A DNA stretch of 64,000 bases from NCBI GenBank assembly GCA_964016885.1, contig OZ024741.1:351478001-351542000 (forward strand), read 5' to 3'. Positions 1-64,000 of the stretch are shown here, piece after piece. Source of the stretch: Eledone cirrhosa (taxonomy: Eukaryota). Both the position numbers and the translations under genes were made by a program. The notes under the pieces are model-generated. The model did not search any database, had not been told where the DNA came from, and saw nothing but the letters and a program-made list of their open reading frames with translations. Each line of letters opens with the position of its first letter. Position 1 is the stretch's first letter.

Positions 1-84
1 CACGCACTGCGGTCGATTTAATCGACTTTCCCCTCCCCCAAAATTGCTGGCCTTGTTAAGAAAGCATTATAAGAAACCATTATT

Positions 85-1010
85 AGAACTTGTTGCAAAG
101 AAAGGCAAAGCGGGGAGATATCCCTCAGAGTCAGGCAAATAACGTGACAGTTGGAAAGAGCTCTTTGCATGATAACCAAATAGAAATACTCCCTGCATGA
201 TAACCCAAAATTTACATCCAGGGAAATTACCCAGCAACACCGTAATGATTCCGTGGATGAAAAACTGCATGCTTATCAGCAAAAAAATCATGCATGACTA
301 TGTTGCGACGAAGCTCCAAAGTAAGAATAATATAGGACACAAAAGTAGCCTATCTTCGATCATCAACCGCTATATTAGCTCTCAATTTGAAGAATATGTT
401 TTTGCAATCCAAGAGCAGGAAATAACTACAAAATACCTAATTCACAAAAGAGATAGGGATGCAGGTAAAACACCTAGATGTGACAACAGATGTAGACTTT
501 GCTGAATTAACATTGAAGGTGTCACTCACATCATAAGCAACTGTCCAAAGATGTCATTATGGTGCTATCTACCCATGAGGCATGATGTACCAAAACAATA
601 TACAATCCAATCCGTACAAAGGATAGCCCCGACAACAAACATATTAAAAGTTACAGCAAAGTGGAAGACATATACATAATATGAAAGCGTACTGGTAGAA
701 TGTTCCAGTCAAAACCGCAATAAAATGCAAACAGAACAAACCAGAGATAGAGATATGGGACAGAGAAAAGAAGGCATGTACATTAGAAGAAAACAGCTGC
801 CCAACATATGTCAATATAATGCTAAAGATCAGAGAAAAGAATATTTACGCTGAACTAATGAAGAATCTGCAGATACTCCACCCTGGCTCTACCTTTAGAT
901 TTATACCTGTGATCATTGGGGCTCTTAGATACGCCACTAACTCCCTCAGTACAAATCTTGAGAAGCTGCACTTCACAGAACCAGAAAGAGCACGTAAGAA
1001 TATGTAAAAC
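85..1010 (+). mobile_element. Degraded 3' fragment of R4/Dong-type (RLE) non-LTR retrotransposon
   Basis: ORF pieces FAIQEQEITTKYL...CDNRCRLC, RHD and IPVIIGAL are homologous to the copy at 8140-9194; many stops and frameshifts. Confidence 0.85.
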
Positions 1011-1219
1011 ATTAAACATTCTGCATTTAATAACTGCATATACACACGTATAGACACAGAAACATATGTACATTTACACATATAACTCAAAACATACAGA
1101 TCCACACATACAATAACATCCATACCTGCACGCACACACACGCGCGCGCGCGAGAGAGAGTTTTTTGTTTCCTGCTACGTCCAAAAAATAACAACACCAA
1201 CAACAAAAATAGTAAAAGT

Positions 1220-1440
1220 GGTTTCAGATTTAGCCACAAAGCCAACAACTTGCGGAAGGGAGCAGAAAGTCGTTTTAATCGACTCCAGTGCGTTACTGGT
1301 ATTTTATTTTATCAACCACGTGAGGATGAAGTGCAAAAGTTAACCTCCGCGAGATTTGAAATCAGAACGTAAAAAGACATAACTCTATGCTGCAAAGGAT
1401 GGTGCCTGACGCTCTACCGATACTGCCAATCTATCGGCCT
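1220..1440 (-). mobile_element. tRNA-derived SINE, family A
   Basis: Reverse complement of the head (gattggcagtatcggtaga...ttcaaatc) and tail seen at 23417-23620. Confidence 0.8.
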
Positions 1441-1580
1441 GGATAAAATTAGTAATAATAATAATTATCATAACACCACCTTATAACAAAAATAGTAATA
1501 ATAATTATTGCCATTACCTTCACTATCATAATGACAACTATAAATATAATGATCTAATCTGCAAAGTAAACAATTGTAGG

Positions 1581-2420
<840 letters not shown>

Positions 2421-2646
2421 AATAATGGAGCTGCGGCGTTGCAAATGGGATACATATGAAAAAGTGAGTCCTTCATCAGTGACCCTCCAACCGTCCTGGG
2501 CATTTCATCGCTTTAAGGGCCATATGCCTCGGGTTGGTGCGAACAACGGCTAAAAAAAGTCGTTGGGACACGTAAATAAAGGGGGACGCCAGAGTAACAA
2601 CAAAAAAGTTTTAGCAACGGAAAGTGAGTAGAAATAGACAAGTCCC

Positions 2647-2749
<103 letters not shown>

Positions 2750-2785
2750 TACACAATAATCAAAGTTATGTTCAAATCATTTTAT

Positions 2786-2832
2786 TGCTGACAATCGTTT
2801 CTTCCAAACTTTCGTTTGAAGTCATCGGAGCA
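2786..2832 (-). ncRNA. Minimal hammerhead, CCGAUGA core
   Basis: Minus strand reads tgct CCGATGA cttcaaac gaaa gtttggaa GAAAC gatt GTC agca. Confidence 0.7.
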
Positions 2833-3347
2833 CTAGCAATGTTTGTACATATAGTTAACCTCCTATTCAACTGAACAATCATGTAGATACATGAATATTA
2901 ATCGCATTACATCCACCATAAACTCGTAATTTTAATACACAAACACCTTTGCCTGCTTGATATGCTTGTAAACCTATGTTATTTTATGTGATACCTTTGC
3001 CATACAGTAATTATATATGCCTAGTACCATTGCTTGTCTCCTTCCTATATATGCCTAACACATTTGCACTCTCTACACGCTTGCATATGTACTGCTGGTG
3101 CCCTCGTTTTACGAGTAACTTTTCTCCTTAATGCCTCTTTAATTATTATACTATTCACTTGTGTTATCTGCCGCATGCATTCCACTCTGTGCTTTTTAAT
3201 TTTAATTATTGTACAATTCTCTTGTAATATATGTCGCATCCATTCCACTCTGTAAATACGAAACTGTTGTTGACAGCATTAATATCCATGTATCTACATG
3301 ATTGCTCAGTTGAATAGGAGGTTAACTATATGTACAAACATTGCTAG

Positions 3348-3394
3348 TGCTCCGATGATTCCAAACGAAAGTTTGGAAGAAACGATTGTCAGCA
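3348..3394 (+). ncRNA. Minimal hammerhead, CCGAUGA core
   Basis: tgct CCGATGA ttccaaac-gaaa-gtttggaa GAAAC gatt GTC agca, then AATAAA. Confidence 0.8.
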
Positions 3395-3801
3395 ATAAAA
3401 TGATTTGAACATAACTTTGATTATTGTGTAATTTATATTCCTGCTCTGTAAAACAACTGATGTTATTACATTGAGCTATTTTTCTTACTGGTAATAAGGT
3501 AGTAATAAATTACTGACCTTTCCTGTTTATAGTTGTATATAGTGTATACATAACTATAAATAGTATCATTATTATTATATATATATAGTAATAAGAATAT
3601 TTATATTTATATATGTTTGATACAACTATAAATACGGAGGGTAGTACTAAGTACTAGCCGGTTACCGGTATGACAAAAGGCTCAATGCAAATTTTCAAGT
3701 GTTTTACAGAGCCGAGATACAGAGTGTTAAAACGATCAAATTTTAGTTTAGAACATTTATTTGCTTATAAATGTTCTAAACTAAAATTTGATCGTTTTAA
3801 C

Positions 3802-3842
<41 letters not shown>

Positions 3843-3959
3843 ATATATCAGCGTGTATATGTGCGGTGGGTTGTTGTTGTTGTTCAGTAAGTAGCCAGGT
3901 GCAGAAATATATTTTCTTTATTTTGAATAAATATATTTTCTTTTATTTACTCGTATTTG

Positions 3960-4069
<110 letters not shown>

Positions 4070-4759
4070 GTGTGTGCAGGTGTGTGCAGGTGTGTAGCAA
4101 TGGCGATGTATTCCCTTCTCTATTCGGGTACAGAGGGTCATGTGATAACATAATTATAATGGCAACAACAATAGTAATAATGAGGATAGAAATTCCATTA
4201 TCAAGGTAAAGAATGTTACGTGTGTGTGTGGGGGGGGGGGTTTACAGTCTATTTAGACGTGGTTTGTATGTTTGAATATATATATTTTATTTATTTATTC
4301 GTATTTGACATCTGTGACATTATCTAGACAATGGTATAGAGGGAAAATCTGGAATTTAGCGAAATTATTCCCTGCACGCAAGTCTAAATATTCACAAAGA
4401 GTTTCTGTCTTGTGGTGAGCTCTCGTAATTGTTTGCGGTGAATATAAATATTCCTATCCCTGAGAGAAATAACAACACTTCACAACAGCTAAGGCGAAAC
4501 AACAACTGGTTGCAGCGAGAAAAGTTGGGAGAGGCACATGGGCTCGTCTAAAAAGAAGAAAAGAAAATCACACATATCGAGGTAACACTGTATATATGTG
4601 TGTTGCGCACCAGCTCTTCTTATTTCTGCATCTTGATCTCCATTTTAAAAAACCGAGCACACGCTTCCGTATATTCTTTCTCGATTGATGTAGCATGTAC
4701 CCTGTCGCATATCATCAAGAAAGACACACTCTTTCCTGGTGCACCTTTTTTCGTTCGGT

Positions 4760-4832
4760 GAAGAAGAAGAAGAAGAAGAAGAAGAAGAAGAAGAAGAAGA
4801 AGAAGAAGAAGAAGAAGAAGAAGAAGAAGAAG

Positions 4833-4874
<42 letters not shown>

Positions 4875-4950
4875 AACAGCAACAACAACAACAACAACAA
4901 AAACATCAACAACAACAGCAACAGCAACAACAATTACAACAACAACAACA
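4760..4950. repeat. Compound (AAG)n(AAC)n microsatellite
   Basis: Direct reading; source of the spurious poly-K/N/L/V ORFs. Confidence 0.95.
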
Positions 4951-5662
4951 TCACAGAATATCAATGTAGACTGTCAGCGAATAAGACGTTGGAATTAGTT
5001 GTACGGGAAGTTCATTTGATTTTGTTTAAAATATATAGAAAGAATACACTCCCACGAATTTGTGATTCAAAGCAGATATCTAAAAACAGGAAGCAGGTGT
5101 CCCAATGGAAAATTTAAAAATAGTTTGTTGTGTATTATTCAGGCCAGCCATGATTGTACAAGTCGATCAAAATTGAACCTATGATCAAGGGCATTCCAGA
5201 AATTTCTTTCTTTTTGTGGGAACGAAAGAGCTTTGCCCATTGTAACCTTCCTTATTGAAGACTGTAATATTTGTAATATACAAGAATTTAGCTGATACTT
5301 ATAGCAGATAAGGGACCATGTAAAGGCTCCATCGCTGGCCGGCTACTCACACACATACACACACACACACTACCACCACCACCACCAACACCATTCGAGG
5401 ACTGGGTCTAAAAATATTGGTTGTCAGGAAGAGACAAAGGGACCCATACACAGCTATAATACTACTATTTAATTTTTATATCGAATAAATAAAATTTTAA
5501 AAAGCGCCTTTCTATTTCTGTGTATGCAATTGACCATAACATTGTAAATTAAAAATACGGATTATAGAATGTATTAAAAATGTCTCACCTTCTCCAATAA
5601 AAAAGATCTTGTGAAATATACACATCCACAAAATAGCAGTAATGAGCTTCGGTTTCCACAGT

Positions 5663-5737
<75 letters not shown>

Positions 5738-6619
5738 ATGGAAACTATCTTTATAAAACCATATTTATTTTATTATATATATTTCAAGGGTACCAACATT
5801 TTTGGTACGCTATCATCATAAAATACAAAAGTTGTTTTACAGATTGTGACATATTCAAAACTAGAACTTAGAGTTTTGAGTTCTGTTCGAATATATATAT
5901 ATATATAACCACAATATATATATATAACCACAATATATATATATAACACAGACTCACAGCTAGAGCTTCTAAAGCAAGCAGGGATTTATGCCCAACGAAG
6001 CCGAAGGAAGCTATAACCACTTCTAAATTCTCCCTTCTTCTAGTTGGCAAAACCAGAAACAAAAACATTCTTCTTTCAGGCGCCAGGAGCAGATTGAACT
6101 CAGAACAGTCTTTTCTAATTAAAATTAGCAGTTATACAATTACATAACCAGCAATTATACAATTACATAACCAGCAGTTGTATCACTAAACCACCAAGAC
6201 TGTTCGAAATTTTAAACATTTAAAAAAGTTATATTGCAAATATTAACCTTTCGAATATTTATGGTCTTTTCTACTTTACAATTACGTATTGATTTGCTGG
6301 ATTATTCTACATCGATACCGATACCGGTTTCGGTTATTCTATCAATTATTAAAGACTAAAATTTACTTTTATTTATTTAATTATTTTCACAATATCACTT
6401 TTAGTAACTAGAAGAAAATCAAAATATATACGTATCTCCACCGCCAGTACACATAATATAGCGAACATTTTTTCATAGATAATCGAAATACAATGGCTAA
6501 GGTAAATAAGCATAGTTTCTAATAACGGAAATACTGAAGAATGTATCACCCCCACCATATCCTATCAGCATCACATTGCATAACTTAATAGATCCTCCAG
6601 TTTAAATTTTGGTCGGGTC

Positions 6620-9418
6620 TCCCTATTATCCTACTGGGGTTGACAATATAAGCTGATCACCGTCAAACAAGAATTGAGAGCTGTTAGCGAAAAACACCGA
6701 TACCTGAAGAAGGTAGATGAGAGAAAAGTGCATAATAAAAGATTCGGACGAAACCAAACATCAGTCTATAGAGATATGAAGGGCAGAAAAACATAGATTC
6801 CTTTTGGAGCAAAATATGGGTGAAAAGAAGAATTTCAACCAAGATGCAGTGTGGCTAAGAGAAATCCGAAAGAACTATTGCTCCTACACGACAACAAAAA
6901 CACGAAATAAGTAAGGGTACCCTTGAGACTGTGATAGGAAAACTCCAAGATAAGAAAACACCAGGAAGAGACATGATTGTCGGCCACTGGTACAAAAAAC
7001 TGATATTCTATCGGAGGTATCTTACTGACCTCTACCAACAAGTTCTTAAGGGAGATACACTTATACCAGAATGGTTGACATTAGCACAAACATTACTGGT
7101 CCCCAAGAACAAAGACACCCACTTGGCAAAAAACTACCGACCCATTGCATGCCAGAACCTGATGTATAAGATGTATACAGCCTGCCTGAACCTATTCCTC
7201 CAAGATCACTGTGAAAATAATAACATCATCACAGATGAACAAGCAGCTGGAAAGAAAGGGGTTTGGGGATGTGCTGAACAACTCCTAATCAACAAAACTG
7301 CGATGTCTGAGGTGCGACAACTTAGGAGGAATATGGCTACAGTCTGGCTGGACTACAGGAAGGTTTTCGATTCTGTTCCTCACTCTTGGATGATAGAGGC
7401 CCTCCAACTTGCTAAAGTTCCAGACATTGTTGTCAGAGCCATAGAGAGGCTGTCTTCTTCTTGGGCTACTATTCTAAGGTTAAAGACAGAGAGGGAGGAC
7501 CCTATTTTCACTGATAAAATAAAATATTGCAGGGGTATATTTCAGGGGGACAGTCTCTCTGTGATATTATTCATCTTGTCATTAAATCCCTTGTCCTTTC
7601 TGCTCAAGAAATGTGATTGATACATCATTGGCTCACAGGAGGACAGAAATACGATCTGAAACTCTATGCCAATAACATGGATGGGAGATGAAGAAAAATC
7701 TTGACCTGGTTACAACGTTCTCAAAGGATATAGGAATGGAGTTTGGCCAAGATAAATGCTCATACATGACTGTAAAGCGGGGAAAAACAACAACCCAATC
7801 TAGCAACATTATCATCAATGGCCTAACTGTTTCACCGATATCTGATGAGGACTGCTACAGATACCTGGGGATAGATGAGAACATATCCTATAATGGTATC
7901 TGTAATAAAGAAGGCGTAACCAGGGAATACTATACCCAATTAAGAAAGATCTGGTCATCGGAACTCTCTGCGCAAAACAAAACAGTGGTTCACAATGTGT
8001 TTTCTGTGCCTGTCCTAACACCAGCGTTTAGAATACTCAAATGGACGATAGACGAAATCCGAGCAGTTGATGTTGGAACTGGAAAAATACTGAACAACAC
8101 CGGAAACTTCCACATCAACAGTGACATAGACGCATTTACTTGAAACGTAATCAGGGAGGCAGAGGCCTAACATCAGTCCAGACAACATTTGAATGTCGCA
8201 TCATATCTCTCCGTCAACATCTACGAACCTCGAAGCGTAGGAGCCCGTTTCTCGAGCAAGTCTATCTGCATGAAACAGATACGATCATGAGAGTTGGGAA
8301 GGAAGTCCTTGAGAGATACTCCCTGTGTGATAATCAAAACCTCACACCCAGGGATGTCGCTCAGCAGTATCAGAGTGAATCCATGGATGAAAAACTCCAT
8401 GCTTATCAGCAAAAAATCATGCTTGGATATGTTGCCAGGAAGCTCCAGAGTGAGAGTAATATAGATAAGGAAAGTAGTGTATCTTGGACCAACAACCGCT
8501 ATATTGGCTCCCACTTTTGCAATCCAGGAACAGGAGATTAACACGAAATACCTGATTCACAAAAGAGATAGGGATGTAGGCAAAACACCTAGATGTGATA
8601 ACAAGTGCAGACTCTGCAGAACTAACATCGAGGATATCACCCATGTCATCAGCAGCTGTCCAAAGATGGCATCGCGGTACTATCTACCTATGAGGCATGA
8701 TGTAGTGGCCAAAACACTGTACAATGCAGTTCGTAAGAAAGATAGCACCGATAATAAACACATTAAAAGGTACAGCAATGTGGAAGACATCCATGTACAT
8801 AATATAAAAGAGTACTGGTGGAATGTTCCAGTAAAAACCCCAATAAAATGCAGGCATAATAGACCAGATATTATGATATGGGACAGGGAGAAGAAAGCAT
8901 GCACAGTAGTGGATATTTAGCTGCCCAGCATATGCCAATATAATATCAAAGATTAGTGAAAAGGAGAATATTTATGCAGAACTGATGAGAAATCTGCAGA
9001 TATTCCACCCTGATTACACCTTCAGATTTATGCCTGTGATTATTGGGGCACTGGCGTGTGTTAGTAACTGCCTCAATCTTGAGAAGCTAGGCTTCACAGG
9101 AACAGAAAGAACACAACTAGTTAGGAAATTGCAAGTACAATCCATTAATGGAACAGTAAAAATATGTAAAACATTCCAAAAATTTTGTATCTAATAACTG
9201 CATATACACATGTACAGATGCAAAGCATATACACATGCACACATACAACTCAAAACATCCACATCCACACATACAATAACATCCATATCTACACATGCAT
9301 ACATACATATCTACCTAGTTGATGTTGTGTAAATTCCAATGAGAGAGTCTTGTGTCTTTGTTAGAAACCGACTCTCTCTCTATTGGTAAAACTTTGTGAA
9401 ATTATAAAACCAGAAGAA
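6620..9418 (+). mobile_element. R4/Dong-type RLE non-LTR retrotransposon, 5'-truncated, inactivated
   Basis: RT motifs NYRPIAC, WLDYRKVFDSVPH, GIFQGDSLS; catalytic YxDD segment deleted near 7650; CCHC (CRLC...H...C), RHD, NRPDI nuclease; 3' UTR hairpin near 9337-9385; ends in (CATA)n. Confidence 0.9.
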
Positions 9419-9443
9419 CATACATACATACATACATACATAC

Positions 9444-9474
<31 letters not shown>

Positions 9475-9477
9475 CAT

Positions 9478-9884
9478 GGTGGCTGCCAACTCGTTTTCGA
9501 GTACGGCCACTACTTTATATCCATGTAGGAGAACCCCTACCGATGCGCTGAACGAGTGTGACTTTTTAGTCCAGCCAGCGACTTGAAAACTCTGGTACAA
9601 ACACTACACCTGGGACAATTATTGACACATAGTGCTGGGCCCATGGTACCATGTGACGACAAGTGCAGAGAGATCTCCAGATATAAAGCAATGTCTGTGC
9701 CGTGAAGCTTTTATAGTGAGCAAAGGCACTGCACAAAGCCAGTCCCACTCTCTTAACCAAGATGATATTTACCAAAAAGAAGAACAAGTCAACATCATTG
9801 GATACCATCAGGGTTGCAGGTGTTATATCAGAGTTTTCCTTCTCCTAGAATTCTGCCTTGACAAAGGCTAAGGGGTCATCTCTC
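9478..9884 (-). mobile_element. 5'-truncated copy of the RTE-derived non-autonomous element
   Basis: Near-identical reverse complement of 22300-22710; (TACA)n on both sides. Confidence 0.85.
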
Positions 9885-9939
9885 CCATACATTCATACAT
9901 ACATACATACATACATACATACATACATACATACATACA

Positions 9940-9972
<33 letters not shown>

Positions 9973-10840
9973 GTGTGTCTGTGCGCGCGCAAGTTTAGAA
10001 TAAATGCTGTGTAGCGTCGGAAAATTCTGTAAATCCAAATTGAAAACGGAATGAAACGATATAAATGGATCAAACAAACAATTTCCAATCTTCAGCCATC
10101 CGTTCTGAGCGCGGATATAGAAAGATTTCAGTATATAAAGGATGGTATTTAAAACATTCATAACATATCACAGAAACTGTTCGGGATAAAAACAAGGAGG
10201 AAAAGGGGCGAATAATGAGGCAAAATAGATTAGTCACAGCCCAGGGACAAATAACAGCATACAGCGTAATCGTTAGATTACATGAGACAATTATCATAAG
10301 AGACAAGAAGAAAAATAAACGTTACATTCTGACGAATAAGCTGAAATGTAGAATATGGAAACTGTTTAAACTAAATTTTAAAAGTCGGTCGTTAAACTAA
10401 AAGCAGAAGGGACGTGGCATGAAAAAACACAAAGCTAAAGCAAATGTAAAGTGGCTTTAAGACCGAAGGAACGTTTCATTCCTTCTCCAATTTGATTTAC
10501 AGAATTGTCCGACGCTACTAAACTGGCATTCATATTACCTATTCTAACCATTTCCTTCCTTCGGACCTTACATACTTTTTGTCCGAATTCTCTCCCCCTT
10601 TTTGCCCACCTATTATTCTTTCTTTCACCTCGCTCTACTCAACAGGTAGCACGAAACTTGTTTGGTCTTAAAGTTACATTTTATTTGCTTTAGTGTAGTG
10701 TTTCTTCGTGTTCCTTCGCGTCTGATTTCTTTTTAGCGACTGGCTTCGCTAATTATTGCATGCTAATGAAATCTCACACAGACTTTCTCTCTCTTTTTCC
10801 TCCCTGTTCGGCTCTGTTGTCTACTAATAAATTCCGCACG

Positions 10841-10976
<136 letters not shown>

Positions 10977-11957
10977 AACTCTCTCCGAAACGCACATTCT
11001 CTACCCCTCACTCTCTCACATACTCACTTTATTTCTCTTTCCTCTTCCTTATTTGCTCTATCATCCGATAATCAAATCACACACACACATACTCTCTCTC
11101 TCTCCCTCTCTTTATTTTCCTCTTTCTCTTCTCGTTGCCCTGGGCCTATCGTCTGCTTATCAAATACCTCACACACAGTCTGTCAGTCTTTCTCTCTCTC
11201 TCTCTCTCTCCCCCCCTCTCTCTCTCTCTCCCTCTCTCTCTCTCTCTCTCCAGCTCTATCGTCTGCTAATGAAATTTTATAACCCCCCCTCTCTCTTTCT
11301 GTGTTTTGGCCTCATTGTCTGCTAATGAAATTTCATCATTTATTTACATTCCAGTGAAATTGGTTCAGATTTAATTAAAACTTTCAATATATTTTTTCGT
11401 CAATAGTAATTAAAACTTCTCTCTAATATAAAATACAGTTTACTGTACAATAAACAAAAAATAAGCAAGTAAAAAAGTAAGTTATATGGAATTCGGTTAA
11501 GTTTGGTTACGCCCACTAAAAGTCATAAACTCGGTTGGTGGTTGAAAGGGATCGAACGATTGACTGGATAATTCAGTAGGCGTAAGCATAGCTAAATGTG
11601 TGGTTTAAAAACATATGGGTCTGCGTTCTATTTCAAAGCACATAACTGTGGGTAAAATAAGTGTCTTCCGCCATAGCCTCGAGATGACCTTGTAAGTGGA
11701 ATTTGTTAGACGAAAACTGAGCAGAAGCCGTTCTATGTATTTGTTTATGTATCTATTTCTCTATCTATCTTTCTTCCCTCGCATATATATATATATATCT
11801 CTATATATATATAATTCTTTGTCTCCCTGTCTGTCTGTTCCGATGCATTCTCTAACGTACTGGGGTCGATTTAATCGACTTTCCCCTCCCCCCAAATTAC
11901 AAGCCTTATGCCTATAGTAGAAGGCATCATCATCATCATCATCATCATCATCATTAT

Positions 11958-12250
11958 TTTGTTGAAAGATGGGTGAGAGAGGCAAGCATGGCCCGAGTGA
12001 ATGGGCCTACTCTGAGTATGCGCCTGTAAATTGAAGGTGGTCAGGGTCACCGTGGCTTTTTTAATGGGCTTTCTCCACGAATGTCCCTCGGAAGTCTCCC
12101 CCTATTGGGGAATTTTTCATTGTTTCTTTTTTGTTATATCCTCTGTTTTTGTTTTTTACACGCAAAAAGGCCCATTTGTACCGTCTTGTATTGTCCTGTA
12201 TTGTCTTGTATTGTCCTTAATGTTTTACTTTGTGTAAACCCTAAAGAAAG
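11958..12250 (+). mobile_element. 3' end fragment of Tx1-like LINE
   Basis: FVERWV...VNG.TL..RL-stop plus 3' UTR similar to 15210-15590; lies between two family A SINE pieces. Confidence 0.8.
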
Positions 12251-12371
12251 CATTCCCGCCGAAGTTAACTTTGCCTTCCATCCTTACGGGGTCGATAAAA
12301 TAAAGTACCAGTAATACACTGGATAATTGCTGGCCTTGTGCCAAAAGTCGAAACAATTATTATTATTATTG

Positions 12372-12625
12372 TTCTTTGAGTCTCAGTCATTGCTGTTATT
12401 TAACTGGAAAGTTTGTTGAAATGAATATCAAGCCGCTACCTGCAGCCTCAGATATTCAGGACGTATCGGAGGGTTCTTGCTGTTCCCAGCAAGCATGCCT
12501 TTTGAAGTGTTCCAAAAAGCGGGGCTGGACTAATCTTCTTTAACCATTCTTGGAAACTCTTTGAGATAGTACCTAGTGCGCCTATGACAATCGGGACGAC
12601 CTTGATTTCATGGTAGTTCCAAATC
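12372..12625 (-). mobile_element. 3' end of Dong/R4-type element ending in (TAA)n
   Basis: Minus strand encodes VVPIVIGALGTISK...LQKACLLGTARTLRYVL and runs into the (TAA)n tail of a SINE. Confidence 0.8.
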
Positions 12626-12627
12626 CT

Positions 12628-15600
12628 TCTTTCCCGGCGCGCAAAGCCTACAGAGACCGGATTAGCGTATTAGTTAAGCGGGCGTTGACGGGAACTGTCG
12701 TCAACAACAGGTGGTGGTTCGCCCTGAAAAGGGCAATTAAAGTAGAGTCGATTAGGTTTAACAAAGGAGTAGTGATAGAGGAAAATAGAGTAGAAGGAGA
12801 GCTAGTCAGAAAGCTAGAAGAGGCGTTTAGGAGAGGCATCGCAACCGACGTGCTTGCGGCGAGATTGGCACTCGACCAATTCTTTAACGCAAAACACGAA
12901 GGCTGAGTTGTCAAAGCTGGAGAGCGTGCTCTGAAACACGAGGGGACAAAAGCCGTCCAATGGGCCCGGGTGGCAGAGGCGCGATGTGGCAACAAAGCCA
13001 CAATTCGGTCTTTGTCTGACCAAAACGGGTGCGTGATGCTCGAACCCAAGCGGATGTGTGAAGCTTTTCAGCAGCACTTTGCTGAACTGTTGGGGAGCGG
13101 CGGAGGCCCGGATCGGGGCATGGACTTCAGTGCATACCTCGACGGACTGCCTCGGCTCTCGACAACCGCAGCAGTGTTGTGAAAAGCCAATAACAGCCGG
13201 TGAAATACGGGAAGCGATGGCTAACTGCACAAGGGGTAAATCGCCAGGTTTGGATGGTCTGCCCTACGAGCTTTATGCATTTATGCCAACTTGTTCGGTG
13301 ACCTCTTGGCAGACGTCTACTGCAACTGGCAGCAGAACGGGAGCATTCCCAGTTTTGTGAGCCGGGGAGCAGTGCTGAGAAAAGACCCGAACAAGAGGGA
13401 TGTTATCGATAATTTCAGGCCCATAACTCTGCGTTTAGCAGAGTTCAAGATTTTGGCCAAGGTGTTAGCAACGAGGTTGGCGCTTGTCGTCAAGGGTTTG
13501 GTGGGAGAGGCGCAGACATGCGCCATTCCGGACAGATCCATACACGACAACCTCCACCTCAGGCGATACATCATGGAGAGGGTGGTTAAGGAACCTGGCA
13601 CGGGTGGGGCCCCGATCAACTTGGATCAATCCAAAGCATTCGATAGGGTCGACCATCGGTACCTGGCGGCGGTCCTCGAGGCAGCCGGTTTCGGGCCCGT
13701 TTTCAGGGGTTGGATCGCAGCAATGTACAGTGACATCTGCTCAGTTGTGAGGGTGAACGGTCACCTGTCGCAGCCGTTCAGCATCATTCGCTCAGTCCGC
13801 CAGGGTTGTCCCCTCTCGTCCCTCTTGTACGTATTGGCTCTCGAGCCATTACTGCACAAACTAGGGGCGATGAGGGGCGTCCCACGCGAACTAGGATGCG
13901 GGAAATCAGAGTCGGCTTACGCTGACGACGTCACCGTGGTGGTGTCAAGCACCAGACACGTCCAGATGCTCGGCACCGCTCTCAAGGAATACGAAGCGGT
14001 GACAGGAGCAAAGATAAACCAGGAAAAGTCGGTGGGCTTGCAGCCCGGCACCTGGAGAGGCAAGTCCATGCTGTCCGACAGCGTCGTGGGGCGTTGGACG
14101 GACAGACCGGTTAAATTGCTCGGGGTCTGGTTCGGACCGGACCTCCAGATGGAGAAAAACGGAACGAGGTGACGAGCAGGGTGGCCTCCCTCACCCAGAA
14201 ATGGGCCGAGAGGAAGCTGTCCCTGAAAGGCCGGGCGGAGGTGGCGAATGCGTACATCGCATCCGTCATCTGCACCGCCTCGTCGTCGTCCCTTGCTCCA
14301 GCTCAACTCTCACCAAAATGGAACGCCTCCTCTTCCGCTTTTTGTGGAAGGGACGCGCTCCCATGGTCAGACGATCCATCTGCTGTCAACACCTCTTGCG
14401 TGGAGGACTGGGCATGCCATGGCTGATAATGCGCATACATGCGCTGAGGCTGCGACATCTCTGGTGCTTCCTTGATGGTGAACAGGTGTGGTCGCCGTTC
14501 GCCAGGCACGTTTTCCCACAGCTCGTCTCCTTGACGGATCTGCAGTCCTGGGTCAGAACAAGAGAGAGGGATAGCGCTTGGAAACTGGAATGTATCCAGG
14601 CGCTCACTGCCCTCTGCCAGCTGGGCACCAGTATCGGTGGAACATCCACCTCGGCGTTCTATAGAGGACTGGTGGAGGGGAAGAGCGACGACATTCTCGG
14701 AGAGATCCTGGACGTCGAAGAAGATCAGCTGTTTGCTCTCTTGCGGAGAACTTTCAGCCCGGGGCCTATGGATAACTTCCAAAAGTCCCTGGCCTGGCAG
14801 TGCTACCGGGGAGCACTGCCGGTTCGAGATAAGCTCTATAGGAACGGAAGTGCCGTCAGCCGAGCCTGTCAGAGATGCGCGCAGAGCGACGAAACCGTCG
14901 TGCACGCACTCGTTCAGTGCCCGAGCATTGCTGACTTGTGGAGCTATGTCGAACAGTTTCTGTCGCGTGTAGGACTGATCCGGTTGTCGACTGAGTCCAT
15001 TGTGCATATGGTCTCGCCGTCTTTCTTCGAGGAGGAAGGGCAGGCGGTTTTCATCTGCCTGGTGACCATGGCGAAAGAGATTTTGTGGTGGACAAGGTTA
15101 AAAGGATTAAAGACAGACACTTTCCTCTTCGGCGAATCCCTAATTAACTTTTTCAAGTTTCACTTGAAGAGGAAAATCAGGGTGGAGAGGCAAGTGCTGC
15201 TTTCTAGCAAGTTTGTTGAAAGGTGGGTGAATGTAGCGAGAATGGTCCGAGTGAACGGGACCACTCTGAATATACGTCTGTAGTTTGAGAAATGGAAAAA
15301 TTGAGAGAGGGCGCTTGCCCTGGTGGTCAGGGTGGCCGTGGTCTTTTGTGTGGTTTTCGCCACGAGTAACCCTCGGAGGTTTCCTCCCTATTGGGGAATT
15401 TTTCATTGTTTCAATTTTCATTTTTATTGTTTATATATATATATGTTTCTATGTCTTTTTTTCTTTACTTATATAAATAATAAAAATCTTTACACGCACA
15501 AAACCCACATCGTACCGTCCTGTACCGTCCTGTGCCGTCTGTAATGTTTTTCTTGATGTCAGCCCTTGTGGCCAATAAAGAAATCATTATTATCATTATT
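12628..15600 (+). mobile_element. Tx1-like (L1 clade) LINE, 5'-truncated, frameshifted ORF2 with 3' UTR
   Basis: KSPGLDGLP, NFRPITL, LDQSKAFDRVDH, VRQGCPLS, AYADDV, C-terminal CQRC...HALVQC; ends aataaagaaatc(att)n. Confidence 0.92.
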
Positions 15601-15603
15601 ACA

Positions 15604-15838
15604 TCGAGGTTAACTTTGCCTTTCATCCTTACGGGATCGATAAAATAAAGTACCAGTAATGTACTGGGTATTTGCTGGCCTTGTGACAAAAGTAGAAACA
15701 ATTATTATTATTATTATCGGTCAAATCCCGCCGATGTAAACTTTACCTTTCATCCTTACGGGGTCGATAAAATAAAGTACCAGTAATACACTGGGTAATT
15801 GCTGGCCTTGGGCCTAACGTAGAAACAATTATTATTAT
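15604..15838 (+). mobile_element. Two head-to-tail 5'-truncated family A SINEs
   Basis: Repeated aactttrcctttcatccttacggg...gtagaaacaattattatt. Confidence 0.8.
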
Positions 15839-16054
15839 CGGTCTGTTCGGACGCTTTTTGCTCGCTCCCAGTAAGTCGCTTTACTTGCCTGTTAAAATTA
15901 TTTGTTGTTAAATATTTCTTGTTGTGTAAGGGATATAAGCCCTCAGACTTTGCCCTGTGAAGGGGAAAGTAAAATATTTGGGCCTTTTGGCCCAAATATT
16001 TGAACATTTTACTTTAAAAAAAAAAAATTGTTTAAAAAGAAACATGGCTGAGCT

Positions 16055-17536
16055 ATGCCCCCCCCCCCCCCCCCCCCAGCAATATGTCTGCTGTCGTCTG
16101 ACAACGGCGCAAAAGTTGAGAGGAGGGTTACAAACATTGTTACAACAGACACCACCACAAACAACGTGAACAAAGACAAAACTGAGAACACTAATTTCGA
16201 AAAAATTACCACACAAACTACAACAATAACAGCGTCAACTAAAATACAGACAACAGAAAAAAATAACAACAAATGCAACAACGATATTAACACCACTAAC
16301 AAGAAAATAAACAACAACAACACCAACAACAACAATACAAATTGTACCGAAAACAACAACAACGGTGGCACCAAAAACACAACCAACTACAACAGTGATA
16401 ACAGCAACAACACCAACAACACCGTTCGTAGCAGTAGCAAAATCAACGACACTAACAACAAGACCAGTAGTGGCAGCAATAATGGTGCCGCTGAAAAAGG
16501 GGCCACTTCTTTCGCAGGTGTGGCCCGAAATATAGAAAGCGTGCTAGTCACGGAGGAGGAGAAGGTAGTCGCAAGAGCCATGGTGTCGCGAAACGACAAC
16601 AGAGTTTCCCTGAAACCTCCACCCGATTTCTTCAAAGACCAGCAACTGCGCACGGTGACTTACCGCACCGTAAGCAAAATGTCGCATCGGGTGGAGAGAA
16701 CCACGGAGGCTCAAATACAAAAGGCCATGGGGTGTGTCTGGGCGCACAAAACCCACATCACCCGAGGCAAAAAGTACGGCACAGTAGACGTACTTTTCGC
16801 CAGCCCCCAAGAGGCGAAGTCTCACTCTTTGGAAACCCTAAGGAGTGAGGAGATAGTCTTGGTGCCCTCCTACTTCGGGCAGAAAATTGTGAGGGTCAAA
16901 GTGACCCAGGTCCCGCCCGACGTGCCCATACCTTGGCTGGTTGCTTCTGTATTGGCTGGAATCGAGGAGAAGACCACCATACTACAAATACAAAGAATGG
17001 GAAGAGAGGACTGGTCAGGAATAGGCATGCAAATGCTAATACAGACTGACCAGGAGTGCATCGAGGCCATCCCAGACCTCATAGACCTCGAAGAAGGGCT
17101 CCATAAGCGTGGAAGGAAAGCGCCCAAAGTGCTATCTCTGTGGGCAGAAGGGTCACCTCAGGGCTTTCTGCCCGCAGAAGACATCCAAGAAGAGGACCCC
17201 CCCCTCCTTCCGACGAATGATCCGCTGCTACCAAGAGCAGGACAGGCAACAGAGGCAGAAGACCCTTCCATGGTGAGTAGGATGGCAACGTCCGTGGAAC
17301 CCATACCAAGGCCACGGATAACTAAAGCAGCGGCAACACCAACAGTCGCAGTAGCTACGACGACGGTAAAATCGCCGGAGCGGGCTCCACTACCACCACC
17401 AACAACAGTGGTGCTCATGCCCCTCCCGGACGCCACGGGGTCCGACATGGAGTGTGAGGCGGTAGGGAAGTGGCAAACGGTCTGCCACAAAAAAACAAAA
17501 GAGAAAAAACTCCTTAGCTTCACCCTCCAAAAGTGA
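16055..17536 (+). pseudogene. Tx1-like ORF1 (gag-like nucleic-acid-binding protein), frameshifted
   Basis: Asn/Thr-rich N-terminus; CCHC knuckle CYLCGQKGHLRAFC at 17130-17171 lies in a shifted frame. Confidence 0.8.
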
Positions 17537-18027
17537 AGGCAGACAAAGAGGGGTAAAGGCTGCAAGGAGACTTGCAGCAACACCACCACCATCACTATCA
17601 CCACCACAAGCATCACCACCAACAACAACCACACCACCACCAGCATCACCAAAAACACCAACATCACAAACACAACAAAACACACACACCCAACAGCAAC
17701 AAGAAAACAGCAACAAAATCGCCCCTCCCCCAAAAAAGTACACAGCCATAAACATGGCAAATAAAGAACTCCAACAACACAAAGCAGCACACAGACATCA
17801 CAAAAAAACTACTACACCCCACCAACACCAAGAACTCTCCCGACAAACATAAGCATCATTGAAATCTCAATAGAACATTACAAACTTTTAAAGCAAAAAT
17901 TTTCCAACGCAGTTGGAGACTTCAGAGGGTCGGTTACCAAGAGGATATACACTGACATCCTCTTGGAAACACCCATGACTAGTTAAAGGGACGGTTCTAC
18001 TGTCCCTTCACCACACGATCAAGGTAA

Positions 18028-21000
18028 GTGACCCTTTCTCACTTACCCCGTTTCTCATCCAACATCGCCGTACTCAGAATAGGCAGTATAAATGCACGTG
18101 GCCTGGGGTCATCTTGGAAACAGGGTCACCTGTTCAATGACCTCAGGTCACTAAACATAGATGTGGTGGCCATCAGTGAAACCAGAATCTCCGAAGCACG
18201 AGCCTTCGCACCGATCTTCGGCGGCTACGATGTATACGCATCTCCCAGCCGTCCAGGATCGGGGGGAGTGGTTGCCGTCCTTTTTCGGAGAGGCTTGGAT
18301 CTCGCCATACGGGCCATCTTCCTGGACCCAGAAGATAAGTCGGTGGTGCTCGACGTGACCGGCACCGAAGGCAACGCTTTCAGGCTAGTAGCCGTCTACA
18401 CCCCAACAGGGGCAGGACCGCCAGATTTCTTCAGACGTCTAGAGACCTTTCTTGGAACGTCCCGCTCTTTAGTGGAACGGTATCTTAGATGCACGCTGGG
18501 ATTATGTGGGGCTAGTAGACAGGCAGGAGGGTGTAAAAGTCTCAACAACCTGCTCAGACGTTTTGAACTGTCTGACAGGTATAGACTGGATTATCCGAAT
18601 GTGCCAATGTGGACATGGGCAAACCGCATCGGGTCATCCAGATCGTATTTAGATAGGGTATTCTGTAGGGAAACAGATAAGGCTAGTGTAGGTTGTCCAC
18701 AATTTAAAGTAGTCCACTACACGGACCACAAATGCGTGACCTGTGAAGTTGACTTAGATAGACTCCATAGGCAAGGGCCCGGCTACTGGAAGCTGAACGC
18801 GTCGTTCCTGGCGCTCAAAGCTTACAGAGACCGGATTAGCGAATTAGTTAAGCGTGCGTTGACGGGTACGATTGTCAACAACAGGTGGTCGTTTAACCTG
18901 AAAAGGGCTATTAGAGTAGAATCGATAAGGTTTAGCAAAGGAGTAGTGATAGAGGAAAATAGAGTAGAGGAAGAGTTAGTTAGAAAGCTAAAAGAGGCGT
19001 TTAGGAGAGGCATCGCAACCGACGTTTTTGCGGCGAGATTGGCACTCGACCAATTCTTCAACGAAAAGCATGAAGGCTGCGTTGTCAGAGCTAGAGCGCG
19101 TGCTCTAAGACATGAGGGGACGAAAGCCGTTCAATGGGCCCGGGTGGTGGAGGCGCGACGTGGCAACAAAGCCACAATTCGCTCTTTGCCTGATCAAAAC
19201 GGGCGCATGTTGCTTGAACCCGAGCAGATGTGTGCGGCTTTTCAACAGCACTTTGCTCAATTGTTCGGGAGCGGCGGCGGGCCGGATCGGAGTATGGACT
19301 GCCACTGCTCTCGACGACTGCAGCGCAGTGCTGAGAAAAGCCGATAACAGCCGGTGAAATACGGGAAGCGATGTCTGACTGCAAGAGAGGTAAATCGCCA
19401 GGTTTGGATGGTCTGCCCTACGAGCTTTATGCATATATGTCAGACTTGATCGGCGACTTCTTGACAGATGTCTACTGCAACTGGCAGCAGAACGGGAGCA
19501 TTCCCAGTTTTGTGAGCCGGGGAGCGGTGGCGCTGCTGAGAAAAGACCCGAACAACAGGAACGTTATAGACAACTTCAGGCCCATAACTCTGCTAAACGC
19601 AGAGTTTAAGATTTTGACCAAGGTATTAGCAAAGAGATTGGCGCTTGTCGTCGGTGATCTGGTGGGAGAGGCGCAGACATGCGCCAACCCGGACAGATCC
19701 ATCTACAACAACCTCCATCTCATGCGATACATTATAGAGAGGGTGGTTAAGGAACCTGGCACGGGTGGGGCCCTGATCAACTTGGATCAATCTAAAGCAC
19801 TTGATAGGGTCGACCATCGGTACCTGGCTGTGGTCCTCGAGGCGGCCGGCTTCAAACCTGTTTTTAGGGGCGGGATCGCTGCGATGCAAAGCGACATCTG
19901 CTCGATTGTGAGGGTGAATTATCACCTGTCGCAGCCTTTCAGCATCATGCGCTCGGTCCGCCAGGGTTTTCTCCTCTCGTCCTTCTTGTACGTACTCGCC
20001 ATAGAGCCGTTACTGCACAAATTGGAGACGAAGAGGGGGGTCCCACGTGAACTGGGACGCGGGAGATCCGTGTCAGCTTACGCCGACGACGTCACCCTGG
20101 TGGTGTCGAACACCAAATACGTCCAGATGCTCGGCACCGCTCTCAAGGAATACGAAGCGGTAACAGGAGCAAAGATAAACCAGGAAAAGTCGGTGGGCTT
20201 GCAACTCGGCACCTGGAGAGGCAAGTCCATGCCGTCCGACAGCGTCGTGGGGCGCTGGACAGAAGGACCGGTTAAATTGCTCGGGGTATGGTTCGGGCCG
20301 GACCTCCAGATGGAGAAAAACTGGAGCGAGGTGACGAGCAGGGTGGCCTCTCTCACCCAGAAATGGGCCGAGAGGAGGCTGTCTTTGAAAGGTCGGGCGG
20401 AGGTGGCGAATGCGTACATAGCATCAGTCATCTTCTACCGCCTGACCGTCCTACCTTGCCCCCGCCCAACTCTGACCAAAATGGAGCGCCTTCTCTTCCG
20501 CTTTTTGTGGTAGGGACGTGCTCCCATGGTCAGACGATCCATTTGCTGTCAACACCCGTTGCGTGGAGGACTAGGCATGCCGTGGCTGAGGATGCGCAAA
20601 CATGCGCTGAGGCTGCGACATCTCTGGTGCTTCCTTGACAGTGAACAGGTGTGGTCGCTGTTTGCCAGACGCGCTTTTTCCCAGCTCGTCTCCTTGACGG
20701 AGCTGCAGTCCTGGATCAGGAAAAGACCGAGGGATAGCGCTTGGAAGCTGGAATGTCTCCAAGCGCTCACCGCCCTCTACCGGCTGGGCACTAGTTTAGG
20801 TGGAACATCCACCTCGGCGTTCTATAGAGGGCTAGTGGTGGGAAAGAACGACGACATTCTGGGGGAGACCCTGGGCGTCGAAGACGATCAGCTCTTCGCT
20901 CTCTTCAATGAAACTTTCAGACCGGGGCCTATGGACAACTTCCAGAAATCCCTGGCCTGGCAGTTCTACCGGGGAGCGTTGCCGGTTCGGGATAAGCTCT

Positions 21001-21360
21001 ACATGCACGGAGGTGCTGTCAGCCTAGCCTGTCCGAGATGCGCTCAGGGCGACGAAACCGTCCTGCACGCACTCGTTCAGTGCCCGAGCATTGCTGACTT
21101 GTGGAGCTATGTCGAACAGCTGCTGTCGCGTGTAGGACTGATCCGGTTATCGACTGAGTCTATTGTGCAGATAGCCCCGCCATCCTCCTTTAAAGAGGAA
21201 GATGAGCAGGCAGTTTCCATCTGCCTGGTGGCGATAGCGAAAGAGATTGTGTGGTGGACAAGGTTGAAAGGGTTGAAGACGGACACTTTCCGCTTCGGCC
21301 AATCCCTAATTAACTTTTTCAAGTTTCACTTGAAGAGGAAAATCAAGGTGGAGAGGCAAG
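18028..21360 (+). pseudogene. Tx1-like ORF2 (APE endonuclease, reverse transcriptase, zinc-binding domain)
   Basis: SINARGL, ISETR, SYLDRVF, TDH (APE); GPGYWKLN; AYADDV (RT); CPRC...HALVQC; broken near 18475, 19305 and 20513. Confidence 0.9.
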
Positions 21361-21901
21361 AGCCCAACTCCCACTGTCATCGCCTCCATCTCTCTCGCCC
21401 TCCCCATCTCTCTGTATGGTGATCAAATGGGGACCCACGTGCTCGTCTCCCCACAGCCCCGGCGGACAGAATGGAGAAGGCGTTTCCCCGGAGGATGGTA
21501 AGGGAGATGCGTTGGAAGAGCCATAGTAACTACATCTGAAGCTGGCATTTCTGAGTTGGATTTAGTGCTATCAATTAATGGCAAAAGAATCCAATATGCT
21601 GTTTCTTTCTATTTTCTCATGTGTGTACATTTGTACTTGTATACATGCGTATATTCCATCTACCACTTTATTCTGCCAATACCATCAACCATTTCAGTAA
21701 CCCTCCTATATACTTACCTCCGCATTCTTATCTTAATTACCCCATTCTCAATTATATCCCCCTTTCCCCACCTCAAGTCTTCCTTATTTATACTGTGTCT
21801 GGCATTCAAATGAAATTTTCTTATCTGATGACCCTGTGATAAACAGGCAAACCTCAGAGTAACAAAACTCATTATTTAGCCTTAATAAAATGAATATGTA
21901 T

Positions 21902-22050
<149 letters not shown>

Positions 22051-22100
22051 TCTATATATGTATATGTGTGTGTATGTATGTACGTATGTACGTATGTATG

Positions 22101-22710
22101 TCAGGTTACCAGTTGGTGCTACTGGTAAAATGTATTCCAGTACAACCTGTCCCATGGTCGGGTCGTTGGTGACTAAACTGGCAACCCTACCAAGGTTTCT
22201 TGGTGAGGAGGGTGACTTTGGACATCCTGCAGGAATAAAAACAAAACCTGTCAAAGGGCAAAAGAGCTCTTAAGAGTCAATGGCCATCCAAAATCACTGG
22301 GGAGAGATGATCCCTTAGCCTTTGTCAAGGCAGAATTCTAGGAGAAGGAAAAGTCTGATATAACACCTGCAACCCTGATGGTATCCAATGATGTTGACTT
22401 GTTCTTCTTTTTGGTAAATATCATCTTGGTTAAGAGAGTGGGACTGGCTTTGTGCAGTGCCTTTGCTCACTATAAAAGCTTCACGGCACAGGCATTGCTT
22501 TATATCTGGAGATCTCTCTGCACTTGTCGTCACATGGTACCATGGGCCCAGCACTATGTGTCAATAATTGTCGCAAGTGTAGTGTTTGTACCAGAGTTTT
22601 CAAGTCGCTGGCTGGACTAAAAAGTCACACTCGTTCAGCGCATCGGTAGGTGTTCTTCTACATGGATATAAAGTAGTGGCCGTACTCGAAAACGAGTTGG
22701 CAGCCACCAT
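22101..22710 (+). mobile_element. ~610-bp bipartite non-autonomous RTE-derived retroelement
   Basis: Structured GC-rich 5' part; 3' part encodes CSVCTRVFKSLAGLKSHTRSAHR-stop, the C2H2-like terminus typical of RTE ORFs; four copies in window. Confidence 0.7.
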
Positions 22711-23059
22711 GTACACACATATGCATATATATATTATATGATGCTTGTTTAATGAATGTTAATTGAATATATTAGAATTGCAGATACATAAGTAGACATG
22801 GTGACGTCTCATTGCCCTAAGGCTTGAACCTTCGTATATCTCATCCTTATTCCCGGAGCAAGGTTGCGTCACCTTAGTTATTTCGTAACGCAATAATCTC
22901 TTAACCCTGTTAGTAAAATATTCTTGAAAAGCACAAAAGAACGCTATAAGTGCATCACATTAAATATTAAAGCCGTTACTCTCATATTGTAAATTTTCAC
23001 CACAATCAGTCAACTATTAAATATACTATCGCCAGTCCTTCAACTTCCGTCAAATCGGA

Positions 23060-23250
23060 CCGACGAAACAATGTTTCCATAGGTCTTTCCAATTGCTAAT
23101 ACTATCTATCGGTCGCAACTCCAGGTAGAAGGAGCAACGCGAAATAAAGTGTCTTCCTCAAGGACATAACGCATCGCCCGGTCTGGGAATCGAACTCACA
23201 ACCTCATGGTTGTGAATCCAATTCTCTAACCACTCAGTCACGTGTCTTCA
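23060..23250 (-). mobile_element. tRNA-derived SINE, family B
   Basis: Minus strand: gtgactgagtggttaga (box A), gagttcgattcc (box B), tccttgaggaagacactttatttc; relatives at 26818-27010 (+), 37105-37220 (-), 61725-61870 (-). Confidence 0.75.
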
Positions 23251-23416
23251 CAAATATACTATAAATATTTTAATTGACTCTGAATATCAGGTACCACATA
23301 AAACGGCGTTAGGGAAACGACAAAATTGATTGCATCACATTTAACATTAAAATCTTTACTCTCACACTGGGAAATGTTACTTCAATCTGTCCATCATTAA
23401 AGATACTAAATATACA

Positions 23417-23620
23417 GGGCGGTGGATTGGCAGTATCGGTAGAGGGTTGGACGCCATGCTTTACAGCATAGAGTTACGGCCCTTTATGATCTGAGTTCAA
23501 ATCCCGCCGAGGTTAACTTTGCCTTTCATCCTTTCGGAGTCACACACTGGGGTCGATTTAATCGACTAGCCCCTCCCCTCAAAAAATTGCTGGCGTTGTG
23601 CCTATATAAGAAATTATCAA
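23417..23620 (+). mobile_element. tRNA-derived SINE, family A (reference copy)
   Basis: Box A tggcagtatcgg, box B gagttcaaatcc, gtcgatttaatcgac hairpin; further pieces at 1-85, 11855-11940, 12254-12370, 26730-26812, 36218-36417 (-), 37917-37988 (-), 39010-39120 (-), 39190-39290, 53730-53900. Confidence 0.85.
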
Positions 23621-23885
23621 TGAAGATACTATAAACATTTGAATCAACAAAAACGTTTTAAGATATTTTGTGATAAATCATTTCAGGGTGTTAAGAATTA
23701 CACGAGTGAGTTATCAAAACTGGATTCCACTTCAACTGTAGATAGATTACCACGTGGAGCAAGACTTCTGCAATGGAAGTAGTTGAAGCAGCTGAAGCAC
23801 TTTATAAATGTATAACTGTTATGTCAGCTTGCAGTCTTGAACTCAACTACTACTTCTTGATATATATAATCGTACGATGATGCAG

Positions 23886-23955
<70 letters not shown>

Positions 23956-24156
23956 TATGTATACGTACATACATATATGTATACAGACGTACAGTAGTAT
24001 GTATATACATACATGCACACATATATATATATGTACGTATGGGTTTACCGAACATTTATTATAATGCTCGGTTTGTTTGTAAATAAACAGCCCGAATTAT
24101 TAGCCGTACAGTGTTCGGCAACCATCGTTGCCATTTTGTTCAAAATTGACAAAGGA

Positions 24157-24199
24157 ACGATGAACTAGTTTCTAGCTTATTAGCTGTCATCAGCACCGT
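24157..24199 (-). ncRNA. Minimal type I hammerhead, canonical core
   Basis: acggtg CTGATGA c agct-aata-agct a GAA actagt T catcgt; 6-bp stem I, palindromic stem III. Confidence 0.85.
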
Positions 24200-24326
24200 A
24201 TACCTTCCTGTCAGTTGATTGAACGTTTGAAAGTATATACTTTCCTTATGCATATTAACGGCTGAGCAGCCTAATTTAAGTATCAGCCGTACTAAGAGTG
24301 AGAAATGAAATTTCATTTTTTCCATT

Positions 24327-24375
<49 letters not shown>

Positions 24376-24412
24376 ATGTATGTATGTATGTATGTATGTA
24401 TGTATGTATGTA

Positions 24413-24462
<50 letters not shown>

Positions 24463-24514
24463 GGGGAGAGAGAGATACATAGTTAAAAGTAAAGAAGAGA
24501 TAGAAATAGGAATA

Positions 24515-25218
24515 TACGAGGGTGGGCTGAAGAGTTCATAGGCTGACTATAAAGAATTGATACTAGAGCTGTGAAATCTTGCGTGCATTAATTTCAACTC
24601 TTCTTATTAATTACTGGATTGTTTTTTCCAAGTAAACTGACATCTAACTGTTCAAGGAAGACCTCAACTGTAACTAGTAGCGACTTGTCTTGAAAATGGA
24701 AAACATTTGACATCGTGGTGTTATCAAGTATCTGGAAAACATAGTTCGTGTTCACTACATAGGGATGAATGACAGACGATTAACTATAAATGAAATAGCC
24801 AATGCTATTAGCATATCTCGTGAGAGAGTTGAGAATATTCTGCACAATGAACTTGGCATGAAGAAGGTTTCTGCTCAGTGGATGCCACGTCTTCTGACAC
24901 CTGATCAAAAGCTCACCAGGCTGACCACATCACGGGAAAATCTGACATTGTTTGGTGCAGATCCAGCCAGTTTCCTAGAATGTTTCCTAAACCAGAATGA
25001 GTGTTGGTAGTCATCACTTTGAACCAGAGACAAAGAGGCAACCCATGCCAATGAAAATACCCCTCCTCACCTATTCCAAAGAAGGTCAAGGTCGTTTCAT
25101 CTCATGCCAACTTGCTGAGGCAGTTACGAAAGACTATCATGACCAAATGCCCAGGAAAATTGACGAAAGGGGTCTTGTTTCATTAAGACACTGTTCCAGC
25201 ACACAAGTCATCATTTAA
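24515..25218 (+). mobile_element. Degraded mariner transposon remnant
   Basis: Starts TA-cgagggtgggctgaa; DRRLTINEIA...LGMKKVSAQWMPRLL (WVPRLL motif), EPETKRQ; internal deletions. Confidence 0.85.
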
Positions 25219-27099
25219 AATATGCTCGCGCTGTAAAAACCTCTGTGCGGTCCGTAGGTGTGCTTGTGAAGGGCCGCATGTTTGACATGTCTGGTCTAGA
25301 TAATTGTAGGAAGTGGATGATGTCCTCTAGTTAGGAGACTGTATTTTCAGCGGAAACGTTGGAAGGTTGTGTAGGTAGGTATATGTTGAAAAGAATCTTT
25401 GAGAAGGCGGGTCTCTGTTGTACTTCCTTCGGGAAATTGCAAAAAAAAAAGGAAGTGTTGTTTTTTTATAAGATATAGGCTTGGCGACCAGAAAAATACT
25501 TTGCTAGCCAGCATTTCGTGTTGCTTGTTGTAGAGCCATTGAATATTTTGCGTATAAGTCAGCGGTTTCCAACCAGGAGTCCGCAAAATTAGTGCTCGAG
25601 TCCGTGAGCTAAGTTCTAAAACTACTGTTAAAAACATTTGTATACACTATTGGGTATCAACTCTTCTCTTAGTATAAACATTTCTCCCTTTTGATTGTTA
25701 TTCTCGCTGTGAAAGAATCTGAGGGGAATAATTATATTAATGAGTCAGTGTGAAAATTCATTAAAAAAAAGCGAGTTCTTTTGTAGTGAAAAGGCTGGGA
25801 GCCTCTGGTATAAGAAAACTTTGATGATTTCGATGGTAGTTAGATGGGAGCATGTGAGCTTTTGTTGTTTAAACAGTCATGTATCCTCTGTAACAGGTTC
25901 ACTAATAGCCTGGTGGTTGAGTGCGGTGAACCAAATTGTGTTATGATTTTGAGAAGGGAATATATGGATTAATGATGTAATGGAAGAGACTGTCTAAAAT
26001 GTTTCAGGGCATGTATGCAATACCCTAGAACACTAGTATAGCAACATCCTCAAAACCTTATATTTCCCACTCAGCCCAGACAAACATGAATAAAACATCG
26101 ACACACAAAAATAGCCTAACTTCACTGGCCCCAAACACTCTGCTTGAATGTACATTGCCAACAATAAGTGTAGAAGTAAAAGTGCATGCGTTTAAGAGAG
26201 AGAGAGAGACAGGGGGAGGAGAAGGAATTATAAAGAGATTGAATTAAGGGGAGATAATTGAAAGTTACCTAGAAAGGAAAGAATGAAAAAGACAACTGCA
26301 GTGTCTTTCATTAAAAAGGAAGTAAATTATGTTTTTACTCAATTAGTTAAATATTATAGATAATGAACACAACCACAGGAATAAGGTACGAAAGTGGAAG
26401 AGCCGAATTCCCACCGTCATCAACTACATCTCTTTTCTCATCCCCATCTCCCTGTATGGTGAGCAAGTGGGGTCCCACGTGCTGGCCTCCCCACAGCCCC
26501 GGCGGACAGAATGGTGAAGGCGTTTCCCCGAAGGGTAGAAGAACAGCAGCTGTCATGCTCTGATTAAGTCCCCCTTCTCTGTCTTACCAAACCACCGCTA
26601 GAATCTACGGGTGTACAGAACAAGCAGGGCATTGGTGGAGAGAGGGAAATATCTCCAAACTGTTCCACTGCACCCCACACTATTTATCACTACACCTCAA
26701 GTACGCAGTATTGTTGTTTTTATTATAATTCCTTACGGGGTCGATAAAATAAAGTACCAGTAATGTACTGGGTAATTGCTTGCCTTGTGCCTAAAGTAGA
26801 AACAATTATAATTGTGCGAAGGCCCGTGGCTCAGTGGCGATAGTGCGCGGATCAGGATCGTAGGGTCTTGAGTTCGATTCCCAGTGGAGCATTGTTTCCT
26901 TGAACAAGACACTTTATTTCATGTTGCTCCTATTCAATAACACGTTATTTTCACGAGCAGGTTGCTCCGTTGATTGAACAACTGGAACACTCGTCGAAAC
27001 CGATGGAAATCCAACGACAACAATAACATCATTATTGTTTTCCCTCTGTTGTTGTCGTTGTAATTGTTGTTGATAACATCGGTATGGGTAATACAGATA

Positions 27100-27560
27100 A
27101 TGGTTTCTGATTTAGTCACAAAGCCAGCAATTTGGAGGGAAGAGGAAAAGTCGATTAAATCGATCCCAGTGCATTACTGGTACTTTATTTTATCGAAAGT
27201 CGATAAGCAACACGAAATGCTGGCTAGCAAAGTATTTTTCTAGTCGCCAAGCCTATAAAAAAACAACACTTCCTATGTTTGCAATTACCAGAAGGAAGTA
27301 CCACAGAGACCTGCCTTCTCAAAGATCCTTTTCAACATATACCTACCTACTCAACCTTCTAACGTTTCCGCAGAACATACAATCTCCTAACTAGAGGACA
27401 TCACCCACGTCCTACAATTATCTAAACCACTATTGTCAAACATGCGGACGAAAGGCAAAGCTAATCTGGGCGGGATTTGAACTCAGAACATAAAGGGACG
27501 TTATTATATGCTACTAAGCTTATTGTTCAACGCTCTACCGATACTGCCAATCCGCCGCCC
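27100..27560 (-). mobile_element. Family A SINE interrupted by a ~245-bp insertion
   Basis: Tail half 27100-27200 and head half 27449-27560 flank an inverted copy of 25275-25527. Confidence 0.75.
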
Positions 27561-28028
27561 TTTGTTGCTGATAATGTCGGTATGGGTAATTCAGATAGTG
27601 GTAACGATAGTAAACATTTGACTTCACTGTTGCCATGTAGTTGACAGCAACTGTTCTGTCTTAGAGAGATTAACTGGTAAACAATTGTAGTTAAAACCTA
27701 GTTTTGTTGTTGAATAGCCGAGGTGAATGAAAAACACATTTGGATTTTAACGCCAGCCAATGTCATCTCTGTTTAGTACATACGTACCCATCATTCTCTC
27801 ATCATCAGCAGCACCAACAACAACATCATCAACAACACTAACGATAGCAGCAACAGCAGCAGCAACATCATCAACAACAACATCAACATCATCATCCTAA
27901 TTATCAACATCATCAGCAACAACATCAACACCAACATCATCATCAACAACAAAACCGTTATTATCATCATTATGGTCGTCGTTATAATCATCGTCATCAT
28001 CATCGACAACAATGACATCATCCTCCTT

Positions 28029-28059
<31 letters not shown>

Positions 28060-28319
28060 ACAACAGCAAACAAACCAAACTCTCTCAGACAACAAATAAC
28101 TTTTACTAAAACAATAGAGAAATAAAATAAAAAGATAAACAACGGACTATTTCGAGGTTTTATTCTTTATTTTCGAATCTTATTTAATTCTCTGCCATTC
28201 TTTATCTCTAACTGTTGTTATTATTTATTGTATGCTTTATAATATGTTTATACTAATGTCATGTTTTATCCAATTTTATTGTATTACGTCCTTTCTCCTA
28301 CTCTCATTTATATATGACT

Positions 28320-31015
28320 TTGTCCAGCCCCATATACATGTAACCCTTATGTTTATATTATTTACTGTATTATATATATATAACATTGTCAGTCCAGCCC
28401 CACATGTATTGTAACCCCCTATGTTTATAATGTTTACTGTATTATATATAACATTGTCAGTCCAGCCCCACATGTATTGTAACCCCCTATGTTTATATTA
28501 TTTACTGTATGGTAACATTGTCAGTCCAACCCCACATGTATTGTAACCCCCTATGTTTATAATGTTTACTGTATTATATATAACATTGTCAGTCCAGCCC
28601 CACATGTAATGTAACGCCCTAAGTTTATATTATTTACTGTATGGTAACATTGTCAGTCCAACCCCACATGTATTGTAACCCCCTATGTTTATAATGTTTA
28701 CTGTATTATATATAACATTGTCAGTCCAGCCCCACATGTAATGTAACGCCCTAAGTTTATATTATTTACTGTATGGTAACATTGTCAGTCCAGCCCCACA
28801 TGTAATGTAACCCCTATGTTTATAATGTTTACTGTATTATATATAACATTGTCAGACTAGCCCCATATGTAATGTAACCCCCTATGTTTATAATGTTTAC
28901 TGTATTATATATAACATTGTCAGTCCAGCCCCACATGTATTGTAACCCCTATGTTTATAATGTTTACTGTATTATATTTAACATTGTCAGTCCAGCCCCA
29001 CATGTAATGTAACCCCTATGTTTATAATGTTTACTGTATTATATATAACATTGTCAGTCCAGCCCCACATGTATTGTAACCCCTATGTTTATAATGTTTA
29101 CTGTATTATATATAACATTGTCAGTCCAGCCCCACATGTAATGTAACCCCCTATGTTTATAATGTTTACTGTATTATATATAACATTGTCAGTCCAGCCC
29201 CACATGTAATGTAACGCCCTATGTTTATAATGTTTACTGTATTATATATAACATTGTCAGTCCAGCCCCACATGTAATGTAACCCCCTATGTTTATAATG
29301 TTTACTGTATTATATATTACATTGTCAGTCCAGCCCCACATGTATTGTAACCCCCTATGTTTATAATGTTTACTGTATTATATATAACATTGTCAGACTA
29401 GCCCCATATGTAATGTAACCCCCTATGTTTATAATGTTTACTGTATTATATATAACATTGTCAGTCCAGCCTCACATGTATTGTAACCCCCTATGTTTAT
29501 AATGTTTACTGTATTATATATAACATTGTCAGTCCAGCCCCACATGTAATGTAACCCCCTATGTTTATAATGTTTACTGTATTATATATAACATTGTCAG
29601 TCCAGCCCCACATGTATTGTAACCCCCTATGTTTATAATGTTTACTGTATTATATATAACATTGTCAGTCCAGCCCCACATGTATTGTAACCCCTATGTT
29701 TATAATGTTTACTGTATTATATATAACATTGTCAGTCCAGCCCCACATGTATTGTAACCCCTATGTTTATAATGTTTACTGTATTATATATAACATTGTC
29801 AGTCCAGCCCCACATGTAATGTAACCCCCTATGTTTATAATGTTTACTGTATTATATATAACATTGTCAGTCCAGCCCCACATGTATTGTAACCCCTATG
29901 TTTATAATGTTTACTGTATTATATATAACATTGTCAGTCCAGCCCCACATGTAATGTAACCCCCTATGTTTATAATGTTTACTGTATTATATATAACATT
30001 GTCAGTCCAGCCCCACATGTAATGTAACCCCCTATGTTTATAATGTTTACTGTATTATATATAACATTGTCAGTCCAGCCCCACATGTAATGTAACCCCT
30101 ATGTTTATAATGTTTACTGTATTATATATAACATTGTCAGTCCAGCCCCACATGTATTGTAACCCCTATGTTTATAATGTTTACTGTATTATATATAACA
30201 TTGTCAGTCCAGCCCCACATGTAATGTAACGCCCTAAGTTTATAATGTTTACTGTATTATATTTAACATTGTCAGTCCAGCCCCACATGTAATGTAACCC
30301 CCTATGTTTATAATGTTTACTGTATTATATATAACATTGTCAGTCCAGCCCCACATGTAATGTAACGCCCTATGTTTATAATGTTTACTGTATTATATAT
30401 AACATTGTCAGTCCAGCCCCACATGTAATGTAACCCCCCTATGTTTATAATGTTTACTGTATTATATATAACATTGTCAGTCCAGCCCCACATGTATTGT
30501 AACCCCCTATGTTTATAATGTTTACTGTATTATATATAACATTGTCAGTCCAGCCCCATATGTAATGTAACCCCCTATGTTTATAATGTTTACTGTATTA
30601 TATATAACATTGTCAGTCCAGCCTCACATGTATTGTAACCCCCTATGTTTATAATGTTTACTGTATTATATATAACATTATCAGTCCAGCCCCACATGTA
30701 ATGTAACCCCCTATGTTTATAATGTTTACTGTATTATATATAACATTGTCAGTCCAGCCCCACATGTAATGTAACCCCCTATGTTTATAATGTTTACTGT
30801 ATTATATATAACATTGTCAGTCCAGCCCCACATGTAATGTAACCCCCTATGTTTATAATGTTTACTGTATTATATATAACATTGTCACTCCAGCCCTACA
30901 TGTAATGTAACCCCCTATGTTTATAATGTTTACTGTATTATATATAACATTGTCAGTCCAGCCCTACATGTAATGTAACGCCCTATGTTTATAATGTTTA
31001 CTGTATTATATATAA
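28320..31015. repeat. Tandem satellite, ~68-bp unit, about 40 copies
   Basis: Unit acattgtcagtccagccccacatgtawtgtaaccccctatgtttataatgtttactgtattatatata; period 68 (28383 to 28451); no unique spacers. Confidence 0.97.
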
Positions 31016-31205
31016 CAAGCATGTCAAACATGCGGCCCTTTACAAGCACACCTGCGTCCCGCACAAATGTTTTTATAGCGCGAGCGTAATATCAAATAAA
31101 AAAGATATTAGTTGTAATGTGGGCAATTAGTTGTCATGTATGGCCCTCAGACAACATATATGTGACCCATGTGTCCCTTGAGGGACCCTCAGTTTGACAT
31201 GCCTG
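31016..31205. mobile_element. 190-bp hAT-type MITE with 8-bp target site duplication
   Basis: TIRs caagcatgtcaaac/gtttgacatgcctg; ATATATAA at 31008-31015 and 31206-31213; partial second copy at 25215-25293. Confidence 0.9.
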
Positions 31206-31214
31206 ATATATAAC

Positions 31215-33500
31215 ATTCTCTATCCCTAATGCCTCGACCACAACTGGCATCACTTTCACATTATCCTCTTACATTCCATAGTCTTGCCAGCTCCACTTTC
31301 AATTCAAAGTACTTGGTGATTTTTCTCAACCTCTTTACTCGCAATATTCGTGTCATTTAATACGGCTATATCAATGATCTGACATTATTTGTCTTTCTTG
31401 TTCGATGACAATGCCCAGTCGGTGATGTTCAATTACTCTATCAGTTTGAAAATCATAATCCCAGAATATCGTTGCTTTCCCATCCTCCTGCATTATTTTA
31501 CAAAGCACATGTTCATACCATTCTTCTATTTCTTCGTATTGGTATTTACGACATAATAGCCAATGAAAGTACAAATAGATCTTATCATGACGGCGCTTAT
31601 TTTTTTATTGCGCAAGGCTCTCACATCCACTAACCAAGTAGGTTACATTTTCCACATTCTTTTCATAGAGTTTGTATTTCTGGGTGCCAGAAGTTTTGTA
31701 GAGGTTATACTTCACCATTCAGAAGAAAATATGTAGTGTTGTCAACAATATCAAACATCCAAGAATGAGGCATCATATTATATGTCTTTTTAAAGTCAAT
31801 CCAAGTAATAGACATATTGATATGATGTCTTTTACAATGCATCAAAACTGTCTTATCGATATTCAGGTGACTTTGGTACCCTGAGATCTTTTCCTACATC
31901 CTTTTTATTCCATTGGTAATATTCCTTTCTCCAAAAGAAAAGTGTATGTCTTCTCTGCAAATATCCTAGTACGTAACTTCCATATTATGTTCAGGTATGC
32001 TATAGGACGGTAGTTTCCACAACATTCTTCTATTTTTTATTACAAGTGTTATCATTCCCGTTACCCCCCAAGAGGGAACTGCACCTCTCTGGACACATTC
32101 ATTCAATTGAGTTATTATTCTTTCATGAACTGCATTACATCTCTTCAACCAATAGCCGTGAATCCCATCTCGACCAGGAGCTTTCCAGTTTGGTACTTTG
32201 GCCACCTCATCCTTCACATCGACTGTGCTTATGATAATGTTCTTTGTATATTTCCTCCTCGCAATTCTGTCTTGATAGTTTCTATCCACTCTGCATCCCT
32301 TCTATGCATTGTAGTGTTCCCCATATCCTATTCCAGAATCCTGTGGCCTGATTATCATTAGGAACAATATCCTTCCCATTGTCTCCTTCTAAAGTGCAGA
32401 AGAATTGATTTGGATTATTTTTTAACAATCTATTCTCCTCAAACTGCTCATTTCTGTTCACATATCTTCTTCTTTTCTGGCTTTTTGACAAAATCCTCCG
32501 CTAAATCGTTCCACTACTCTGTAGAATCCATTCTTCTGTATTTTATACTTCTTAACTAATGCCTTTCGATCAGTCTTTTTTCCGTTTTTCTATTTTCCTC
32601 TAAACCATTGCTCAATTTTACTTAGATTTTGACTTAACTGCATTGTGTCATTTTCAGTGCGTTGTTTCCACTGTTTTCGTGTTTTTTTATTGCCTTACTC
32701 TGCTTTGTTTTCGTCAGTTGTAATTTCTCCTCAAGAAGTAGTGAAAGAACTCAGATAAGATTCCTTGTTTACGTTATGTCCTCTGTCTGGATATGGGGTA
32801 CGACAACATTTATCTCTTTTGTAATTGCATTTATCATACTCCTATTTTCCCTTCTGACATTCATCGGGTTTTTTTCTTTAGGGACATTCATCAAATCTAT
32901 AAGCCGCGGCTGTGTATTTCAAGAGAATCATTATTCAATTGACTTCCTCCTCTTGTATCATCATCCTCTGCTTCCTCCTCTAGTATCGTCGTCCTCTGCA
33001 GTATTAGGGTTCAATCTATAACCGTCATCTTCAGCATCCATAACAGTCTCATCATAATTTACCTGTTCCTGCTGTCTACTTTTTTCACTGACTTCGACTG
33101 TAGAAATGGCTTCAGTTTCTACTATAACCTCCCTCTGATACTCACCTGCAGGTTCCATTAAATGTTCACTAATCCGAGATATTTCTACTTCAGTAAACCA
33201 ACCTTTCTTCCTAATCACCCTCACTTAATTCATTAGTTTACTTTCTGATATTGAAAACATGTCCTTTTCCGTCCAAAAGTCCAAAGTACGTCGCCCTGCT
33301 CTTCGGCTTCCTTCCAATTTTATAATATTCAATGAGTGTAACGTATTCTTCTTTCGTCCACTTGTGTCAAGCTGTGTGCACATTTTTTGTGTGATCTGTT
33401 GCTTGGTAATGACCGTCCGGAACCAGATCACTTCCCCTGTTAAGGGGGGCTCTAAACATGCCGGGCGAAAGACATCATCATTATCGTTTAACGTCTAGCC
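31215..33500 (-). mobile_element. Old, internally deleted R4/Dong-type retrotransposon
   Basis: VPNWKAPGRDGIHGYWLK, RHDKICLYFHWLLC, IFWDYDFQTDRVIEHHR, N-terminal VIRKKGWFTEVEI. Confidence 0.82.
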
Positions 33501-33619
33501 ATTCACCGTAATTGGTTCCAGCTTCATTCAAGCCGTTAATTATTTCATTATTGTTTTACGTCATGATTCCATGAAATGGTTCGTTGGAGTTTCCTTTCCA
33601 CGGGTAGTACGATCGGTGG

Positions 33620-34411
33620 AAACTCCAACTTTGCGTTCTGTAGAGGGTTAGTGGATAAAAGCAACGACGTTCTTGGGGAAACTCAATGCATCGACTTTCT
33701 GGAGGACCTTCGGCCAAGGGCTCATGGATGATTTCCAGAAATCCCTGGCCTGACAGTGTTACCGGGAGGCTTTGCCAGTTTGAGATAAACTCTACAGGCA
33801 TGGAAGTCCGTCAGTCGATACTGTCCGAGATTCGCGAAGAGCGACGAAACCGTCATGCACGCACTCGTCCAGTGCCCGAGCATTGCTGACTTATGGGTTT
33901 AGGTCGAACACCTGCTGTCGCGTGTGGGGCAAATCTGTAAAGATAGCCCGCCACCTTCCTTTAGCTAGGAAGGGAAAGCTGTTTTTATCTGTCTGGTGGC
34001 CATGGTGAAAGAGGTTGTATGGTGAACACGTCTGAAATTGTTGAAGACAAGCACTTTCTTCTTCGGCGCAGCCCTGATTAACTTTTTCAGGTTTCACTTG
34101 ATGAGGAAAATTAGGATAGAGATAGAAGTGCTGCCTTCTAGCAAGTTTGTTGAAAAGTATGAGAGAGGCGAGCATGTCCCGAGTGAATGGGCGTGCTCTG
34201 AGTGTAGATTGGAGGAGGATAACTGGGACAGGGCATTTGCATTAGAGATCAGGGTACCTGAGGTTTTATGGGTTTTTTTTCATTAGTGCCCTCGAACTTT
34301 TCCCTATCGAGGAATTCCCATTAATAAAATTGTTATTGTTACCTTTCTTCTATTATCGTTAAACCTGTTTACATGCGAAACCCACACTCACATACAAACT
34401 CACACACACAA

Positions 34412-34503
<92 letters not shown>

Positions 34504-34580
34504 ACTCTATGTTTTCGTCCTGTGTCGTCCTAATGCTTTTCTTTGTGGTGAATAAAGAAATCCTCATTATTATTATTATT
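33620..34580 (+). mobile_element. Degraded 3' part of Tx1-like LINE
   Basis: Similar to 14650-15600 (FQKSLA, HALVQCPSIADLW, LINFFRFHL); ends aataaagaaatc...(att)n. Confidence 0.85.
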
Positions 34581-34584
34581 GTAT

Positions 34585-35340
34585 AGGCGGTGGATTGGCA
34601 GTATCGGTAGTCCCTTTACGGTCTGAGTTCAAATCCCGCCGAGGTTAACTTTGCCGTTCATCCTTACGGGGTCGATAAAATAAAGTACCAGTAACGTACT
34701 GGGATAATTGCTGGCCTTGTGCCAAAAGTAGAAACAATTATTATTATTAAATTCCGCTAAGATTAGCTTTACTTTTCATTCTTACGGGGTCGGTAAAATA
34801 AAGTACCAGTAACGCACTGGGGTCGATTTAATCGACTTTGCCCTTCCCCAAAATTGCTGGCCTTCTGCCTATAGTAGAAATCATTGTTCTTCTTATTATT
34901 TATGGTGGATGATTGGCAGTATTGGTAGAGCATCGGACAATACGCTTCGCGGCATAGAATTACGTCCCTTTACGTTCTGATATCAAATCCCACCGAGATT
35001 AGCTTTACCTTTCAACCTTACGGGGTCGATAAAGTAAAATACTAGTAATGCACTGGGGTTGATTTAATCGACTTTCCCCTTCCCCCAAAATTGTTGGCCT
35101 TGTGCCTAAATCAGAAACCATTATTATCATTATTACATCATAGGGCGGTGGATTGGCAGTATCGGTAGAGGGTCGGACGCCATGCTTTGCAGCATAGAGT
35201 TACGCCCCTTTATGGTCTGAGTACAAATCACGCCGAGGTTAACTTTGCCTTTCATCTTTACGGGGTCGATAAAATAAATTACCAGTAATGCACTGGGATA
35301 ACTGCTGGCCTTGTGCCAAAAATAGAAACAATTATTATGA
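34585..35340 (+). mobile_element. Head-to-tail array of four family A SINEs
   Basis: Copies start near 34585, 34750, 34903 and 35142, each after the previous (ATT)n tail. Confidence 0.85.
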
Positions 35341-35713
35341 CATATGTAAATATCGTATGTGGGCACAATTGTGCAATGATTTCTCTCTTTCTTTCTTTTC
35401 TTTCTCTCTCGGGGGTTGAGGAAGCGTCTTTATTGTCCAACGTTACCAAGGTCATATTCAAGGTCATACAACAGTAGCAGCAACAGCAATAACAACAACA
35501 ACTAGACAAATATTGGTTGTTATTGTTAATGTTGTTGTTTAATCTCGGGTCAGCCCTTATCCAGTAAATCTGTGTGATGACGTAGTACATCTATGACTAC
35601 ATTGTCTAATGCAATTACATTGTGGAGGTGTCATTTTTGCCATTCAAATTGACACACGCGCGTACACACACAAACCGTTAACATTCATTTACATTTATCT
35701 TTTATTTCTTGGT

Positions 35714-35754
35714 GTCAAAATTTTCGTCGCACTATATGCGACCTGGTCACTAAC
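35714..35754 (-). ncRNA. Minimal hammerhead with G3:C8 core (GUGACCA)
   Basis: gtta GTGACCA g gtcgca-tatag-tgcgac GAA aatt T tgac, AATAAA 7 nt downstream. Confidence 0.7.
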
Positions 35755-37552
35755 TTATTTCTACTGCAACTCTATCACCTAGAAGAAAATAGTATAGTTA
35801 AGTTTTTCTATGTTTTTCAACGGCTAAAATGACATGGTGGTCTCAGAATAAATCACTTGCCAGACAAGTACAACTCTAATATAATATTTCCCTCCTTTTA
35901 TTGCCGTTCTTGTGGTTTAGTCTAAGGTTAACCCTGATCTATCGGATCTATGCAGAAAGACTGTCTCGCCATAACCATTCCATCTCTTACCAGCATGACA
36001 AACCAGAAGTATAAGGGGTGATGATAACGATGACAACGATGACCACGACAGTGATGATGATGTTGATGATGATGACGAGTATGTCTAGGACTATATTATC
36101 CAATGTTATATATTTAGAATGTTTAAAGAAGACTGACATGCTATAAACAGCAGTCAAATTCTCTCAAATCACACTTAACCGTATCAGTAAGGAATGATAC
36201 ACCGACTGATGTAATAATGGTTTCTTATATAGGCACAAGGCCAGCAATTTTGGAGGAGGGGAAAGTCGATTAAATCGACCCCAGTGCGTTACTGGTACTT
36301 TATTTTATCGACCCTGTAAGGATGAAAGGCAAAGTTAACCTCGGCGGGATTTGAACTCAGATCATAAAGGGCCGTAACTCTATGCTGCAAGGCATGGTGT
36401 CCGATTCTCTACCGCCCTGACTGATGTATTAATAGATATATAAAATATACAGGATGGTTACAACAACAACACCTTTGATTATAAGTCTGATCATCCGGAG
36501 CTGACCCATGACTAAGAGCACCCTTAATGTAATACTCAGTGAAAATCATGTAACAAAGCTGAATCTTTTAATTACAGCTACAATCCATATGTCACCGAAT
36601 TTTGTTCATAAGGCTTGGGTCTTCCCGAGGCTTTGGTAAAGGTACTTGCCATAAGGCCGTGCCGTGAGAACAAACTCAGGGCTTTCTGAATGCGAGGCGA
36701 AGTTAATAACCTCCACTCAAACCTGTGTCCCCAATAACAACCGGTATTTCTGTTGTTGCTGAACCTCTGTCTGTTTTGACGGCCAGTGTTCTAGTTGTTC
36801 AAACAACGAAACATCCTGCGTGTGGAATTAACGTGTGAGTGGCTGAACATTACATAAACACGTGTACCCTTAAGGTGATTCTCAGGAAGATTCAGCACAC
36901 GGTGTGTGACAGGGCTAGTCTTTTGGATCACATGTGCAATTTAATGGCACTTGATTTATAGAGCCGAGGGGTAATGACAACGTCGATTTGATGGTGGAGG
37001 GGGAGGTGGAAAGCAGAACAGTACTATATGATACTCCAGCACACACGTTTCTGTCACTTCAGCAATTGTAATATGTCTGCATGAGTGCTTTTTGCTGGCT
37101 TAGTGGACTGGAGTAACGTGAAATAAAGTGACATGCTCAAGGACACAATACACCTTCTAGTCCAGGTATAGAGCCCATGAACTTATGATCATAAGTTGAA
37201 TACTCTAACCACTGGGTCACATATCAAATACAATTATGTAAACAGCTATAGGAAAGAGTGTTATTATCCAATGAACAGAATGAAGTTAAAGCTGTACTAA
37301 TATGTGAGTAAGCATTAAACATGAAACTGGCTGTACATTTAGCAGATATATTATATAACTGTTTACAGCAGGGATTGCATCTGGTTTTATTGACTTTTGC
37401 CTACATAAAGAGAAATTTGTTTAATGTTTTGATATTTGATTACACTTCTTTGAACTCTACTATAAAAGCTATTATAAAAGATAGTAGACATACATATACA
37501 CACATATACGCCACACACACACACACACTTACACACACATATACACACAGAC

Positions 37553-37634
<82 letters not shown>

Positions 37635-37719
37635 TGAGACAGTAAACAAAAAACAAAAAAACAACGTGGAAGCGAAGAGGCAGTACAAATGGTAATATTA
37701 GTTTCACGCTTGAGAGTGG

Positions 37720-37818
<99 letters not shown>

Positions 37819-38347
37819 TATATCTAAACTATAATAAAATAAGAAGTGCGGGACTGCGTACGGTTTATAATTTTTTATCCCATTAGTAAAATAAGTTGGA
37901 TTACTTTGAATAAATAATTGTTTCTACTTTAGGCACAAGGCCAGCAATTACCCAGTGCATTACTGGTACTTTATTTTATCGACCCCGTACTTTGAATAAA
38001 TAATGAATGAATATTACATAATTTATCTACTAAATTTCGTGGCTGTTCATTACATATATTTTATTATTTATTTAAAGATTCACTTCTTTAAAATTTTCAA
38101 ATGTCAACACTTCCGGTGGCGATCGCTTAAATAAACATATTAATTTTCTGTCACTAATTTTCTCCTAATGTAGTTTATATATAATATCGTCTTTCTTTTA
38201 ATGTATCATGGATTACGTTACTGATTACATAAGACAGTCTTCGTTCAATTTCTGTGTATATTGTCAATTACGATTTTTTTTTATGTATCATATCTACATG
38301 TATATACGTATACTTGCGTATAATATCAATATACACACTACACATGC

Positions 38348-38385
38348 CAGCAGAAAACCGCCCGAAGGGTGGTTTTTCTGCTAGT
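38348..38385 (+). mobile_element. Possible Helitron 3' terminus
   Basis: Hairpin accgccc-gaa-gggtggt, 7 nt, then CTAG followed by T; no 5' end or Rep/helicase seen. Confidence 0.4.
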
Positions 38386-38471
38386 ATATATATATCAGAA
38401 AAGGTATGGTAAAATACCAGGTGGACCATAACCCACCAGAGTACTCAATACTTGAGTTAGTAGAGTGGGTA

Positions 38472-38571
38472 ATATGAAAAGATTCAGGACCCCAATGGCT
38501 GAGCTCCGGCCCTTTCGACAGCTGTCGAAACGGCCGGAGCTTAGCTGTCGGGGTCCTGTATTTTTTCATAT
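38472..38571. repeat. Loopless fold-back palindrome in a PLE-like cassette (38395-38575)
   Basis: Centre cag|ctg at 38521/38522; left arm plus extension recurs at 45213-45333. Confidence 0.85.
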
Positions 38572-39889
38572 ATATATATATAAGGCCCGGGTTCAATCTG
38601 GTGAAACCACAGTAAGTAAGGTACTCAATACATTAGTAGAGTCTAAACATCAAATTTAGTATAGAAATGGCTTCTACAGGACTAGAACTGTTTCATTCGA
38701 AAGAAATCATCAGCGCTTTCCTTATGATTTCTTTGAAAAGGTGGTCCCTTACGTGCTTCTGTGTACAGAGAAATAACTTAAATTGTTTACATTTCATTCT
38801 TTTCACGGTGAAAGCTTCTAGTTAAAAGCAATGTGTTATATCTACATAAGGAAAGATAAAGGAAATAAAATGCGCCAATCATCAGACCGAACAAAGGAAA
38901 ATATGTTTCTATTGGTCTTTCCCTAGTTTCTATTATTTACCGGAAGAGATATCCTAAAACAACTTGTCTGTCTATTTAACAATTGTATATCAGGTTAAGG
39001 CGGAGACATTTTATTGACCCCGTAATGATGAAAGATTGGAACTCAGAATGTAAATGGCCGTAACTCTACGCTACAAAGCAAGGTATCCAACGCTCTACCG
39101 ATACTGCCAATCCACCGCCTTAACGAGTGATTTAGTAATAATTGTTTCTACTTTTAACATCAGATAAGAATGCTTTATGGTATTTGTTCTGGCTCTCTGC
39201 TCTCTGAGTTCAAATACCGCCGAGGTCAACTTTGCCTTTCATCCTTTCGAGGTCAATAACAATATGCACCAGTCTAGTACTGTGGTCGATTCTTCTTCTA
39301 CATCTCTTTCTCATTTCCTCTCTTTCACTTTCTATCTTTCTCTGGGAAAAATCTGCTGTACTCAGGCCTGGAGAGGAGATGGGCTTCGCCAGGCTTAAAA
39401 TACCCAAGAAACGCCGTATGTCAATACATACATATCAGGTTAATGCCAAATTAATTATGGTTTTTAACCATAAGCTTTAAAGCAATCTATCTTAGCTCAG
39501 AATAAATGTTTGTAATCAAATTAATAACTCTTAAATGTATACATTCTTACCAACAGATTCCAAGCTGGTTTAATCCGGCTGCACATAATTCGGGAGTCCA
39601 TGAACCAGGGACCGGCATCAGGATATTTAATGTCCTAGAATAGCCCTATAGGGTGTGCCTTTTTCTCCAGTCGCGAGCCTCATTCTTGCAAAGTAAGTTC
39701 AACATTGCTTTTGACATGTTCTGACCACATTAAGAAATGTTTTACTACACAGACCCCATTTACCCCCGTCTAGTAATTCATATCACTTATTCTTATTCTT
39801 GCACCACGAGAATCGGACTCACAATCTCACGATTGCAACACCAACACTCTAGCCACTAAGCCATGCGCCTTTACACACATACATATGTA

Positions 39890-39993
<104 letters not shown>

Positions 39994-40076
39994 TGTGTGT
40001 GTGTCTGTGTGTGTGTCTGTGTGTGTCTGTGTCTGTGTGTGTATAATATAGGAGGGACACACAAGATAAAAACCTA

Positions 40077-40119
40077 GTCCCTGAGGAGGTTACAGAATGT
40101 GTGACGAAAGAGATTTGAC
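40077..40119 (+). ncRNA. Minimal hammerhead, same family as 63107-63149
   Basis: gtcc CTGAGGA g gttaca-gaatg-tgtgac GAAA gaga TT tgac; mismatches in stems I and III. Confidence 0.65.
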
Positions 40120-40470
40120 AGTATATAAACAACCTTCCATGCGAAAAAGTATAACAAATATATATATATATATATATATACAGAGAAAGAGAGAGAGAGA
40201 AATTATGATTTTATAGTTTTTAACTAGTAAGACATTATTCAGCAGAGTACGTAGAGTGTAAATATATTACAGATTCGGGGCCCAACTCTCTAATATATAT
40301 ATATATAAAAGAGAGATAAACACAGACATATACATATATGTGTTCAAATCGTAAGGGACCAAGTTCGCTAAGGTGAAAAAAATACTAACTATAGACAATA
40401 GGGTTTGCCAGACTCAATTTAAGAATAAATCAAGAAAATAAATACAAACCGGAATTGTGGTAACTACCGA

Positions 40471-40550
40471 TCACCCATACAGCGTTTGGCTATGCTGCTT
40501 CGCAAATTAATTGAGAAGAGAATTACCAATTCTTGCTCGTCAGTGGGTGA
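40471..40550 (-). ncRNA. Full-size type I hammerhead with A15.1G
   Basis: tcaccca CTGACGA gcaa...ttgc GAA gcagc-loop-gctgt A tgggtga; 7-bp stem I. Confidence 0.75.
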
Positions 40551-40843
40551 AAATTAGTAAACTCCTCACTTCTATGAATATCAGTGTGCGTAAATATAAT
40601 AACGCACATGGTATTAGAACTTATCGTGTCTCACAAACTCATACCACTAAAAATAGCAGCCAAGTTTACTCGACATTTAAATTAGCTCGACAAATTAACG
40701 TAGCCGAATATATCAAAGGTATATATTGAGTTTATCTCTCTTGTATATTCAATTATGACATACGGCTCGGAAAAATCTCTTTCTTTCCTAGAGCTATTTT
40801 ATTGTAAGAGACTATTTTGAGTTTCTAACTCAATATATACCTT

Positions 40844-40947
<104 letters not shown>

Positions 40948-41705
40948 GGGGGGTGTATGTGTGTGTGTGTGTGTGTGTGTATACAGTGGCGGGCTGGGTC
41001 TAAAAATATTGGTTGCCAGGAGATGAAGGGAGCCCACCTACATATAGAATGCTATCATTTAATTCTTATAACGAATAAATAACATTTTCAAAAAATACAT
41101 AAGTGGAAACAAAACAGTGCAATCAAACTTTTGCGGAAAAATGTCTTACCTTCTCCAATAAAATATATTATGTATTTTGCGAAATCCAGAGACTTTCAAT
41201 AATGACTAGAAGTCGATCCTAAATATTACTAATAGTTCTAGGAAAGCCATGAACGACACCACATCTTTTAACTATGATTTTGAAAGTAGGTTTATAATTA
41301 TCAATTTTCATTATATTTCTGTAGCTGTCTCGGTGGCCTAGTTGGGGGAATCATAGAGGGTGGTTTACCTGGTCTGAAGTTCGATCCTGATCGAGAATAG
41401 GGTTCCCGGTAAACCTTTTCAGTTTTTTTTAACCCAAGGCCAGGGTCTCCACCGTCCCTAGTACCTACCGCTAGGCCACAGAGACAACTACGAAACTCTT
41501 ATGAAAATTCCTACTTATAAATCTACTTTCAAAATTTTCAAAAAAAAAATGATGTAGTGTCGTTCATGTCTTTCTTAATGTTATTACTCCTACTTAAGGT
41601 CGACTTCTAAATCATTTGGGTGTTCCATAAACTACATCCTCGTTTTGTTTCTCATCTATCTAGACTACATTTTAACCTGTAATCCATGTTTCATTTCTGT
41701 TGCAC

Positions 41706-41806
<101 letters not shown>

Positions 41807-42326
41807 GTGATATTTGAATCTACTATCATTTGGGCTTACCTTATTCCTATATATATGTTTTTGAATGTCAGTTAGATTCAAACTTACAATGATTGTCATT
41901 ATATATATATATATATATATACATATATATATACATATACACATATATATAAATATATATATGCGTGTGTGTGTATGTGTGTGTGCGCGTGTGTGTATAT
42001 ATATATATATATATATAATTAGGAGACGAAACAAGTCGAATAGAACGGACATAGTTTCGGACGTTTCCTCACTCACTCAGTATTATGAAAATTCGAACCC
42101 AGCTGGCCAGAGTGCACACTTTCGATAAACACAGAGGGAAACAGCTTCGTGTGGGTAAGATGATACGGTACCCGGACTGCTATGGCGATTTCCACAGTCC
42201 TGAGCTGTGGTTGTGCACCGAAAGGTGCAGTAAAGTGCAGAATATTAGGTAATGATAGTACACATTACGTAATTCGGCGTGGAACTGTTTCATCAGCGAA
42301 AGGACGCCTCTCTGTTTAATAAATGC

Positions 42327-42425
<99 letters not shown>

Positions 42426-42477
42426 TGTGTGTTTCTTTATACATACTAACATACATACATACATACATACATAAAAA

Positions 42478-43343
42478 AAATTGACCAATTTACAGAGAAA
42501 GTTGTGCATGGATACTTGAGGCGTAAAACACAGACCATAGAGGGGATAAACCACTCAAAAAGCCTGGCATGGAGTTCCGACAAGTTTATGACATCACACC
42601 TTGAGGGATATCTCTATGCAATACAGGAACAAGAACCCCCTACCAAATATCTGCTGCACAAAAGAGGAGGGCCAGCAGCTGACAATAAATGTAGGCTATG
42701 TAAAACAAAGATCGAGGATGTAAGCCACATTGTTGCCAGCTGCGAAAGAATGTCATCTCGCTACTACCTCCCCATGAGACACGATGGGATAGCTAGAACT
42801 ATCTGGAACGCACTTCGGAAAACAAAATTAACAACAAACGAGGAAGAATATATTGAGACAGATGGCACTAAGGAATACTGGTGGAACCTGAAAATAAAAA
42901 CTGCCACCAAATTAAAGCACAACCGGCCTGATATTGTGGTTTGGGACCACACATTGAAAACGTGTTCTGTTGTGGAGATCAGCTGCCCACTTGATGTAAA
43001 CGTTGTCAGAAAAATACAGGAGAAGGAGGACATCTACGGACCATTGATGAGGAGTTTACAAATCCAGTATCCAAGATACACCTTTAGCTTCATACCCATC
43101 ATTATTGGTGCTACGGGTTATATACCAACCCGCTTGGACCAAAGTATGACCGAACTTGGATTTGCGGACAAAAAGCGCAGCTCCCTAATTCATAGTCTAC
43201 AAATGGCTGCGATAGCTGGCACCTTCAAAATTTGCAAAACATTCTTGCGATTCAAGGGATGACAATTTCTTTTCTTTTACAACCTTGCCACCAGGAAGGT
43301 GGCCGGTCAAAAAAATATACTCGAAATTAAGAGAAAGAGAAAA
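42478..43343 (+). mobile_element. 5'-truncated R4/Dong-type element with an open 252-codon CCHC/RLE frame
   Basis: AIQEQE, CRLC...HIVASC, RHD, NRPDI..D, EISCP, IPIIIGATG; (CATA)n on both flanks. Confidence 0.9.
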
Positions 43344-43811
43344 CATACATACATACACTAAAATTTCCAATTTTACCGGCCGACTGTAGTGCCAAAATTA
43401 ATATATTATAAGCAGCTGCAGAATAACCCCTTATTATTGAAGTCTACCTGTAAGCGATGTTTTTTTTTAAAAGTCTTTCTTTATTTTCTTCGTGTAAAAT
43501 ATCAATATATTATTCCCGTCTCCTGCTGCTGACGTTAATAGATACCGAGTTAGTGTCTAGTTAATCGATAAGTGCCGCAAATATCTGAATAATTTACAGT
43601 AAACTATTTTTAACTAATATTGATTTAGCAAAACTTTTTCCAATAGCTTCGAGCAAATAATCAAATTTCTGTGATTGCAGCTGAAGTTTTATCGCGTTCA
43701 GACATTTCTATTGGTATATAAATGTGCATGCATATACACATGCATATATACTAGCAAATAGTAAACAACATTTACACATAACACATACATGCTAGCATAC
43801 AAACACTAAGT

Positions 43812-43813
43812 AC

Positions 43814-43896
<83 letters not shown>

Positions 43897-43958
43897 TATA
43901 TATATATACACACACACATATATATATATATTTATACATATATATATATATGTATGTG

Positions 43959-43999
<41 letters not shown>

Positions 44000-44067
44000 T
44001 ATATATATATATATATATACCTATATATATATATATAGATAGATAGATATAGATATAAATATAGATA

Positions 44068-44157
<90 letters not shown>

Positions 44158-44219
44158 TACACACACATATATATATATACACACACACATATATATATAT
44201 TTATACATATATATATATG

Positions 44220-44261
<42 letters not shown>

Positions 44262-44273
44262 TATGTTTGTATA

Positions 44274-44310
<37 letters not shown>
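43812..44310. repeat. Compound (TA)n low-complexity tract
   Basis: Direct reading. Confidence 0.95.
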
Positions 44311-44312
<2 letters not shown>

Positions 44313-44439
44313 TTTTACAGGAAAGCAACTTTGTAATGCGGAAATCATTGAGGGAAGCTTCAATTTATTTATTTATTTATTACTAGAAATCGATATTTTG
44401 ACAAGATATTTTCGAAACACGTAGAATATTCGACTTTCC

Positions 44440-44487
44440 AAAGTTTAGGTCAAAGTGACCCTCACTAACATGACTGAGCAGGGTTAA
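44440..44487. mobile_element. Possible piggyBac-type terminal remnant
   Basis: ggtcaaagtgaccc subterminal palindrome then cagggTTAA; no partner end identified. Confidence 0.35.
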
Positions 44488-45173
44488 TACTGATACAAGT
44501 CTTTAACTATTAAACCACCAATAAAATGTCTGCTTCATTTCAATTTACGGTGTATGTCGCAACTCAATAATCTATCGAATGGAATATATTATTTTGATAC
44601 AGATTCCTAGCTTATGTTTTTGTGAATGAGTATGTATGTATGTATGTATGTATGTATGTATGTATGTATGTATGTATGTATGTATGTATGTATGTATGTA
44701 TGTATGTACGTATGTGTGTATGCATGTGTGTGTGCGTGTGTGTGTAATGTTATAAAAAGCTGTTGAATTTCATATAATGACCATAAACTAATCAAATAAA
44801 TTGGGTAGAGGGAAAGACACCCTTCATTTGCCGTATGCTGGACGGCTGCGATAAGTGATGCTATAAATCATATAATGGCTATTTTATACTCATTATACGA
44901 TTCGTGGCAGCTTTTCATAATAAAAGCAAATAAATTTCAAATTTTCAAACTTGCCCAGTTTCTTCATAAATCTATGGGTTTACGTATATATATATATTAT
45001 ACTTGGGGAAGGTCATATTGTTATAATATTGCCAGAAATAATAACAGAACACACTCACTATATTATTATTTCTGGCAATATTATAACAATTTGACCCTCC
45101 CCAATTATAAGAATAGTTGTCACACGATTTCATATCAAAAACCTTGCAAAACAAATATATATATATATTTATT

Positions 45174-45206
<33 letters not shown>

Positions 45207-45590
45207 CAGATAGGGTGTGGTAAAAAGCCAGGTGGACCATAACCCACCAGAGTACTCGATACTTGGTGTAGTAGAGTGGGTAATATGAAAAGATTCAGGA
45301 CCCCGACGGTTGACCTCCGGCCGTTTCGACAGCTAAATCTCAATTATCTTGCGTGTGCGCAAGATAATTGAAATACGCGGACCAATGCATCAGTTTCTAC
45401 GGTTCTGATCTGCTGGCAGTGATATTTTATCTATATATTTTATCGATGATTTTTTTTTGTCGCATCGCCAGTCTGAAGAGCAGATCAATAATGGAGTCGT
45501 GTCCATAGCTCTTATGGGTGGCTCTGAGCCAATCCTTTGCGAAACAGGTTGATACACAATAAAAATCTAAATACTTGTAAACGGAACTTC

Positions 45591-45630
<40 letters not shown>

Positions 45631-45783
45631 ATATATTTATTTAGGTTTGTTGGTTCACCACTGGATAGAACTGGTCATTCCGTATGGTCAATCTCGATGT
45701 AATATTGTGGAGAGCACTCAACGTAATGCAACTCACCCGTCTTCGTTTGTGTAGTTGGTGGTGCGAGTACGGAGTTAATTATT

Positions 45784-46120
45784 ATAAAATAACAGGAGGC
45801 TGGACTGGTGTAAATCCTTGAAAGGTTTATTATACTATGATCATTTCAATGACCGGGTTCTGTATGAATCCGGTGACATCATAAGGTATTCAAAATATAA
45901 CAAAGGAATATAAGGGCTGCCGACTGAGGTAGAAGCTGCTAAATAGTCGGTCGTCCTCTTGTCTCTGATTTTTAGCCCTATGGATTTTATCTGTTATATA
46001 CCTTTGTTATATTTTGAATACCTGATGATGTCACCGGACTCATACTGAACCCGGTCATTGAAATGATCATAGTATAATAAACCTTTCAAGGATTTACACC
46101 AGTCCAGCCTCCTGTTATTT

Positions 46121-46123
<3 letters not shown>
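45784..46123. repeat. Inverted repeat (130-bp arms), one hammerhead per arm
   Basis: 45784-45913 vs 45994-46123; right arm abuts (TA)n; left-arm core is CUUAUGA (45832-45889, minus). Confidence 0.9.
46018..46075 (+). ncRNA. Type I hammerhead, canonical core
   Basis: atac CTGATGA ...accgg/ccggt... GAA atgatcat A gtat AATAAA; palindromic stem III. Confidence 0.8.
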
Positions 46124-46188
<65 letters not shown>

Positions 46189-46424
46189 AACAGAAATAAG
46201 AACACAATCGGTACAGTATATGGAAGGGATATATTAGGTTAACGCTTGATATATCAGGAAAAGGGTCTTACCGTTTCGGACGCTAGTCCTTCATCAAAAG
46301 AAAGAATAAAGAATAAGATAGATTGAGGGGACGGGCGGGTTGGAATTGGAAAAAATAACTTTAGATAAAAATAACAGGTCCATTCATGTTGACATCTCTT
46401 GCATATAAATATATATATATATAT

Positions 46425-51530
<5,106 letters not shown>

Positions 51531-51749
51531 ATATATATATATATATATATACTCGATCTCATGTAAAAGTTAACTCTAGTATGTTTAATTATTGTATTTG
51601 TCTGTTTTTTCTTTTTTTTAATTCTTTCTCTCGGACTTCTGATATTTCCTTTGAAAGAAACGTTTTATTATTGGCCCCTAAAGTACTACCGTGGGTCCCC
51701 GAGGGGCCCACTTGTCACCAGGCAAGCTGACGACCTGGCCAGTCCGCCA

Positions 51750-51805
<56 letters not shown>

Positions 51806-52047
51806 GATACATAATATATAATTTGAGATATTCAACTTAGTTGAGATTTGTCGAGAAGATTTGAAGCTCAATGTAAATCTACAATCCACAAATACAAATA
51901 ACAAATTTATCCAAAGTCTACTCTGGGTAAAATGTCAAAATATTGTACGAGTGGAAGATCACTGAACATGAATAATAAATAATAGTGCAACCAAATCTTT
52001 AAGATGAATTTATAAATATGAAATATTATAAATTCTCCATAACCCTT

Positions 52048-52126
<79 letters not shown>

Positions 52127-52440
52127 TTGCGAATGAATGGAATAACAACAACACCCAAACAAACAACACTGGCCTAAGAGAAGTATAAATAAATAAATAG
52201 ATAAATAAATAAATAAATAAATACATACACAAGTACAATAACAACAAACACATATAAACACACACTAGTAAAGATAGAATACATTAGCCAATACACAGTC
52301 ACCCAATCACGAACACACATCAAACACTATACACACACGCAAACGCATGCGCAAAATAAAATAAACAAATAAATAAATATATAAACAGACTAAATAAAGA
52401 TGGCGTAGAAAATACAATGTAACGGGAGGAAACAATAGCA

Positions 52441-52481
52441 CCACTGACGATGTTGCAGATGTGCAACGTAAGAACTTTGAT
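52441..52481 (+). ncRNA. Degenerate hammerhead in a PLE 3' UTR remnant (52125-52485)
   Basis: CTGACGA t gttgca-gatg-tgcaac GTAA; GAAA mutated; flanks resemble 63094-63380. Confidence 0.5.
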
Positions 52482-52673
52482 AAACTATATATATGTGTTT
52501 GTGTCTATATTGTACCTGTATTATTTTTGACCGTTGGTCAGTCAATGGCAACATTGAGGACCGAATATATTAGATTACCGATATAAAAGACACAGAAGCG
52601 AAAAGCGAAAACCAACCAAACAGTGAGTGTGTTCTGTTATTAATTCTGGCAATATTACACAAATATCACTCTC

Positions 52674-52831
<158 letters not shown>

Positions 52832-52846
52832 GCTGTGACAAACATG

Positions 52847-52886
<40 letters not shown>

Positions 52887-53180
52887 GAATAACTGATTCC
52901 TAATTAGCCAGAAAGTTCAGACCTCCAGTTAATTCAGTTGAATCCTAATTTAAGATTGTAACTAGACACCAAATTATACTGTGAAATTATTTCGACACTT
53001 GATCACTTGCATAATGAAAATGTATATGTATGTATGTCTGTATGTATGTCTGTATGTATGTCTGTATGTATGTATGTATGTATGTATGTATGTATGTATG
53101 TATGTATGTATGTATGTATGTTTGTTTGTATGTATGTATGTATGTATGTATATATTGTATGTATGTATGTATGTATATTT

Positions 53181-53262
53181 CACTCGTTCAGCGCATCGGT
53201 AGGGGTTCTCCTACATGGATATAAAGTAGTGGCCGTACTCGAAAATGAGTTGGCAGCCACCA
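53181..53262 (+). mobile_element. 3'-terminal 80 bp of the RTE-derived element
   Basis: Matches 22628-22710; embedded in (TATG)n. Confidence 0.8.
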
Positions 53263-53322
53263 TGTATATATTGATGTGTGTATGTATGTATGCATGTATG
53301 TATGTGTGTATGTATGTATCTG

Positions 53323-53365
<43 letters not shown>

Positions 53366-54471
53366 GTGTGTGTGTGTATTATGCTGTCAATTTAGGCGTA
53401 GAAGCGGGTTGTTGATTGAGAAAGTATTTCTGCCCTCCAGATAATACTTGTATCTTTAACTCCTCTACGGTTCAACTACATTTCAACTATAGGTGGGATT
53501 ATAATACTGATATGCTAAAAAAGAAAATTAAATGATGGAGTATCAGTATTAAGTTCTACCACCTTGTGGGTTATATAACACCACTGAAAGCACAGTCGTG
53601 GTACTGCGTGTTTAAACAACCTAGTGTAGTGAAGGAACACGTGCATGTCGAAGCTCTATATTAGCAGAGCTGGATTGTTAGATGAAACATTGAGTAAGAT
53701 GAGCTGCAGCCTCACAACCCACACCAAACTGATTTGGTAGGGTCGTTAGGGCATCGGATAGTATGATTTGTGGTATTCTGGCTCTCTTCATTCTGAGTTC
53801 AAATCTCGCCAAGGCTGACTTTGCCTTTCATCCTCTCAGGATCAGTAAATAAAGTTTCAGCCAAGCACAGGGGTGGATATGCCAACTCCCGCTTCCTCTT
53901 TTGAATCGACTATGTGAAGGGGCCCAGAAAGAAGCTTTCACATCAAGCCCCTAAAAATCCCTCCACCACCACCACCACCACATTGTGGACACGTAAAGAA
54001 AGAGAAAAACAAAACTAGTGGAGTAGAATTTGGTTCTCCGGTGGTCACTCGGACACAGGTCTTCTGTACGTATTTCTATCAGCAATGGAATGGACGAACC
54101 ATTTGCTTTTGTTTTTAATGGTAAATATGCTTGCATGGCTTAGTGGTTATGTGTTGGACTCGCGATCATAAGGCCATAGGTTTGTTTCCTGGATTGGGTG
54201 TTGCTTGGTATTTCACACTACTTTTCCTGATATGCCTAGGAGGTCCTTGTTAGGAGGCTAACTAAATCAACATAGGTGTGAGCTGTAACAACAAGAACAC
54301 ACACACATACACACACACGCACACACACAAACGCACACACACACGCACACATATATATATATATATTGATACTCTGTCATATATGTAAATAATTAGCAAA
54401 GACTTGGAGTGCTTATGTCTGATTACACTACAGTTGTCGATTACTTCGATCAACCAGCACTGATTATCGAA

Positions 54472-54582
<111 letters not shown>

Positions 54583-54631
54583 ATAAGAAAATGGGAAGTA
54601 GTTTCAGATGTTAAAATCCTTTATTGATAAG

Positions 54632-54706
54632 GCTGTGATACATATTTCGATGACGACAGTGGCCACACGATTGAGTGTGCCCAGTGCCATGATCTCATCA
54701 GACAGC
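54632..54706 (-). ncRNA. Type I hammerhead, canonical core, extended stem II
   Basis: gctgt CTGATGA gat...cacac/gtgtg...atc GAA atatgtat C acagc; AATAAA follows. Confidence 0.85.
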
Positions 54707-54744
54707 TTGTTACATAATAAGGTTACATTCCATTCGTATTAAAT

Positions 54745-55460
54745 CAGTTCATCTACCCAATCCTCCCTGTCTATCATTGCAGCTATCAAGCCAGCTACAC
54801 TGGAGAAGCCAGTGTCCTTTCAGCAGGAGATCAATGTATGCTATTGTCCTACAACCGACATTTCTTTGTCCGAATGGTGGTTTCCACAGTACCAGTTTTG
54901 ATGCCTCATCCTCTGGGTTTCTTATACAATGTTCTGCTAATTTCATTCTCTTGACGCCTACCTTGGATGACACAGGGGTAAATCTCCATACAGCTGTTCA
55001 TTAGTCATTTTGTCTCGCCATGACATATTCAATACCACGCAGCATTCTGGTATAGCAACTGCCCAGCTTTATCTCCATTGCCTTGTCTATAGTCCATGTT
55101 TTACTTCACTATTACAGAATAAACTCCACTTTAGTCACAAACAGTCATACTTTCACGGATCGTTCATATTTTATTCATTTCATGACATGCTGTCTATGCC
55201 AATGCCTTCCTTATTTCAAAATCTTTTTAATGCTTTTCATCCAACTGCCAGATAAATAAAGTTTTCAACAGACTTGATAATCTTTTGCTTTAATAGTTGC
55301 CTTAATAGTTGTATTTTTCTTGATTGAAAGGCATGATTTCAGTCTTCTTGTCATTGGGTTGTCACACGTTAGCCCCTTCTATCTCGATGGTCTTCAATGT
55401 TTCCTGTGTCAGCTAAATTTCTTCCGATATTGTTGCTATATCAACCATAAAGTCTGTGTC
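54745..55460 (-). mobile_element. Degraded RTE-type RT C-terminal fragment
   Basis: KLAEHCIR...ASKLVLWKP..GQRNVG; many disruptions. Confidence 0.6.
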
Positions 55461-55468
55461 AGTTAAAG

Positions 55469-55616
<148 letters not shown>

Positions 55617-55904
55617 TCTCTTTCAATCTACTCTCACACAACCACTATCTCTTTCTTTCTATCTATCTTTCTCTCTCTCTCTCTCTCTCTATTTATGAAA
55701 GTACCCGGAAAAACCCCGTATCTCGATTTACGCGAAAGTTGTTTTCCATTTGTATTCCCATTTCAGGGATAACTTCCTTTCAAAGGATTTTCCCATTATG
55801 CGCCGTTTTGGCTGTATTACGTTACAGACAAGCACACAATCACTGAGTTTTAGTAGTAGTAGTATATATATATATATATTTAGATGTACGAAATCCACAC
55901 ACAC

Positions 55905-55970
<66 letters not shown>

Positions 55971-55999
55971 GTGGTTACACAACAGTTAGTTCACCATAC

Positions 56000-56037
56000 C
56001 GAGAACAATTGTTTCACCTTAGCGGATCCTCAGCTCG
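56000..56037 (-). ncRNA. Minimal hammerhead
   Basis: cgag CTGAGGA t cc-gctaa-gg t GAA acaattgt T ctcg. Confidence 0.8.
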
Positions 56038-56079
56038 TAATGGGCATGGTTATACGGAACAGTATCACCATGCCCATTA

Positions 56080-56117
56080 CGAGCTGAGGATCTGCTAAGG
56101 TGAAACAATTGTTCTCG
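56080..56117 (+). ncRNA. Minimal hammerhead
   Basis: cgag CTGAGGA t ct-gctaa-gg t GAA acaattgt T ctcg. Confidence 0.8.
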
Positions 56118-56212
56118 GTATGGTGAACTAACTGTTGTGTAACTACTTCTACCTAACTCGTCCCATGGACTGAGTGCTCTACCACTACGGATATTACCTT
56201 CCAGTGTTCTAC

Positions 56213-56289
<77 letters not shown>

Positions 56290-56294
56290 CATAT

Positions 56295-56335
<41 letters not shown>

Positions 56336-56765
56336 AGGGTTGCCTCCCTTGCCGAGCCCCACGTGGGTATTGGTAACGGTCAATCCTTGGCCTGGCACTT
56401 GAACTAAAACCTGTTGAGAAAGTGACTTCCTTGTTCAATCATCTTACCAAAAGCTTAACATTATTTGTCTAAGCAGACAGTACTTGATTTAGGAGTCGCA
56501 GAAACCCAAATGCTGGATTTTCACCAACAATCCAGGGGTCCGGGTAAATTTTTCAATCATATTTTTTTATTTGTTTGACTCGAATTACTTGGTCGTTTCT
56601 ATGGCTTTGCGGATAATGGTTTAACCATCGTCTCAGTGTGTTTGGCCTTTTAACGTATGTTGTAGCTCTGGTTCGTTAGAATCTATTGAACGCTTGCCAC
56701 ACATCTCGGAAGTTATTTTTCGCTAATTTCTAATAGCCGAAATACGATTCTCGCTAATTTATATT

Positions 56766-56832
<67 letters not shown>

Positions 56833-56878
56833 ATAATAATAATAATAATAATATTAATAAAGATGTTGATGTTACATA

Positions 56879-56968
56879 TTCATTATAATTATTTCAACGG
56901 TTCTCCCATGCAATCAGGATGTAATTCATGCATTTGTTGTTGTTATGAGAACGGTATCCTCAGATGAA
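56879..56968 (-). ncRNA. Type I hammerhead, canonical core
   Basis: ttcat CTGAGGA t accgttctc...gagaaccgt t GAA ataattat A atgaa. Confidence 0.82.
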
Positions 56969-57134
56969 ATTCGATCTTGTGATATGCCGGCGGCTGGGAA
57001 AAACACACGTCCTTTTGCTCGTGTGTCCAGCTGACAGATGTTATTATTATACTGAATCTCCATCGTAACTACAAACTACGAATGTTGAGAGCTTTCTCCT
57101 GCTTGCTCCAGTTTTTACCAAAACAATCTATCGG

Positions 57135-57216
<82 letters not shown>

Positions 57217-57257
57217 ATATATATATATATATTCACATATATATATATATATATATT

Positions 57258-57304
<47 letters not shown>

Positions 57305-57344
57305 TCACACACACACACATATATATATATACATATACACATAT

Positions 57345-58441
57345 ACGAGGTGTGTCAGAAAGTTCCAGGACTGATGTCACAAAAGATTTATTTCAAACCC
57401 AAACTTCACACTAAGAGTTTTCTCCTTCAAAGTAATCCCCCTGGAGTCTAAGTAATCCCTCTGGAGCACTTTTCCATCCTTTTCTGCCACGCTTGCATGC
57501 ACTCCTGGAAGGATTCTTCCGGGATCCTCCGCAGTTCCATCGTCACGGCCTTTTTGATGTCGTCCACGTCTTCAAAACGAGTCCCCTTGATGACCTCCTT
57601 GAGCTTGATTAATAGGAAAAAATCACACGGAGCTAGGTCAGGGGAGTAGGGAGATTGCTGCAGCACGGCGATGTTCTTCTCGGCCAGGAACTGTCGGATG
57701 CTCAGGGCATTGTAAACAGGCGCGTTGTCATGGTGAAGCAGCCACGAGTTGTCCTGCCACAACTCTCGCCTCTTCTCACGCACTGAACGAAGCAAACGCT
57801 GCAGTATCTCTTTGTAGACATGTTGGTTGATCGTCTGGCCCTGTGGCAAGAACTCGCAGTGGACGATCCCCCTCATATCAAAGAATGTGATCAACACGAC
57901 CTTGACTTTGGATTTCGACTGTCGTGCTTTCTTCGGCCTTGGCGATGACGGACTCTTCCACTGTGGTTTCCGGGTCGTACTCGAAGATCCATGACTCATC
58001 CCCGGTGATGACTGTCCCTAGCAAGTCTGGTTCGGTTTTAAGACGCTCGAGGATGTCCTGGCACACTTACATGCGTCGACCCTTCTGGTCATTGTTCAGC
58101 AGTTTTGGCACCATCTTCGCGCAGACTTTCCGCATGTCCAAATCTTCAGTGAGAATCTTCCAGACGCTGTCCCGATTCATGCCCAGCTCATTTGCCATCA
58201 GTCGAACAGTCAGCTGACGATCGCTACGCACCATCTGCCTGACGCGCTCAACGTTGACCTCAGTCCTGGTTGTTGAGGGCCTTCCGCTCCTGGGGTCATC
58301 TTCCACGTCCTCGCGTCCTTCTTTAAACCTTTTGCACCACTCAAAAACACGTGAGCGTGACATCGTCTCATCTCCATACACTTGCTTCAGCAATCCCAGT
58401 GTTTCTGACAGAGTTTTCCCCAACCGTACCAGAAACTTCAA
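57345..58441 (-). mobile_element. Mariner transposon, frameshifted, 5' end lost
   Basis: HTH region, VPKLL, ITGDESW, HHDNAP, YSPDLAPCDF; terminal repeat after TA near 57345. Confidence 0.93.
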
Positions 58442-58615
58442 TATATATATATATACTGTATATATATATATTAGAATTGGTGCTCTGAAATAGCGATGTA
58501 TATATGAATGTATATATAGTGTATTTGATAATACATAGTCACTACTTTAAAACAATAGCGTAAGGTCTTCAAAATGTTAAGCATACAGTGTATTACCAAA
58601 TACACCATATATACA

Positions 58616-58696
<81 letters not shown>

Positions 58697-58784
58697 ATAA
58701 TAAATTTGAAGACTAAAATCCAAAGAGGGCTCGATAAGGATAAATATATAAATAAATATTCTTTGCTTAAACTTTAATCTGTTA

Positions 58785-58821
<37 letters not shown>

Positions 58822-58964
58822 GATCTTTCATTAACTATATATATAGTTAATGAAAGATCGTTTTCGAACGAGAAAACATTCAAATATAGGTAAAAATTTG
58901 GATGAACCGGGCGTTAATTTATAAAAAATGTAGTATAATTAACAGTTTTGGCCTTCCGTGTATC

Positions 58965-58995
<31 letters not shown>

Positions 58996-59005
58996 CAGGA
59001 TAGTA

Positions 59006-59116
59006 CTGGGTTGGCAACAAATAAAACACCCGAGAAACCTATGAGGAAAAATCTCGTAGGAGATCAGCTAAACCTGCATAGGTGTGAGCAGTAAATTTCA
59101 TTTTTTGCCAACCTAA
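59006..59116. mobile_element. Possible mariner-type MITE
   Basis: Imperfect TIRs ctgggttggcaa/ttgccaacctaa, preceded by TA. Confidence 0.45.
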
Positions 59117-59291
59117 TGCTGAAGAAGTGAATCTCAACGTTGAAGTCAAACATTTAATATAATATATACCAGCTGTGTAAACGACAGTTAACACATTTTT
59201 ATAAATAGTACAAAAATTGTTAAGTAAACTGAAATAATGTATTTATATCACATTTATGACGCACGTGTATATATATATGTATGTATATATG

Positions 59292-59803
59292 TCAGGTCGC
59301 TCTTCAGTGCTACTGGTAACATGTAACCCAGTACAACATGTGCATAGTCGGGTCATCGGTGACTAAACCGGCAACCCCACGAAGTTTGCTTGGTGAGGAG
59401 GGGGAATCTGGATACCCTGTGGGATAAAAAACAAAATCCATCACAGGGCGGAGGAACTCAAGAGTGTCAACGGCCAAACAATAAAGTTTTTTTTTTGTGA
59501 AGCGAGAGACTCCTAGTCTTCATTAAGACATCTCTCTAGGAGAAGGTTACTCTGATATAAAACTTGCGACTTCATTTGCATCCAATGATGTAGACCAGTT
59601 CTTTTGTGGTAAATACATTTGATGTTCAGAGAGTGGGATTGGTCCCCTACAAAGCCTTTCCTCACTTAAAAAGCTTCAAGCACAGGCATCGCTTGATTTT
59701 TTGCGATTCATGACATTGCTGGCCACAGGCAAGTCCTTAGCAGGACTAAAAAGCCATGTCCGGGTCAAGTGATGGCATTACTCGAAATCGAGTTGCAGCC
59801 ATC
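59292..59803 (+). mobile_element. Diverged copy of the bipartite RTE-derived element
   Basis: Colinear with 22101-22710 including both ends. Confidence 0.75.
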
Positions 59804-60599
59804 ATATATATGGATAAAATATTACTATTTGAGAACTTTAAAACTATTATTCTACTTAGTACTCCATACTTTAAAAAAGTAGTATAGCTATTAATTAAAG
59901 ATATGTAAGTTCTAAGTACAGGTTAACAGTTCCTACTTCACCGTAACGATTTAAGCTTAACTATAAGGCTTACATGCTTTTAAATAATACACATATGTGT
60001 GTGTGTGTGTAGCGAAACCTCGACATATTTTTCCCACGATGGTTTTCTTAGCTTTCCACAAACGACCACCAAATAACTGGAATGTGACCTCAGAGCCAAA
60101 AACCTAGATAATATTCTATTGTAGGAAGCTATAAGTTCTTGAGTGTCCAAAAAGAGAACAGTTGAAAATGTTATCTGTTTAATGTTTATGGGCAACCTTA
60201 ATCTATATACAAGAGATTTTTTACCCCCAGATATACATTCTTCTTCCCCACTCTGCAACAGATAGTTTGTTTGGCCAGCAGAGCAATGTAGAAACACACA
60301 CACGCCAGCCATCCCTGCTGGAATCAGCATTAGCTGAGCTTACTACTATATATTCTACGTTGCACAAATAGCATGCTGCAATCTATACTTGCATCCTTTT
60401 CCGTTGTTTATAGCTGCACATGATTTCGAAGTAAATCATATTACGAATAAAGAAATTTAAATTAGCAGTGCTTTGTTCATTTGTTAATTCTTATCCATGT
60501 GATTTAAGAAAACCATTTTTCCAACAGTAATATCATTTCACACCACAACAAGCGAGTACAACTACTTGTATACTCGAACATTATAAAACTTCTCGAACA

Positions 60600-61440
60600 T
60601 GGCATAACTCTCAGGAGTGGGCTTCATGGCCAGGAACTCTATCACTTCCAAGCTTCAAAACCTTCCAACAGGTCATTCTGACCGCATCATCCCTATGTAC
60701 CTCCCACTGAGTAATCAACAATATGCTACCCTCTTCAGTGTGTACTTCCAACAGGGCACACCTGCGGACAACAAGGTCATAATCATTGGCAATTTCAACG
60801 CCAGAGTGAGCCGAGATTCTCTAACTTGGGAGGGCGTTCTTGGAAGACATGGCGTTGGTAACCGCAATGACAACGGGTGCTAGCTGTAGGAGTTTTGCGC
60901 AGAACATCATCCCTAACACCATCTTTCTGCTTAAGGACAGTTTGAAAACAACCTGGATACAACCTCGTTCCAAACACTGGTACCGCATTGATTATATCCT
61001 AGTGCCCTGGTGTGACTTGAAAGACGTCTTGCATACCAGAATGATGTCCAATGTGGAATGTTACACCGACCATTGTTACACCGACCATTGTTACACCGAC
61101 CATTGTTACACCGACCATTGTACGCTGCAAACTCAAGCTCTACTTTAAACCCAAATCAAAGAAAGTTCAAGAAAAAGTTCAAGGTTGGCAGTTTCCAGTC
61201 AGTTGAAGTGAAAGCTGACTTCCAGGCAGCCCTTCAGTTGAGGCTTGGAAATGCAAGCTTTCTAACAGATATCTCTCCAGAAACACTTTCGGAACATCTG
61301 AAAATTGCCATTTTGCAGACATCTGGAGAAGTCCTTCACCTCAAAGAAGAACAAAGACTGGTTTGACAAAAACAACAAGGAAATTCAAGAATTGCTAGTA
61401 AAGAAGAGATTCACTCACCAGGCTCACTTAGCTCAACTAA
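60600..61440 (+). mobile_element. Degraded RTE endonuclease (APE) fragment
   Basis: GVGF, IIGNFNARV, GRHGVG..NDNG, PRSKHW..IDYIL, TDH; 15-bp unit repeated four times at 61059-61120. Confidence 0.85.
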
Positions 61441-61868
61441 GGTACCTAGTGTATAATTTGTACATAATGTTCTAGCAGGCGGTAGTTTTTAGCAAGGGTG
61501 GTTTGGCTATTTTGGGGAATGAGGAGAGTAATGGCAGTTGATAACCAGTATTGAACCATGTATTTCATATTGTTTTGTCTGGACATACTGGCAGTACTCG
61601 TGTTCCAGTTCTTTTAGCCATATAGCTTGTCATTTGCTTCCCATAAAGATCTCCAGTAGCTCTCAACCTGTCCTTTTGTAGGGGCGTCATTTACAGAGAT
61701 TGAGCATGCATGCATCGACAACCGATGTTTCCATTGGTCTTTCCAATTACTAGTACTATTTATCGATCGTAACTCCAGGAAGAAGGAGGAACGAGAAATA
61801 AAGTGTCTTGCTCAAGGATATAACGCATCGCCCGGAAAACAATTCTCTAACCACTCAGCCACGCGCCT

Positions 61869-61925
<57 letters not shown>

Positions 61926-62060
61926 ACTAGAAATAGATTGACATATATATATATAAAATAAACATATGAAACAATCACAGGGAATAATTTGTAAAGAATG
62001 TAAGCACACATAGCTAGGTAGGTAACTAATTAAAGTTTAACTAGAACTTCAAATGATTAA

Positions 62061-62155
62061 TCTCCTTTGTATATATTTCTTTAAGTAAGAAATATATTTC
62101 ACCAATTAATCCGGAAATCACAGTAGTCAAATTCCCGGATGGTCACCAAAGGAGA
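62061..62155 (-). ncRNA. Hammerhead with G3:C8 core
   Basis: tctcctttg GTGACCA t ccgg...ttgg t GAA atatatttct/agaaatatat A caaaggaga. Confidence 0.72.
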
Positions 62156-62478
62156 AGAAGATAACTATCTGCGTTTACAAAGCAAATGCAAATCTGTGAA
62201 TGACTCGAAGCACGTGTTGCATTTTAAAAAAAATACACAGATTGGACAACGTCATCCCAGTGGCGTGAATAGGACCAAATTTTGGATATATATACGGCCC
62301 CTTGATTGTTGAGCTAATTCAGTTGAATAGACTCGGCTGCTATTTCTGGCTGTCGATGGTCCTATTCACGCCACTGGGATGACGTTGTCCAATCTGTGTA
62401 TTTTTTTTTAAATGCAACACGTGGTTCGAGTCATTCACAGATTTGCATTTGCTTTGTAAACGCAGATAGTTATCTTCT

Positions 62479-62573
62479 TCTCCTTTGGTGACCATCAGGG
62501 AATTTGACTACTGTGATTTCCGGATTAATTGGTGAAATATATTTCTTACTTAAAGAAATATATACAAAGGAGA
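62479..62573 (+). ncRNA. Hammerhead with G3:C8 core
   Basis: GTGACCA 62488-62494; GAAA 62534-62537; 10-bp stem III, 9-bp stem I; stem II weak. Confidence 0.68.
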
Positions 62574-62826
62574 TTAATCATTTTAAAAGGTATCTATATT
62601 TGAGGTTCTAGTTAAACTTTAATTAGTTACCTACCTAGCTATGTGTGCTGACATTCTTTACAAATTATTCCCTGTGATTGTTTCATATGTTTATTTTATA
62701 TATATATATATGTCAATCTATTTCTAGTTGATATGTAATGCTCGGATCTTTTCGTTGGAATCTTTGAGCTTATTCTACAGTGGATATGGCGCATGTCTCT
62801 CAGACATGAAAACCCTTAATTTTAAT

Positions 62827-62908
<82 letters not shown>

Positions 62909-63106
62909 CGTTTAGCAAGATTCTTTATCTGAAATCGTGTGTTGAAACCGATATTGTTATACTTTGGAGGGTCATGTTGCCAATAAGAAACACACGCACC
63001 AGTTGCTTTCACTTCAATTTATTATAATAAATTTATAATAAATATATAAATTTATAAATTTATGGTTGGTTGGTTGGTTCCACAACCAGATAGTTGTTTA
63101 TATATT

Positions 63107-63149
63107 GTCATAGTTCTTTCGTCACACACTCTGTGACCTCTTCTGTGAC
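63107..63149 (-). ncRNA. Minimal hammerhead (CAGAAGA core) in the 3' UTR of the adjacent PLE
   Basis: gtca CAGAAGA g gtcaca-gagtg-tgtgac GAA ag-aa-ct A tgac. Confidence 0.65.
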
Positions 63150-63380
63150 TGGGGATTCCTTTCTTTGTTTCTGTGCCTCTCCTTTGTTCTGTCCTACGCC
63201 ATTTTGTTTCTGTGTGTGTGTTGTGTGCTCAGTCTGCGCATGCGCCACATCCGGGTGTCTGTGTGTGTTTATGTTCATTTATTTATTTGTTTATTTACAT
63301 GTTACTGGTTGGTTGTTTGTTCTATGTGTGTGTGTGTTTTCATTTTGTCCTTAATTGTAAGTTGTGATGTTGCTGTTCCA

Positions 63381-64000
63381 CTAATATTTTCTATTTAATT
63401 TTTGTTGTAATTCTTTTATGTTTATTGCCTCTGTAATTTGTCTAAACATTGCGTCTTTTCTGTGTGTAGATTCTATTTTTATTTCTATGCTCTCTAATTT
63501 ACCCTTGTGTTCTATTTTAGCATGTTGGTAGAGTACAGATGATTCTTTACTATCTTGAAGGTCTCGCCAGTGTTCATTTATCCGTTCCCCTACACTACGA
63601 GCTGTCTCACCTATGTACACTATATTTTTGTCTCTACATTGTCCTTCAGTACATCTTATGCTATATACTACATTTCTAGTTTTACAGTTAATATGGGGGC
63701 TTATTTTACAGGTTATACATTTCTTATCTATACATGAGGGTCTTTGAAAAGGGTATGTCTTGCTAATAAGTGTTTTTACGGAGGTACCTGGTCTTTCTAC
63801 TATCTTAATATTGAATTTATGTTTATTTAGGGCCCTTCTAAATTTGTAAGCTAATTCACCTCTAGGGGTTGTATCGATGAACATTACACTCTGGTATTTA
63901 TTGCTATCATACCATGAGTTTATTCTATTAGCCTTGTTCCTAGTTCTTTCTATTCTATTCCAAAATTTGCTCCTATACAAGGGGCAGGTCCCATTTATGT
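63381..64000 (-). CDS. C-terminal GIY-YIG endonuclease of a second Penelope-like family; ORF runs off the window
   Basis: IKIVERPG, C..C, NCKTRNVVYSIRC, YIGETARS..ER..EH, RQITEA..I, LN.K. Confidence 0.88.
   Translation of the reverse strand, partial: INGTCPLYRSKFWNRIERTRNKANRINSWYDSNKYQSVMFIDTTPRGELAYKFRRALNKHKFNIKIVERPGTSVKTLISKTYPFQRPSCIDKKCITCKISPHINCKTRNVVYSIRCTEGQCRDKNIVYIGETARSVGERINEHWRDLQDSKESSVLYQHAKIEHKGKLESIEIKIESTHRKDAMFRQITEAINIKELQQKLNRKY

Follow-up and report, generated by a model that had tools for sequence, protein, structure and literature searches.

The C3-G8 base pair of the hammerhead ribozyme is present only in the active conformation. In the available excerpts of Roberts et al. 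2023 (PMC9901934), a pairwise screen identified C3G/G8C as the sole rescuing double change in the region, and in those of Frangieh et al. 2024 (PMC11167929) the same swap partly rescued a Penelope hammerhead. The premise of an earlier sequence-only reading of this DNA, that swapping both bases restores activity in model ribozymes, agrees with both papers. The excerpted text of PMC11167929 also describes an anole Penelope-like element, for which insertion in vitro was unaffected by hammerhead mutants and two internal reverse-transcription starts accounted for the alternative ends. Natural hammerheads with U3-A8 have been published (PMC3088659, Perreault et al. 2011; PMC4209133), and the accessible portion of the former gives natural precedent for U10.1.U11.1 closure and for stem I-II pseudoknots. 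The U.U at the helix II base of the axolotl HHR_Amex2, in extracts of PMC7229834 (Cervera and de la Pena 2020), is a further precedent. Metazoan retrozymes are proposed to be non-autonomous Penelope derivatives in the available parts of PMC7229834, PMC7761336 and 10.64898/2026.07.22.740005 (Li, Clavereau and Pollet 2026). The literature search found no published report of a natural G3-C8 hammerhead; alignments, supplements and figures outside that search may contain one.

The window analysed here (the whole 64,000-nucleotide stretch from Eledone cirrhosa) carries two copies with G3 and C8 and one homologue with C3 and G8. The feature is more extensive than first described, being a three-state core pair within one family. 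These copies belong to a Penelope-style, non-coding family with upwards of 2,000 members, in which the type I motif carries G3:C8, U3:A8 or C3:G8 according to subfamily and the variant with G3:C8 probably retains self-cleavage. The argument for function is drawn from covariation and engineered precedents.

Hammerhead motifs in the window

Both strands of the window were scanned with a descriptor in which positions 3, 7 and 8 were free, stem I was at least 7 bp and stem III at least 4 bp. It returned three hammerhead-like motifs of type I and no others. The motif at 2002-2092 (+) has the canonical core CUGAUGA (2011-2017) and a predicted cut after 2083. That at 62479-62573 (+) has the core GUGACCA at 62488-62494, with G3 at 62488 and C8 at 62493. 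Its stem I comprises 62479-62487 with 62565-62573 and its stem II 62495-62498 with 62530-62533, closed by U.U and with pair 10.3 broken in this arm; GAAA lies at 62534-62537, stem III spans 62537-62563 and the predicted H17 is 62564. The motif at 62061-62155 (-) has the core GUGACCA at 62146-62140, an intact stem II and a predicted cut after 62070. The consensus letters C3 and G8 are absent from both of these arms, which have G3 and C8 instead, and position 7 likewise differs between the core types (U in 2002-2092, C in the GUGACCA arms).

The scan bore out the difference that the sequence-only reading had drawn between CUGAUGA at 2002-2092 and GUGACCA in both arms of 62061-62573. Its claim of homology also held (84% mean column identity across the three aligned units), as did continued pairing of stem I (9 bp in each unit) and stem III, which has 11 bp in both G copies and a contiguous run of 5 bp in the C one. 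The cut that it placed after 62564 falls at the correct H17 position. The + arm is a poor copy for the cleavage test that it proposed, as 62497 breaks a stem II pair and 62520 a pair of an extra helix described below. The two arms align with 6 mismatches and 20 gap letters over 381 columns; being an inverted pair from a single insertion, they were treated as one observation.

The core order U4 G5 A6 N7, A9, G12 A13 A14, A15.1-U16.1, H17 is found in the window motifs. Across 71 aligned G3:C8 rows, A15.1 was present in 71, U16.1 in 70 and H17 in 71. Positions 4-6 and 9 and GAAA were partly set by the search patterns, and the 60 loci obtained by DNA search carry them as well. N7 varies freely among G3:C8 rows, which is the expected behaviour.

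Rfam gave no hammerhead match for the whole window or for either sub-region, and thus missed variant and canonical copy alike. The expectation that canonical-core searches would overlook the swap is upheld in so far as C3:G8 makes up a minority of the family (counts below), but the swap is not the sole reason that searches fail, because Rfam is blind to the canonical copy too.

Elsewhere in the window, an inverted pair at 56033 (-) and 56084 (+) bears another small hammerhead-like motif of unrelated sequence (core CUGAGGA, short stem II closed by U.U, GAAAC). An inverted repeat at 45842-46065 has CUGAUGA (core at 46022) and then GAAA in its + arm, with a longer stem II likewise closed by U.U, and is possibly a third hammerhead family. 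Further canonical-core hammerhead-like motifs lie in other repeat families of the genome (C1:41128795, C1:93308579, and L240 at 37 and 4555), one of them behind a Penelope-type reading frame. The window also contains a 68-bp tandem array at 28322-31017 (about 40 copies, 94% alike) and, at 57448-58546 (-), broken transposase reading frames that are presumably mariner-like.

The repeat unit and its insertion pattern

The unit is a non-coding repeat of 546-550 nt, with one type I hammerhead motif per tandem unit; it sits in (TA)n and shows tandem and inverted joints in the Penelope style. Periods measured in natural dimers were 546 nt for both the G and the U subfamily and 550 nt for the C subfamily. 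A single insertion in (TA)n at 61917-62828 consists of a + arm (62278-62828), approximately one unit long and terminating at the distal fixed 3' end of the family, and, head to head with it, an inverted 5'-truncated - arm (61917-62277) that terminates at the proximal fixed 3' end. The homologous insertion of the C3:G8 subfamily, also in (TA)n, occupies 1706-2358 (+) and amounts to approximately 1.2 units, the first 110 nt or so being directly repeated.

DNA searches of the 3.0 Gb genome with either window copy returned more than 1,200 first-look candidates each. At 60 fetched loci the shared sequence was limited to the unit, which occurred as truncated monomers, 1.2-mers, dimers and inverted pairs. 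Among 345 mapped segments, each subfamily had its 3' ends clustered at two to four sites, with the 5' ends dispersed. The family and its common letters were present in three contig runs. Partial tandems, inverted 5'-truncated copies, fixed alternative 3' ends and microsatellite targets, all traits of Penelope-like non-autonomous elements, are present, and the insertion pattern is that described for Penelope-like elements. As predicted from DNA, the element would thus work like an animal retrozyme.

Long open frames in 238 loci lay in flanking, unrelated repeats. Frames flanking the unit (L036/L240, L098 and the window end) were considered as an autonomous partner and rejected as separate insertions; the unit is not present as the repeat of the three neighbouring Penelope-type reading frames. 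Among reading frames neighbouring the fetched loci, none proved to be an autonomous partner with the unit in common. The frame at the window end (63381-64000, -, continuing into L239 1382-2521) is 5'-truncated, of Penelope type and in adjoining (TA)n, with a reverse transcriptase end and GIY-YIG (Pfam E 0.00024, slightly below the curated cut-off). It has no sequence in common with the hammerhead unit, and a second partial copy of it lies about 6 kb further.

Covariation of positions 3 and 8

Whole-genome counts were made with the flanks and U4, G5, A6 and A9 fixed, so that only copies with the pattern flanks were counted. U3:A8 was the dominant state among the 2,092 family matches (1,281), followed by G3:C8 (482) and C3:G8 (220); 109 were mismatched at 3:8. 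A Watson-Crick pair was present in 1,983 of 2,092 (94.8%), against 47% expected under independence. The numbers refer to copies and are raised by subfamily expansion, by inverted arms and by duplicates; the switches behind them are only about three or four. Reversed-pattern controls gave 0 in all counts.

A3 or U3 with any base at 8 gave 1,331 matches, including 37 U3 with non-A8 and 13 A3, of which none was A3:U8 in the whole-genome count. C3 with non-G8 occurred 35 times and G3 with non-C8 24 times. The mismatch classes, tallied by hand from the listed matches, were U3:G8 (22 copies, the largest), C3:A8 (21), G3:A8 (11), G3:U8 (11), U3:C8 (11) and C3:C8 (9), with at most 5 in each remaining class. 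Independent occurrence of G3 and C8 across genomic copies had been named beforehand as the outcome that would count against a compensatory change. The two proved to be linked, with C8 in 482 of 506 G3 copies and G3 in 482 of 507 C8 copies. Freeing positions 3-9 raised the matches from 2,092 to 2,445 (chance control 181), and there is therefore no large subfamily with other core changes in these flanks. Selection is likely to have acted on the pair itself and not on its letters.

Predicted secondary structure

The motif has three helices round the core and is open at helix I; helix II is 2-4 bp and helix III 8-11 bp. Pairing was scored on an alignment of 80 copies chosen from those with a Watson-Crick 3:8 pair, so that the 100% pairing at 3:8 in these rows is by construction. 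In the named structure 94.6% of cells were paired, whereas slid partners reached 39-51%; because related sequences can beat a shuffle control without structure, weight was placed on specific changes. Cells were paired in 95% (stem I), 94.5% (stem II) and 98% (stem III) of cases. Two-sided changes were seen at 4 of 9 stem I pairs, with U-A/C-G switches at three pairs, at 1 of 3 stem II pairs and at none of the 8 pairs of stem III, which is almost invariant. The stem II pairs are U.U, C-G, C-G or U-A, and R-U; the usual G10.1-C11.1 closing pair is absent, with U.U in 80 of 80 rows. A different register of the kind found in Penelope minimal motifs, with one more nucleotide following A9 and a G10.1-C11.1 pair, was rejected because 10.1 would be C opposite U.

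Two extra helices are predicted. P0 joins the 5' flank to loop II (62456-62472 with 62505-62521, spanning 62456-62521 on the + strand), is 16 bp in the family and crosses stems I and II, with two-sided changes at 8 of 16 pairs. Young U3:A8 lineages altered both P0 strands together: calculated energies were -14.6 and -14.2 kcal/mol with their own partner strand, against -5.7 to -10.5 with strands of the G or C subfamily. P4 joins loop II (62523-62528) to 62574-62579 directly behind stem I (62523-62579, +), is 6 bp and varies on one side only. Since hardly any spacers separate P0, stem I, P4 and stem II, a four-helix clamp is suggested, in which the two extra helices, one of them covarying, may clamp stems I and II. 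By reasoning only, the full 16-bp P0 and stem II may be sterically incompatible; alternatively, a complete P0 might form a hairpin in competition with the active fold.

Within the 71 G3:C8 rows, pairing was kept in 12 of 21 variants common to at least three copies and in 11 of 71 rare ones (Fisher p 0.0003). Pairing was thus retained much more often in shared variants, and constraint on the fold therefore persisted after the swap. RNAalifold recovered stems I and III; stem II and P0 were not recovered. The caution of the sequence-only reading that stem II is weak was justified, its nested-fold probability being near 0 in all subfamilies, the canonical one included (0.00-0.02 free, 0.03-0.20 with P0 strands blocked).

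History of the core pair

Trees were built with columns 3, 7 and 8 masked from 146 of 235, 149 of 274, 85 and 103 units; truncated or surplus near-copies were dropped, and L020, L098 and L172 were omitted from some trees. G3:C8 formed a single clade in the masked tree (26 of 26 rows, support 95/90). Four changes on the tree are required to account for the three states (minimum two), and in AU tests one clade was not rejected for U3:A8 (p 0.092) or C3:G8 (p 0.117). Mismatch copies were scattered within clades, as expected for post-insertion decay.

An older subfamily was obtained by DNA search, with C3:G8 in 23 of 30 copies and nearest neighbours 81-89% alike. C is found at core position 4 in 17 of these 30 copies (L259-L288; CCGAUGA and derivatives), and with U4C amplified there, the core therefore drifted even at a position usually held fixed. 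When the tree was rooted on this subfamily the basal rows were C3:G8, and one more old-type row grouped with the outgroup. A node with support 96/96 contains all 25 U3:A8 rows, two C3:G8 rows, two G3:A8 rows, the G3:C8 clade (91/77 in this tree) and the C3:G8 clade holding the 2002-2092 copy, which nests inside U3:A8 (97/86, 98/90, 100/92). This placement does not fit the assumption that 2002-2092 represents the ancestral canonical form; it is probably a reversion. The proposed lineage with a double change stands, as one amplifying G3:C8 clade with its helices kept, but a direct swap from the 2002-2092 homologue is improbable on the rooted tree, and G3:C8 probably arose among U3:A8 copies. Probably the pair went from C-G to U-A, after which U-A gave rise to G-C on one occasion, possibly through G3:A8, and separately returned to C-G. 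A direct change from C-G to G-C may be an alternative path, and recombination between subfamilies could mimic repeated switches.

The earliest-branching G3:C8 copies are GUGAACA, with A7 kept from UUGAAAA. A7 is found again in a later G3:C8 sub-lineage, and 20 of 71 G3:C8 rows are not C7. The basal flank context has 37 matches, with all three states present. G3:A8 against G3:C8 was 3 against 9 in this context and 8 against 473 elsewhere (p 0.002), a comparison picked post hoc from data already seen. G3 makes 62485-62491 identical over 7 letters to 62529-62535, the strand entering GAAA, and could have come by copying from that strand during reverse transcription.

Cleavage and competing explanations

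Under the preferred reading, in which the G3:C8 form still self-cleaves, read-through transcripts of tandem copies would fold stems I-III. P0, from the 5' flank and loop II, and P4, behind stem I, would keep stems I and II alongside each other, replacing the usual loop-loop contact and compensating for the 2-4-bp stem II. The RNA would be cut after H17 to give unit-length RNA, possibly circularised. Reverse transcription of uncut or re-ligated RNA into nicked (TA)n, beginning at two or three internal sites, would be carried out by a Penelope-like reverse transcriptase-endonuclease supplied in trans. The core would have passed from C-G to U-A, from U-A to G-C once, possibly via G3:A8, and from U-A back to C-G.

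The 5' ends were not piled at the predicted cut: 4 of 153 G segments began within 4 nt of it, and 1 of 192 segments began exactly there. That single start, a G3:C8-lineage inverted joint (L193, at about 1390), is not above chance. An excess of 5' ends at the cut in the U subfamily (9 of 77) was not borne out on junction inspection. This lack of a pile-up would suit an account in which cleavage is unneeded for spread and the 3:8 states hitch-hiked neutrally as founder mutations of a few source copies, as would the small number of events underlying the states, the amplification of U4C in the older subfamily and, in the excerpts of PMC11167929, insertion in vitro unimpaired by hammerhead mutants. 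Such an account is rather improbable, given that every switch altered both positions and ended on a Watson-Crick pair, that no mismatch class exceeds 22 of 2,092 copies and that freeing positions 3-9 adds few matches (2,445, chance control 181).

It is also unlikely that the hammerhead forms only in dimers or in trans, with a P0 hairpin that loops out half of the core and blocks cleavage of monomers. In 3 of 8 copies P0 is the main hairpin of the predicted fold, with the core inside it; tandem copies with two motifs occur, and dimer cleavage is described for animal hammerheads. But stem III is long and stable (98% paired), unlike that of dimer-dependent minimal motifs, and contacts in which a helix links stems I and II are known to be activating. 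Mispairing of ACCA with UGGU, foreseen by the sequence-only reading, is favoured by nested folding in both window arms (0.75 and 0.99), where a rare change (62520 and 62114) lengthens the helix; in the + arm, A at 62497 breaks stem II as well. The window copies may be inactive even if the G3:C8 subfamily is active. That the GUGACCA subfamily as a whole was switched off or slowed by this helix, and spreads from uncut RNA, is quite unlikely. The helix averages 0.19-0.28 across 27 G3:C8 rows, but it falls to 0.04 in the + arm when the P0 strands are blocked, A7, present in the earliest copies and again in a later sub-lineage, prevents its full formation, and it leaves G3 unexplained.

Discussion

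G3-C8 has served as a laboratory rescue control, and a natural lineage fixed for it is described here. Together with its U-A and C-G sister lineages, all on one scaffold, it allows three questions to be put to matched molecules: which of the pairs performs best, by what route compensatory changes get past a mismatched state, and whether spread of the Penelope type depends on cleavage. A search restricted to CUGAnGA would overlook roughly nine of every ten family members, C3:G8 accounting for 220 of the 2,092 matches. More tentatively, a mobile RNA family may have walked its catalytic pair from C-G to U-A to G-C, and from U-A to C-G, leaving G3:A8 intermediates, with the four-helix clamp, in which P0 and P4 cap stems I and II, pre-organising the core sufficiently to let all three states and some mismatches cleave; this fuller account is possible but doubtful. 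If true, the three-state walk with its clamp would document in nature how a ribozyme crossed a fitness valley, and the clamp would be a hammerhead scaffold of which the literature search found no description.

Engineered C3G/G8C hammerheads (PMC9901934, PMC11167929, PMC8495972, PMC3884650, each as excerpted) have the same swap and full or partial rescue of cleavage. They are laboratory mutants on other scaffolds, whereas the present case is a natural lineage with at least 482 genomic matches. The U3-A8 hammerheads (PMC3088659; Schistosoma Cercyon, PMC4209133, Cervera and de la Pena 2014) share natural 3:8 covariation in a Penelope context. In the accessible portions of these reports there are about 1,300 U3-A8 matches in one animal genome and opposite-strand motif pairs, as here; those portions of PMC3088659 and PMC4209133 contain neither a natural G3-C8 nor three states in one family. 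The Schistosoma motifs are described there as minimal and without helix III, which the present family has. The absent or very short palindromic helix III and long helix II of minimal hammerheads in Penelope pseudo-LTRs are likewise absent here.

Metazoan non-LTR retrozymes, as described in the parts available of PMC7229834, PMC7761336 and 10.64898/2026.07.22.740005, resemble the family in being dispersed non-coding units with one type I hammerhead, found as monomers and tandem dimers. The family differs in its non-canonical 3:8 pair in most copies, its frequent inverted joints and its long loop II with predicted P0 and P4 in place of the loop 1-loop 2 contact. Retrozymes accumulate as circular RNA, whereas the present family is known from DNA. 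Penelope-like elements differ in that the unit here is without an open reading frame. Alternative ends lie about 90-130 nt apart here and 30-40 nt apart in those elements, according to the excerpted text of Craig et al. (10.1101/2021.04.23.441226). The same source describes partial tandems, 5'-truncated inverted copies, alternative 3' ends (tail) and (TA)n targets, all of which the two have in common.
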